A stretch of DNA of 64,000 bases from an uncultured Acidobacteriota bacterium. Lineage in GTDB: Bacteria; Acidobacteriota; Terriglobia; UBA7540. Of this stretch, positions 1-64,000 are shown piece after piece; the first letter of the stretch is position 1; the number at the start of each line of letters is the position of its first letter. The position numbers and the translations under genes were made by a program. The notes beneath the pieces were generated by a model. That model was not told the origin of the DNA, made no database searches, and saw only the letters and a list, made by a program, of their open reading frames with translations. Where the stretch lies: NCBI GenBank assembly GCA_963804995.1, contig CAWDSK010000005.1, positions 800,001-864,000 on the forward strand. The letters are read 5' to 3'.

Positions 1-23
1 ATCACAAATTGCCCGATCCCCAC

Positions 24-230
24 CCCCGCCGTGACACACTCCCCCAAATCGGTTATCGGCAAGTTTATGCCGGAACTTGAGCCCAATTCGCCGATCGGAG
101 GCTGGCAGGGATGTGCTGTTCCGATCGTTCGATCGCCCGATCTCCGGATCAATCGATCTCCCGATCGCTATCCCCCGCCGTGACACACTCGCCCGTATCG
201 GTTATCGGCATGATCGACGCCCAGGATGAG
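24..230 (-). promoter_or_regulatory. Two tandem copies (149-bp period) of a sigma-28-like promoter repeat unit
   Basis: Minus strand reads CTCAAG-N15-GCCGATAA (81..53) and CTCATC-N15-GCCGATAA (230..202), each followed by CCGATnyGGGsGAGTGTGTCACGG. Confidence 0.65.
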
Positions 231-280
231 CCAGATTGAGGGAACAGGCTGGCTGTGCGCCAGCTCCCCGGACCTCGGGT

Positions 281-1306
281 TTAAGTTAGCTGTGCATCCT
301 TCAGCATTCGCCGGAGGGTTTTGAGGTCGCGGCGCATGGCTGACAAGACTTGTGACTTGTCGATGCTCAGGGTGCGTTTGCCTTCATCCGCACCGCCCAA
401 AGGATATTCAAATTGTAACTGGACGGGTCCGGAGAATTTGGCTTCTTTCAGCAGGGTGAAGTAGGACTTGAAATGGACCATGCCTTCGCCCAGCGGGCAA
501 AACTGCGGCCCCCACCGTCCCCTGGCGTCCTTCGCCCAGATGCAATCCTTGATCGACGTTCCCCGGATATAGCCGAGTTCGCCCAGCAGGCGCACATAAT
601 TGATCCAACCTCCCACGCCTCCTTCGAGGACCGCTTGGGCGATGTCAAGATTGGAACTAATCCATTTCGGGTCGGAGTCCTTGATGATCAACCAAAGGTC
701 CCAGAGGGAACAGCCCACCGACGACCCGTGATGATTGTGATACATCGCGCACATGCCGTACTTCTGGTTGAGCGCCTCCAGCGTTTTGACCCGCGCCTTA
801 AGCTCGGCGAGCCGATCCACCAGCGTCTTCCCCCCGGGGAGGAACAAGCCCCGGCCTTCTTCGGTCCGCTCCGACGACGGCAAATCCGTCCAGTAGAACC
901 AACCCCACCGGTAATGATGAATGCCCAAGGCACTCGCGGCTCGCAACATGTCTTCCGCATGAGGGGAATTTGCGTCCGCGATCTCCGCCGTGATCATCGG
1001 TACGTCCAGACCCGCCTTGCGCACGATTTCAACGACTTTGGGCAAGTCCTCTTTCACGCGTGCCGGCTCAACATGTCCACCTTTGCGCACCGTCAGGTCA
1101 ACCCCGTCAAACCCCAGGTCCGCGGCGGTTTTGGCCATCTCCTCCCCTTCGAGAAATTGCAGGTGCTTGGAAAAGATGCAGACCGGGATGGGCTTGTCGG
1201 TGGCCGGCGCGGCGGCGCGCAGTCCGGGCAGGCCAGCTATGACTCCGGCGCCACCCAAGCCGGCAAGAAACGCTCGGCGTGATAAATCGTCATTGAGCTT
1301 TTCCAT
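281..1306 (-). CDS. Tat-exported sugar phosphate isomerase/epimerase (xylose isomerase-like TIM barrel)
   Basis: SRRAFL Tat motif; GFDGVDL, YHNH, NLDIAQ, IKD, PLGEGMV and QFEY motifs. Confidence 0.85.
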   Translation of the reverse strand: MEKLNDDLSRRAFLAGLGGAGVIAGLPGLRAAAPATDKPIPVCIFSKHLQFLEGEEMAKTAADLGFDGVDLTVRKGGHVEPARVKEDLPKVVEIVRKAGLDVPMITAEIADANSPHAEDMLRAASALGIHHYRWGWFYWTDLPSSERTEEGRGLFLPGGKTLVDRLAELKARVKTLEALNQKYGMCAMYHNHHGSSVGCSLWDLWLIIKDSDPKWISSNLDIAQAVLEGGVGGWINYVRLLGELGYIRGTSIKDCIWAKDARGRWGPQFCPLGEGMVHFKSYFTLLKEAKFSGPVQLQFEYPLGGADEGKRTLSIDKSQVLSAMRRDLKTLRRMLKDAQLT

Positions 1307-1520
1307 CGTTAAGGCAACCTCCAGAGAATTTTGATGTGCGCGCGGGGCCTTTTAAATTGGTCGCGGGCGAGAACGCTCACCGGCCTCCTTTGTCGGCCAC
1401 CTTCTTCCGCCACGGTGGCCCCCCCCCACCAACGAAACCGGCGTCGCCTTCACGCGTTTTGGTTGCGGCACCGCCGCGCTGCGCTGCTTGCTCAACTTCG
1501 CGAGATAAAAATTGAAATCA

Positions 1521-1655
1521 TAGCCCTCTCCGAGGGGAGAGGGTGGACCGCGGCCGGCGTTTTCACCAGTCGGCGCGGGACGGGCCTACGCCCACCGAAG
1601 GGGCGCTTGGGAACTGTGAACGACCTCGGCTTCGGCCCGCAGGCGGGTGAGGGGT
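1521..1655 (+). repeat. GCCCTCTCC..GGAGAGGG...GGGTGAGGGG palindromic repeat carrying a nested 59-bp insertion
   Basis: Same element at 29956, 43574 and 62019; this copy has an insert at 1585-1643 flanked by a duplicated CGGG. Confidence 0.85.
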
Positions 1656-1802
1656 TACTTCGCCTGCAAGCCCGCGACTTTATGTCGTCATGGGACATGT
1701 CCCACTTGTTGCTCTCCGCGGGGCGTAGCGGGCGTTGTCCCACCAACTTTCCCAACTTCATGCGTTTTTTTCCTATGACTTTTCGCTTGAGGTTCTGTCG
1801 CC

Positions 1803-3158
1803 CTACACTTTTTCCGGCACCACCCAGGGTTCACGATAAACTCGCTTCAGGTAGCCATTGGCTTCTTGATCGTTGGTAAAGGTCCCCGCGCTCGCATCAA
1901 AATCCAGCTTGCGATTTCCCACGCGATAAGAGATGTTCCCCAAATGACAGATCGCCGATGAAACGAAGCCGATCTCAATATCGGCGTTGGGCCGTTTGCG
2001 GCTGCGGATGCATTCCACAAAATTCGCCACGTGCGCTTGCTGCATCTGCAAATGGGTTTGCTTATCCTGCGCGATCTCCTGGCCGTCCGCGTCAAAGAGT
2101 TGCCATCCTCCGCCGTGCCGCCCCAGCAGCATCATGCCCTTGGTCCCGTAGAGTTGCACCACGGAATCGTTGAACGGAAACCAGTCGGGGTACAGGCTCT
2201 GGCTCTGGCGGATGAACTCTGGAGTCTTCTTCATGTAGGGCGCCCACCAGGACTGTTCCAGAACCAGCGTCATCCCGTCATATTCGTAAGTCACCAGTGA
2301 CTGATCCGGGACTTCCGCGTCATCGTGGAAGGAAAGATTTCCTCCGGCGTGGTGGACCGACTTGGGATACTCCTTGCCATAAACCATGCGCGCCAGATCC
2401 AACTGATGAATCGCGTCATCTTCAATCAGCCCGCCACTGAAATCCCAAAAATAAACCCAATCCTCAAACCACGACTTGCTATACGGACGTTGCGAGGCGG
2501 GCCCCAGCCACATATCCCAATTCATCCCTTCCGGAGTGGGTGCGTCTGGTGACTTCTGAAAACGCGGCCGGCAAAACATATTGAAGACCCGGACCAGATG
2601 CAGATCACCAAGCTTGCCCGATTGGACAAGCTCGCGCGCACTCTTGCCGTAAGAGCTGCTGCGATTCTGGGTGCCGAGTTGCACCACGCGGTTATACTTG
2701 CGTGCCGCTTCCACCATCTTCCGGCCTTCCCAGATGTTGTGGCACGCCGGTTTTTCGACGTATACATCCTTGCCGGCCTGACACCCTAAAATCGTAACCA
2801 GGCCATGCCAGTGATGGGGAGTGGCGGTGTAAACGGCATCGACGTGATGGTCATCCAGAATGGTTCGAAAGTCTCCAACCTCCTTGGGTCTCTTGCCCGA
2901 AACCTTCTCCACAGCCTGGGCGCCTCTCGCACAGCGACCAGGATGGACGTCGCACACGTAGGCGACTTCCACGTCCGGCCTTTCAGCATACAGTCCGGAG
3001 ACATAGGTCCCCCGGCCGCCGAGTCCAATTATCCCGATCACGACTTTGTCATTCGGGGCTGCAGCCTTCGCGGGGGATCCCAACCCCGACATGGCCACCG
3101 TCGCACCGATTCCACCTTGAACCGTACGCTCTAAGAATCGCCGCCTATTGGTTTTCAT
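1803..3158 (-). CDS. Tat-exported Gfo/Idh/MocA family oxidoreductase
   Basis: NRRRFL; IGLGGRG Rossmann motif; TPHHWH; GKDVYVEKP; DDAIHQLD. Confidence 0.92.
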   Translation of the reverse strand: MKTNRRRFLERTVQGGIGATVAMSGLGSPAKAAAPNDKVVIGIIGLGGRGTYVSGLYAERPDVEVAYVCDVHPGRCARGAQAVEKVSGKRPKEVGDFRTILDDHHVDAVYTATPHHWHGLVTILGCQAGKDVYVEKPACHNIWEGRKMVEAARKYNRVVQLGTQNRSSSYGKSARELVQSGKLGDLHLVRVFNMFCRPRFQKSPDAPTPEGMNWDMWLGPASQRPYSKSWFEDWVYFWDFSGGLIEDDAIHQLDLARMVYGKEYPKSVHHAGGNLSFHDDAEVPDQSLVTYEYDGMTLVLEQSWWAPYMKKTPEFIRQSQSLYPDWFPFNDSVVQLYGTKGMMLLGRHGGGWQLFDADGQEIAQDKQTHLQMQQAHVANFVECIRSRKRPNADIEIGFVSSAICHLGNISYRVGNRKLDFDASAGTFTNDQEANGYLKRVYREPWVVPEKV

Positions 3159-3269
3159 GGCACGCCTCTCTTTGTCTGTAGATCTTTTTCTGAGCGCTAA
3201 CTCAGCTCGACTCTCTCGGGTTTTTAAGAATGGCTCTTCAAAGCAAAATGATTCCGGCGCCCGCTCCTG

Positions 3270-4247
3270 TCACGCCCCTTCATACGCTTCGTGCATCAGC
3301 GCTTTCAGAGTGTTGAGATTCTGCTTGGCAGCGGACATAGTTTCGTCACATTTATCTCGCGACAACGCTATTCCCTGATCGTCCATCACGCCCGGAATCT
3401 CGTACTCGATGTGCAGGGAGATGGGGCCGTGGTAGTCCGCCGCCGCAAGCATCTTCAGGTATTCCTGGTAATGGCACGTCCCTTGGCCCAGGGGACGGCC
3501 CGTTTCAACCCAACCTTTGGTTTCCGTCTTCTCCCAAACGAAATCCTTGACCCCCACGATCTTCAAGCGCGGCATGACCAGATTCGCGGCGATTTTCCAG
3601 CCTCCCGAGGTGCCTTCAATGGTGGCGTTCTCCAGATCAAAATAATACCCGGCCCACTTCGGATCCAAGGTGTCCATGATGCGCGACATATCCCAGACCT
3701 GCGCCCCAATGTACTGGTCATGATTATGGTATCCGACTTGAACCCCACACTTTTGTGCCAGAGCCACCAGCTTGCGGAATTGGTCGCCCGATTCCTCGAG
3801 TTCCTTGCGCACGTCGACGCCCTTGTAATGGTAGTAGCCTGGCTTCATGTAGGGAATAGAGAGCTTGCCGGCGGCACGGAGGATGGACTCGGCGGCGGGA
3901 TTGTCGGCGCTGGTCAGCGCCGTGGTGATCATCGGAACTTCCAAGCCTTCGGCGCGGATGGCTGCGACCGCTTTGGGCAAGTCCTCCGTGGCGCGCTGCG
4001 GCGACACGTGTCCACCCTCGCGGACGGTCAGATCGATTGCCGTGAAGCCGGCACGCTTGGTGCTTTGCGCCAGTTCTTGCCAATTCAACTGCGGGACGGG
4101 TTTCGAGAAAAAGCAATAGGCGCCGCGGAACGGCCCTATAGCAGGTGGATGTGCCACGGCTCTCGAAGCAAGGGGAATCGCGCCCGCAGCCCATGCCGCT
4201 GCGGACGATACTTGCAAGAACTTACGCCGGGATAACGATCCCCTCAT
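3270..4247 (-). CDS. Tat-exported sugar phosphate isomerase/epimerase (TIM barrel), paralog of 281..1306
   Basis: SRRKFL; FSK..., DLTVREGGHV, YHNH, VKDF, PLGQG and HIEY motifs shared with 281..1306. Confidence 0.85.
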   Translation of the reverse strand: MRGSLSRRKFLQVSSAAAWAAGAIPLASRAVAHPPAIGPFRGAYCFFSKPVPQLNWQELAQSTKRAGFTAIDLTVREGGHVSPQRATEDLPKAVAAIRAEGLEVPMITTALTSADNPAAESILRAAGKLSIPYMKPGYYHYKGVDVRKELEESGDQFRKLVALAQKCGVQVGYHNHDQYIGAQVWDMSRIMDTLDPKWAGYYFDLENATIEGTSGGWKIAANLVMPRLKIVGVKDFVWEKTETKGWVETGRPLGQGTCHYQEYLKMLAAADYHGPISLHIEYEIPGVMDDQGIALSRDKCDETMSAAKQNLNTLKALMHEAYEGA

Positions 4248-4496
4248 GAAGTGCTCCTTCTTTGCCGAGTACCTGCCGACTTCCCAAGTGTGTCGGGAGA
4301 AATTCCAGTCGGCGCTACAAGTACGAATATCTCTGACACACTACGTTAAGACAGGTATGAGGTTGTTCGCTGCCCAAAAATAGTAATGCCCCAAGCCAAG
4401 GTTGACCGCACTAAATTACGCAAGGATTAGCTCGTTGTCCAGAGGCAGTTGTGTCCACCACCTCTTATGCTTCCTCCTTCCTTCGGTCGTTGTGAG

Positions 4497-4522
4497 GTGG
4501 GGAGGGCCACAGCCCTCCCCAC
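4497..4522 (-). terminator. GC-rich hairpin just downstream of the stop at 4533
   Basis: GTGGGGAGGGC-CACA-GCCCTCCCCAC perfect 11-bp stem; no U-tract. Confidence 0.45.
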
Positions 4523-4532
4523 ACCAGTCGCC

Positions 4533-5856
4533 TCAGACCTTGGGTAAGGCGTAAGGCTTGCGATACTCCTTGGTCAGATAGGCGTTGGCCTTCGCATCAT
4601 TCGGGAAGGTTTCCGTCTTGGGATCGAAGACAACGTCCCGGCGCAAATGACAAGCGATGTTTCCCAGGTGGCTGAGCGTGGATGCGAGCCGGCCGGTTTC
4701 GACATCCGCATTGGGTGTTTGGCGGCTTTTGATGCAGTCGATAAAATTCTTCTCGTGCTGGCCGTCTTCGCTTACCCCCGGGCTTTCGACGCTGGGCCCC
4801 TTGCTCCCGTCCTTGTTATAAACCTGCCAACTGCCTACGTACCCCAGGCCGTGGATCATCAGACTGGCGTCGCTACCGTGGAAACCAATGCCTTCCGATA
4901 TTCCATCAAGGGGGTGATGCTCGGCAAAGCTGCGGAGCTCCCATGTGAGCATGAAGTCGCCATATTCGTAGGTCACGACTTGGGTGTCAGGGACCTCCTT
5001 CGCGTCTTTCAGCCAGTAGATGCCAGCATTGCCGGAAACACGGGTGGGAAGGCAGTTATCCAAACCCCGCAGCGCCTGGACACCCCACAGCGCCACATCG
5101 AGCATGTGGACACCCTGATTGCCCAGTTCAGTGTTTCCGTAATCCCAGAAGAACCGCCACGTGTAGTGGAAGCGGTTGATGTTGAAGGGACGCTTGGGCG
5201 CTCCCCCCAACCAGAACGTCGTAGTCTACCGTGGGGGGCGGATCGCTGTCGGGGGGATTTCCGATGCTCTCCCGCCGTTGGCACTCCCAGGTAGTGATCT
5301 CACAGAGTTTCCCCAGCTTCCCGGATTTGACATACTCAATCCCGCTTCGAATATTCTCCGCACTCCGGCTCTGCAATCCCACCTGGACGATCCGCTTGTA
5401 CTTGCGCGCGGCATCGCGAATTAGGTGCCCCTCCTGAATGGTTTGCGACAGCGGTTTTTCGATGTATACATCCTTACCTGCCTGGCAGGCCAGCAGCGTT
5501 ATGGCCGTGTGCCAGTGATCGGGCGTGGCGACAATGACACCGTCAATGTCCTTATCGTCCAGCAACCGCCGGAACTCCTTGGTGGTTCCCGGCGCTTTGC
5601 CCTGGGCCTTCTCCAGATCCGGATTGACCTTGTCGAGAATGGCCTGATCAAGATCGCAGAACGTCTTGATCTCAGCTCCCCGCTGGATTGCGCGCAGCGT
5701 GTCACCACGGCCTTGATTACGGCCGCCGATGAGACCCAGCACCACCTTCTCGTTGGCTCCCATGGCCCGCGGGTTCCAGTTCAGGAATCCCCCCGTGGCC
5801 AACGCTGAAGCCGCTCCCAACTTCTTCACAAACGACCTGCGAGTTTCCTTTTCCAT
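4533..5856 (-). CDS. Tat-exported Gfo/Idh/MocA oxidoreductase, one +1 frameshift near 5215
   Basis: MEKETRRSF start (5856) joins ORF 4533..5210; colinear with intact paralog 6068..7390 (DVWLGPAPKR); extra T in GACGTTCTGG. Confidence 0.88.
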
Positions 5857-6067
5857 ATGATGCCTCCTTGAGGTCTCGATATGATGCAGCCGGCGGGCGT
5901 ACTTCAGGCGGGGTCTGCGGAGAAGAATGGGAATGGAAACGTCCTGCCACAACCCACACCGCATCTCGTCGGCTCAACAGGTAAGAACAACATTTGGGGC
6001 CGTCCCCTCGCGAGTGCCGCAGAGGCGGGCGGGAGGACGACCCCGATGAGAGCAGGTGAACTTACGC

Positions 6068-7390
6068 CTAGACCTTGGGCAAGCCGTAGGGCTCACGATG
6101 CTTTTTAGTCAGGTAGGCGTTCGCCTCCTTGTCGTGCCCAAAGGTCTCGGTCTTGGGATCGAAGGTAATATCCCGCTTCAGGTGCGTACAGATATTTCCC
6201 AAATGGCAAATTGTGGTCGCGAGGCGCCCGAGCTCCACGTCCGCGTGGGGTGTCTGGCGGCTCTTGATACACTCGATGAAATTCAGCTCGTGCCGGCCGT
6301 CCTCGGAATTGTCCTCGGGCGACGTGGAAGGCCCCGGACTGCCGTCTTTGTAAGTGACGCTCCAACTTCCTTCGAAGCCTTCGCCGTGAATCATCAGCGT
6401 TCCGTCGGTGCCGATGAAGCCGATCCCTTCCTCACTGGTATCGATGGGATGGTGCTTGGCAAAGCTGCGCAGCTCCCAAGTGAACACGAAGTCGGGATAC
6501 TGGTAGGTGAGGATTTGCGTGTCGGGGACTTCCTTCGCATCGTTGAGCCAGTAGATCCCGAAGCTTCCAGAGACATGGGTGGGTAGGCAGTTTTCGACCC
6601 CTTTCAAGGTCTGAATGCCCCAGAGCGCAACATCAATCATATGGACGCCCTGGTTTCCCAGTTCCGTGTTTCCGTAATCCCAGAAGAAGCGCCACTTGTA
6701 ATGGAAGCGATTTTCGTTGAAGGGCCGCTTGGGGGCGGGCCCCAACCACACATCGTAGTCCACCGTCGGGGGCGGGTCCGAGTCGGGCGGATTGCCAATT
6801 GTCTCGCGCACCTGGCATTCCCAGGTCGTGACCTCGCAGATTTTTCCCAGCTTGCCGGTTTTCAAAAACTCAATGGCGCTTTGAAAGTTCCTGCCGCTGC
6901 GATTCTGCGTGCCCACCTGGGCAATCCGCTTGTACTTGCGCGCCGCGTCACGAACCATCTGCCCATCGTGAATGCATTGGGTGAGCGGCTTCTCGATGTA
7001 GATATCCTTACCCGCCTGGCAGGCCATGATTCCGATGCGGGCGTGCCAGTGGTCCGGAACAGCGATAATGACGCCATCAATGTCCTTGTCGTCCAGCAGC
7101 CGCTGGAACTCCTTCGTCGTGCCCGGGGCCTTACCCTGGGCCTTTTCCAGTAGCGGATTGATTTTGTCGAGGATGGCCTGGTCAAGATCACAGAAGGTCT
7201 TGATTTCCGCCCCTCGCCCGATGGCCAGCAGGGCATCGTTGCGGCCCTGATTGCGTCCACCGATCAGACCCAGCACCACCTTCTCATTGGCTCCCATGGC
7301 GCGCGGGTTCAAATTCAGAAATCCCCCCGTTCCCAACGCCGAAGCCACTCCCATTTTCTTAATGAACGATCTACGTGTTTCCTTCTCCAT
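6068..7390 (-). CDS. Tat-exported Gfo/Idh/MocA oxidoreductase
   Basis: TRRSFI; IGGRNQG; PDHWH; GKDIYIEKP; NQGVHMID. Confidence 0.92.
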   Translation of the reverse strand: MEKETRRSFIKKMGVASALGTGGFLNLNPRAMGANEKVVLGLIGGRNQGRNDALLAIGRGAEIKTFCDLDQAILDKINPLLEKAQGKAPGTTKEFQRLLDDKDIDGVIIAVPDHWHARIGIMACQAGKDIYIEKPLTQCIHDGQMVRDAARKYKRIAQVGTQNRSGRNFQSAIEFLKTGKLGKICEVTTWECQVRETIGNPPDSDPPPTVDYDVWLGPAPKRPFNENRFHYKWRFFWDYGNTELGNQGVHMIDVALWGIQTLKGVENCLPTHVSGSFGIYWLNDAKEVPDTQILTYQYPDFVFTWELRSFAKHHPIDTSEEGIGFIGTDGTLMIHGEGFEGSWSVTYKDGSPGPSTSPEDNSEDGRHELNFIECIKSRQTPHADVELGRLATTICHLGNICTHLKRDITFDPKTETFGHDKEANAYLTKKHREPYGLPKV

Positions 7391-7426
7391 ATGAAGCCTC
7401 CTTGAAATCTATCTATCATGAAACTA

Positions 7427-9692
7427 CTAGACCAAAACCACATGTACCAGCTCCGCGATGTGGACAGTGGGCAGGGTGACGATGGCATAATCTCCCTGCA
7501 TTGTAAAGGGAGCCGTCCGTTCCGCGCGCAACAACTCGATCGACTTGACCCGCCGTCCTTCGGGCGCCCGGATCTGTATCACCACGTTTGAAACCGGCAC
7601 AAAATCTTGGCGCATACGGCCGACTGCGGCATCCTTGAATCCCACGTTGGCGAGCACCCAGAGCACCGAATCTCCATTCGGGGCCCGGCGGAGTATCCCG
7701 TAGACCCCTACAGGGGCTGCCATGCGGAACGGCAAGGGCGCATCACTTGCTAAATACCGCACCATGGAACCCAGCAAGCGTTGCAAGCTGGGAACCCGGC
7801 TGGAAGCGTAGTTGATCTCCATACTCCCGGAGACGTAAAGCGTTCTTCCTTTACCGTAGTTGTTCAGCACGATCGCCGGGCCATGCGATTCGCCTTCATG
7901 GTAGTTCCAGTAGTCGGCCAGCAAGGTAGCGCCTTGCCGGAGCTCGAACCTGGACCTGTCGCGGGTCTCCCATCACCAAGGCGCCCTCCTGGTAAGGGGC
8001 CAAGGCCGGATGGGTTGACTTGAGGCGATAAAATGCGTTCGCTTGGCCCTCCAAAGGTTCCCCCTTCATTTCCACGGCCAACAGTTCTGTCAAGGCACCG
8101 CCATCTAGCCGGGGCTCACCTTTTTCGTCGTAGAGACCCGAGTCGTAGGTTGCCAATAGCGCACCGCCTTCTCTGACCCATTTCGTCAGCCGGCGGGCAT
8201 CTTCCTGCTTGATGATGGAGGCGCCACAGAGGGCGATCACGCGCTGGCCTCTTAGCCATTCCTCGGTCAATTCCGTGCTGGGATTCGCGTCCACGCTGAT
8301 GTGCTGATCCAACATCGCGAGCAACATCCCTTCACTCATCGTGATGTTCCAACTATTCCGCCGGGTCCGCCAAAGCTCCAAAGACTCGCGGGTGGGCACG
8401 ATGGACACATAAGGAACAGGAACGCTGTCCTCCTGAAGCGGCTCCAGCCGTCGCATGAGCGCAAAGATTTCCTGCGCGGGGTTCGGGCTGCCATCTCCCA
8501 GACCATATAAAAGGCGGTTCGCCACCGCATAGATGGGAACGTCACCGCCGGCCATATTCACAAACCCCTCCATCCGCACCTCATCGCCATCCTCGAGGTC
8601 CACAACATGCCCGGCCCAGGGTTTCGAGTCAGGGGGCTGATCAATCGATTGCACATCGTAGCTTCCCATGTACATCTGCGCCAATTGCTTTCTCGGACGA
8701 GCCATGGAAGCTCCCATCATGGCCCGCAGCAAGCGCTGATAAGTTTGGTCACTGTACTCAACCATAAAACCTTCAGGGATCTGGTATTGCTTGTAGAGCG
8801 CTCCCGGCCGCCACGTTGCGCCGTTATGGCAGAGCATGAATTTCCTGCTGCCGTGGATAATCTTGCGGAAATCCAGCAGGTCCTCCTGGATGAGCCGGTT
8901 CGCCCACTCATACCAGGCGGTTAAGGCCTTCATATCAGCGTCGCTCGGGAGCTGTTCCAGGTCTCGCACGTCCCGGAGCCGTTCTAGGTTCATGCCGGTC
9001 GATTTCTTGAAATTCTCCCGGCACGAGTCACAAAAGCAGATTCCGCGGTAGTCACTAGGGGAGTCAAAATAGATGCCATCGGTGTCGTGCTGGCAGAGCT
9101 CGCGGACTACGTTGCGCATCCCCTGGCGGTAAGCATCGCCCTGAATGCAAAGATAGCAGGAGTACTTGATGGCGTACTCGCTCCAGATTCCGTAAGGTTT
9201 GCCCTCAGGATCACGCAGGATCCAATCCGCAAATTGGGGTTGCTGATGTGTTAACTCAACGTCCATGAAAGGCATGCCGTAGCCCGTGTAGCAATACAAG
9301 CGCAACCCGGCCTTGCGGCACTCGCGCGATACTTCCTCGATCAAATCTCGATGGCCCAATTCCGGGTGGACCGGGAAGGCCTGGCTCGGATAGTACGCCC
9401 GGTAGCCAATGGGCTGGAACCTCAAGGTGTCTCCGCCTAACTGCACTACGACATCCACCAGTTGCTTCGCGTCGAATTCGATGTGTGGATAGAGCGGAGA
9501 AGAGTAGCCATCAAAATACACCGCGCGCACATAACGAAGCCAGTCTGGTGGCTGGTAGCCATCCGGTGGCACGGTCAAGTCTGACTTGGATGCCGGCACC
9601 TTTGCCGGCCCTCTGTCTGCGCCGGTTCTCGGCCACCTTGCCAATGCCCCGAACCCTGCTGCCGTCTTCTGTAAAAACACCCGGCGTTTCAT
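7427..9692 (-). CDS. Putative glycoside hydrolase (GHL6-like TIM barrel plus beta-galactosidase trimerisation-like domain), frameshift near 7945
   Basis: KRRVFL Tat-like signal; AYYPS, DGIYFD, CFCDSC, WVREGGALLAT and YGKGRTLY motifs; ORFs 7896..9692 and 7427..7924 join by a +1 shift. Confidence 0.7.
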
Positions 9693-9848
9693 GCTAAGCA
9701 GCCTCGTGTGGATTTAGTGATTCGCTGATTCGATCTGTGAGAATTAAAAATCCGGTGAAAAGCTGGAAATCTTGGAGTGCGGTTGCCCGGCTACCGCAGT
9801 CAAAGACGCTTTGTGCACTTTCATCCGCAGCGCAGACACCAGGGAGGA

Positions 9849-9879
9849 CTGGGACTTGGTCTTGACCAAGCCCAGCCCG
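9849..9879 (-). terminator. Hairpin downstream of the TonB-dependent receptor
   Basis: CTGGG-A-CTTGGTC-TT-GACCAAG-CCCAG stem 30 bp after the stop. Confidence 0.4.
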
Positions 9880-9908
9880 CCCCGGTGTCCAGCGTTAACC
9901 TACGTTCT

Positions 9909-12900
9909 TTAGAAATAAAGCTTCAATGCAAATTGTATTTGCCGTGCTGCGTTGAGGGTGGAACCCACCTGGCCTCCCGAACCCGTGTCAACACCCGATG
10001 AGGGCGCGGAGAAGGTTGGATGGTTGGTTAGATTGAAGAACTCGGCTCGGAACTCCGCCGTCTTGGACTCCGTGATTTTGAAAACCTTGAACAAGGCGAA
10101 GTCTAGGTTCTTCAGACCATTCGCAGTCAGGATGTTCCGGCCTCCCGTCCCATACCGGGTAGCTGCAGGCGGCAAGGCCCACCAGTCCGTCTTGTTACCA
10201 TACAGGGAAGTACAAAGGGAGTTGGCCGTCGTGTAGAACCAGCAATTCACGTTATCGGTTTGGAGGGGAGTGGAAATCACGTCCGGATTCTGGCTCCCCA
10301 CACCCGTATTGGCCTGATCTTCGGTGATGTTCGGGGTATAGGGCAGACCTGTCTGCAGAGTCAGGATGCCGGACATCTCCCATCCCCCTAGAATGTGATT
10401 AGACACTCCGTGCAAGTTGCTCAGATAGTGCCGGCCTTGCCCAAAGGGCAGTTGATAGTCGTAACTGAGTGCGGCAGTGTGAGCGCGGTTCAGGTCGCAC
10501 ACCGCCCGCCAATACGGTATAAGGAGCGTGGTCGCGGCGCCGCCCTCGTTTGATCCGTTGTCAATGCATTTCGAGTAGGTGTAATTTCCGAGGAGCGACA
10601 ACCCGTGCCAGCGGCGTGCAACCACACTTGCCTGAAGGGCGTTGTAATTGGCCAGGCCACCATACTCGTAATAGGTCATCGGCCCCCACTCGACCAGCGG
10701 GCGCCGCGGCTGGATATTCCCCGGTCCTGGCGGCGGATCGTTGGCGCTTTGGCTGAGCCCTTGATGGTGGCTATTGTTCCCCACATACGCCAGATTGAGT
10801 GACACGGAGGACGTAAGCTCGTGTTGCAGCGAGAAATTATATTCTTGAATATAAGTCATCTTCTGGGAGCCGAACGTCCCGGTCGCGAGAGCCGGGGTAG
10901 AACAATCGAGGGCGGTGAAACCTAAGGGGCAGGGCTGGCCAGGGTTCGGGTTCGGAGTGCCCGCCAAAGGTACGCCCAGGTAGAAGTTCCCCCAACTGCG
11001 GGTGGGAGCGAGCGGTGGCCGGTCGTTGAACTCGGTGTCGGCCGCGGCCAGCGGTGGCACCGATACCGTATTGTTGATCAAATCGTTGTCGGGGTAAACG
11101 TAGAAGATCCCGTAACCCGCGCGCAGCGCCCATTTGTCCTTCCCAAAAGGCTTCCAGGCAAAACCCACCCGTGGGGCAAAATCCTTCTTGTCGGCATTTC
11201 GAACCGAGAGTGGAAGCCCTAGAGATTTGGTGAAAACGTACCGGTCGTGGTACAGGGGCACCAATTCGGCGCTGATGGCTTGGGCGGTCGGATCGAAATT
11301 CGACGGAATGATGATTTGATCCGTTGCCAGGTTGATGCCGCTGAGCTGGCCGCGTTGGCCCGTATAGAAGCCGTTGTCTTCCCAGCGCACACCCACATTC
11401 AGCGTTAAGTTGCTGGTGGCCCGGAAATAGTCCTGGAAAAAGAGGGCAGGAAAATTGCCATAGCTTCCCAGCAAGGGTTGACCGCCATCGCGACCGCTGC
11501 TGGTCGGCACACCCAGCAGGAAGTCAGCAAAAGCGTCTCCCGTGTAGGTCCCCACGAAGCCGAAATCGCCCTGCGTCTCACTGCCATTCTTGAACCCGAG
11601 GATATTGTGATATAGCTGAAAGCCCATCTTAATGTCGTGCTTGCCGCTGTTGTAGGTAATCATGTCGGCATATTCGTAGGTGCGCACGTGGTTTGATTTC
11701 GGCAGGTTGTTGCTGGGCGAGCCGTCAAAGCCCGTGTAGCCGTTCAAATCGATTTCCGGGAATCCCCCGAAAAGCTGAAGATCGAAGCCCTGGTAATTCG
11801 CCTCGGATGCCTGGGAGAAATTCGTCGATTGCAGCGGCGCCGAGAACAGGAACATCATGCGGTAATAACCGAAGCGGGCTTCATTGAGCCAATGGGCATT
11901 GAAAACGTGGGTGTCTACCAGCGTGAAGTCCTGGCCGCGGGAATGATCCTGGAGAATACCAAGAGCTGGAAATCTGTCAGGGTTGGCCTCTGTGTTATCC
12001 ATGATTGAATACCGGCCCATTAGCCGATTTTGGGAAGTGAGATTCTCATCGATCTTGATATCGCCTTTCGCCGTGTTCAGCGCCATGCGGTTGCCGAAGA
12101 CGGCCCGCGAAGTGGTCCCTTGCAGGAGGTTAGGCTCCGGCAGGTAACCCAGGAAGAAATTCGCCTGTGGAGAAAACAAGGGCGTGGTGGAAGTCGTGGG
12201 AAGGGAGACGATGTTGCCGGGGAAGGGTGCGTAGGGGGTAGGGGTTGAGAACGGGTTCAGCAATTGAGTCCCGTTCGTGCAGACCCCAGCCGTGAAGGTG
12301 CTGCACAACTCGCTGAAATCTCCTTGCCTCTCCGCCATGCTGGGAACGACGTTGCTGGCTACCAAGGCCTGCCTAACCATAGTCTCTTCATAATCGGCGA
12401 AGAAAAAGGTCTTATCGCGCTTGATCGGCCCACCCACCGTGCCGCCAAACTGATTGCGTCGCATGATGTCCTTGGTGTAGTGGGAACCCGCAGGGGCCTG
12501 AAAGAAGAAGTTGCGAGCGTCGAGCTTGTCATTGCGCAGGAACTCGAACACGTCGCCATGGAACTGGTTCGTGCCACTTTTGATGGTGGCGGTCACAGTC
12601 GTTGGCGTGCGACCGAACTGGGCACCCATGTTGCCGCTTTCCACCTTGAATTCCTGAATGGCGTCGACATTGGGCTGGACTTCCGTGCCGCCCAGTTGGA
12701 CTTCTGTGATGTTCGAGCCATCCAGAGTCCAACCTGTCTTCATGGTATCTGATCCGTTAACCGTTACGTTCACGGCCCTCGCCCGGATAGCAGTAAGCCC
12801 GTTGTAAGGATTGGACCCGCCGGGGGTGTAATTGGCGCCCGGCGTAAGGGCCGTGAGTTGCCAGAAGGCGCGACCGTTTAAGGGAGCGTTGTCCAGGATT

Positions 12901-13322
12901 TGTCTTTCCACCACTTGGCCGACTTCAGCCGTGGTGGTGGCGAGCAGAGGTGCGGCCGTGGTTACAGTGACCTCTTGGGTGGTTGCGCCGACTTGTAGTA
13001 CGGGATCAATTTTAGCGCTCTGCCCAATTTCCAATTGAAAATCCGGGATCGTCGTGGTCTTGAACCCTTGCACTGTCACGGTCAGTGAGTAGTGAGCCAC
13101 GTCCAGGTTCGGAATTGTGTAATCTCCGCTGGAGTCCGTTTTTAGAATTCGTACGGCTCCCGTGCCGAGGTTCTTAAGAGTTACCGTTGCGTTGGGAACC
13201 ACTGCACCGCTCGTGTCCTTCACGGTCCCAACGAGAGTTGCCAGGTTTAGTTGCGCTAGAAGAGTTACACTGCACAAGAACAGGAACAGCAAAAACACAC
13301 CTATCTTTGTATGCTGCGACAT
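9909..13322 (-). CDS. Oar-like TonB-dependent receptor with N-terminal carboxypeptidase regulatory-like domain
   Basis: Signal peptide; GTVKDTSGAVVPNATV; KSGTNQFHG; RNQFGGTVGGP; APRVGFAW; C-terminal RQIQFALKLYF. Confidence 0.93.
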   Translation of the reverse strand: MSQHTKIGVFLLFLFLCSVTLLAQLNLATLVGTVKDTSGAVVPNATVTLKNLGTGAVRILKTDSSGDYTIPNLDVAHYSLTVTVQGFKTTTIPDFQLEIGQSAKIDPVLQVGATTQEVTVTTAAPLLATTTAEVGQVVERQILDNAPLNGRAFWQLTALTPGANYTPGGSNPYNGLTAIRARAVNVTVNGSDTMKTGWTLDGSNITEVQLGGTEVQPNVDAIQEFKVESGNMGAQFGRTPTTVTATIKSGTNQFHGDVFEFLRNDKLDARNFFFQAPAGSHYTKDIMRRNQFGGTVGGPIKRDKTFFFADYEETMVRQALVASNVVPSMAERQGDFSELCSTFTAGVCTNGTQLLNPFSTPTPYAPFPGNIVSLPTTSTTPLFSPQANFFLGYLPEPNLLQGTTSRAVFGNRMALNTAKGDIKIDENLTSQNRLMGRYSIMDNTEANPDRFPALGILQDHSRGQDFTLVDTHVFNAHWLNEARFGYYRMMFLFSAPLQSTNFSQASEANYQGFDLQLFGGFPEIDLNGYTGFDGSPSNNLPKSNHVRTYEYADMITYNSGKHDIKMGFQLYHNILGFKNGSETQGDFGFVGTYTGDAFADFLLGVPTSSGRDGGQPLLGSYGNFPALFFQDYFRATSNLTLNVGVRWEDNGFYTGQRGQLSGINLATDQIIIPSNFDPTAQAISAELVPLYHDRYVFTKSLGLPLSVRNADKKDFAPRVGFAWKPFGKDKWALRAGYGIFYVYPDNDLINNTVSVPPLAAADTEFNDRPPLAPTRSWGNFYLGVPLAGTPNPNPGQPCPLGFTALDCSTPALATGTFGSQKMTYIQEYNFSLQHELTSSVSLNLAYVGNNSHHQGLSQSANDPPPGPGNIQPRRPLVEWGPMTYYEYGGLANYNALQASVVARRWHGLSLLGNYTYSKCIDNGSNEGGAATTLLIPYWRAVCDLNRAHTAALSYDYQLPFGQGRHYLSNLHGVSNHILGGWEMSGILTLQTGLPYTPNITEDQANTGVGSQNPDVISTPLQTDNVNCWFYTTANSLCTSLYGNKTDWWALPPAATRYGTGGRNILTANGLKNLDFALFKVFKITESKTAEFRAEFFNLTNHPTFSAPSSGVDTGSGGQVGSTLNAARQIQFALKLYF

Positions 13323-13886
13323 AGAATTCCCTCCTGTGATGGAAAGACCGTCCCGACGCTATTGCAAGCAATGTGGAAGCCCCGCGCCGCTGGAGAAACG
13401 CTTCCGGAGTATGCCCCCTGCTACAATTGCCGTGCCAAGCTGACCAGCGAGGCAATCTGGCTATTTCTCTCGGCGGGGCGGGGTGAGTTGGATCATGAGG
13501 GTGGCGGCTAAAAATAACTTCCGCCTGGCATACATTCTCCCTTCCCCACATGAAGTGGGTAGCGTCATGGAGAGACCACGAGTTGAGGCACCGCAGCCAA
13601 CCAGTCAACGGGATCGGTGCTTATAAGAAGCCACAGATGCACGTGATCGGCTCTGGGCGAACACTGTAAGAACGAATACGTGTGAACACATCCTCGACGC
13701 ATAGTCTTCACCAGTACGTTATAGGCCCCCGTATACCATAACTTGATTTGAGTTACAAGAGAAACTAGGTCAGTTCTCTAGGGTGAATACGTTTACTCCC
13801 AACCACTCCCCCATCGGTTCGGGACAGGTTCCGGTCAGTGCGACGATTGCCTTGGTTGTGATTCCTTTTGCCCTGGCAAAAATGCA

Positions 13887-15380
13887 TCAGTGCCTATCGG
13901 AGGTTGCATGTCCGGTTGTATCCACCAGGTACAGCACCGCGTCTCCACTGAAGGGCGGAGTAAACGATTGGGAGGGTGATCCAGCGGAAATGGAATCTTT
14001 GAGGATGGTAGCCCCGGTGGAGGGGTTGAACCACTCTACCGCCAATTTGCGTGAAGCCGGCATCGCCGAGAGATCTACCATGAACGAACCGCCCGCAGGA
14101 GCGTAAACCAGGTATTCGGAGCCTGCGGACTGGGTCTGGGCGAGACAATATCCTGTCGAGGACAGGGAGTTCTGCGGAGTGACACGGGCCAAATTCAACT
14201 TACGCGAGTAGTTCAAAATGTATCCCAGGTTGTCGCGGAAATTGTCATAGCGCGTATCCGGCCCGCTGCAAATCATGTTGACCGGAGAAGCACACAGATT
14301 CCGGCTCTCGCGCGGGTAATAGATGAGATAGGGGTCCATGAACAGCACTTGACTGCCGTTCAGGAAGTTCTGCCAGGCATAATTGCGGTTCTGTTGCGGT
14401 GTGTCGTTCCACATCCCGAAGTTGGAATGATCGCTGTCATTGATGTTGACCTTGCAAGCCGGCTTCCCACTTCCGCAGGAGCTGACCGGCGAAATCCGGG
14501 CTTCCGGCGCAACCCAGTCCGCGTCAGAGTTGTAAATGATGCTATCGGGAGATCCGACCGGTCCCGCGTACCCGATGGGGTGCTGGTGCGGCTTCTTGGA
14601 TTCATAGGCTCGAATATGAGCGATCTGGTGATCGTTCCACCACGTGGAATTCGTGGGACCTTCCTCGGACACGATCCAGAGCACGTTGGGCAAATCGTTT
14701 AAGGTGTCGATCACCTTTTCCACATAGGCGTCCTGGAACCTGGTGATGGCATTGGGCGCGGTCACGGTAACAGCGCCGACTCCCTGCTTCGAGTTGCCGG
14801 AGTAGCCGTCGTCGACACCATTGATGTTATTGGCTCCGGTGAAAGGGTACCCGTCCGTTGAGCTACGGAAAATGTTGAGAAACTCCCCGGAGAAAAGATA
14901 GACACCGACGTAGATGCCGGCATTCTGCAGCGCCTTGACACGCTCGCGCAGGCGATCGAAATAGCTGGGGTCCAATTTCGTGAGATCGAATTTCAGGCCG
15001 CCGTCCGTGGCGATCCCGGGACCTGTCCGGAGCCACGGGTGGGGGCTGACGATCAGGTCTGGCGGAGAACTCACAGTACTCGGGAACCCGGAAAACTTCG
15101 GTAATTCCGTATACCACAGCAACGTAAAGTTGTGCCCGTGCGCCGTGAGGAAGCGGACGTAAGCATCGAAATCGATGGCGCGCAGGGACCCGTCGCTGCC
15201 CCAATCCTGAAGCGTGTTCCAGGTCTGAGATCCGTTCAGAATCAGGAGCTTGCCATCCGCGTCCTGGAAGTAATGGGGATTCGCGGAGACGACCAGCGGC
15301 CCCGTGATGTGGGCGGTTGCGGGCAGTGCTGTGGCCGGCACGAGTGCGCTCAAAAGGAGAGCAAGAAAGAGTTTCAACAT
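13887..15380 (-). CDS. Secreted TIM-barrel glycoside hydrolase-like protein (DUF4038/DUF6298-like) with C-terminal collagen-binding-type domain
   Basis: Signal peptide; NPHYFQDADGK; YFDRLRERV; DSDH; C-terminal WFNPSTG...DAVLYL. Confidence 0.65.
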   Translation of the reverse strand: MLKLFLALLLSALVPATALPATAHITGPLVVSANPHYFQDADGKLLILNGSQTWNTLQDWGSDGSLRAIDFDAYVRFLTAHGHNFTLLWYTELPKFSGFPSTVSSPPDLIVSPHPWLRTGPGIATDGGLKFDLTKLDPSYFDRLRERVKALQNAGIYVGVYLFSGEFLNIFRSSTDGYPFTGANNINGVDDGYSGNSKQGVGAVTVTAPNAITRFQDAYVEKVIDTLNDLPNVLWIVSEEGPTNSTWWNDHQIAHIRAYESKKPHQHPIGYAGPVGSPDSIIYNSDADWVAPEARISPVSSCGSGKPACKVNINDSDHSNFGMWNDTPQQNRNYAWQNFLNGSQVLFMDPYLIYYPRESRNLCASPVNMICSGPDTRYDNFRDNLGYILNYSRKLNLARVTPQNSLSSTGYCLAQTQSAGSEYLVYAPAGGSFMVDLSAMPASRKLAVEWFNPSTGATILKDSISAGSPSQSFTPPFSGDAVLYLVDTTGHATSDRH

Positions 15381-15433
15381 AGCAAACGGAGTATAGGGTG
15401 TACGGTCCCAGAACTCAACTCAGCCCAGTTTCC

Positions 15434-15525
15434 GGTAGCGGGTCAATTTGATTTCGTAGCGGCGAGTTTACCTCGCCATATGGCGGCGTCCCGATCTGAT
15501 CGGGGCGACGGAGGGGTTCAAATTC
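15434..15525 (+). repeat. REPIN/MITE-like element, GGTAGyGGGTCAATTTGA family (partial copy)
   Basis: Shares GGGTCAATTTGATTTCG...CCTCGCCATATGGCGGCGTCCCGATCTGATCGGG with the 16079 and 55207 copies. Confidence 0.85.
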
Positions 15526-15701
15526 TGTGCTTGACTTTGTTTACTTTTGAGGTATAATCTTAATCGTACTGTGTGGTCCGGCTCGGCAGGAAGGCTCGGA
15601 AAGGGCAAGGCAGGGCCGGGCAATTGGGCAGGAAGGGAGTTATGTAGTCGCAGCCACACAAGGATTTCGTGGCGCCTTTATGTCTGACCAAGGCGCCTTT
15701 C

Positions 15702-15786
15702 TCCCAAAGCTGAGAACATACTGAAAACAAAGGGCCGGGAGAGAGAAATTTCGTTTCCCAAAGCTGAGAACATCCTGAAAACAAAC
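15702..15786 (+). repeat. Two direct repeats TCCCAAAGCTGAGAACATmCTGAAAACAAA, 54 bp apart
   Basis: 30-bp units differing at one position. Confidence 0.85.
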
Positions 15787-16078
15787 CCACTTACAAGACC
15801 TACCAAAAACTGGAAATCGTCTAGACAAAATGTCCTACAGAAAAAACCTTTTTCCTCGCCCCAGGCTCACCGTTAAGCCGCCGTTTACTATCTAACTGGG
15901 CTACATTGGTTCGCCCCCGCGGAGCGGGTTCTCACCTCGGCGCCACTCCCGTTATCCAGCCCGAGAGGGGGGACACGATCAAGCCCCGGGCGAAGGCTGG
16001 ACAATATCCTGCCCCTCATGCGCCGGCCCATGGACGGTCTTCCTTTTGAGAATCACCTACTGCGTCGGAAGTTTGGGA

Positions 16079-16177
16079 AGTGGGTCAATTTGATTTCGAG
16101 TTCACCTCGCCATATGGCGGCGTCCCGATCTGATCGGGATGAATGCCGCCGCCTCTACATCAAATTGACCCGCTACC
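16079..16177 (+). repeat. REPIN/MITE-like element with terminal inverted repeats GGGTCAATTTGA...TCAAATTGACCC
   Basis: Near-identical to the reverse complement of 55207..55313. Confidence 0.88.
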
Positions 16178-16318
16178 CAGTTTTCTTCCCCGGCATTGTG
16201 CCCAAGGCACAAGATCCCACCTCTCCCCGCGCGGCGGGAAGCAAAAGATTGTTTACTCCCAGGCGCAGGGAGACCACAATAGATATTGCAGATTATCGAA
16301 CGAGGAAAATCGCCCTTG

Positions 16319-19256
16319 ATGACCCAACTTGGAAACGCTGCAAAGCTGTCGAGCGAGAAGATCCTCAACCCCAGCGGGCTTAACCTTTATGGCGGCATCA
16401 CCGCGGATTCGCTGATTTTGGTGGTTCTCGCCGCGGGCCGGGGCACGCGATTCGGTCAGGATCCCAAATGCATTCAACCGGTGTACGGGACTCCGCTGGT
16501 GCGCCATTCGATTGACGCCTTCCGGGGCTTCAACCCGTCGCCAGCGATTTGCCTGGTGGGTTATCGCGCCGATGAGGTGATGAACGCGTTGGGGCAGGAC
16601 AACCTCTACGTGCAATCCGACAACCCCACGGGGGGAACTGCCTTTGCCGCCTTCGAAGCATTCAGCGTTCCCGATTTGTTGGAGCGGAATCCATTACTGA
16701 TCATCACCTATGGCGACCGGATTATTCCCTCGTCCGTGTTCCGCCGCTTGGTACCAGGCCCACCAGTCAGGGGAGCGCGAGGCTGACATTACTTTCCTGA
16801 CGGCGCAATACGAGCCACCCAAGAATCGCGGCAAGGGCCGGGTCTTGCGCGGCCAGGGCGGACGCGTGCTGCGCATCATGGAGGAAGGGGACATCGCCCG
16901 GGAAGCGGACGGGCCCGCGCGCCAGGCGCTTGCTGGAGGTGACAGAAGGAAACTGCCCGCTTTATGCCATCCGCGCGGCCACCTTGCACCGGCATGCGCT
17001 GGGGCTGACCAACAATAACGCTCAGGGCCAGTACTACCTGACGGACCTCATCGAAACCATCAGCCGCGAGAATGGGGATGTGCGCACGGTTACCACGACG
17101 GTGAGTGATCCGGAGTATGACCTGCTCTGCTCCGACGTGACCCGGCCGATGGATCTCGCCCTCTTGGAGGGCCTGCTGGCATCGACGCGCGGCCTGCTGT
17201 TTCCGGAAGACTTGGAGGTGGAAGAGGCGGCGCAAGCGATTATCGCGGATCGCCCGGCCGGGCAGGTGGCGTCCATCGCGCGCCAGTTGGGTGATTTGAT
17301 GTCGGCGGCCGCAAAGGAAAAGCTGGGATTCGACCCCCACCGCCCCATCGGAATTGGAATTTCGGGGGGGCGATTGCGCATTGCCTTCATGCACCCGGAC
17401 ATGGTCCGGTTTTTCGGACCAGCGTGGCAAATGCCCATCGGGGCCGGCGACGCGCAGGGTGAGGAACAGATTGTGGTACTCCTGCAGAGCGCGGACGATG
17501 GGCGCATCCACTTGTTTCCGATAAACCCCAAGTACCGCGAGAGCATCAACTTTGTCCTTTCCGACAATGAGGTGATGTACCCGAGCGAGGACGTCTCAGA
17601 CTTGCATGCGTACGAGGAGTTCGGCACGCGCATGAGCGAGAGCCTGCTGCTCTCCCTCGGTTATTTCAGTGAGGATGAACTGGAGGCGCGGCGGAAGAAG
17701 GGCCAGCCGCTGCCGCCACCCTCGTTGTGGGTGGGCAGTAACATGCGGCGCCCCTTCGCGCTGGTCGGCAATGCCATCGCCTCCATGCGCACGTTGCGCA
17801 GCGGGAGCCTGGGCGCAAAAATCCGCGAACATCTGGGTCGGGACAACTTCCGGGGATTGCGGCTGGTTTCCACGGGGGATATCGCGCAGGGCGGCTTCTC
17901 CAGTTCTTCCGCGCTGACCGTCGCCACCAAGAACGCGATTAATGCGCTGTGGGAAATTGGTATCCCCCCGGACGTTCTGGTGCACCTGGCGAGCCAGGCG
18001 GAGTATGGCACCGGCGTGCGGGCCGGGTCGCTCGATCAGGCGACGGAACAGAAGGGCCGGGCGGGGCAGGGAACGCTGATCTCCTCCAACCCGCGCGACA
18101 ACTACCGAATCATGGGGACTTATCCGGTTCCGGCCGATCGGTTCCAGATTATTTTCCCCTATACCGCGGAGCGCGACCGCAGTGCCTGGCGCTGGTCGTG
18201 GGGCGCCTATGGCGAGGGCGGCGCTTCCGGGCCCCTGACCACCGGAGAGATGCGCAAGCTCACCGGGAAGGCGGCGGAAATGGCCGCGCTTCTGACGCAG
18301 CTTCCGCTCGACACCGATTTCTTCAAGCAGATCGAAGATGACTTGGTGGACGATGGCCTGCTGAGCCGCGAGAGCCGCGCCTGGATTTGTTCGGTCCTGC
18401 GGCAGCTTCCGCTTCTGGCCAAACAGGAAGATCTGCGGCAGCGCCTGGAGGCAAATCGCGATTGGTATGTCGGGCAATTGATGGAAGCGAATGACCTCGA
18501 CAGGCGTGCGGCAACTCAGAAAGCCGATGCCACTGGTGACGTCGCTGGTGGCAGGCTGGCGAGATCCCTTGCTGCGGCGCGCCACGCCGGCGGGGCAAGT
18601 GATCGAGGAATGCGGGGTTCCCCTGCGCGCCATGGTCGCTTACCTGTTTGGCGAAGTGGCCAAGAACTTCTACCTCGTCCACCATCCCGAGGAGTGGATT
18701 GAATATGTCACGCTGTCGCAGCGCGGTGACCGTTCGGTGGAGATCGACCCGGATAGCCTGCCTTCCCGCGCGGCCATGGAAGGGGAATTGGATTGGGAAC
18801 GAGGAGCCACGGGGCCGGAACGGATGAACCTCTGGCTCGATCGGCACGGCGCCGCGCCATTTGATTTCAACCAGGGGCTCGACGACGAGGCGCTATCGCC
18901 TGAAAATCCACCCGAATTTCACCGGCTGAAGGGATCGAATTTTTTCCGCGGGCTGGCCCTGATTGACCTTGGCCGAGGCCATGCTCAAGAAGGCGTTTGG
19001 GCGGCAGGCCGTGGCCGTGCGCGTGAATGCAGCGGGCCAGGGGGACTATTTCCAGGTGCATGTGGACACTCACCAGGCTCCGGTGAGTGAGGTCAAGCAA
19101 TTCATCCGCACTGCGTTCTATCGCCGCTTCGGTTTGTCGCCTGATCCGGAATTTGTGGAGATTCATCCGGGGGGCGGCGCCGTGGGGCTGCATTTGAAGC
19201 GATATGACTCCCTTGCGCAATTGATCCAAAGATTACAGAAGCCTGCGACCGGCTGA
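16319..19256 (+). CDS. Fusion of a GlmU-like nucleotidyltransferase and a galactokinase-like GHMP kinase (four +1 frameshifts)
   Basis: LAAGRGTRF..PK, GTAFA, YGD, NNAQGQYYLTD (NTase); GGFSSSSA, GSLDQA, RVNAAGQG (GHMP); five ORF pieces abut near 16750, 16931, 18535 and 18970. Confidence 0.75.
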
Positions 19257-19512
19257 GGGCGTATGCCTTGACAAGACCTTAGCCGGCTTGCGTAGACCCT
19301 TAGTCCCTGGAGGGCGGCAATGTCCCCCCACCAAGGCGAAGTTGTCCAATAGGTCGCCGATAGTCGTCCCACATCCGCACACCCTCGTCCCACAAACGGA
19401 CACTGTCTTCCCATTTGGGTAGGTGGCCAGCGGCATCGTATTGTCGTCAAAGGGTTTATCGCCCAGTGAAGTGGAAGTATGATTGCGGGGAAGTAGCCGG
19501 AGGAGTCCTTTC

Positions 19513-21960
19513 ATGCACGCCTTGCTTCAAGACGTTCGTTACGGCCTGCGCATGTTGGCCAAGAATCCCGGGTTCACAACGGTGGCCGTGCTGACCCTCG
19601 CGCTCGGCATCGGCGCGAACACTGCGCTCTTTTCCGTGGTGAACGGTGTGCTGCTTAATCCGCTCCGTTACGCGGAGCCGGACCAACTGGTGGCGCTCTA
19701 CTCGCGAACCCCCGAAATGTTGCGAAACTCTATTTCATATCCCAATTTCCTGGACTGGGTGCGCGACAACCGCTCGTTTTCCGCCTTGGCCGGTTTTCGG
19801 GGGGACGACTTCAACTTGACGGGGATGGGCGAGGCCGAACGCGTGCCGGCGGAGATGATCTCCGCCAACTTTTTCCCGTTGCTGGGCGTCAAGCCGGTCA
19901 TGGGCCGGGCGTTTCGTCCGGAAGAGGACCAGGTGGGCGCAGCGCCGGTAATTCTGATCAGCAGTGGCTTGTGGAAACGCAAGTTTGGTTCTTCGCCGGA
20001 CGTGCTGGGAAAGGCGCTCACGCTCAATGGTACGGTGTACACCATCGTCGGCGTGATTCCGGCTGACTTTCATTACCCCGGTAACAACTTCCATCCGAGC
20101 GATGTGTACGTTCCGATCGGCCAATGGAACGAACCCACCTTTCGCGACCGCAAAATCGGTATGGGCATGGACGCGGTCGGGAGGCTCAAGCCGGGCGTCA
20201 CGTTCGCGCAGGCCAATACCGACATGGAGGCGCTCAGCCGGCGGCTGGCTGAGGAGTATCCCGAGGCTGACAAAGGCACAGGCATTACGCTGGTTCGGCT
20301 CAAACAGGACCTAGTGGGCGACATCCAACCATTTCTGCTGATGCTGCTGGCGGCGGTGGGCTTTGTTCTGCTCATTGCGTGCGTCAACGTGGCGAATCTC
20401 CTGCTGGCGCGCTCAACAGCTCGCACCCAGGAGTTGGCCATCCGCTCCGCGCTGGGTGCGAGCCCCGGCCGCGTCATCCGGCAACTTCTGACTGAAAGCA
20501 TCCTCCTCGGGCTGGCGGGTGGCGGCTTGGGTTTGCTGCTGGCCTCGTGGGGCGTGCAAGCGGCGCTCAAGGTGCTGCCGGAGGCCTTGCCGCGCGCCGA
20601 GGAAGTTCATCTCGACGGGCGCGTTCTGTTGGTCATGCTGGCTGTATCGGTGCTGGCGGGTATTTTATTCGGCTTGGCGCCGGCGCTGAAGTATTCGCAA
20701 CGCGATCTTCACGAAACGCTCAAGGAAGGGGGGCGAGGGTTGAGTGGCGCCCGGCATCGCACCCAGAGAGTTTTCGTCGCCGTCGAAATGGCCCTCGCCG
20801 TCGTGCTGCTGGCCGGCGCCGGACTGATGATTCGCAGCCTCTCCAAACTCTGGAGCGTTGACCCCGGATTCGATCGCCACAACGTGCTGACCTTCTACTT
20901 ATCGTTTCCTTCCGCGATCGGCTCCCCCGAGGGTATTCGTGCCACGTGGCGCCAGATTCGCGACGGCCTCGACTCCGTGCCCGGCATCCAGGCTTCCTCC
21001 CTTACGGCTGGCGCTCTTCCCTTGGCGGGCGATTCCGAGCTCCCCTTCTGGCCGGAGGGCCAACCTAAGCCCTCCAGCCAAGCCGAGATGAAGATGGCGC
21101 TCTTTTACCTCATCCAGCCGGACTACTTGAAAGTCATGAGGATTCCGCTCCAGCGCGGCCGTTTTCTTACGCCGCAAGACAACGAGCATTCGCCATTGGT
21201 CATCGTCATTGACGAGCGCTTTGCGCGGACCTATTTCGACAACCAGAATCCTATCGGCAAGCGCGTCAACTTCAACGTCCTGAACACCACGGCGGAAATC
21301 GTTGGCGTGGTTGGGCATGTAAAACAGTGGGGACTCGAAAGCGATTCCAGGGCGTCCATCCAGGCGCAGTGCTACATGCAGCTCTCCCAGCTTCCGGACA
21401 AGTTCATGTCGATGGCGGCCACCGGCGTTGGGGTGGCGGTTCGGACAACATGGTCGCCACTGGCCCAGGTCAGCTCGATTCGGCGCGCCTTGGGCCAGAT
21501 CAATAGCCAGATGGTAATGTACGACACCGAGACTATGGACGGAATCATTTCCAGCTCGCTCGCCGACCGGCGGTTCTCCATGATCCTTCTGGGAATTTTC
21601 GCGGCCCTCGCCCTGGTTATGTCCTGTATCGGAATCTATGGCGTGATTTCCTATCTCGCCAGCCAGCGGACCCATGAGATTGGCATCCGCTTGGCGCTGG
21701 GCGCTGCGGAGCGGGATGTGCTGCGCATGGTTCTGGTGGAAGGCGCCAAGATGGCGCTCGTAGGCGTGGCCATCGGCCTGGTGGCCGCCTTCGGCCTAAC
21801 GTGCCTGATGACGAAAATGCTCTTCGGCGTCAGCGCCCATGACCCGCTCACCCTTGCCGGAGTTGCGGGCCTGTTGACGGTGGTCGCGCTGGCAGCCTGC
21901 TACATCCCCGCATGGCGGGCGACCAAAGTCGATCCCCTGGTGGCGCTGAGGTATGAGTGA
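19513..21960 (+). CDS. ADOP-type duplicated MacB/FtsX ABC permease 1
   Basis: [45 protein letters not shown]. Confidence 0.93.
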   Translation: MHALLQDVRYGLRMLAKNPGFTTVAVLTLALGIGANTALFSVVNGVLLNPLRYAEPDQLVALYSRTPEMLRNSISYPNFLDWVRDNRSFSALAGFRGDDFNLTGMGEAERVPAEMISANFFPLLGVKPVMGRAFRPEEDQVGAAPVILISSGLWKRKFGSSPDVLGKALTLNGTVYTIVGVIPADFHYPGNNFHPSDVYVPIGQWNEPTFRDRKIGMGMDAVGRLKPGVTFAQANTDMEALSRRLAEEYPEADKGTGITLVRLKQDLVGDIQPFLLMLLAAVGFVLLIACVNVANLLLARSTARTQELAIRSALGASPGRVIRQLLTESILLGLAGGGLGLLLASWGVQAALKVLPEALPRAEEVHLDGRVLLVMLAVSVLAGILFGLAPALKYSQRDLHETLKEGGRGLSGARHRTQRVFVAVEMALAVVLLAGAGLMIRSLSKLWSVDPGFDRHNVLTFYLSFPSAIGSPEGIRATWRQIRDGLDSVPGIQASSLTAGALPLAGDSELPFWPEGQPKPSSQAEMKMALFYLIQPDYLKVMRIPLQRGRFLTPQDNEHSPLVIVIDERFARTYFDNQNPIGKRVNFNVLNTTAEIVGVVGHVKQWGLESDSRASIQAQCYMQLSQLPDKFMSMAATGVGVAVRTTWSPLAQVSSIRRALGQINSQMVMYDTETMDGIISSSLADRRFSMILLGIFAALALVMSCIGIYGVISYLASQRTHEIGIRLALGAAERDVLRMVLVEGAKMALVGVAIGLVAAFGLTCLMTKMLFGVSAHDPLTLAGVAGLLTVVALAACYIPAWRATKVDPLVALRYE

Positions 21961-22130
21961 AACGATCAGGTGATCGGGCCATTGGTCCCTTGATCCATTG
22001 GGCGATCTGGTCATCGAGGGAATTTGTGATTTAGCGATCCCGTGATTCTGTGATTGAAAATTCTTGGCAATCACTAAATCGCTAAACCACTCGATCACCA
22101 AATGGCTCGATGACCCGATGTCCCGATTAG
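21961..22130. repeat. Inverted arrays of degenerate 8-mers
   Basis: yrATyGGG-like units on the left, CCCrATry-like units on the right; GTGATTTAGCGAT pairs with ATCACTAAATCGC using G-U. Confidence 0.7.
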
Positions 22131-22139
22131 AGGTTGACG

Positions 22140-24578
22140 ATGAGCACAGTGCTTCAAGATCTGCGTTTCGGCCTGCGTTTGCTTGTGAAGAACCCCGGCT
22201 TCACCGCCGTGGTGGTGCTGACGTTGGCGTTGGGAATAGGAGCTAACTCCACGGTCTTCAGCATCGTGGACCAGCTTTTCCTGCGGCCCTGGCCGGTGAA
22301 GGACCCGGGACGCCTGGGCGTCGTCCTCACGAACAGGCCTAAGGAGCCTGATGATCATCTCTCGTCGTATCCCGATTATCTGGACATCCGCAACGAAGTC
22401 AGCGCGTTCTCCGACGTCGTGGCCTATGGCTGGCGCGGGGGCAGCATAAGCGGCGAAGGCCGGGGCGAGTTTGTGGCCGTCCAGGTGGTATCGCAAAACT
22501 ACTTCGCCGCACTGGGCGTGAAGACTGCGGTGGGCCGGGCCTTTTCGCCGCAGCCGGATCAAGCTTCAGCCGAAGGCCACTCCGTGGTGGTGAGCTACGC
22601 TCTCTGGCAGCGCTATTTCGGCGGCGATCCCTCTCTGTCCGGGAAGACCACCCTGCTCGACGGAAAAGAATTCTCCGTGATTGGCGTCACTCCCCAGGAA
22701 TTTCATGGGCTAAGCCAAGGTTCGTTCTCGGGTATTTGGGTGACCACGGAGGGCTGGGACACCATGGTTCCCGGTGAAAAAGCATCCTATGCTGAGCGGG
22801 ACGACCGCTGGTTCGATTTGGCCGGCCGTCTTCGCCCCGGCGCCCAACTTCCTGAAGCCCGCGCGCAACTCCAGACGCTCGCGAAACGCCTTGCGCTCGC
22901 CTTTCCCGCCTCGAACAAGGACGTCAACTTTCCTGTTTACCCCCCTTCCAAAGTGCGTCATCAAGGTATCACCCTGGGATACTACCTGATGGGCATGGTG
23001 GGGCTGGTTCTCCTGATCTCCTGCGCCAATGTTGCCAATCTCCTGTTGGCGCAAACCGAAGGGAGGCAGCGAGAAATCGCCATGCGCCTGGCGTTGGGCG
23101 CCGGCCGGCGCCGGTTGTTCGGTCAGCTTCTCACCGAAGGACTTCTGCTTGCCTTAGCGGGAGGCGGCCTTGGGGTGTTGGTGGCGTCGTGGCTTATGAA
23201 GTTCGTGCCCACGATTGTTTCCCTCCCGTTCACCACCGACCTTACTCTCGATAGCCGGGTGCTTCTGTTTAGCGTGGCCGTCTCACTGCTGACCGCCGTT
23301 ATCTTTGGACTGGCCCCGGGGCTACGTGCTTCGAAGTGTGACCTGGTGCGAGTCCTTAAGGGTGATGATCCCCATTGGGGACGGGCCGCGGGCCGTCTTC
23401 CGCTGCGCAGCTTGCTGGTGTGCGGAGAAATCGGGCTCTGCGTCGTGTTGCTAGTGGGCTCGGGATTGTTACTCCGCAGCTTGCTATATAGTCAGCAGAT
23501 CAATCCCGGATTTGACCCGAAGAAAAATGTACTCATGCTCACGGTGGCGCCGCCCACACTTTACGGTTACAGCCAGAGCCAGGCGGCCGCGCTCTATCCT
23601 GCCTTGGCGGAGCACGTGGAATCCGTGCCGGGGGTGGTGCGCGCCAGCTATGCTCGGCGGCCTCCCCTTCCCCTGGGGGGTATGGAAGGCGGGGAAACCC
23701 ACGCGGTGATCATTCCCGGCGTCGAGCCGCCCCCGGGAACCGATTATTTCAAGATCCGCTACAACATTGTTGCGCCGAAGTTCTTCCAAACGATCGGCGC
23801 CCACATTATTAAAGGGCGGGAGTTCAACGCGCTCGATACCCCATCAAACGTGCCTGTCGTCATCGTCAATAGCGCCATGGCACGCAGATTTTGGCCGGGC
23901 CAGGACCCGGTAGGAAGATCCATCCAAATTGGAAAAAAGAATTATCAGATTGTGGGCATGGTGGAGGCGGGAAGGTACGTCAACCTTCATGAAACGGCCC
24001 AGCCCTACCTGTTCCTTCCTTTCACACAGAACTTTTCGTTCGAGTGCGTGCTTTTAGTGGAAACGGCCAGCGATCCTCGCGCCTTCATCCGCACTATTCT
24101 GAAAGAAACGGCGGCCGTAGACAAACACCTTCCCATTGTTAGTGCGGTGACCTTTAAGGACTATATGCGAAGCATTCTGGACGTGGAGCGTTCGATGGCG
24201 GCATTGCTCGCGAGCCTGAGCATCCTCGGAATGTTCCTGGCGGCGGTGGGCCTTTACGCGACGGTGGCTTACCTTGTTAATCGGCGTACGCATGAGATTG
24301 GGATACGTATGGCGCTGGGGGCACGCCGGGCCGAGGTTTTGAGGCTCGTCCTGGCCCAGGGAATGCGCTTGAGCGCCGCGGGTGCAGCCATCGGCGTGGT
24401 GGGCGCGTTTGCTGCCTCCCACCTCATGTCGAGTTTCCTTTTCGGTGTGAGGCTTACCGATCCGCTTTGCTACGTGCTGAGCATCCTCGTCGCTATCGGC
24501 GTGACGCTGCTGGCCTGCTACCTCCCCGCGCGCCGGGCGACCAAAGTCGATCCCATGGTGGCGCTGAGGTATGAGTAG
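22140..24578 (+). CDS. ADOP-type duplicated permease 2
   Basis: Same terminal and internal motifs ([28 protein letters not shown]). Confidence 0.93.
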   Translation: MSTVLQDLRFGLRLLVKNPGFTAVVVLTLALGIGANSTVFSIVDQLFLRPWPVKDPGRLGVVLTNRPKEPDDHLSSYPDYLDIRNEVSAFSDVVAYGWRGGSISGEGRGEFVAVQVVSQNYFAALGVKTAVGRAFSPQPDQASAEGHSVVVSYALWQRYFGGDPSLSGKTTLLDGKEFSVIGVTPQEFHGLSQGSFSGIWVTTEGWDTMVPGEKASYAERDDRWFDLAGRLRPGAQLPEARAQLQTLAKRLALAFPASNKDVNFPVYPPSKVRHQGITLGYYLMGMVGLVLLISCANVANLLLAQTEGRQREIAMRLALGAGRRRLFGQLLTEGLLLALAGGGLGVLVASWLMKFVPTIVSLPFTTDLTLDSRVLLFSVAVSLLTAVIFGLAPGLRASKCDLVRVLKGDDPHWGRAAGRLPLRSLLVCGEIGLCVVLLVGSGLLLRSLLYSQQINPGFDPKKNVLMLTVAPPTLYGYSQSQAAALYPALAEHVESVPGVVRASYARRPPLPLGGMEGGETHAVIIPGVEPPPGTDYFKIRYNIVAPKFFQTIGAHIIKGREFNALDTPSNVPVVIVNSAMARRFWPGQDPVGRSIQIGKKNYQIVGMVEAGRYVNLHETAQPYLFLPFTQNFSFECVLLVETASDPRAFIRTILKETAAVDKHLPIVSAVTFKDYMRSILDVERSMAALLASLSILGMFLAAVGLYATVAYLVNRRTHEIGIRMALGARRAEVLRLVLAQGMRLSAAGAAIGVVGAFAASHLMSSFLFGVRLTDPLCYVLSILVAIGVTLLACYLPARRATKVDPMVALRYE

Positions 24579-24581
24579 GGC

Positions 24582-24700
24582 AGTGGTTAGTGGCTAGTGG
24601 TTAGTGGCTTTCAGCTCTCAGCTTTCAGCTCTCAGCCAAAAGCCCGGTGGGCCAGGGGGCCGTAGCTGATAGCTGAGAGCTGAGAGCTGAAAGCTGAGAG
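24582..24700. repeat. Heptamer tandem repeats (AGTGGyT; yTCAGCT and its inverse AGCTGAr)
   Basis: Read directly; the two CAGCT arrays are inverted relative to each other. Confidence 0.85.
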
Positions 24701-24719
24701 TTCAAAGGTGAACACACAA

Positions 24720-27129
24720 ATGAGCACACTACTCCATGACTTGCGTTTCGGCCTGCGCATGCTGGCCAAGAATCCCGGGTTCACAGTGGTGGCGGTGCTG
24801 ACACTAGCCCTCGGCATTGGCGTCAATACTGCGGTTTTCAGTTTACTCCACGATACGATTCTCGCGCGTCTGCCCATTAGCCATCCCCAAGAGTTGGTGC
24901 AGTTAACGTGGCGGGACGGCACGCAGAGCGGGTCACGTTTCAACTGGCCGGAGTACGAACCACTGCTTGCACCGCAGCCGGCGCTGCCTGGTTTGTTCGC
25001 TTACCTCAGCCAAGAAATGAATCTCCGGTCCGGCAATGTCTCTGAGCGCGTGCGCGCGCATTTGGTCTCCGGTTCTTACTACTCAACCCTCGGGGTCAAG
25101 GCTATCCTCGGCCGTACCCTCGCTGCCGGGGATGACCGGCCGGCTGCCGCACCCGCAGCCGTCCTCAGCTATGCATATTGGGGGCGCCGCTTCGGATTTG
25201 ATCACGCGGTCATCGACCGGACGGTCTACCTTGACGGCACACCATTCAGCGTGGTGGGCGTAGCGCCGCCGGAGTTCTACGGTTTGAACAGAGTTGCACC
25301 GCCTGATATCACTTGCCCATTCCACGTTACTCCACGACCCGATGGAGAATCCTACTACGTGTCTTTCTTCGCCCGTCTCAAGCCCGGTGTATCGATTGAG
25401 CAGGCGCGGGCTCAGGTTGCGGTCCGTTTCCACGCACTCCTCGATGAGGAGCTGAAATCTGAGCGACGCTGGATGGGTAACGTGAAGTTAGACGTGCTAT
25501 CCGCCACGACTGGCGAGGAGAGCGTACGCGTGTTCCTGAGGGAGCCGTTGCGGGTGCTCAGCATCCTCGTGGGCGTCGTGTTGCTCATATGCTGCACCAA
25601 CTTGGCTACGTTGTTGCTAGGGCGCGAGGCTGCGCGTTCCCGCGAAATGGCTGTCCGGCTCTCACTCGGAGCGGGCCGCTGGCGCGTCGTTCGCCAGTTG
25701 CTTACTGAGAGCGTGTTACTGGGGTTTGCGGGCGGTGCTCTTGGCCTGTTCGTGGGCTACGGCGTCCACGCCCTGCTACGGACCCTGCTGGCCATCGAGC
25801 AATCCACGAGCCTGCAATTCCGCCTGCACTGGCCGCTGTTAGCTTTTACTGCCAGCGTATCACTCGTCACCGGAATAGCGTTCGGGCTCGTCCCGGCGCT
25901 GCGCGCCACCGGAGTGAACCTCGGCACGATCATGAAAGGCGACGCCCCCGGGCTTGGTCGCCTCTGGCTCGGCCCCACGCGCACGTTCCTCGTCGTGCAG
26001 GTTGCGGCCTCCGTGCTGGTGCTGGTGGGCGCGACGCTTTTCAATCGCACGTTACGCAACCTCGCGGCTGTCGATGTCGGTTTCAACCGTGACCACCTCC
26101 TGCTGATGACCATCGATGCGCGCGAGTCACGCTTTCAAGGCGATCAGATTACTGGCCTTTTGGACGAACTTACGGCGCGGATACGGACCGTACCAGGCGT
26201 GCGTTCAGCCGCTCTCGCGGAGTGGGTACTGTTTGGGGAAGGGGCGAAAACCATCTGGGTGCAGGGCTTCGCACAAACCAGAGACTCGGTATCCTTTAAT
26301 AATGTCGGTCCAGATTTCTTCGTCACTGCCGGCATTCCACTGCTCATCGGGCGAGAGTTTTCCCCGCGCGACCGCCCCGGGTCTCCCCTGGTGGCGATCA
26401 TCAACGAAGCCTTTGCCCAGAAATACTTTCCCGGCCAGAATCCGCTCGGCCGGCGCTTCGGTGACGAGGGACCAAACTCGGCCGGTAAGTTCGAGATCGT
26501 TGGCGTCGTGAAGGAAGGCAGGTCCCAAAGCTTGCGTCTGGCGCCGTACCCGGCGGTCTTCCAATCATTCTGGCAATCTACCCAGCACGCGCCGTTCGTG
26601 CTCCATGTGCGGATCATGGGTAACACGGGAGCGACCGCCGCCAGCCTCGACCAAGCGATTCGTGGAATCGACCCGGGCTTGGTGGTTTATGACGTTCCGG
26701 ACGATGACCGAACAAGTGAACGGGACGTTGCGCCTGGAACGCACCTTCGCGATGCTGTCACTGTTGTTCGGTGCGCTTGCTCTTACTTTGTGCTGTGTCG
26801 GCCTTTACGGTGTCGCCGCCTACTCTGTCACGCGGCGCACTAAGGAAATTGGTATCCGGGTGGCGCTCGGTGCGGGGCGGGTCCAGATCATTTGGCTCTT
26901 TCTCCAACAAACACTGGGGCTCGTTGTTATCGGCGTGGTGATAGGGACGCCCCTTGCATTGGCGTGCGCGAAATTCGTCAAGAGCCTGCTGTTCGGGCTG
27001 ACGCCCGCTGATCCGGCTTCGCTTGCGATCGCGCTGCTCATGCTGGCCGGTGTGGCAGCAGTCGCGTGTGTACTCCCCGCCCGCCGGGCGACGAAGGTCG
27101 ATCCCATGGTGGCGCTGAGGTATGAGTGA
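24720..27129 (+). CDS. ADOP-type duplicated permease 3, +1 frameshift near 26697
   Basis: ORFs 24708..26843 and 26605..27129 join at GACGTT(C)CGGACG; ends VDPMVALRYE. Confidence 0.9.
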
Positions 27130-27283
27130 AACGATCGGGAGATCGGGTGAACGCAAGGGAAACATGAGAAGGGAAACATGAGAATGGAAACTCGAACCTC
27201 GCAGGCGCGAAGGGTGGGGTGGCTTCCGAGTTTCGAATTTCGAGTTTCGATTTTCGGTTTTTGATGAGCCGATGACCCGATTA
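27130..27283. repeat. Mixed 8-mer and inverted 7-mer (GAAAC../TTTCGAr) repeats
   Basis: GAAACATGAGAA x2, GAAACTCGAACCTCG versus CGAGTTTCGAATTTCGAGTTTCG. Confidence 0.7.
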
Positions 27284-27293
27284 GAGGTTGACG

Positions 27294-29711
27294 ATGGGCA
27301 CACTACTCCAAGATCTGCGTTTCGGCCTGCGCCAGCTCAAGCACAATCCTGGCTTCACAGTCGTGGCGGTTCTAACTCTGGCCCTCGGTATCGGCGGGAA
27401 TGTGGCCGTGTTCAGCCTGCTTGACACGGTCTTGTTGCGTCCGCTTCCTTACTCACACCCTGAGCGCCTGTACATGTTTTTCCCATATGAGAAGAATCCC
27501 GAGAACGCCATGGTCGCGTTGTCGTACCCCAATTTCCAGGACTGGCATCAACAGAGCCACACCTTTGAGGCCATGGCCGGGTATCACGAAGAATCTTTCA
27601 ACCTGACCGGCACGACAGAACCCGAACGCTTGGATGGCCTATATAGCACGCCGGGGCTCTTTGCCCTGTTGGGAATTCCCCCGTTGTTGGGTCGTGAGTT
27701 TGGCCCCCATGACGACCCACACGTTGTCCTGGTGACCTACGAGTTGTGGCATCGGCGGTTCGGCGGCATTGCCGGGATTCTTGGCAAGACTATCCATTTG
27801 GAGGGAAGGGCGTACACGGTGCTGGGGGTCCTACCTCCGCATTTCAGTTTTCCACCGCAACGGTGGGGACGCGCGCCCGAGATTTTCGTGCCGGCCATTC
27901 CGAACCCCGACCGTGGCTGGCATTACTTGCGGGTGATCGGACGCCTTGCCCCCGGCGTCACCGAGCAGCAAGCCAGGGCGGAGATGAGCGGAATCTGCGC
28001 CCGACTTGCCCAAGCCTATCCCGATACCGACCGCGACCTGGGAGTTGTGGTTAATTCGCTTAACCAGGAGGTCGTTGGGGGTGTGCGCCAGACGGTGTGG
28101 TTGCTGCTCGGGGCCGTGGCTTTCGTGCTGCTCATCGCGTGCACCAACGTGGCCAACCTGTTGCTCTCTCAAGGTGCCACGCGGGAGCGCGAAATCGCCA
28201 TCCGAAGCGCGGTGGGAGCGACGCGCTTACGTATTGTCCGGCAGTTACTCACCGAAAGCCTGCTGCTGGCAGGCATAGGGGGCGCGCTGGGTGTCGGGCT
28301 GGCATATTGGGCATTACCCTTGCTGGCCTCGGCCATGCCCCAACACACCGGCCTTTTCACGCGGGTTCATGATGCCGGCATCGAACTCAACTCCAACGTA
28401 TTCATTTTCACGGCGCTTCTTTCCGTGCTGTCCTGCGCTCTATGTGGATTGTTGCCTGCTTGGAGAACCACCAAGCCCCTACGAAGCTCCTGGACGGGCG
28501 TTCGTACAGGCCGGATTCGCGGCGCACTGATCGGGCTGGAAGTGGCGTTGTCCTTCGTCTTGCTGGCAGGAGCCGGCTTGATGATGAAAAGCTTGGTCCG
28601 CTTGCTGGAAGTTGACGTCGGGTTCCGAACGGAACGGCTGTTGACCATGGACGTTAATCTGGCGGGTGATAAGTACGCTTCCCGGGAGAACCAGGCGGCC
28701 TTCTTTGGACAGGTGCTGAAACGGTTCGAATCTCTGCCGTCCGTGGCCTCGGTGGGCGCGATTGTGGATTTACCGATGACGCGGACGTGGAATCGGAGTG
28801 GCTTCGAGATTCCCGGGCCCCACCCGAGGCAAGGGGTGACAGTCTATCATGCCGTGAGCCCTAATTACTTCTATACCATGGGAATACCGCTGTTGAACGG
28901 GAGAGAGCTTCTCGCCACCGACTCCGCTCACTCGCCCCTGGTCGGTTTGATCAACCGCAGCATGGCTCAGAAGTACTGGCCGAATGAAAATCCGATTGGT
29001 AGAACCATCGTAGCCTCCCACGCCGTTGTGGTTTCGACTGCGAAAGGGTCCAACGTCGAGTTCAAACCCCAGGAGCTGGAGATCGTTGGAATCGTGGGTG
29101 ACGTTCGGCAGCTCGCCCTGGAAGCGCCGCCTGTCCCTGAACTGTTCATACCGTATACGCAGTGGCCCTCGAATGAGATGTCCCTGGTGCTGCGGACTGG
29201 CTCCGAAACCTCCTCTCTGATCCCTGCGGTCAAGAAAGAGATTTGGCGAGTGGACCCCGACCAGCCAGTCACCGATATTAGGACCATGGATGAACTGGTT
29301 TCGACCGAAGCGGCCGGGAGACGGTTTGTGCTGGAATTGATTGGAGTGTTTGCAGCAATCGCCCTGGTGCTGGCGGCAGTAGGGATCTACGGCGTGGTTT
29401 CCTACGGCACGCGGCAGCGCACGCATGAAATCGGCATCCGCATGGCCCTTGGCGCTAGAGCACAACAGATTTTATGGCTGGTCGCCGGCCAAAACGCCAA
29501 GTGGATACTAATTGGGATCACCACCGGTGTTGCCAGTGCTTTCGCCTTAACACGACTCCTGGCGGCATACCTCTATGCGGTTCGACCCACCGACCCGCTG
29601 ACGTTTGTGGCTGTCGCGTTGCTACTGCTCGCCGTGGCGTTACTGGCCGTCTATCTTCCCGCCCGCCGGGCGACGAAAGTCGATCCCATCGTGGCGCTGA
29701 GGTATGAATAG
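27294..29711 (+). CDS. ADOP-type duplicated permease 4
   Basis: [37 protein letters not shown]. Confidence 0.93.
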
Positions 29712-29955
29712 AGCTGTCAGCTCTCAGCTATCAGCGGTCAGCCAAAGTAACGCAGCGCCCCGATGCATCGGGGCGGTTCTTCCTGTGTCATGTGAGCGAA
29801 CATATCGTGGCGTGGCACAGCGGCCCGGGTTGGAGATTTGCGGGTTGTGCCGAGGAAGGATCGCGGACCCCAAAGGCGGGGGACCGCGCTACGAAACCCA
29901 CCGCCTCACCCCCGGTCCGTCTCCCCTAATGCGGCGAGGAGAAAAGTCGGATACC

Positions 29956-30028
29956 TAGCCCTCTCCCGTGGGGAGAGGGTGGACCGCTGCCGGCGTTTTC
30001 ACCAGCCGGAGCGGGACGGGTGAGGGGT
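29956..30028 (+). repeat. GCCCTCTCC..GGAGAGGG...GGGTGAGGGG palindromic repeat
   Basis: Matches the copies at 1521, 43574 and 62019. Confidence 0.85.
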
Positions 30029-30063
30029 CTTTCCAGCGGTTCGTCCGTGAATGACAAAAAAAT

Positions 30064-30093
30064 CCGCGGGCCTCAACCACCGGTCCGCGCTAC
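30064..30093 (-). repeat. GTAG-type REP palindrome (GTAGCGCGGACC...GGyCCGCGG)
   Basis: Further copies near 29862-29891, 30587-30615 and 44740-44769. Confidence 0.75.
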
Positions 30094-30096
30094 ACT

Positions 30097-30198
30097 CTCT
30101 TGGTAACGTTTAACGGGCGGGATTTCGGAACGGCGCCATCGCAGTTTGGAGTGGAAGTCCTGCTCCCGCGCGAAGCGATTGGGAGGATCAAGCCATGA
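30097..30198 (+). pseudogene. 3' remnant of a PIN-domain toxin gene
   Basis: Translates LLVTFNGRDFGTAPSQFGVEVLLPREAIGRIKP*; its TGA overlaps the antitoxin ATG (ATGA); the 5' part is replaced by a REP. Confidence 0.7.
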
Positions 30199-30476
30199 GG
30201 GCAACCAAAACTTATCCGCTGCGACTCCCCCAGTCGCTCAAGGACACGGTTGAGAGGCTGAGCCGCGAGGATGGAACCAGCATCAATCAGTTCGTGGCCA
30301 CGGCGGTGGCGGAAAAGGTCTCAGCCCTGCGCACTGCCCGGTATTTCGAGGATCGGAAAGCCCGGGCCGATTTCCAAGCCTTCGACAAGATTATGCGGCG
30401 CCGGCGCGGAAAACCTCCTCGCGAAGGGGATGAAATGCCGGGGCGCAAAATGGGGCCGGCACGACGCGGAAAGTAA
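30195..30476 (+). CDS. Ribbon-helix-helix antitoxin (HicB-like TA antitoxin)
   Basis: YPLRLPQSL...DGTSINQFVATAVAEK; GGAGG RBS. Confidence 0.8.
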   Translation: MRATKTYPLRLPQSLKDTVERLSREDGTSINQFVATAVAEKVSALRTARYFEDRKARADFQAFDKIMRRRRGKPPREGDEMPGRKMGPARRGK

Positions 30477-30629
30477 CGCGGCACAGCAGAGCCGGAACCA
30501 AACGAAAGCTGGTGTCGTAGTTGGGGGCGAGTCCGCTCGTCGCATGGGGTCTTTCCCGCTGTTCTTCCGCAATTGAAAATGAAAAGCCGCGGACCTCAAC
30601 AACCGGTCCGCGCTAGCATACTTGTCAAC

Positions 30630-30677
30630 ACCACCCCGGCGCTCAGCGCGCCACCCCTCCTCATCTGAGGCGGGGAG
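30630..30677 (+). repeat. ACCACCCC...CCACCCCTCCT..AGGnGGGGAG repeat (half copy)
   Basis: Full inverted pair at 60267..60377. Confidence 0.8.
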
Positions 30678-30696
30678 TCGTACGGGCACGGCATCC

Positions 30697-30824
30697 GAAG
30701 GTGTGAAAAAATACCATTTTCACCGCTGAGTCGCTGAGACGCAGAGAAATGACCCTTTGTTTTCAAACCTCAGCGCCTCCGCGTCTCCGCGGTGAAAGGT
30801 TTGATAGGATTTTTTCACAGCTTC
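30697..30824. mobile_element. MITE-like element with 16-bp terminal inverted repeats enclosing a TTCACCGC...GCGGTGAA hairpin
   Basis: GAAGGTGTGAAAAAAT versus ATTTTTTCACAGCTTC (15/16 complementary). Confidence 0.6.
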
Positions 30825-30886
30825 TCCCGATCAAAACCATCGGGACAGGTGGCGTGCCAGTACAGGGGAATATCCGCCATTCATTA

Positions 30887-31534
30887 TTACTTCCGAGGTT
30901 CAGCCACAAACCCTAGGTAGGCGTTGATCAGACCCATAATTTCGTGGACCACGGCTTCCACATCCTGAGTGGTGCGCCACCAGTGGTCAGGGTCGCTCGG
31001 TTCAGAAGGAGCATAGCGCAGGATGGCCTGGGGGTGATCACCGACGACGAGGCGCCAGATTTTCCTCGACCGGCGAGTGTGGACGGGCGAGGTTACCAGG
31101 ATGATCCTGTCTCCACCCTGGCGATGCAACTCATCCCGAAGCAGTTCGAATTCGCTCCTGGTATTCGTGGCCGGAGGCTCCAGGACGCGGATGGCCGTCT
31201 TGGGAACCCCCAGGCGTTCCAGCACCTGCTCATCGTATTCGTGTTCGGCCGTCTGGTGAACCCCGAGTTTCAATAAGGCTTCGTAGGCCGCGGAGGGCTC
31301 TTCCATGAACAACCACACTTCGGGGGCCAACCCCTGCCGATAAATTTGTGCCGCCTCCATGGAGCGGAAGGGCAAGCGGCCGGAGAGAACTACAATGGCG
31401 CGCGCCGGTTGGAGAGTGTCCTGCACCACCAGCCAGCGGCCCACATTACGGAAGGTCCAGAATCCCACGCCGGCCAGGAGCGCCAGCACGGCGAGCAGGA
31501 TTAGTAAGCGTCGTCCTATGATTTTTGCCGTCAT
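30887..31534 (-). CDS. YdcF/DUF218 family membrane-anchored protein
   Basis: N-terminal TM helix; AIVVLSG; NTRSE; ILVTSPVHTRR. Confidence 0.88.
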   Translation of the reverse strand: MTAKIIGRRLLILLAVLALLAGVGFWTFRNVGRWLVVQDTLQPARAIVVLSGRLPFRSMEAAQIYRQGLAPEVWLFMEEPSAAYEALLKLGVHQTAEHEYDEQVLERLGVPKTAIRVLEPPATNTRSEFELLRDELHRQGGDRIILVTSPVHTRRSRKIWRLVVGDHPQAILRYAPSEPSDPDHWWRTTQDVEAVVHEIMGLINAYLGFVAEPRK

Positions 31535-31551
31535 GCTTGCTTCCAGCTACC

Positions 31552-33904
31552 CTACTTGCTCTTCATCACGTAAACACCGTCCCAACTGCCTTCGGGGGGC
31601 TGGACAAAGAGGTCATGGCAGCGCTTCAGGAAAACGTGGCTGGGGGCGTCCTGCGGATGGTCGCGAGCTAGATCCTCGAAGATCTCGATGGCCGTCTTCC
31701 ATTGACCGCTCCGGTAGGCTTCGAGACCCTTCTCAAAGCGGCCCACCAAATCGCTGTAGCGGGGCAAGTCTCCTGTGAGGCCCAGCAGTTCGTATACCTT
31801 GACCGGCTGTAGTTTCCCTTTCACTCGAATCAGGTCCAACTCGCGCGCCACCACTTGATCCTTCACGTGCGCGAAAGTGCTCTCACTGATGATGAGATTG
31901 GTTCCGAACTGTTTGTTGATGCCTTCCAGGCGCGAGGCCAGGTTGACGCTGTCGCCCATGATGGTGAAATTGAATCGTCTTTTCGATCCCATGTTTCCCA
32001 CCAGCATGGGCCCGGTATTGATGCCCACCCCGATATCCAGGCGCGGCAAACCTCTCGACTCCCATCCCTTTTGCAGGCGCTCCAGACCTTCGAGCATCTC
32101 CAGACCCGTCCGGCAGGCCCGCAAGGCGTGGTCGGCCTGCGGATAAGGGGCGCCCCAGAAGGCCATGATGGCATCGCCGATGTATTTATCCAGGGTTCCC
32201 CAATTCTTGAAGATCAACTCGGTCATTTCGGAAAGATACTCGTTGAGCAGGTCGACAAGCTTGGCAGGCGTGAGCCCTTCGGAGAGGGTGGTAAATCCGC
32301 GAATGTCCGCAAATAAAGCCGTCAGCTCCTTTTCTTCCCCTCCCAAGCGGAGGGACTTCCGGGCTGCTGAGCATCTGAGCAATCAGCCCGGGGTGCATAT
32401 ACTGGGAAAAGGCGGAGCGGACCTTCTTCTTTTCACCCTCTTCAAAGAAGAAGCGGTAACTGACGATACCCGCATAGGTGATCCCCAGCGTCGACATGGG
32501 AAGAAAATCCGCGATCCATATCCTGTACTGGGCGAAGAGATGATAGGTCAGCAAAAAATACAGAACCAGGGAACTGGCCAGGACCAGGGTGGCGCGCAGG
32601 GGGCTGAGGATGCTGATCAGCATCCCCGCTCCCAGGCTGAACAGGATGATAAAGGCGATGTCGGTCAGATGCTCGCGCGGACCGCGCCGGATAAAATGTT
32701 GATAGAGAATATCATCAATCATATTGGCGTGCACTTCAATGCCGGGGAATCCCACCTGTTGGAAGGGTGTGAGCGCGGTGTCACCGATGCCCGTCGCGGT
32801 GGGGCCGATCAAGACCAGCCGGTCACGAAAGAGCGCTGGCGATAACTTGTGACGAACAACGTCTGAAAACGAATAGGTGGGGAAGGTGCCGACGCGGCCA
32901 TCGTAATCAAGCTGGACAAAGCCCTGCAGGTCCGTGGGGATGATGAGCGGGCCCATGTCGATCCTCTCCAGCCCGTTGGGGTTGAAGATCAGCTTTACCC
33001 GTTCCAGCGAGTAGTTGGTGTAGGCCAGGGTCGCGGCCACATCCAGGGAAGGATAGAAGTTGCCCTGGAAGGACACCACGGCGGGCTCGCGGCGGACGAT
33101 GCCATCGGGGTCCGGGATGATATTGAAGAATCCAAAATTCTTGGCGTTGGCCGCAAACTGCGGGAGATTGGGGGAGATGCCTAGCGCTTCCGGAACATCG
33201 GAATTCTTGGCGTATTGCGGGTTGATAATTTGCGGATAGGTTTGGAAGGACAGATAATTCAGGAAATCCTTCAGGCGCTCCTGGTTTTGAGTTTTGGTCT
33301 CCTCGGGTGGAATAACGAAATACCCCAGGATCGCATTGTCGAAGTGGGAAAGGGCATCGGCAAACTGCGTGTCGTTGTCGGCGGTCGCCTGCCGGGACTT
33401 CAGACTGGATTCGAAAGCGGGCGCGCGCGCGGCCCGTGTTACGAGGTGATCGTAATCCTCTTGAACTGACCGTAACGCCTGGAGAGCTGAATTGGCGTCC
33501 ACTTGGGGGAAATTGATATCAAAAGTGATGACGCGGGCATGGGCGCCGCGCAGAAAGTCAACCGCTTGCCCGAAGTAGCTGCGCGGAAAGGGCCAGCGTC
33601 CCAACACGTCCTGGCTCTTCTGATCAATGGCCAAGATCACCACGGCCGGCCCCGGGATGCGCGCCCCACGCAGTTCGAATCGAACGTCGAGCGTCTTCAG
33701 CTCAATGTTGTTGAGGAATCGAAGCAGTGAATTGGGGTGAGGCAGTATGTAGACGGCCGCATAGAGGGCTAGGCTGACGATACAGATCGAGATGCTGATC
33801 AGAAAGGAGTCGCGGTTTCGTGCGCTGAACTCGCGGGCGCGGGAACCGAAATGTGCGAGTTTTCCAAACATCGATAGTTTGAGTTTGCTGCCGCTACCAA
33901 GCAA
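31552..33904 (-). CDS. CHASE2-domain class III adenylate/guanylate cyclase, +1 frameshift near 32355
   Basis: IDQKS..LGRWPFPR, DPDGIVRR, GIEVHAN (CHASE2); three TM helices; LFADIRGFT, DKYIGDAIMAFWGAP, GDSVNLASRLEG; start uncertain (TTG 33904 or ATG 33871). Confidence 0.9.
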
Positions 33905-34124
33905 AACAGTGAAATGCCCAACTCGCTAAAGCAAAAGTTTAGCATATCACAAGGACAAGCGCGGTCGCACCCCATGGAATTCTGTGATGTCAAAATGATA
34001 GATTGGCGGTTGGGTCGGTGCCCGCAGGAACAAGCCAAAATGAAATGCGTCCCGAGGTGGATTCGGGACGCATCGCATGAACAGGGCTACGGAAACCCGA
34101 GACAGGTCTGAATCTTCCGGGGCC

Positions 34125-35351
34125 TCAAGGAACTGGAACTGTGGGGGACGTCACGCCTGGTGCGGTGATGACCACCTCGCCAACTATCAATCCTCCGGCA
34201 GCTCCCGCAGCGCCCCCGATGAGCAAAAGTAAGCCTGTGCCAACCGCGGTGCCGGCAGCCACACCCCCTGCGATTGTGGTTGCGCCGATCATTTCGGCCA
34301 CCGCGGCCGGGTCAAGAAATGGGTCCCCGGGAGCTTCCCCAAATAATATGATCGCGCAATAGTTCTTTTTCAGGGTAACGGTCTTCGTAATATTGGGGTC
34401 GCTGCTCTTGACAATTGTTGTGCCACTCACACCGCAGACCTTGGTTTTATTGCCATCGGTTTCAGCTACGTAGGAGGTGTCAATCGTCCCAATGACCGCA
34501 CTCTTGGTGTGCAATTCGAATTTCCCACCGGGAGTTGTAATCTTCTGCACATCCGCCTGCATTTTCCCCAAGGTTAATTCCAATTCAGTCTGTTGCGTTT
34601 GGGGATCATGCTTAATGACTTTGAGCGTGGAACGGGCGCCCACATTCAAGGTCGACCCGTCGATCAGCATAATCTGTGCCCGCCCCGCTTCCAGGGTGCG
34701 GACCTGATCGTTCCATTTCACCGGATCTCCCAGCTTCAGGGGGATCTCCTGAGTTTGGCCTTGATGCTGGATCACTCCCCGGGGAATCTCCTTGTATATT
34801 TTTCCCGCCACAGGTTGGCCGCCGGCTTGCGGGCCCGCTTCCAAGCGAGCCGCTTGTCCAGCGCGCACGATCAGGGGAGCGCCCATCCCATGGATTTCCG
34901 CAATCCCGCGCTTCACCGAAACGGTGGAAACATTTCCCACCGTCGCCATCTCGCACTCCGCACCGGAATCCGCATCACCTCTTACGAGCACGTGTCCCCC
35001 GGGAAGCACGACTTGCACCGGGTCGGCAATTTTCTGGTCAACGACCATGGTTCCGTGGCGTAGTGCAAGGCTCGGCACAGAGTCGCTGGCGAGCAAAGCG
35101 ACTTGGGTATCAGCCAGCAGGATTGTCGAAGCAGGGGACCGAAAGCGTATCCACGCCGAGGCGCCCTCAGAAGTGGTAACCACGTCCCCGGGCAGAACCG
35201 TGGCCCCGCTGGAAACTCTGGCATCTCCGATTGACACAGCACCTTTGGTCCACAAGACCCCCACCCACTGGGCATTTGGACCCGCCCCAATCAGGGCACT
35301 CGTGACCACCAGGAGGGAAGTCACGACAAGCAGCGATAGCCGCCTTATCAT
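34125..35351 (-). CDS. Secreted protein with two FecR-like domains and a Gly/Ala-rich hydrophobic C-terminus
   Basis: Signal peptide; GDVVTT..A.I.F and DQVRT..GRAQIMLIDGSTLNVG..ST.; KFELHTKSAVIG. Confidence 0.75.
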   Translation of the reverse strand: MIRRLSLLVVTSLLVVTSALIGAGPNAQWVGVLWTKGAVSIGDARVSSGATVLPGDVVTTSEGASAWIRFRSPASTILLADTQVALLASDSVPSLALRHGTMVVDQKIADPVQVVLPGGHVLVRGDADSGAECEMATVGNVSTVSVKRGIAEIHGMGAPLIVRAGQAARLEAGPQAGGQPVAGKIYKEIPRGVIQHQGQTQEIPLKLGDPVKWNDQVRTLEAGRAQIMLIDGSTLNVGARSTLKVIKHDPQTQQTELELTLGKMQADVQKITTPGGKFELHTKSAVIGTIDTSYVAETDGNKTKVCGVSGTTIVKSSDPNITKTVTLKKNYCAIILFGEAPGDPFLDPAAVAEMIGATTIAGGVAAGTAVGTGLLLLIGGAAGAAGGLIVGEVVITAPGVTSPTVPVP

Positions 35352-35702
35352 TGTATAACTCCTTCTTCGCACCACCACCCCGACACCGGCAACCCAAATA
35401 CATACCATTGGGTGGCATTTTAAGCCTTGCGGTATTAGGCCTTTCCTCTCCAATGCATTACCGAATTCTAGTAACAATGGGGTACCATATTGCCGCGAGC
35501 GAAGTCAAGGGTCATCTATCCGAAAACCACATTAAAAACGCCTCCATTCTTGGCTGATTCTCATCGTCCCCTGCATGCAGTTTCAATCTCCTGCCCCTGG
35601 CCCTTCTTGAGCTTTCTTTCGTTGGGCTTAGGGACAGTGCTTACTTGAATTATACCTCGTCAGCACAGGCTGCAAAGAAGTTGGAAACCTGTGCTTTTCA
35701 GA

Positions 35703-37208
35703 TTAGGAATCCAGCGGGTAGATCGGACGTCTGACATTTCGAAACGGGAAGGTTTTGAGATTACTGGAGCAAGGGCCCGGCGTATCCACGGAGTAGCGCC
35801 GTCGCGCGATTGGGCCATAGGCCCGCCAATGCGCCACAGCCGCCTTAACGCCGATCATGTACAGCGTCTCAGGGTTTAAGCCCTGACTTCGCAATTGGCC
35901 CAGATCGAACGGGGGGACCGCCCGGCTGGTCAGAAGGATCCAGATTCCCTCGTGCCGGACGAGTGCAGACGGACCCATGTCGATGTGCATTCCGAAGAGC
36001 GACGCCAAGTGGCTTTGGGGATCTTCAAGGTCAAACTTTCCTTCACTCTTGGAGACCAACTCCACCTCCAACTCAACGGGGGGAGGGTACAGGCTCGATG
36101 CCTGGTTGCCGACTGTAATCTTCGCAGTGGCACCCAAAAGGACATCGCTCAGCGCGCCAACCGCCAGGGGATCGTTGATGACCACCGCAGCGTTTTCGAT
36201 AGAATGTTCCAGGAAGGCCCTTAGCAACCCCGTTCCGGAACCCGGCGCCCCTGCTCCAATATTGTCGGAAGGCTCGGCGATAACGATGGGGCCTTCGCCG
36301 CGCGGGGGTAGCTCTCGCAAGATGTCATCGACGGGCGGATCAAGCACATTCCCAATTTCCTTCCGGCGCAAGCAATCGTCGCGCAATCGGCGCATTTCTA
36401 TGCGTGCGATTTCAGTGTCACCTACGGTGACGGCGCTGAAGCTTACGCCCGTCTCGGGGAGGTCCGCAAAGGCGAATCCCGCAAGCACATTTACCGCCAG
36501 TATCTGGGGATTCCGATTTTCAATTTCTCGTGCCAAGGCTTTGAGAGATTTTATGGGCTCGGTGGCCGTGGCGGTTCCCGTGGGCGGCCACATGACCGGC
36601 GGGTGCTCCCACACGGTCACGGTTTTTTCCCGGGTCCGCATCAGGCGGTCCAACAAGCGCGCCGCATTTTTTGCCGCCTCCTTGGCATCCGTGTGGGGGT
36701 TCTCCCGATAGGCAACCAGCCCGTCACTGTTCGCAGCCATCTGGGCCGTGAAATTCGCGTGCAGGTCAAGGACTCCCACAACCGGGCAGCTCTTGCTGCA
36801 CAGGCCACGGATCCGGGCCAGCACCTCACCCTCCACATCGGGAAAGGACTCCGTCATCATCGCCCCGTGGAGAACCAGCAGGTTTCCGTCTATTTGCTGG
36901 CCGGCAGGGGAGGCAGCCACCAACTTGAATTCATTCCAGAAGACCTCCAAGACTTCGTCCTCTACAATCGGCCCGGGAACCGCGCGCATGTCAATGGCCG
37001 GCAGAATTTCCCAGTGGTTTTCCTCCGCCACCTCAAGAACTCCGGCCAGTGGTGACACATCACCCGCGACACGCAGGAGTTCTTCCCCGCGCAGGATCTC
37101 GAAGTCAGTGAGCTTGGTATGCCCCACGAGAAAACCATTCGTCTCATGAAACAGCCCTGCCACTAGAACCCGCAGCTTCTTAATCTTTGCCTTGGATGGA
37201 TTGATCAT
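35703..37208 (-). CDS. M81 (MlrC) family metallopeptidase
   Basis: HETNGF; LHGAM; DLHAN; YRENPHTD; DNIGAGAPG; VDTPG. Confidence 0.9.
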   Translation of the reverse strand: MINPSKAKIKKLRVLVAGLFHETNGFLVGHTKLTDFEILRGEELLRVAGDVSPLAGVLEVAEENHWEILPAIDMRAVPGPIVEDEVLEVFWNEFKLVAASPAGQQIDGNLLVLHGAMMTESFPDVEGEVLARIRGLCSKSCPVVGVLDLHANFTAQMAANSDGLVAYRENPHTDAKEAAKNAARLLDRLMRTREKTVTVWEHPPVMWPPTGTATATEPIKSLKALAREIENRNPQILAVNVLAGFAFADLPETGVSFSAVTVGDTEIARIEMRRLRDDCLRRKEIGNVLDPPVDDILRELPPRGEGPIVIAEPSDNIGAGAPGSGTGLLRAFLEHSIENAAVVINDPLAVGALSDVLLGATAKITVGNQASSLYPPPVELEVELVSKSEGKFDLEDPQSHLASLFGMHIDMGPSALVRHEGIWILLTSRAVPPFDLGQLRSQGLNPETLYMIGVKAAVAHWRAYGPIARRRYSVDTPGPCSSNLKTFPFRNVRRPIYPLDS

Positions 37209-38331
37209 TGCGGTTCAGGTCCGCTCCCTTCATCCCACGACCACGACTCGCTGGCATACCCGGAGGTCTCAAAATGTTTAAGCCGCTCGCGGTCAATCTC
37301 AGACCCAATCCCGGCGTGGTGGGAACCGCCAAGTGTCCTTCCGAGTTCAAGGTGAAGCGCGAGCCGCCGAGGTCTTCGACCAGGGGGTTCCCCACGTTGA
37401 ATTCCACAAACGACTTCGAAGGCAGCGTGGCTACCAGATGAACGTCAGCCGCCACCCCGACGGCCGTATTCCAGCCATGCGGCACAAGTTCGATACCCCG
37501 CTGCTCCGCCATCCAGGCGATGCGCCGGATTTCCGAGAGGCCGCCCACTTTGGCAACGTCCGGCTGGACAATATCCATGGCGCGGCGATCAAAGTAGGGT
37601 ATGAAAGATTCGCGGCGCGTCAGCACTTCGCCGTGCGCAATCTTCACCGGTGAGAGGTCGGTCAAGCGCGCGTAACCCTCCAGGTCATCCGGCGCCAGGG
37701 CCTCTTCATACCAGTAAACACCATAACCTGCGAGCATCCGGGTTCTCTCCAGGGCATCCTTGAGCCGATGTTTCCAGTACGGAGTGCTGCCCCCGGCGTC
37801 GATGAGCAGGGTCATATCATCGCCCCCCTCCCGACGGGCCGTCTTGATCAGCTTCTCATCCTCCGCCAGGCTCCCCTGGCCGAAGGGTTCCCACCCCAGT
37901 TTGATGGCGTGGAAGTTCCTTGCCTTCATGGCCTCAATGCGGTCCGGTAAGCTCTCCACGGGACCAAAGAGAACGGAGCCGTAAGCGGGGACAGTGGAGT
38001 GATAGGCGCCCCCCAGCAGAACGGAGACGGGCTGCTCGTAGAATCTTCCCCGCCAAGTCCCAAAGCGCGATGTTGATTCCGCTGATCGCATGGGTCATGG
38101 CCCCGCCACGGCCGAGCCAGAAGGTAATGCCGCGCAGTTTCTCAGTCAGTCGCTCGATCTAAAGCGGATTTTCTCCCACCACGAAACGCTTCAGCCACTC
38201 GACGCCCCGACCACTTGCCCTTTGTGGGAGTAACACGCGCCCCAACCGGTTAAACCCACGTCGGATTGTAGTTCCACGAAGACGTGAAAATTCCTGTCAG
38301 GCGTGTAGACCGTCCAGTCCGTTATTTTCAT
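37205..38331 (-). pseudogene. Mandelate racemase/muconate lactonizing enzyme (enolase superfamily), disrupted
   Basis: MKITDW.. start at 38331; AISGINIALWDL, IKLG, LIDAG, WYEE, HGE, QPDVAKVGG, PHGW; in-frame TAG at 38159-38161 and frameshifts near 38205, 38045 and 37300; restored stop overlaps the M81 ATG. Confidence 0.75.
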
Positions 38332-38449
38332 GGCTTGGCGTTTCTCCGTTGTCCGTGCCCATCCTCAAACACTTGATTTTGAATGCAGGCTACGGGATTG
38401 GCAATACCTCTGTGCACCGATTTCGCGTCCGCGCTAAAGCCGGGCCCTC

Positions 38450-40455
38450 TCACTTCAGGTGGCCGTCGAACCACTCGGACGCTCGCCGCATGATGTCGTG
38501 GCGGTGCTCGGGGCGAACGACGTTATGGCCCTCGCCGGGATATATCACCAGTTGTGTCTCGACGTTCAGCACCTTAAGGGCGTGCCAGAATTCGAAGGAT
38601 TGCGGTGGTGGGCACCCGCCGTTGCGCTCGCCGACCATCATCAGAGTGGGTGTCTTTACGTTCTTGATGAAGTTAATGGGAGAGCTCCGAGCGTAATCTC
38701 CGGGTTGTCGTATACCGAAGCGCCAAAGAAGGGCATCACCCACTCGGGGATCTCGTTCTGGCCGTTATAGCTCTGCCAGTTGGCGATGCCGGCTCCTGAC
38801 AGGGCGGCACGGAAGCGGTTGGTTTGGGTCACGGCCCACATGGTCATGAAGCCGCCATAGCTCCAGCCGGCCAGCCCCACGCGGTCGTTGTCCACCGGGA
38901 AATTCTTCACAACATGGTCAACACCAGCGAGGATGTCTCGAAGGTCGCCGTAGCCAAAGTCCTTGACGTTAGCGCGCGTGAAGGCCTCGCCCTGACCGAA
39001 GCTCCCGCGTATGTTCGGCCGCAACACAAAATATCCCTGATGAGAAAGAAGTGTGAAATCGAAGAAGGTGAGCGGCCAACGGGGACGCGCCACGGAGCCC
39101 GGGCCCCCGTGAATCTGCACAACCAAAGGGTAGCGGCGCGCGGGATCGTAGTTGACGGGATAGGTCAGCCAACCTTGGATCTCAAAACCATCACTCAACC
39201 AATGCAGGCTTTCGTCTCTCCCCCAACTGGGGCGAATTCCCTGGTTGCCGTGGGTGATTTGCTTCCATCCCCCGATGGGGCCGGCCCACACTTCCTGGGG
39301 CTGGGAACCGGATTCACGGATTACGGCGGTGGTTTGGCCATCCCTTGACAGCGAAACGGCGGGAACGCGCGTGCCGGCTGCAGGCAGATCGGAGAGAGTT
39401 TCCGGCCCGCTCCAGAGCAGGGTAACCTGGCCCCTCGAAATCCCTAGCTTGGCAATCCCGCACCCACCGTCCAACGTTTCAAGGAAGAGGATCTCGTCAC
39501 CCCCTCGCCAGGCGAGTGAGCTTGCAGAGCCTTTCAGGTCGGGCGTGAGGTTCCGAGCTTCGCCACCCGCGGCGGAAACCTGATAGATGTCGCCTCCCAC
39601 CGCGCCCTCGTCACTCATCAGGCCGCCGATGAAGGCTATACTCTTGCCATCCCGGGACCAGTGCGGCGCGGCGATTTGCATTGGCGGCTTGTAAATGGGT
39701 TTGGTCTCGCCGGAGACGGCGTCCACGATGTAGACTTTTGCCCGATACCAGTTGTTGTCGGGTTCGCCTGGCGCGGCGATGGCGACAAGCCTTTTTCCAT
39801 CCGGTGACCAATCGTATTCATAAACGTTCAGGTCCGCAGGCGAGAGCTGGCGTATGCGCCCCGTGGCCACATCCACTGTGGTCAGGCGCGGCGAGTAGAT
39901 TTTCCCTCCTATCGCCCCCGTAGCTGGCTGCATGGGCTCCATGGGGCCTGGCTTGCGGGGAGCGTTCTCGATGAAGAGCAGCGCCAGGATCTTGCCGTCT
40001 GTCGACCAACGTAACGTGGTGAGTGAGCCCTTAAGGTTAGTCAGCTTCCGGGCAGGGCCGCCCGCAGCGCTCGCAATGTAGACCTGGGATTGTCCAGGAG
40101 TCTGCCCGTCCGAGAGAAATGCCAGCTCATGGCCGTCGGGCGACCAGGCGATATCGGAACAGGCGGCCCCGGCAACTCCTGCTGCGATTCGCTGCGGCGG
40201 CGTGGCCGGTGACGACAAGCTCGAGACGTAGATGCCGGAGTCCGCAGTGGGCGCGCCCTGGGCTTTGTGCATGACTTCGACCCACGCCACGCGCTGGCCA
40301 TCGGGTGAGATTGCAACCTCCCGAAATTCCGCCATGGCAAAGAGAGAATCGAGGACTGCGTCCAGGGAAGATTTCTGTGTTGCGGCGCCGATGACCGCCG
40401 TCGAGGCCAGAAATGCCAGAAGAAAGGCGAGGTGTCGCCCCGTTCTGTTGAGCAT
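38450..40455 (-). CDS. S9 family (acylaminoacyl/dipeptidyl) peptidase, -1 frameshift near 38695
   Basis: Signal peptide; SPDG propeller repeats; IHGGP; GWSYGG; YPGEGH; the expected catalytic Asp appears as Asn (GERN). Confidence 0.88.
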
Positions 40456-40784
40456 GAGTAGGCTCCTCAGATTCAAACAATCGCTAACCTGCCAAGCCGG
40501 CCATCGCTCCGGACGCATCGCCTGACCGGGCTCACCGCCACTGCAAGATTCGCATCTCGATATCAGCATGGGTTCCGCGCAGCATCGTACCTCCGGCGGC
40601 TCCACGGTTCAAGCTCCGGCAGCCTGGCGCGGGTGAATTGCGGTGCGTCCGGAATGATCCGCAAGATGGCATCGTAGCCCCGCCACCCGGCGGTCCGCGC
40701 CGCGAAATCCCCGCTCACTGTCATTCGCACCTCCGCAGCAGATGCACTACAATAGACTTCTGAGCTTCGCAAAGGAGACCAACC

Positions 40785-41861
40785 ATGCCTCAACGCGAGC
40801 GTGTTCAGTGGGCGCAACTTCGGGTCGGTATTATGGTAATTGTCAGCCTCCTCCTTTTTGCCGTTGCGGTCTTTTTCATCAGTGGCCGGATAGGGTTCTT
40901 CACCAGCCGTTACACTCTCAAAGCTTACCTTTCCGGTGCGGGAGGCCTGCGCGACGGCGCGGAAGTGCGCCTGGCGGGGATTGCCGTCGGCAACGTATCG
41001 AAGATTCAAATCTCTCCCTACAACGACCCGAAACGTGCCGTGGAGCTTGATTTGAAAATTGTGCGCGATTACCAGAAGCAGATACGCGAAGATTCGGTGG
41101 CGACGGTTGAGACGCTCGGCCTGTTGGGCGACAGCTATGTGAACATTACGCGCGGCACGCCCGCCCAGGCCGTCATCCCGCCGGACGGTGCGGTGAGGAC
41201 CTCCGAGAAAGCCGACATCGCCGCGGTGGTGCAGAATACCAACGATGTCATCCTGAACTTGCGTACTCTCTCCACCCAGCTTGAAGACATTACCACGCAG
41301 ATTCAGGCCGGCAAGGGTTCCATGGGCAAGCTGATTTACGACCAGACGCTTTACAACAAGTTGGATGCCTCCGCCAACAGCGTGCAGAAGCTGGTGGACC
41401 AGGTGCAGAGCGGCCAAGGCACCTTGGGTAAACTCATGTCCGACGAGACGTTGTATAACCGCACCGTGGCCACCCTCAACCGCCTGAACGAAGTCATCGA
41501 TGATGTCCAGCACGGAAAAGGAAGTTTGGCCAAGTTCATCTCCGATCCCTCGGTTTACAACAATCTTAATAGGCTTATGGCGAATACCAATCTCTTGATA
41601 GATAACGTCAATCAGGGCCACGGATCGCTGGGTAAGCTGGCCAAGGACGAGCAACTTTACAACCACATGAACGACACCTTCGCTCACCTGGATACGGTCG
41701 CGACACGCATGGATCAAGGCCAGGGGACGCTCGGGAAACTATCGACCGACCCCACCCTCTTCAATAACTTGAGCGCGAGCTCGCAGTCGCTGAAGGAATT
41801 TCTGGAGGACTTCCGCAAGGATCCCAAAAAGTATTTGAGCATCAAACTTCATATTTTCTGA
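40785..41861 (+). CDS. MlaD/MCE family protein with five 34-aa helical repeats
   Basis: N-terminal TM; GLRDGAEVRLAGIAVG; GLLGDSYVNI; GxGsLGKL..D..LY x5. Confidence 0.9.
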   Translation: MPQRERVQWAQLRVGIMVIVSLLLFAVAVFFISGRIGFFTSRYTLKAYLSGAGGLRDGAEVRLAGIAVGNVSKIQISPYNDPKRAVELDLKIVRDYQKQIREDSVATVETLGLLGDSYVNITRGTPAQAVIPPDGAVRTSEKADIAAVVQNTNDVILNLRTLSTQLEDITTQIQAGKGSMGKLIYDQTLYNKLDASANSVQKLVDQVQSGQGTLGKLMSDETLYNRTVATLNRLNEVIDDVQHGKGSLAKFISDPSVYNNLNRLMANTNLLIDNVNQGHGSLGKLAKDEQLYNHMNDTFAHLDTVATRMDQGQGTLGKLSTDPTLFNNLSASSQSLKEFLEDFRKDPKKYLSIKLHIF

Positions 41862-42037
41862 TGGCTCCAGCCTTCACAGGCGCTCGCACTGCTTTTACCG
41901 GGTGGCCACAGTCTCGCCGCGGCGACCTGCCTGATTGCGGTTCCCCAAATCCCGGAAAAAAGCGCACTCCCCCCTGCACACAACCGTGGTAGCATCCCGG
42001 ACGCGGGTCGAGCGAACTTTCTTAATAGGGGGGAATA

Positions 42038-43390
42038 ATGGCCAATATGGATCGCAGAGACTTTCTTAAAGCCGGAAGCATTGCCGGTACCTATCTTGCC
42101 GGGTCGACGAAGATGCATTTGATGGCGGCGCCAGAGGCCGAGCCGGCAAAACCCATCGCCGCGAACGACCACATTCAAATCGCCCTGATTGGAGCGGGTG
42201 GGCAAGGCCAGAGTGATACGAAGACGGCAGCGCAAGTTCCGGGCGTCAAGGTGGTGGCGGCGGCCGATTGTTACACCGGGTGTTTGGAACACGCCAAGGA
42301 GTTGTGGGGCAGCGATATTTTCACCACGCGCGACTACAACGAGATCCTGGCGCGGAAGGACATTGACGCGGTCATCATCGGTACGCCTGATCATTGGCAC
42401 ATGCAGGCGGCGGTAGATGCCATGAACGCGGGCAAAGACGTTTACTGCGAAAAGCCCATGATCCATCTCTACTCCGATGGGCCGAAAATCATTGAGACTT
42501 GGCGCAAGACGAACCGGATCATGCAGGTGGGCAGCCAGCGCGTGAGCTCCATCATTTACAAGAAGGCAAAAGAACTGCTTGCCGCGGGGGCCATCGGCAC
42601 GCTCAATATGGTGACGGTCTGGTATGACCGCAATTCCGCGCAAGGCGCGTGGCAATACACGGTTCCCTATGATGCTTCACCCACCACCTGCGACTGGCCA
42701 CGCTGGCTCGGCACGGCGCCCAAGATTCCTTTCAACGCCGAACACTTTTTCCAGTGGCGCAAGTGGCAAGCCTACGGTAGCGGAGTGGCGGGCGATTTGT
42801 TTGTCCACTTGTTCAGCGGTGTGCACTTCATCACGGATACCCATGGCCCGACTCGCGCCCTGGCCACGGGCGGTCTGCGTTTTTGGAAAGACGGCCGGGA
42901 TGTGCCGGATGTGATGATGGCGCTTTATGATTACGAGAAAGGCTTCAACCTCAGCGTGCGCACGAATTTCGTGGATGGCGGCTCGGAAAGCGAAGGGTTC
43001 GTCTTTACGGGTTCAGAAGGCACCATGATCATCGGGGGCGACGGAGTCAGCGTCTCGCGCGTGCCGCGTGAGAAGGAGCCTGGGATTCGCGTCGGCCCGT
43101 TTGCACTGGATATTCAGAAGCGCATGCTGGAAATCTATCACGAGAAGTATCCCGTCACCCATCCCACGGGGGAGCCCCTCATGGGTGAAGAGAAATACGT
43201 CGCTCCCAAGGGTTACAATGACCAGTACGACCATGTGAATAACTGGATTGAGGCCATTCGCACCCGCCAACCCGTGGTGGAAGATCCCGTCTTCGGCTTC
43301 CGCGCCGCCGGCACCGCGCTGCTTAGTAACGTCAGCTACGACAGAGGCAAGGTGGCCCGTTGGGATCCGGATGGAATGAAGTTGCTGTAA
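42038..43390 (+). CDS. Tat-exported Gfo/Idh/MocA oxidoreductase
   Basis: DRRDFL; IGAGGQG; TPDHWH; GKDVYCEKP. Confidence 0.92.
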   Translation: MANMDRRDFLKAGSIAGTYLAGSTKMHLMAAPEAEPAKPIAANDHIQIALIGAGGQGQSDTKTAAQVPGVKVVAAADCYTGCLEHAKELWGSDIFTTRDYNEILARKDIDAVIIGTPDHWHMQAAVDAMNAGKDVYCEKPMIHLYSDGPKIIETWRKTNRIMQVGSQRVSSIIYKKAKELLAAGAIGTLNMVTVWYDRNSAQGAWQYTVPYDASPTTCDWPRWLGTAPKIPFNAEHFFQWRKWQAYGSGVAGDLFVHLFSGVHFITDTHGPTRALATGGLRFWKDGRDVPDVMMALYDYEKGFNLSVRTNFVDGGSESEGFVFTGSEGTMIIGGDGVSVSRVPREKEPGIRVGPFALDIQKRMLEIYHEKYPVTHPTGEPLMGEEKYVAPKGYNDQYDHVNNWIEAIRTRQPVVEDPVFGFRAAGTALLSNVSYDRGKVARWDPDGMKLL

Positions 43391-43431
43391 TCTTGAATTC
43401 GGAATCTTGAATTAATGATTTCCCGAGGGAC

Positions 43432-43701
43432 GGTACCCAGGGTCAATTCGGTCGCCGCGGCGACAATTGACCGTGGGTTTGTGAATAAAGGGAAAAAGCC
43501 CACGGTCAGAAAATCGCTGACCGTGGCTACCCGTTCTGCGTAAGCCGATGGGGGCACCACTCCTTGAGTAACTGCCCTCTCCGAGGGGAGAGGGTGGACC
43601 GCCGCCGGCGTATTCATCGGCCGGGGCGGGACGGGTGAGGGGTGGGTCCGTGAAATCTGGTGAAAGAGCCCACGGTCAGAAAATCGCTGACCGTGGCTAC
43701 C
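43432..43701. repeat. CCACGGTCA..TGACCGTGG REP doublet plus an exact duplicate, with a GCCCTCTCC-family repeat (43574-43643) between them
   Basis: GCCCACGGTCAGAAAATCGCTGACCGTGGCTACCCG occurs twice (43498, 43668). Confidence 0.85.
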
Positions 43702-43738
43702 CGCTACCCGTTTTTCTTCTCCCAGGAGGTGCTTCGCC

Positions 43739-44674
43739 ATGAACTTCATCTCGAAACCGAATCGGCGCGAATTCCTGGGAACTCTCGGGGCCTTGGCGCT
43801 CGCTCCCTCCGGCGCTGCCGCAGCGAAGGCCGAACCTATCCTCAACCTGCACCAGCACACCAACTACTTTGGCACGACGCGGCGGCGCACCGACCAGGAG
43901 CTGATTGCCCACCAGGCCTACCACGGCGTGACCACTACAGTCCTGCAGGCGGGGGAAGGTTGGATGCTGGAGGAGCTGGGGAACAATGCGAGTTGTGAGG
44001 CTCTCGAAGCGGAATACCCGGACAGATTTCTGCGCTTTGCCTGTGCCGATCCGGCGCAATCGATCGCGATTGATGTTTTGCGGGGAAACGTCCAGCGCGG
44101 CGCCATCGGGTTTGGCGAGCTGAAGTTTCCTGTGGCTGTCGACTCACCGGAGATGCACCGCATCTACAAGCTGGCCGAAGAGTTGGGCGTTCCCATGCTA
44201 ATGCATTTCCAGTACGAAACGTACAACAGCGGGCTCGAACGTTTCGAGACGATTCTCAAGGCCTATCCTAAGGTGAATTTCTTCGGGCACGCACAAACTT
44301 GGTGGGGGAATATCAGCGCGGACCTCCGGCAGGTGGATCTTTACCCCAAAGGTCCCGTCAAGCCGGGTGGCCTCACGGACCGCCTGCTGTCTGACTACCC
44401 CAACATGTACGGGGATCTATCCGCCGAATCCGGCCTGAACGCCCTTACCCGGGACCCCGAATTTGCGCGGGGCTTCGTCGAGCGCCACAGCCGAAAACTG
44501 GTTTGGGGAAGCGACTGCGACTGCATGGACGGGAAGGGAAACGACCATGACAGCGGGTACTGTATCGCGGGCCACTCTCTGGCCGCACTGCGCAAGCTCG
44601 TCCCAAACGATGCTGCCTTTCGCAGGATCGTGTACGACAACGGCGCGGCCCTGCTGCGCCTCGGCAACAAATAG
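43739..44674 (+). CDS. Tat-exported amidohydrolase (Amidohydro_2-like)
   Basis: NRREFL; NLHQH; GFGELK; MH; GH; WGSD. Confidence 0.85.
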   Translation: MNFISKPNRREFLGTLGALALAPSGAAAAKAEPILNLHQHTNYFGTTRRRTDQELIAHQAYHGVTTTVLQAGEGWMLEELGNNASCEALEAEYPDRFLRFACADPAQSIAIDVLRGNVQRGAIGFGELKFPVAVDSPEMHRIYKLAEELGVPMLMHFQYETYNSGLERFETILKAYPKVNFFGHAQTWWGNISADLRQVDLYPKGPVKPGGLTDRLLSDYPNMYGDLSAESGLNALTRDPEFARGFVERHSRKLVWGSDCDCMDGKGNDHDSGYCIAGHSLAALRKLVPNDAAFRRIVYDNGAALLRLGNK

Positions 44675-44831
44675 CACCCTCCAGAATGTCCTGATCATTT
44701 ACCCGGGAGCATACTGCGCCGCGAGGCTGGCGCGATAAACCGCGGACCTTCAGGAAAGGTCCGCGCTACGTTTCCTTTTGGACGTTTGCGGGTGATCGTG
44801 TGGCCCGAAGCAGTGGCGTGATGCCCCGAGT

Positions 44832-44920
44832 GGTACCCACGGTCAATTCACATTTGGAATTGACCGTGGGTTCGTAAATTCAGGGAAAAGGCGCAGGGTC
44901 AGATAAACTCTGACCGTGGC
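44832..44920. repeat. CCACGGTCA..TGACCGTGG REP doublet (REPIN-like)
   Basis: GGTACCCACGGTCAATT..AATTGACCGTGG plus a second palindrome. Confidence 0.8.
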
Positions 44921-44923
44921 CGC

Positions 44924-46847
44924 TCAGTTGATTGTGATTGTCACTGCATCCTGCTTCATCGGATCGGCGGTACTGGTGGCTGTAAGGGTTACAGTGTTCG
45001 GATTAGGCTTAGCGGCAGGAGGGGTGTACGTAACACCAGTTGGGGTGATTCCCGTTAGCGTGCCGCAAGTTAATCCCGCGCAACCTGAGCCGGAAAGTGA
45101 CCAAGTCACACCGACGCCCGTCGGGTCATTCTGCACCGTGGCGGTAAAGGCAGTCGCGGCGCCAGCATGCGTCGACACTGGCGCGGGATTCGGTGTGATT
45201 GCAACTGAAATGGGAAGTCTGGTGATCGTGATTGTGGCAGTACCGGATTTCGTGTTGTCGGCCTTAGAAGTGGCAGTGAGTGTGACTGTGTTGTTGGGAA
45301 GGGGCTGCGCATTCGGCGCAGTGTAAGTCACGGTCGTGGTTGTCTGATTGGTCAAAGTGCCGCAGGTAGCAGCCTGGCAATTGGCACCCGAAAGCGCCCA
45401 AGTAACTCCGGCACTGTTCTGGTCATTTGTGACAGCAGCCGTGAACTGCTGGGTAGTTGGCGCGGCAGCCGTACTGAGGGCCAGTGACACGTTTGAGGGG
45501 GTGACGGACACGGCACCTGCGGATGGGCCGGAAGCGTTGCTCTGAACTTGAACTCGTTGCAGGTATTCGATCGTCTGGCCGACGATGACCACGCTTCCGA
45601 GAGCCAACTTCACGAGCATGGGGTCTTGCTTACCCTTCAGAAGTCGCGGGCGTTTCGAGTTATTAACCGATACCTCCGTTTCATTGGCCAACTCTTTCAG
45701 CACGGCGGCTTTCGTCTGACCTTCCGTCCCGGCTATTTGTGTCGGGTCGGCCGCTGCGTTGGACAGTTGAATCTTCAGGTTTAGCAGAGACGTGGTCAGC
45801 GCCTGTTTCTCGACAAAGACGATGGTTTGGATTTGAGCATTGTTCGGGATCACGATGTTGTCGCGAAAGCTTTGATCGTCCAGATTATTCAGTTGGGACA
45901 GGATAGGATCCGGAGAGATAATATTGAAGGCTTGTAGCAATGGACCGCTCACGATGGATGCGAATGTGGCGAAATGGGTTTTTGCATTGGGCCGTACAAA
46001 GAATGGGATCGCTCCAGCCATAATGAGGCCTGCCCCCTCGAGCGAATGATATAGAACATTGCGAGGGTTCCACATCTCCTGATGAAGCAGGATAGCCCGA
46101 GTGGAACCGTAACTGCTGTTCGCTAACGTTACATACGGCCCGCCGAGGGCAACGAGATCTTTCAGTCGATTCGTAAAACCGATACCCGCAAGTTGAAGGG
46201 GATGGCCAGCATTGTTTCCTATCTTTAATTGGATACAATACAAACTCGAAGCCACTCGGGTTCCAAAGATGTTCCGCGCAATTATTATCGCTCATTACTT
46301 CCCACATGACGTCCACCTCAGGCGGAAGTCCGGGCGGGATGGCTCCTGCGGACGTGTCCATCACGGTGAGCTCAGTGGCGGCGACTGGTGCGCCGCTGCC
46401 GTTGAGAAGGATAACGGGATGGGGTCCGGGAGGCGTGTTGGGGTCAATCGTGATGTTAGCTGTAATGATGCACTTGTCTGGTTTCTGTTGCGTGATGGAG
46501 AGCCCACTGCCAGTCACCATGAGCGTATAGCTCGGACTGAGGGAAACCCCTTTTGAACTATCACAGTCCCCTTCAAAGACTGCCAGATTCGTTGAAGTGG
46601 GTAGCTTACCACCCATCGGCTGAATTACTCTCTGGCTCGCCGTGATCGAAATTGTCGGGTTGGCTGGCACTTCAGCAGGAGGAACTACCGCCGGACTAGC
46701 AGCGAGTGCAGCTCCGGGAACCGCGGCGGCAGCGGCCGCAGGGGGCTGAGTCTGGGCTTGTGCAGTTTGGGCTGGTAGGGTGAACGGAAGAAAGGTAAGC
46801 AGAATGAATCCACAAATATGGCGGAACAAGCTGAGCTTTAGTTGCAT
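44924..46847 (-). CDS. Secreted protein with two C-terminal Ig-like repeats, +1 frameshift near 46277
   Basis: Signal peptide from 46847; FTAxVxND..GVTWxLSG..C...TCGTL...VTYT.P repeated twice. Confidence 0.7.
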
Positions 46848-46935
46848 GGGGGTGCACTCTCCTCTCTTTGTTACCTTACTGTCATCTACTTGAGGCAAAA
46901 TTTGTACAACCCAGCGAGATCTTCTCTTGACAGCC

Positions 46936-47017
46936 GCCACGGCCAGCGACTGCCTGACCGTGGCTTTATGGTTAAGGGGATAGGGCCATGATCAACGGAT
47001 TTTGATTGACCGTGGCT
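46936..47017. repeat. Degenerate CCACGGTCA..TGACCGTGG REP doublet
   Basis: Two TGACCGTGGC-ending palindromes. Confidence 0.7.
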
Positions 47018-47240
47018 AAACCAATCTCTTTCGCTACCTACGCTGGTTGGCGCAGACCCTTGCGGGTGTGCGATTCCCTTTAAGAGCAATGCTCCCGCGC
47101 AGGCCAAACGGTCTGGGCTGGAACATTGGTTTGCCGTGTAATTAACCCGGGGGTCTTGCCCTAGTGAAATAGGCGCAGGGCGTCTCTATTCGGTACAGCA
47201 ATTAGTTGTGGTGGCGACTAAAACGTGGCCGAACGCGGCT

Positions 47241-47269
47241 ATTAAACATACAGCCAATGCGCTTGTCAA
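47241..47269 (-). promoter_or_regulatory. Candidate sigma-70 promoter facing the Ig-like gene
   Basis: TTGACA-N17-TTTAAT in an AT-rich stretch. Confidence 0.35.
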
Positions 47270-47367
47270 CACCTTTTTTCAGTTGGTATCTTGATGATTC
47301 CTTTACGTTATAATTCGATATACATATCGACATAAAGCAAGTAAAAACTAGGCATCAGGCAACGGAG

Positions 47368-47478
47368 AACAGAAGGCAGTAGGCAGAAGGCGGTAAGCAG
47401 TAGGCAGAAAGCAGAAGGCAGAAGGCAGAAAGCGGAAGGCAGAAAGCGGAAGGCGGGAGGCAGAAAGTCAAAGGCGGA
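47368..47478 (+). repeat. About 15 heptamer tandem repeats (GCrGwAr)
   Basis: Read directly; a loosely complementary TTTTGCC array lies at 47714-47740. Confidence 0.9.
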
Positions 47479-48228
47479 AAATCAATAACATCTACTCGTT
47501 TTGGCGCCTTAGGCCGGAGGGGACGATTGAGTGGTTCGCCCTTTTGGGACTCATGGTAGCGCAGGGCCTGCACTCCGGCCCCTTCGTTTCCCTCAGGGCA
47601 GGCTCTGCGGCTCTTCCATCGCGCCGTGCTTTGGGCGGCGCGGCGACAGAGGGGGCCGGGGTGAGGGAGGGCCAAGGTCGAGCGGAGGAGCACCGTGAGC
47701 AAGGACTTCTTACTTTTGCCTTTTGCACTTTGCCTTGCCCTTGCGGCCCCGCTGTCCTGCGCTACTTACCCCCCCGCGCGGCTCTTCGCCCCAGACAAGT
47801 TCTCGGACAATGGGCCGCTGGCCTTGCATTTTGGGGCTACCGGTAGCCCGAAAGTGATTTTTGCCTATTGACATCGGCCTATAATAAATGTCACAATAAA
47901 GCTTACTTAGCGGGCGGTGCTGCAGTACGGAATTCTTTTTGCCCGCAGTGGATCTTTCTCATGTCTCTAATAGAGCGGCACAAGTTGAGTCCGGCTGAAC
48001 TGGCGCCGTTACCTGCGTATCATACCCGCGGCCTGCTTAGCGCGAGCGACCGGGGGTTCAACCAAGATCAAGTTGGAACGGCGCTGGCTAGGAGTTGGGC
48101 AACCGCAGGGCCGCCCTCCAAGGCCCAGGCGAAATGCCTGACTTTTGCCCAGTTACAGATTGTCAATTTGTCCGCGAAAATGGGGCCGGGATGCACAATT
48201 CAGAAAAACATCAAAATGACGATTGCTC

Positions 48229-48470
48229 CCAATAACATAATGAAAACAAAGGGTCGTAAAACGACACAATGTTGTCTACCCAATAACTTATGCAAAACAA
48301 AAGGTTTATCGAATATGCCAATAACTTACTGAAAATGCTTTAGATAGCCTAATTAAATGGTCCCCAGATCACCCAAAAGCCGCACAAACCCCCACTAGGC
48401 CAATAACTTAAAGAAAATAAACAACTTGAGATCTGCATCTCCAGGCGATGCCAATAACTTTCTGAAAAGG
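48229..48470 (+). repeat. Five AT-rich direct repeats CCAATAACwTwnnsAAAA
   Basis: Starts at 48229, 48280, 48318, 48400 and 48451. Confidence 0.85.
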
Positions 48471-48587
48471 CGGGAGATATTAGCAGGAATAAAATGTCCA
48501 TCCCTCGGGCCCGAGAAACCTTAGCCCAAGGCGCAACGATCGGTACGTTACAGGGAGTTCGCCGCATAGTCACCTCCACCGATTTAA

Positions 48588-49097
48588 CCCGCCCGTGACG
48601 CACTTCCCCACATCGGTTATCGGTAGGTTGGCATCCGAACATGAGCCCCCAAAGCGACTTGGAGTTGGGCAATCGCCAGATCGCGAGACCACTCAATGAC
48701 TCAATGGTCCGATGATGCAATCACCCGATGGCCGGCGCCGGCCGCGATACATTCCCCCATATCGGTTATCGGCGGGTTGCCGTCCGATCATGAGCCCACG
48801 AACCTCGGTCCCGTCGGGAGCGAGTGGTACCCGACAGGCAGGCGGGGGCCAAGCGGCGCATGACAGGCGGGCGCGACCAAGCGCCGGTGACAAGCAGGCG
48901 GAGTCACACGCCGCCCAGCTAACCAACCCCGGCCGCGACACTCCCCCGCGCTGACAGCTCACAGACGACAGCTAACAGTTACTTCCCGACCCCGAGCCCC
49001 TAACTCCCAATCCCTAACGCCTAACCCCGATCCTCCCGCCCCGGCCGCGACACACTCCCCCACATCGGTTATCGACGGAACGGGTCCTCGCCTTGAG
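48588..49097 (-). promoter_or_regulatory. Cluster of three complete and one partial sigma-28-like promoter repeat units
   Basis: CTCATG-N15-ACCGATAA (48645..48617), CTCATG-N15-GCCGATAA (48794..48766), CTCAAG-N15-GTCGATAA (49097..49069); partial unit at 48928-48947. Confidence 0.65.
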
Positions 49098-49265
49098 ATT
49101 AGATTGCAGAGAGGGTCACTTCAGCGGAAAGCGCCGACCCGAGTCTTTGGTTTTGTGGACTTGACGAACGATGGGTGATGACGGGTTCCTTACAAGGACT
49201 ACGGTCCACGGCAGGCAGAAGGCGGAAGCTGAACTTTGAAAGCCAACAGCCAGCCGCCGTTTTTC

Positions 49266-49979
49266 TCAATTCATCTTGACGTGCTTGGCGCCTTCGGCAG
49301 CATTCAATTCGAACTTAGAGCCAGGCAAGTCGCGATTCACTCTCACACCGGTATAGCGTGCGAGGATGTAGTCGCCATCGCTTTCGTAGAATTTCTGCTG
49401 CGTGGGCAGCCAGGATTCTTCGCTGATCCAGATCTCGATTTTGACGAGTTGGGTCGCGACGTTTTCCTTGCGAGGTGAGAGCTCCAGCAGCACGGTCGTG
49501 TCGCCATCCAGATCTTCTTCCTTGACATACTTGATGTTGTAGTTTTTCTTCAATTCGCCGGTATCCGACCCGAAGCCCAGGAGCAGGAACTGCTGCACCA
49601 GGTCTGTCTTCTGTCCCAGGTCGTATTCCTGAACCTGGTTAATTTTTGGAAGGTAAATCTCCGCCTTGTTCTTCTTAAAGAGAATGATCTTGCGGTCGGG
49701 CTTTTCGAATTCAAGCCGAATCTCCGTACTCTTACCTTTGCGGAAGAGGAGTTGGCCAGTCTCTGTGGACTTGTCATTCACCAGCACGGTGACTTTTGTG
49801 TAATCGAGATTGGCGGTAAGAGTATGCAGGTCCTTGGACGCCTTATTCATCTGGGTGAGGATCTCTGAGAGGTCGGCCGGCACTTTGCCCTTACGAGCCA
49901 TGCCCGGCTGCCCCACCATGAGAGTGAATACGACTGCGGCAAGCAGAGCCCGCAGGCACGAATTGAGGAAATTTCGCAT
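49266..49979 (-). CDS. LolA-like periplasmic lipoprotein carrier protein
   Basis: Signal peptide; TLTANL..T, G.LLF.K, RLEF.KP, IYLP.INQV, LELSP, IWI...WLP, F-terminal pattern. Confidence 0.7.
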   Translation of the reverse strand: MRNFLNSCLRALLAAVVFTLMVGQPGMARKGKVPADLSEILTQMNKASKDLHTLTANLDYTKVTVLVNDKSTETGQLLFRKGKSTEIRLEFEKPDRKIILFKKNKAEIYLPKINQVQEYDLGQKTDLVQQFLLLGFGSDTGELKKNYNIKYVKEEDLDGDTTVLLELSPRKENVATQLVKIEIWISEESWLPTQQKFYESDGDYILARYTGVRVNRDLPGSKFELNAAEGAKHVKMN

Positions 49980-50040
49980 AAGGTCACAAACCTTGTTCAG
50001 GGCTGACGGGCAGGGCACAAGGCCCCGGCGAACGCCTGAG

Positions 50041-50499
50041 TTACTGCTCCACCACCACAGTGTAACCGAGAATGACCTGGTTGCGATCCCGGACGGCATC
50101 TATGGATTTCAGGGTGAAGGGGTTTTGCAGGTGCTGCCTTAGGATGATGGGTATGGCGTCCTCGGGTTTCTGATCGAGGGACTCCACCAACCGGGCGTCC
50201 AACAGATAACGTACGGTTTTATTGACGCGGCCCATTTCAACGATGCCCTGCTGATGGCGCAGATCGGTCAACTGCAAAGTTGGTCGGTCATTGAACCAGG
50301 CTCGAGGGGACAGGAAGATGAATGCCAGGATGGCAGCGACAATCAGATCGTACTGCCAACTGCCGCGCTCATAAGCCCAGAAGATGCTCCGAGTTACCAC
50401 GAGCCTGATACCGGATCCGATCTTTCCCATGGTCGTAGCACCCGAGGAGGGCGGAGCGTGGGGAAGAGCGCGGTCGTGGAAATCCGTGGTTTGCGTCAT
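50041..50499 (-). CDS. Hypothetical single-TM membrane protein
   Basis: FWAYERGSWQYDL..ILAFIFLSPR.WFNDRP; lies within the operon; start uncertain. Confidence 0.7.
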   Translation of the reverse strand: MTQTTDFHDRALPHAPPSSGATTMGKIGSGIRLVVTRSIFWAYERGSWQYDLIVAAILAFIFLSPRAWFNDRPTLQLTDLRHQQGIVEMGRVNKTVRYLLDARLVESLDQKPEDAIPIILRQHLQNPFTLKSIDAVRDRNQVILGYTVVVEQ

Positions 50500-50540
50500 A
50501 GCAGGTGACCTGAAGAAAATAGCTAGAAACGCGGCAAGAA

Positions 50541-51212
50541 TCAATCCGAAATAATTCGGCCATCCCGCATGCGGATGATACGGTCGGCGACGGCGGCGGC
50601 TTCAGGGTTATGCGTGATCATCAGGACGGTCTGCCGGAAGGTCCGGTTGAGCTCGCGCAGCATGTCCAGCACCTTTTGGGAATTCTCCGTGTCCAGATTT
50701 CCCGTGGGCTCATCGGCGAGCAGGATTTTAGGATCGCAAACCACGGCGCGCGCAATGGCCACGCGCTGCTGCTCGCCACCGGAAAGCGCAAAGGGGCGGT
50801 GCTCAAGCTTGTCCTGAATGCCCAGAAGGCTGGTGACGATTTGGAAGCGGTGCGGGTTGAACCCGTTCCCTTGAATGTGCTGGGCGATGGCGATATTGTC
50901 CCGCGCCGAAAGCGTGGGGAGCAGGTTGAAGCGCTGGAAGACAAACCCGATTTTGTGGCGGCGGAAGCGCGTGCGGTCAGCGTCTGACATATCGGAGAAG
51001 TCATTGCCGTCCACCAGGACATGGCCTGAGGTGGGCCCCGTCAGGCCACCCAGCACGTGCAACAGGGTGGACTTCCCGCATCCCGAGGGTCCGACTACGG
51101 CCACAAATTCGCCGGCCTGCACGATCAAGTCGACACCCCGCAACGCCGGGACGTCTACCTTGCCGACGCGGTATATCTTCTTCAGGTCAAGAGTGGAGAT
51201 GATCGGTTCCAA
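50541..51212 (-). CDS. ABC transporter ATP-binding protein (LolD/MacB type)
   Basis: [35 protein letters not shown]. Confidence 0.95.
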
Positions 51213-51313
51213 ATCAGTTCTTCGTTCTCCCGCGGTGAGCTGTGGCGTTCGGCAAGATCCGCGGGCGCAGGCGTTTCTCTATAGTATGCCAGACGTAGGC
51301 CAGGACGGACAGG

Positions 51314-52414
51314 TTACTCGTAAGCGAGGGCATCGACCGGGTCAAGCTGCGCAGCCCGCAGGGCGGGGTAGAACGCCCCCAGCATACTGCCCACGAGCGC
51401 CAGGCAAGCTGCGTACAACCTCCAATCCCAGGTCATCTGAACCGTCAGCGTGGGAAAGGCCGTCAGGATTGCTTTGCGTGTAATCATCGAACCTATGAAC
51501 CCAGCCAGGATGCCGACTGTCGCTAGCAGCGTGGCCTCTCTCAGGATCAGGGCAATGATATACCCTTTTGAGGCGCCAAGCGACTTTAAGATGCCAATCT
51601 CCCGGGTCCGCTCGGTAATCGTCGTATACATCGAAAGGAAAATGACCAGGAAGCCGATTCCCACCGCAATGGCAATCATGGCGGAAATAAAGTAATTCAA
51701 GCCGGGGAGATTATTCGAGGTCATCAGGGCCATGTACTCTCGAATGGGCAAGACCGAATACTTGGGCAGCAGCTTGCGGATGGCCTCAGCCGTGTTGTCG
51801 CCGTAGGCCGGGTCGGTGCACTTGACGTAGAAGATCGATGCCTTGTCCTGCACACCGTACAGATCCTCGGCGGTGGCCAGGGGAATAAAGAGGCGCGCTC
51901 CTTTGCCGTGCTCGATGATGCCAGCCACGTGGAAATCATGGCTGAGCAGCGTCAGCGTTTCCCCCACCTTGGTGTGATTGGCCTTGGCGTACACGTCGTC
52001 CACCAGGATGTCGTAGGGCGCCTTGAAAGGTCCCCCCTGATGGTAGACAAATCCCCCCGAAACGCGATCGAAGCTCGCCGGATCAATGCCGTAGATGATG
52101 TTGAGCCCCGCGGTGGCGTTCACCACGAACAGCACTGGCGTCACCGCCAGCACGCGTGGCAGCGCCGCCAGCCGTTCCCCGATCTTAATGGGCATGGGGG
52201 CTTGCGAGAGCCCCAACAGGAACGATGCGTTGGGCGGTTGGACCATGATATCCGCGCCCACACCCTCCACGCGCTTGGCGCTTTCGTTCACCAGTCCATG
52301 GCAAAGACCCACGACCAGGATGACCATGCCCACTTCAATGGCCACGGCCAAAACACTCACCGCGGTCCGAATCGGCCGGTGTAGGATGTTCGAAACTATC
52401 ATCCTATTGACCAC
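51314..52414 (-). CDS. MacB/FtsX-type ABC permease
   Basis: TM-periplasmic domain-3TM; ERTREIGILKSLGA; LDPVDALAYE. Confidence 0.92.
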   Translation of the reverse strand: MVNRMIVSNILHRPIRTAVSVLAVAIEVGMVILVVGLCHGLVNESAKRVEGVGADIMVQPPNASFLLGLSQAPMPIKIGERLAALPRVLAVTPVLFVVNATAGLNIIYGIDPASFDRVSGGFVYHQGGPFKAPYDILVDDVYAKANHTKVGETLTLLSHDFHVAGIIEHGKGARLFIPLATAEDLYGVQDKASIFYVKCTDPAYGDNTAEAIRKLLPKYSVLPIREYMALMTSNNLPGLNYFISAMIAIAVGIGFLVIFLSMYTTITERTREIGILKSLGASKGYIIALILREATLLATVGILAGFIGSMITRKAILTAFPTLTVQMTWDWRLYAACLALVGSMLGAFYPALRAAQLDPVDALAYE

Positions 52415-53318
52415 GCGGTTTCTCCTCGGGGTTCGCCGTGCTGAGGTCTACCAAGGCTGCTCCCTCAGGTTTCTTGAGGTCGAATTTCTCTGGTGCGATA
52501 GGCTCGTTAAACGTGGCCTTCTCAATGGTAATTGTTACCTCATAATCCTCGGCAGGCCGCGCCAGTTCAATGTGTGTGGGAAAATGGATGCCCTGGAAAT
52601 CCTGGTACGCGGAGTATTGGACGTCTTCGGTGCAGGTTCCCTCCGCGTCATAGAATTGCTCCCGATCCATATTCAGGTCCGCACGGTCGAACCAAACTTT
52701 CCGGTGAAGAACCAGTTGTTGGCCCGTTTGCCCCGCCACGATGTTGACGACGTAGAAGCGCCGCCGTTGCGAGCGCCGCTCGGCTTGCTCCAGATAGGGC
52801 GTTTCGTGCTCTGCGTCGATGGCAGGAACGATCAGCGCCTGCAAAATGTGCTGCGGCCGCAGATTTTCGAGCGCGTTATCCGTGGGGCGGTGGAACGAAT
52901 TCTTGCCCACAATGTACTTCGCTTTGGCAGGGATATAGAGGCGGAATTCATCCCCAGTCGAAACCATGTCAAAGATGTTGGTTCGTACCACCGGGGCCTG
53001 GCCGAGCATTCGAATCGTCGAGGGTTTTTCCAGCAGGATGAATCCCTTTACGTCGTGGTATTCCTTGATGACTCCGGAATAAACCGACCCCGCAGTCGGT
53101 TCAAGGTCAACTGTGGCTGTGAGGGTGTGGATGGCCGCACTCTGCGTGTTGATCTTGTCAACCAGTTCGGCTAGTGTGGCATGGCGCCCTGGGCCAGACT
53201 GTTCCGGGGGATGGATATGGGTCACCCTGCGCACCAGACATCCCGGCGAGGCCAAGAGCAGGGCAGCAAGGACCAGCCCGAACGAAACCCTTCTTGTGTT
53301 AATGAGTGCGATTCGCAA
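52404..53318 (-). CDS. Putative lipoprotein with LolA/DUF4292-like fold
   Basis: Lipobox-like ASPGC; TLTATVDL; G.ILLEKPSTIRM; VWFDR; YSAYQDF.G..FP..I. Confidence 0.65.
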   Translation of the reverse strand: MRIALINTRRVSFGLVLAALLLASPGCLVRRVTHIHPPEQSGPGRHATLAELVDKINTQSAAIHTLTATVDLEPTAGSVYSGVIKEYHDVKGFILLEKPSTIRMLGQAPVVRTNIFDMVSTGDEFRLYIPAKAKYIVGKNSFHRPTDNALENLRPQHILQALIVPAIDAEHETPYLEQAERRSQRRRFYVVNIVAGQTGQQLVLHRKVWFDRADLNMDREQFYDAEGTCTEDVQYSAYQDFQGIHFPTHIELARPAEDYEVTITIEKATFNEPIAPEKFDLKKPEGAALVDLSTANPEEKPRGQ

Positions 53319-53404
53319 GATCCTAACCCTCTAATTTAACAGAGGCCTTGCGGTGTGTCAATTCCACCCCTGGCTTGGGGTGCACGACGAAGGAGTGAGC
53401 GGGC

Positions 53405-54817
53405 TCACGCCCCCACCCTGTGCGCCCGGCGTTCCCAGAAGTCTTCGAAGCGACCGCTGAGTTTGTAACACCGCAGAGCGATGATGGCATTGGAGCCGCG
53501 CACGGTCCAATGCATGCCCGAACGTTTTAGGCGCGACCCCACGACGACCCTGCAACCCGCCTCCAGAACCCCTGAGGAAGTACACAGGTGCTGGGCATGA
53601 AATTCCGCGTAGCGCATGCGGTGCCGGTTGCGCTGCAAGTACTGAAGGCAGTTGCGGGCTTCCGGTGAGCGGGCCGCATGGCGGGCCAGCGCCGTTGTCA
53701 GACTCCGCCAACGCCCGCCATCCAATTCTTGGTGCCGACGTTGCGCCCAGCGATGGGATGCCTCCGCTTGCCCATAGAGGGCCTTGGCCACTTGGCTCAA
53801 ATGCTCCTTCACGTGGTAACGATCCACGATTTGCAGGGCTTGCGGGAACACCTCCGCGGCGATGTTCCAGATCCAGGGAGCCCCGTCGCCGATCACCACT
53901 TGGCGAGAGGCTTGCCCGAAGTCTCGACGCTTCGCCTCACGCTCGACGCGCTGGGTAAATGCTGCGATCTGGGAGTCGGTGTCGCGGCAGGCCGCCGTCT
54001 CGATGGCCGCCGAGTAGCTGACCGAGCCAGCATCACGCCGGGGCCGGCCTTCGGCATCGCGCGCTTCCGCGCTCCAGATGGCGCAGACCTTGACCTCGCG
54101 GGTTTGGGCGGAGCCATCCGGCTGCTTGCCCGCTCGCCCCGTGAGTTCCTCCTTGCGCATGGGAATGCCGGTACCATCCAGGCCGAGATAGAGGGTGGGC
54201 GGCAAGGGTCCTTCCCTCACCGCCTCCACCGGTTGGCGTTCATCCTCGGCGACTTCCGCTCCCAGCGCCTCCGCCGTACGCTCCACCTGCTTGGCACTTA
54301 CTTCCACGCCCGCCAATTCCCCGAGGAGTTCACGCCCTTCTTGAAAGCTCACCAAGGCTCCCACCGTGCCCACCATGCGTGTCACCGCCGGGGACAGAGA
54401 AGTGTCCTCCATTCCCCACTGCTGGTCACGAGGACAGAACCCGCGCTGGCAGGCAGCACAATAATAGTAGGCGCGCTCCAGCCGTAATTCGCCCAGCACG
54501 GTCTGGAAAGGCTTGGCCCGCCGGTCTACATAGCGCGCGGGCTGACCGCAGGAACACGGCCGACGGGCTCCGGTAAAGTCGGAGTGGTCGGCATTCAGCC
54601 GCTGCTCCACCACCCGCGCGGCGAAGCGCAAAGCCTGACGGCGTACGGCCGTTTCCACCGCCTCGAAGTCCAGAGCCGCCGTGGCTTCCCGACCCACCAG
54701 GCGCTCAATCTCAGCGGTGAGGTCGTGCGCCAGAGCCTCGCCGAGTGCGGTTTTTTTTAACCTCGGCTTGCCCTTCTTCCTCCCGGGCTTCCAGCTGGGC
54801 ATCCGCCCATTGCTCAC
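53405..54817 (-). CDS. ISKra4 family DDE transposase
   Basis: CSCG...RAYYYCAAC; LDGTG; GDGAPWIW; DRYH; SGVLEAGCR..RLKRSGMHW; true start uncertain. Confidence 0.9.
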   Translation of the reverse strand: MSNGRMPSWKPGRKKGKPRLKKTALGEALAHDLTAEIERLVGREATAALDFEAVETAVRRQALRFAARVVEQRLNADHSDFTGARRPCSCGQPARYVDRRAKPFQTVLGELRLERAYYYCAACQRGFCPRDQQWGMEDTSLSPAVTRMVGTVGALVSFQEGRELLGELAGVEVSAKQVERTAEALGAEVAEDERQPVEAVREGPLPPTLYLGLDGTGIPMRKEELTGRAGKQPDGSAQTREVKVCAIWSAEARDAEGRPRRDAGSVSYSAAIETAACRDTDSQIAAFTQRVEREAKRRDFGQASRQVVIGDGAPWIWNIAAEVFPQALQIVDRYHVKEHLSQVAKALYGQAEASHRWAQRRHQELDGGRWRSLTTALARHAARSPEARNCLQYLQRNRHRMRYAEFHAQHLCTSSGVLEAGCRVVVGSRLKRSGMHWTVRGSNAIIALRCYKLSGRFEDFWERRAHRVGA

Positions 54818-55112
54818 AGGCAGCCCAGTAAGCCTCCACCTGACGCCGAAACTGCTGGCCCGTCTCGATCTGCTCTCGCGCCCGCTGCGCTTCCTCGGGG
54901 TTCAAGAAGCGGGAGCGGGTCTGCCCTCCCACCGCCTGCGTCAGACTGTAATAAGGGCCGTGCCGCGCCTTGGCATCCTCCGCGCAACCACAACCCGGCT
55001 TGCCGCATTTCACATAACGCTCCGATAGGGAGCCGCGCCGCATGGGCTGGGACTGACCCAACCGAGCGGCAAGCTCACGGACCGGACCAGGAACTTCAAA
55101 AGACTGAGCCAT
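54711..55112 (-). CDS. IS accessory protein (DUF6788-like)
   Basis: MRRGSLSERYVKCGKPGCGC..HGPYYSLT; AGGAGG RBS. Confidence 0.8.
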   Translation of the reverse strand: MAQSFEVPGPVRELAARLGQSQPMRRGSLSERYVKCGKPGCGCAEDAKARHGPYYSLTQAVGGQTRSRFLNPEEAQRAREQIETGQQFRRQVEAYWAACEQWADAQLEAREEEGQAEVKKNRTRRGSGARPHR

Positions 55113-55206
55113 GGTTCCTCCTTACGGCTATTATAGCCGTAAGAGAGAACTTATTTCAACCCCACTTTCCCAGAATTTCATTTCCCAGGCGTGCACCCCC
55201 TGGCTT

Positions 55207-55313
55207 GGTAGTGGGTCATTTTGAGGTAGAGGCGGCGGCATTCATCCCGATCTGATCGGGACGCCGCCCTTTGGCGAGGTAAACTCGCCGCTACACCATC
55301 AAATTGATCCACT
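55207..55313 (-). repeat. REPIN/MITE-like element, GGTAGTGGGTCA family
   Basis: Reverse complement of the 16079..16177 copy; abuts the IS target duplication. Confidence 0.88.
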
Positions 55314-55856
55314 GGCTGAAACTAACTCCACAACTGGCGCCTCCCGGCGACACTTGGCAAATCCCAACCTCCTATTTCTTTGATTCTCCACGCCCCCTTG
55401 ATTCTCCCAGCATTTTCAACCCACCATCTAAAGGCTATACAGCAGGAACCTTTCCAAACCTCACCTTATCAGCCGCGCTCTATGCTTCCTTCCAGCACCC
55501 GGCTGCCCCTCGGCTTACAGCAACGTGAAACTTCCTGCCATTAGGTCAGATGCGCAAACCCTGGCAAAGGCCGCAGCTTTGGCCACGCAGGCTCACGGGA
55601 TGTACGAACGTGAGGGTCACGCAGACCGTCCACACAGGTGGGGAGGCAAAATCCTTGCCGAAGCTTGGGGAATAATGGCGCGACGTACTTCCGCAAAGTA
55701 CTAAGGTTTTCTGAAGTAGCTCTAGCCTTCAAACTCCCCTGGATTGCACCCTCCGGACCGCGGGAAGGGTTGTGTCGCGCTTCGATGCCTCCAGGGCCTT
55801 TGCGGGATCGAAACACGACGTTCCTTCCCGCGTGCTTTCAACTTTACAAACTCAGC

Positions 55857-57416
55857 CTACGGGGTCGGCATATTGCCGAGTGTATTCGGCAGAGGCTTCC
55901 AGACCGCCGTCGTAATGGAAGCCGCCGGCAAAGTGAGTGGCACCGATCGTCGGATCGTGTTCAATTCGAAGTCCACTTGCACCTGGACATCACTCGGGCG
56001 ATCGTTCAGCAACTCGACAACCCAATGCCACCCACCCTCGGGCTCAGGTGAAAGGAACGCCAGGCCCCGAATCCCCGGGTATTTACCGTCCATCAGCACC
56101 CGCACCGCCCCCGGCCGCACGAACTTGCTGAAATGCGCCAGATAGTAATAGAGCCCCGTGTAAGTCACCTTCTTGGTTTCCCGATTGATGTGCACGATCG
56201 CGTGCTGCACATTGGGATCGGGATCAAGATGCACCGGGGACACGCACCAGGGGCCGCCCCGCTGATCCAAAATCATATTCCAGTAGACCCACGCCGAGGC
56301 TCCCGCTTCGACATCCGAGAAAATCATGTTCCCCCAGAAGGAGCCGTCTTCCCATGAGTAGTTCGGTACGGTCGTGAAGTGAGGCTTTCCCTCTTCATAG
56401 AAGTGGCACACTTCCGTCATCCACAAGCGGAGGTCAGGGTATTTCTGATGCAGGGCGGCAAGCTTGTCGAAATTCGCCGGACCTTTCAAGTGATCGTACC
56501 CGTGATAGGGGAGCTCGGTTAGGTATTGCCGGGCCTGCGGATCGTTGAGAACGATGGGATAGTATTGGGCAGCCTCCAGCCGCACCGGAGCCTCACCCAG
56601 CATGAGCTGGTTTTTCACCCCGGCCTTCTTGAAAAGAGGGCCGACGTGGTTCTTGAGCAGGTCAAGAATCTCCGGATACTTGATACTGGTGTAGCCGCCA
56701 TCGTCGTTGCGAGGCTCGTTGAACAAGCTGACATAATCGATAAACACGCCTTGCTTCTGGTACTCCTGGACATAGCGCAGATAATAGTGCGCGAGGGCAT
56801 CGTAATATTTGGGATTGACGTCCTGGTTCTTGTTGACGTCCATGAGCATCCAATCCGGCGGGTAATCCATGGGCGCTTCGAGCACGAACTTCCCGTACTG
56901 GCGGGCGCGCTTGATGTAGGTAATGACGCCGTTCGGTTCCAGGTCGCGTTGAATGGAGAAATGCTTCATCTCCACATCGCCGGGCGTATCGTCGTAGGTG
57001 TAATACGGTCCCGCCGACATGAAATCGGTGCCAGCGATGGGAGTCTTCATCGCTGAAAAGCCCGCGCCACGGTTGGGATCGAACAGGGCGCGCAGTAAAG
57101 CCTCCTGCTCCGCTTTGGGCAGATCATTGATGCAGATCAATCCCGCTTCGAGGAACGATGCCCCGAACCCCACCATCTTCTGGAGCATGTTTCCGGTCAA
57201 GATGTGAAATTCGGGGACCGTGGTCGGTTTCTTTTCTTCAAACTTCACCACAGGCCTGGCGGTGAGACGGTCTCCCGCTTTCGATGAAACGTAAACCTTC
57301 ACTTCCTGCCCGTACGCTGACCCCATGCATAAACCCACGAGTAGAACCCACAGCAGGCAAAGAGATGCCTTCCTCGGTGTCCGTCGGGACTCATTCATAC
57401 AAGTGCGTGTATTCAA
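55857..57416 (-). CDS. Glycoside hydrolase family 30
   Basis: GFGASF; TDF; SLFNEP acid/base; HGY; LWMTE nucleophile; YWNMILD..GGP; AHFSKFVRPGA. Confidence 0.92.
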   Translation of the reverse strand: MNTRTCMNESRRTPRKASLCLLWVLLVGLCMGSAYGQEVKVYVSSKAGDRLTARPVVKFEEKKPTTVPEFHILTGNMLQKMVGFGASFLEAGLICINDLPKAEQEALLRALFDPNRGAGFSAMKTPIAGTDFMSAGPYYTYDDTPGDVEMKHFSIQRDLEPNGVITYIKRARQYGKFVLEAPMDYPPDWMLMDVNKNQDVNPKYYDALAHYYLRYVQEYQKQGVFIDYVSLFNEPRNDDGGYTSIKYPEILDLLKNHVGPLFKKAGVKNQLMLGEAPVRLEAAQYYPIVLNDPQARQYLTELPYHGYDHLKGPANFDKLAALHQKYPDLRLWMTEVCHFYEEGKPHFTTVPNYSWEDGSFWGNMIFSDVEAGASAWVYWNMILDQRGGPWCVSPVHLDPDPNVQHAIVHINRETKKVTYTGLYYYLAHFSKFVRPGAVRVLMDGKYPGIRGLAFLSPEPEGGWHWVVELLNDRPSDVQVQVDFELNTIRRSVPLTLPAASITTAVWKPLPNTLGNMPTP

Positions 57417-57447
57417 GGTTTAATCCTCCTTACTTAAGCAACACTGC

Positions 57448-58818
57448 TTAGGGCTTGTGCTCGTAGGCGCCTATGTCGTAGCCAGACCCTGGCGGGCGGG
57501 CGGTGCCTGCAAAATCCACCGTCACATCCTGCAAGACAATCCCTGCCCCCACCAGCGGCGATTTCGGCAGAAGGCGAAAGTCCTTGGCGGCCGCATTTAC
57601 AAACCCTGGATTGATTCCCCAGAGATCATGGGGGTAGGGGACGTGGCTGCCGCCCGTACCCGGCGCGCGGCCGTCACTCATGCCTTGCGCGTTGTACCCG
57701 GCCACCACTCCCTTTGATTCCGGGCGCATGGTCAGATAGCTGTCCTGGTGGTTTCCCACGTCATAGAAGACATTGTTCTCAACCACTCCTGCCCCAGGCC
57801 CCTCGAACAAGACAGCCTGTTGAGTGATCTTATAAAAGGTGTTGTTGACTATTACGATCGAGGTGATATCGGGATTCGCTAATCTCTCGACGTGGATGCC
57901 CACGCGGAGGTTCATGAAAATATTGTTTCGGAAGGTGATGTGGTTGACTACTCCGGAGCCATTTTCGATCTGCGCGGCTTGCACGGGGAGAAACCCGGTG
58001 TCTTCGATATCGCAGATATTCTGCTCAAAGAGTATGTTGGTTGCCGGCCCCCAGGTTTCAATGCAATCGATGTGGGGGTCAAGGTTGCCCAGATCGTCCG
58101 ACCGGATATCATGCACGCGGTTGTGGCGGAAGATGTGGCCGGTGCCAAAGGGGCGCAACCCGTCCGCATCCGCACCATCGAACGCGGGCCCGCCCGGATG
58201 GTATTGGATGGTATGACTGATGTCGTTGTCCTCGATCAGGTTTTCCTTTCCATCCACGGTGATGCCGGAGTTGCTGGCGCGATAAATCCGATTCCCCTTC
58301 ACGAGGTTATACGCTGTGGGCGGTGAGTTGGCCCCCCCTTTGTCCACGAACATGATCCCGTCGTTGTATATATCGTGGATGTAATTATTCAGGATTTCAT
58401 TATGCTGGCCGCTGAGAGTGACTCCAAAATTGTCCTCAAAGATTCTGTTGCGGCTCGTGATCTCAAACCCTATCACCCGCACATAATTAGCGGTAACCGT
58501 GAACCCTCCGGTCACGGCCCTGCCGCTTGCCTGATAGGTAATGAGGTGGCCGGAAGCGCCGGACCGGGTCACATGGATCCGCTCCGGGTAGCTGCCGGCC
58601 GCGACCAGCACCGTATCGCCGGGCGATAGGGAATCGGCTGCTTTCTGGATGGTTTGCCAAGGGGCATCCTTGGTTCCGGCATTCGTGTCCTTACCAGTTC
58701 GAGCATCCACATATAAAGTGCTTGCCGATGCAGTGGAGATGAACAGGGCGATTATTGCCGTCAACGTGACTTGCACGCAGGCTTTCCGTTTGAGGTTCGT
58801 TCCAACAGGGATCATCAT
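57448..58818 (-). CDS. Secreted right-handed parallel beta-helix (pectin lyase-like) protein
   Basis: G.DTNAGT...PWQTIQKA...PGDTV; I.NN.I repeats; DFRLLPKSP...YDIGAYE. Confidence 0.85.
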   Translation of the reverse strand: MMIPVGTNLKRKACVQVTLTAIIALFISTASASTLYVDARTGKDTNAGTKDAPWQTIQKAADSLSPGDTVLVAAGSYPERIHVTRSGASGHLITYQASGRAVTGGFTVTANYVRVIGFEITSRNRIFEDNFGVTLSGQHNEILNNYIHDIYNDGIMFVDKGGANSPPTAYNLVKGNRIYRASNSGITVDGKENLIEDNDISHTIQYHPGGPAFDGADADGLRPFGTGHIFRHNRVHDIRSDDLGNLDPHIDCIETWGPATNILFEQNICDIEDTGFLPVQAAQIENGSGVVNHITFRNNIFMNLRVGIHVERLANPDITSIVIVNNTFYKITQQAVLFEGPGAGVVENNVFYDVGNHQDSYLTMRPESKGVVAGYNAQGMSDGRAPGTGGSHVPYPHDLWGINPGFVNAAAKDFRLLPKSPLVGAGIVLQDVTVDFAGTARPPGSGYDIGAYEHKP

Positions 58819-59172
58819 TCTGACCTCCGGGCTGCCGGGCAGTATACACCGGCTGGCTTCCTTTGCTGCGACCTCACTTCGAACAATTTTAGTCTCTTGA
58901 GGAAGCAGTTCCGGCGTATACTCCTCGCCGGAAAGACCGCGGCGGTAAGTATTTCGCTGGTCGGGGTATTACCAGCAGGAGTCGCGGCTAACGAGCGAAT
59001 TGTAATGACGATTAGAGCGACGGCCAGCCGATGGGGACTATCCTCTCCGCCTCCCGTGGACTCCATGAAGAGGCAGAAGTGCTTCATTCCATCCCCCGAC
59101 CAAGGCAGCAGGTGATTCGCTAAACCAACACCGAAATTGGTTTCCGAGGCGCCTCAAGGAGCCGTATTTCGT

Positions 59173-60219
59173 ATGAAACAACACGCGCCCTTATGGTTCT
59201 TTGTACTCTTCCCGATTGTGGCTTGTGCTCAAACCGCGCCCCTGCCGATGGTGACGCCCTGGCCCGGGGACCGTACGGCGGCCATTTCCCTCACTTTTGA
59301 TGATGCGACGCCCAGCCATCTCGACATCGTGGGCCCGACTCTGAAGAAGCATCACTTGCACGGAACATTCTATGTGGTCACGGGCAACGGAACGTGGGTT
59401 ACGCGTTTCGACGATTGGCGGCGCCTGGCGGCGGAGGGAAATGAAATCGGCAGTCACAGCGTGCATCACCCCTGCTTGCTCGATCGGATCAAGCCCAACG
59501 CGCTGGATTACACTCCCCAAATGATGCGGGCGGAAGCAGGTGACAGCGCCCGGGAGATTGCCACACGCTTGGGAATCGATCGTGGCCTGACGTTTGCCTA
59601 CCCCTGCTCTACCGAGACTTTCGGCCCTCCGGCGGACCAGGCGCACAACGAGGTACTCTATCTGGGTTACGCGGCGGAGTTCTACTTTGCGGCGCGCGGG
59701 GATAATGGGGGATTACCGGTAACCCCGGAAGAGATGAATCCGCTTACCGTGCATGGTCTCGGACGTGTCGTGGGGCTTGACTATCCTCATCTGCTGGCCT
59801 TGATAGACCCCCCCCAGCGGAGTCACGAGTGGGGTGTGTTGATCTTCCATGGGGTGGGCGGGGACGGGATGGCAGTGAGCGCGGAAGCCTTTGAGATGCT
59901 CGCCGCTTACCTTGAGCAGCACCACGACATCTGGTGCGCCGCTTTCGGTGACGCGGTTCGGTACATTCAAGAGCGCAAGGCGCTCAAGATCCGGCTTACA
60001 AAATCCGACAGCCGGCAGGTGGAGTTTGCCCTTAGCTGGCCCATGGATGCAAAAACCTTCGACTTGCCTCTTACCCTGAAATGGCAGACGCCGAGCGATT
60101 GGACAGCTTACCAATGCGAGGCTGACGGCCACCCGCTGGCTACTACCAAAGCGAATTCCCAGGCAGTGCTGGTGGACGTTCCGCCGCAAACCAAAGTGTT
60201 GCGGTTCGAGGCCAAATGA
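59173..60219 (+). CDS. Polysaccharide deacetylase (NodB/CE4-like)
   Basis: SLTFDD; EIGSHSVHH; FAYP; LIFHG. Confidence 0.88.
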   Translation: MKQHAPLWFFVLFPIVACAQTAPLPMVTPWPGDRTAAISLTFDDATPSHLDIVGPTLKKHHLHGTFYVVTGNGTWVTRFDDWRRLAAEGNEIGSHSVHHPCLLDRIKPNALDYTPQMMRAEAGDSAREIATRLGIDRGLTFAYPCSTETFGPPADQAHNEVLYLGYAAEFYFAARGDNGGLPVTPEEMNPLTVHGLGRVVGLDYPHLLALIDPPQRSHEWGVLIFHGVGGDGMAVSAEAFEMLAAYLEQHHDIWCAAFGDAVRYIQERKALKIRLTKSDSRQVEFALSWPMDAKTFDLPLTLKWQTPSDWTAYQCEADGHPLATTKANSQAVLVDVPPQTKVLRFEAK

Positions 60220-60266
60220 GACTCCGGCGGTGCTGGTGCCACGCCGGCGCTTAAGGCACTGCTGTA

Positions 60267-60377
60267 ACCACCCCGGCGCTCTGAGCGCCACCCCTCCTGA
60301 ATCAGGAGGGGAGTTGTTTAAAAAAGGAACTCCCCTCCTCAGATGAGGAGGGGTGGCGCGCTGAGCGACGGGGTGGT
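60267..60377. repeat. Inverted pair of ACCACCCC...CCCCTCCT..AGGAGGGG repeats
   Basis: Long palindrome read directly; half copy at 30630. Confidence 0.85.
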
Positions 60378-60478
60378 GCTGATAAGGAAATCGAGGGCGG
60401 TGCGGAACAGGGGATTAAGGTGGTGCTGATTAAGACATGCCCCAATTCCTGCAAAGTCGGAACGGAATGGAGAACCCG

Positions 60479-61994
60479 ATGAGATACCTGAGATTGCTAA
60501 TAGTGGTGGGAATCCTTGCCTTCCCGCTGCCATCCCGCGCCCAGAATGTGGCGGCGATTGCGGTCGATGTGCAGTCCCTCGGAAAAATGATTCCCGTAGA
60601 TTTCGACGGCTTCGGTACGCAGTTCAGCCCCTCGCCGGAGAACAACTTTCGAGGCGCTCAGAGTTCCCCCATTTACCTTGTGGGTGGTGCGAATCAACCC
60701 AATCGAGTCTTCTACCAGCTCCTGAAAAATCTGGGCGGAGGCACGCTCCGCTCCGTGGACGGTTACACCTCCGAGACTTGCTGGAATCCCAGTGAGGCGC
60801 CCTACCCGGAGGCTTGCCCATATCTCATGACCGACGACTTTATAAACGGTTATGTGAAAGCCTCCGCGGAGACAGGGTGGGGAGTTCTGGTGGCGATCAA
60901 CCTGGCGCAGAACTCCGCCCCGTGGGCCATCCAATTTGGCGTGCGGTTTGCCGACGCCGCGCGGGCCACTCCGGGCAGCAAGCTGGTGGGATTCGAATTC
61001 GGAAACGAGCCGGACATCTACACGAAGAACCTTTTGTTTGGGCGGACCATGGTGCGCCCCCCGGGCTATTCGTGGCAAGACCTGGTAAAGGATTGGAAAC
61101 CTTACGTGGCAGCATTTAAGGCGAATCCTGCCACGGCGGGGATCCCCCTCGTGGGCCCCGTGTACGACCAGGCCGGCTGGACAGAATCCACGCTGGGGCC
61201 CTTTATTGATGCCATAGGCGCGAAAAACTTGGGCTTCGTAACCGTCCATCACTACGCCACCAGCCGCTGCGACGGTCGAGATGTGACCATCCCGGAGCTG
61301 CTCTCCGAGAAACCTATCGATGCGTTTGTGTCCAAGGCCAAAGGTTGGGTCGAGACTGTTAACAGTCGGGGGCTTGATCTGGTGCATGGCGAGACGAACT
61401 CCGTCTCCTGTGAGGGACAGAAGGGGGTGAGCGACGCCTTTGCCCTCGAGCGTGTGGGGGCTCGATTGGCTTTTTACGAATTTCAACGTGGGAATGCGAA
61501 GAATCAACTTTCTCTCGAACAACAGCTATTACAGCCCGGTGTTTGTGACAACTGCTGTGAACCCGGACACTGACGAGCTGATTTATCTCAACTTCGTGGC
61601 GCCCCTCTACTATGCCATGTACACCTTCAGCACCCAGGCGCAAAACCGGCATATTCTATCTGCCAGTATTAAGACCGATGCGAATATCAAAGCCTACGCG
61701 GTGCGCGAAACGGCCTCCGGCCCCGTCACGGTCTTCGTCATCAACAAGGACTTGAAAGCTTCTGGGAAAGTTGTTGTCACCCCATCCACGCGCCTGGGAA
61801 AAGGTTCGCTCCTCAGCGTCCAGGCGCCCTCGCTTGATTCGAAGCTCGTAACTTATGGTGGGGTTTCGTTTGACAATAACACCGGCTTGCTGGCAGGCTC
61901 GCCGCGCAGCACTCCGGTTGCAGCAGATGCTTCCGGTAATTACACGATTGAACTTCCCAATGCCAGTATTGCCGTGCTGACCATCAATCCGTGA
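60479..61994 (+). CDS. GH79-like beta-glucuronidase, +1 frameshift near 61445
   Basis: FEFGNEPD; VHHY; GETNSVSCEG..GVSDAFA; joins SSVWGLDWLF in the next frame. Confidence 0.85.
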
Positions 61995-62018
61995 AGGGCG
62001 GGCGAAAGCTTAGAGTAG

Positions 62019-62070
62019 TAGCCCTCTCCGAGGGGAGAGGGTGGCCGACGTAGGAGGACGGGTGAGGGGT
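62019..62070 (+). repeat. GCCCTCTCC..GGAGAGGG...GGGTGAGGGG repeat (short form)
   Basis: Matches the copies at 1521, 29956 and 43574. Confidence 0.8.
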
Positions 62071-62162
62071 CACTTCGCGACGTTTGAAGATTTAAAACAC
62101 ATTACCCCGCAAGCCCAAACCCATAGTGAGAAATCCCGGCAAGCACTTGGAGGTAGGAAACC

Positions 62163-63404
62163 ATGAATTCACGCGAGCGGCTATTGGCTGCCATCCGGCA
62201 TGAGCGGCCCGATCATGTGCCCCTTTACTGCCAGTGCTTCGGTTTTACAGCCCCTCCGCACCTACGCTGGCAGAAAGGCGGCCGCGAAGTCCCGCATTGG
62301 TACTCCATGCGCCACGAACACATCCACACCTGGCCCGAACCGTGGTCGGTCGAGCACGACTTTGAGCGCGTGCGCCGCTGGGCAAGCCTCGGGTTGGATG
62401 ATGTGTTGGAGATTTCCCCGCCCTGGGGATTGCACCCCGACGTGCGAATCCGCGACTGGCAGGAACCACCTACCGCATCTGAACGCTATGCACTGCTTTG
62501 CCGTGAATATGAAACTCCGGCGGGACCGTTGCGGCACGTGATCCGTCGCACGGATGAAGAGATGGATCCGGGCTGGGTCATTCAGGCTGACCACGTCGCC
62601 TTATTCGAGGATCTCAACATCCCCCGCGGCGTAAGGCATGCCGTGGAGGGTCCCGAGGATCTTCCCAAGCTCCGGTATCTTTTGCAGGACCCCAGCCCCG
62701 ATCAGCTCGCGGCGTATCGTGAAAGAGTCGCCAAGGTCCGGCGCTTCGCTCAGGAACAGGGTGTCCTGGTATTTGGATGGAGCGCGTTCGGCATGGACGC
62801 GGTCACCTGGCTGTGCGGAGTCGAACGCACCGTGATGGCCGCCATGACCGAGCCGGATTTCTTTCAGGAACTCATTGATTTGGTCTCTGACTTTGACCGG
62901 CGGCGGACCGAGATGATGCTCGAGGTCGGGGGAGCCGATGTGGTCGTACAGCGCGGATGGTATAGCTCCACAAGCTTCTGGTCGCCCTCCCTCTTTCAGC
63001 GGTTCCTGACTCCCGGCATCCGGCGCCTCGCGGACTTGACGCATCAAGCCGGCGCCAAATTTGCTTATGCCATGACCACCGGAGCACTGGCCATGGCCGA
63101 CGAACTCCTTGCCGCCGATATTGACCTGCTTCTCTATGTCGACCCCACCCAGGAGGCCAGCGGTCTGGCGGCGGTGAAGGATAAGTTCAAAGGCCGCATC
63201 GCCGTGGCGGGCGGCATCAGCAGCGCGGTGACATTGCACGGAGGTTCTCGTGAGGAAATACGGCAGGCGGTCGAGGTGGCGGTCCGGCAATTGGGTCCGC
63301 GCGGGTTTATCCTGGCGCCGGTGTCTTCCCTTGGGCCCGACGTACCCTGGTCCAATGTGGAGGCGATGATCGAGGCTTGGCGGGAATTCCGGAATTGCAC
63401 TTAG
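62163..63404 (+). CDS. Uroporphyrinogen decarboxylase/MtaA-CmuA-like family protein
   Basis: [33 protein letters not shown]...L..G..EEI; GFILAP; NVEAM. Confidence 0.85.
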
Positions 63405-64000
63405 GTGGTTTGCGGCGGAGAAGTTCTTAACGACCCCACAAGATCCGAGAGCTGCAATTGCTTGCGCCGGCAATACTCGCGAATGCCTTCCACAATCCGC
63501 GGCGAGGTTCCGGGGTCGTAGAAGTTTGCCGTTCCCACTTGCACGGCACGCGCCCCGGCGATGATGAATTCCAGCGCATCCTCAGCGCTCGCGATGCCGC
63601 CGATGCCAATGATGGGAATCTTCACAGCGCGCGCCGCCTGGTAGACCATGCGCAACGCCACGGGCTTGATCCCCGGGCCGGAAAGCCCTGCCGTGACGTT
63701 GGAGATTCGGGGCGCCCGCGTTTCGATGTCGATAGCCATTCCCACGAACGTGTTGACCAGCGAGAGAGCGTCGGCGCCGGCGCTTTCCGCGACGCGCGCG
63801 AACATCGCAATGTCGGTGACGTTCGGCGAAAGCTTGACAAAGAGCGGATAGCGCGCCGCCTTCTTCGACGCCGCCACCACTTCCTCCGTCAAGCGAGGAT
63901 CGCTGCCGTACACAATGCCCCCACAGCGCGTGTTGGGGCAGGAGATATTCAGCTCATACGCCGCGATGCCTTCACCCTCATTCAGGATTTCGATGCAGCG
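63401..64000 (-). CDS. pyrD: Dihydroorotate dehydrogenase, family 1 catalytic subunit (5' end outside the window)
   Basis: [41 protein letters not shown]. Confidence 0.93.

Follow-up and report, generated by a model that had tools for sequence, protein, structure and literature searches.

The genome under study (G000), that of a soil bacterium, carries a repeat of about 55 bp that is dispersed between genes, has the two-box geometry of a promoter, matches a class of host promoters, forms mosaic arrays whose positions turn over between lineages, and is polar with respect to mobile DNA. In our preferred, still tentative reading, each unit is likely a promoter for a sigma-28-family factor and likely also the inward-facing end of a mostly nonautonomous element derived from ANR, a name that we coined from the N-terminal motif of an uncharacterized multicopy gene family.

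The window (the whole stretch of DNA analyzed, 64,000 nucleotides; G000:C5:800001-864000) contained five matches to the two-box pattern, compared to 0.03 ± 0.17 expected from 100 shuffles. As the earlier note had described, all five were on the minus strand in two loci (48-81, 197-230, 48612-48645, 48761-48794, and 49064-49097), with start-to-start spacings of 149, 48415, 149, and 303, and the 303-bp interval does hold a partial unit, which starts at 48947. Both loci were present as reported; the left cluster, however, has a third unit just past the window edge (C5:799937). The 149-bp spacing held within both window clusters but is merely a common period elsewhere (within-cluster gaps in G000, 105 to 943 bp); among the matches listed, gaps in other genomes ranged from 76 to 180 bp. 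The features of the two loci are as follows.

24..81, minus strand: second-cluster unit with -10 box 60-53 and predicted +1 at 47; next to it, just outside the window, comes a third unit
173..230, minus strand: second-cluster unit with -10 box 209-202 and predicted +1 at 196
47804..47849, plus strand: left end of the element; CGGACAAT box at 47804 and perfect palindrome GGGCTACCGGTAGCCC (16 bp) at 47834-47849
47868..47897, plus strand: sigma-70-like promoter (TTGACA-18-TG-CACAAT) facing the units; 10 of 12 consensus matches
47961..48332, plus strand: internally deleted ANR-family frame beginning MSLIERHKLS; 9/15 identities to ANR N-termini, E ~0.05
48229..48460, plus strand: AT-rich repeats with five CCAATAAC copies, a typical ANR 3' tail; 76% over 286 nt to the ANR gene tail at C4:177185-178114
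48588..48645, minus strand: unit 3, directed at the ANR remnant; -10 box 48624-48617 and predicted +1 at 48611
48737..48794, minus strand: unit 2; -10 box 48773-48766, predicted +1 at 48760
48927..48947, minus strand: partial unit, leader only, without promoter boxes
49040..49097, minus strand: unit 1, labeled oldest; -35-like box 49097-49093, -10 box 49076-49069, predicted +1 at 49063, constant leader
49266..49916, minus strand: host LolA-like gene (PF03548) behind the array; a flank and not part of the element

Two things had escaped the earlier note, namely, the roughly 200 copies of the unit genome-wide and the deleted ANR element immediately downstream in the window. A profile search (E<=0.1) returned 202 unit copies in G000, in 81 clusters of 1 to 7, and none of the 81 was of mixed strand. 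The 11-base core alone has 76 exact occurrences, of which one is a chance match. No unit was located inside a gene confidently called in G000 by a simple gene caller written for the analysis. The orientation shared with an upstream operon, pointed out for the window, turned out not to be general: units in G000 showed no orientation preference relative to flanking genes, the 81 clusters being distributed 23/21/20/16/1 over the possible arrangements.

The strict unit pattern was matched in 23 of the 28 other genomes of the genus, with copy numbers from 0 to 140. Among 300 other genomes of the class, 4 had matches, and three of these belong to the genus. With a looser pattern, 35 of 132 family genomes had matches, and three or more copies were found only in the genus and in G267. 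A motif scan of a genome collection gave at least 78 matches, all those listed being from Acidobacteriota or Terriglobia, and the scan of viral contigs gave 0. The host of G000 belongs to Terriglobia, to which homologs of a neighboring protein family are also attributed. Among the matches listed, some relatives had simple tandem arrays with a period of 97 to 180 bp; one such locus (L047; G017:C24:421000-430600) comprised 17 units at a 97-bp period, with alternating spacer types and a duplicated block. By pattern and position, the unit is a short, intergenic, promoter-shaped repeat of about 200 copies that recurs across the genus. Literature searches by terms other than the exact motif combined with the taxon listed no description of this repeat.

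Promoter architecture and host promoter classes

The unit consensus was YTCAT(C/G)-N15-RYCGATAR-CCGA(T/A)-RYGGGGRAGTGTG, with boxes that can be written as TCATS-N15 or, equivalently, as YTCAT-N16. The fixed distance between the boxes noted for the window was retained, with the reading corrected to TCAT, 16 nt, and RYCGATAA (a five-base box plus 15 nt). When the -35 region was left out of the search pattern, TCA was still found at -22 in 139 of 151 distinct units; it was at -23 or -21 in 5 and absent in 7. This genome-wide fixed position, together with spacers that share length alone between distant genomes, bears out the statement that the spacer varies in sequence and not in length. The -10 box was GCCGATAA in 86 and ACCGATAA in 68 of the 202 units, and the variants found in units (GCCGATAA/G, ACCGATAA, and GTCGATAA) are the same as those of host promoters. 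With the fixed spacing, the host-like -10 variants, and a purine that most copies carry six bases downstream of the -10 box, the sigma-28-family architecture first suggested from the window was supported.

The more specific assignment to the flagellar FliA consensus was not. The FliA/WhiG (sigma-28) consensus given in PMC8325347 comprises TAAA at -35 and GCCGATAA at -10. In G000, the flagellin, flgM, and cheA-like promoters carry TTAAG, TAAAG, or TCAAG, followed by 14 nt and the -10 box, and the TTAAG/TAAAG-N14 arrangement of flagellin and flgM was recovered at 8 of 9 loci in relatives (flagellin TTAAG-N14 in 5/5, flgM TAAAG-N14 in 3/4). The units have a GCCGATAA-like -10 box, but they lack a TAAA(G) -35 box at the flagellin/flgM spacing; theirs is TCATS-N15, with a spacer one base longer than that of the flagellar promoters of the genus. 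The fliA gene itself, whose presence had been at issue, was found in the flagellar cluster of G000 (C2:295157-295939), and the genome encodes three further FliA/WhiG-type sigma factors.

Boxes and spacing of the unit type were conserved at two host loci. At a gene that we take to be HDOD-like, TCATG-N15-GCCGATAR was present about 49 nt before an anchor in the gene at 19 of 25 loci of the genus, including G000; the other loci had TTATG (three), a spacer one base shorter (one), or nothing (two), and this promoter was not found at 5 loci from a sister genus. At the second locus, TCAAG-N15-GYCGATAR was located divergently upstream of a FliA paralog (C9:163190-164116) in G000 and in 5/5 orthologs and at 0/6 other paralog loci. 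Two further candidates were poorly conserved: the TCATS-N15 candidate at glgP occurred in G000 and at 2 of 28 other loci, being absent from the closest ortholog, and a galT-like N15 candidate was conserved in 0/8. Judged from these alignments, the units match a second host promoter class that is distinct from the flagellar class. The nonflagellar FliA paralog would be the probable factor that reads them. We infer that the unit is a working promoter for a sigma-28-family factor. Codistribution of units and paralog was considered and rejected as not specific, the paralog being present in 90 of 132 other family genomes and multicopy units in only one genus and one other genome.

Several observations concern the sigma factors and their loci. 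In six genomes (L344 and L400-L404), TCAAG-N15-GYCGATAR is located several hundred base pairs upstream of the FliA paralog on the opposite strand; no conserved reading frame follows this promoter, and a short gene or a small RNA linked to the paralog is a candidate here. Two more FliA/WhiG paralogs of G000 (C4:210160-210867 and C6:5354-6106) are situated in mobile-looking regions, and extra copies also occur in several relatives. The three genomes with TTATG at the HDOD-like gene (G012, G016, and G324; L069-L071) had no units by either pattern, a coincidence that is a hint only, since these genomes are 58 to 82% complete and probably kin.

Mosaic arrays and the adjoining ANR element

Pairwise comparison of 151 canonical units revealed 151 pairs that share the upstream 40 nt without the body, 174 that share the body without the upstream sequence, and 45 that share both. 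Long homology blocks often start at -4 to -6, and linkage decays over about -4 to +22 with no sharp point, polymorphic core positions being weakly linked to both sides. The bodies consist of recurrent modules, namely, GGGAGAGGG-type hairpins and short tandem tracts of the kind that flanks four-helix-bundle genes. Of 121 inner bodies, 66 had at least one of seven motif types, compared to 7% of random intergenic windows. A conserved core thus alternates with recurrent variable bodies, as in arrays of the NIME type. The window itself has heptamer tracts (GGCAGAA and CTGAGAG types) at 47342-47479, 24607-24707, and 29712-29742, and the four-helix-bundle genes of G000 are flanked by inverted heptamer tracts, with 15 matches genome-wide.

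The positions of the arrays turn over and are mostly lineage specific. Of 35 loci in the relative G092, 32 could be placed, and 3 of these 32 had a G000 unit at the orthologous site, with flanks about 79% identical. The repeat is thus dispersed and multicopy at lineage-specific sites, as MITEs are. The mobile promoter cassette that had been listed among the options was supported. At the window locus, 25 of 26 relatives had no unit downstream of the LolA-like gene (fetched DNA, up to 1.5 kb). The exception was G092, in which an orthologous unit 1 is present at the same site with the same upstream sequence and spacer; because G092 has only this ortholog, G000 has units 2 and 3 and the deleted element in addition. 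The downstream sequence of window unit 3 is found again, behind a different spacer, in another copy of the element at C6:738753-739716.

The assignment of the sequence facing unit 3 to ANR is based on the left end together with the 3' tail, protein similarity being weak by itself. Likewise, 0.7 sigma-70-like sites are expected per shuffled region, so that the single match in the window is weak alone; most of the 68 left ends have a TTGACA/TTGCAA box. On this comparison, the window locus is a deleted ANR element with units facing its remnant. The left-end module (CGGACAAT box, GGGCTACCGGTAGCCC palindrome, and sigma-70-like promoter) was found in 68 copies in G000. Of these, 23 face a unit within 2.5 kb, compared to 2.5 ± 1.5 at random, and 45 face no unit within that distance; the three other arrangements gave counts of 1, 1, and 0. 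Seen from the arrays, ANR hallmarks were located in front of 28 of the 81, behind 4, and on the wrong strand in 1 and 1, and 53 had no ANR hallmark. The polarity was the same in G092, where 9 of the 35 loci had ANR matches, all of them antisense and downstream. Across the family, 27 ANR loci (mostly full length; 3 of 30 without a recognizable N-terminus were left out) had an antisense unit in the fetched flank in 3 cases and a sense unit in 1.

Behind an array, the nearest gene is at a median distance of 273 bp, and the gap in front is longer, with a median of 1071 bp. A transposase, reverse transcriptase, toxin-antitoxin, or restriction gene was the first neighbor in front in 21 of 77 cases and the first neighbor behind in 3 of 80 (Fisher p 3.5e-5; 80 of the 81 clusters scanned, neighbors classed by hand from Pfam matches). 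Because the cargo genes in front are of mixed orientation, antisense control is not general, and a consistent co-orientation of units with host genes or cargo was rejected. The exact GGGCTACCGGTAGCCC palindrome was confined to G000 among 133 family genomes, and a related palindrome, TTTCCTACC(C/G)GTAGGAAA, was found upstream of ANR genes at L084, L088, L090, and L105; the left-end palindrome module looks like a lineage-specific operator.

ANR proteins (L021-L023, P0001, and relatives) had 13,771 representatives at E<0.001. Their genes carry AT-rich repeats behind the stop codon, and many truncated copies occur per genome. Searches of Pfam, PHROGs, NCBIfam, PDB sequences, the ESM Atlas, Foldseek PDB, and viral libraries gave no match of substance that would indicate a function, and the predicted structure was an all-helical model with no fold match; thus, nothing marks ANR as a mobility enzyme or supplies a cognate transposase for the arrays. 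The 23 composites reaching from a left end to the outermost unit measure 0.4 to 2.2 kb, and most lack a whole ANR gene. About a third of the arrays can thus be described, in the manner of MITEs, as internal deletion derivatives of a coding element. Terminal inverted repeats and target duplications were not detected in the 23 composites (longest match, 7.8 to 7.9 nt, compared to 8.0 to 8.2 in cross-pair controls), with the proviso that the composite ends are not sharply defined and very short target duplications could be missed. We infer that elements derived from ANR brought the units in and spread them as their own inward-facing ends.

Among the nearest genes, no recombinase family was a consistent neighbor of the arrays. 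Reverse transcriptase genes (49), Y1 transposase-like genes (14), and many insertion sequences are present in G000, none of them tied specifically to the units. One group II intron is present in 38 near-identical copies (G000, L024-L031 plus 30 further sites), inserted, among the matches listed, at one shared position within a family of REP-like hairpins. An explanation of the unit as an end or a target of group II introns was rejected: the leader contains GTGYG, but the 38-copy intron, among the matches listed, uses a different REP and has other ends. Elsewhere in the window, a transposase-like gene occupies 53405-54817, and a copy with the same N-terminus on C4 (L139) matches UPF0236. Four tandem paralogous large genes, presumably permease-like, are located at 19483-29711 with a period of about 2.6 kb.

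Alternative readings and proposed mechanism

The core might primarily be a recombinase or transposase site, a role that Bentley et al. proposed for dRS3 (PMC1797815), with an enzyme crossing over in or near CCGATAACCGAT and stacking modules and with a promoter likeness that is inherited or secondary. That crossovers map to the core, that the CCGAT-AA-CCGAT repeat and the leader are conserved beyond promoter needs, and that the bodies fall into recurrent module families all fit such a site. The core is not palindromic, however; its polymorphic positions link weakly in both directions and define no sharp cut point, no recombinase family is a consistent neighbor, and neither the fixed TCA at -22 nor the conserved host promoter match needs a recombinase. 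On balance, we consider this reading unlikely, if by no means far-fetched. Less probable still is that each unit is a small regulatory RNA gene under sigma-28-family control, whose constant 5' end would bind a protein or target ahead of a variable body. The leader is almost confined to the promoter context (138 matches in units versus 21 elsewhere, several of the latter being diverged units); the promoter architecture and the presence of one unit at the same site in two species likewise speak for an RNA gene. The discrete small-RNA genes put forward in the earlier note nevertheless found no support: of the 202 units, 8 had a terminator-like hairpin in the 200 nt that follow the predicted start, mutual information across units revealed no base-pair covariation (the top covarying pairs reflected subfamily linkage), and Rfam returned nothing at the gathering score in the window and nothing at E<=1 in 47300-49300. 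Neither a conserved structure with covariation nor a defined 3' end, as expected of a small RNA family, was thus seen, the bodies swap freely, and copy numbers range widely within the genus at mostly unshared positions.

About 200 near-consensus sites, set against roughly 20 to 30 candidate host promoters of both spacer classes, would load the holoenzyme, and the host might keep the arrays as decoys that titrate sigma-28-family holoenzyme and set the threshold of its regulon. Yet few or no copies are found in relatives that have the same sigma factors, and a decoy needs neither a constant leader nor a polarity to mobile DNA; we regard decoys as improbable, while titration could be a side effect of the arrays. 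That the repeat is a neutral satellite, a fragment coding for a conserved peptide, or an artifact of assembly is disfavored and seems the most improbable of these alternatives. Simple tandem arrays do occur in some relatives, and an ATG is fixed on the opposite strand in 57 of 76 exact-core matches, but the frames from this ATG are short and unrelated, and coding on either strand was rejected on account of stops and of 1- and 2-nt indels in the leader region. Furthermore, the copies differ from one another, occur in 23 other genomes, and keep the box spacing while the spacer diverges.

For the reading that we prefer, a promoter that is also the inward-facing end of an ANR-derived element, the following course of events can be envisaged. 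Elements would arrive at new intergenic sites, where recombination or slippage between conserved cores (about -4 to +22) could stack further units, and core exchange would shuffle REP-type and short-repeat bodies between them. Whenever the sigma factor is active, each unit may start a transcript that has a constant 5' leader, is not terminated, and extends into the element. This transcript would oppose the sigma-70-like promoter of the element and could damp the element transcript by antisense pairing or collision; alternatively, it might supply an RNA that the element needs. Against this reading, the link between arrays and ANR is partial, and the 24 nt after the -10 box are conserved more strictly than a promoter requires.

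A bolder version, to which we give little credence at present, takes the units to be the right end of a mobile element of a new class, one without a known transposase. An all-helical ANR protein would then be encoded between an operator-gated sigma-70 promoter and stacked, opposing promoters of a dedicated sigma-28 paralog, such that a host sigma factor would switch the element and its RNA on or off. The promoter ends would grow head to tail and collect REP modules, toxin-antitoxin genes, and restriction genes. Independently of this version, the data define two separable sigma-28-type promoter classes in Terriglobia, indicate a probable target consensus for an unstudied FliA paralog, and tie the very large, unannotated ANR family to defined element ends, which offers a handle on the spread of abundant acidobacterial genes. 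If the units are active, the sites that one alternative sigma factor gains on mobile repeats would outnumber those at its own genes about 10 times, one host regulator would be connected to hundreds of new transcription starts, and repeat-driven rewiring or titration of a regulon would become directly testable.

Comparison with known systems

FliA/WhiG promoters (PMC8325347) resemble the units in the -10 box and its tolerated variants, the fixed distance between two boxes, the purine at the predicted start, and the presence of the sigma family. In contrast, the unit -35 box is TCAT(C/G), the spacer is one base longer than in the flagellin, flgM, and cheA promoters of the genus, and the copies are not followed by a host gene and have a constant leader. 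Sigma-28-dependent small RNAs of Campylobacter and E. coli (PMC4626219, PMC10578931) share with the units noncoding transcription from sigma-28 promoters, which for the units is predicted; a few defined RNAs there stand against about 200 mosaic units without terminators here. CRISPR and integron cassette arrays were rejected as models, as the bodies vary in length, recur, and hold no genes, and no cas gene or integron integrase was found among the 157 nearest genes.

ISPpu9 with its ssr9 module (IS110 family; PMC12288879) likewise has a small noncoding module 3' of an element gene that also occurs alone in a REP-rich setting. There, an IS110 transposase and circular intermediates were shown, whereas ANR matches no transposase; ssr9 moreover follows its gene as a defined RNA gene, while the unit faces the gene. 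Correia and REP2 repeats and promoter-bearing MITEs (PMC3184786) are similarly high-copy, intergenic sequences that carry promoters and are internally deleted from a larger element. The units differ from them in that neither terminal inverted repeats nor a target duplication was detected and in that the promoters are those of an alternative sigma factor, face inward, and are stacked head to tail. In the Neisseria NIME arrays (PMC1797815), a short core is likewise set between many body families of 50 to 200 bp in dynamic intergenic arrays into which other repeats and insertion sequences insert. The dRS3 core, however, is a 20-bp inverted repeat in arrays at generally consistent positions, while the unit core is asymmetric and promoter shaped and occurs in a single-strand orientation at mostly lineage-specific sites. 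The repeat fails the defining tests of each of the families compared, and by analogy it appears to be an undescribed promoter-bearing mosaic repeat that may work much as the NIME and Correia repeats of Neisseria do.
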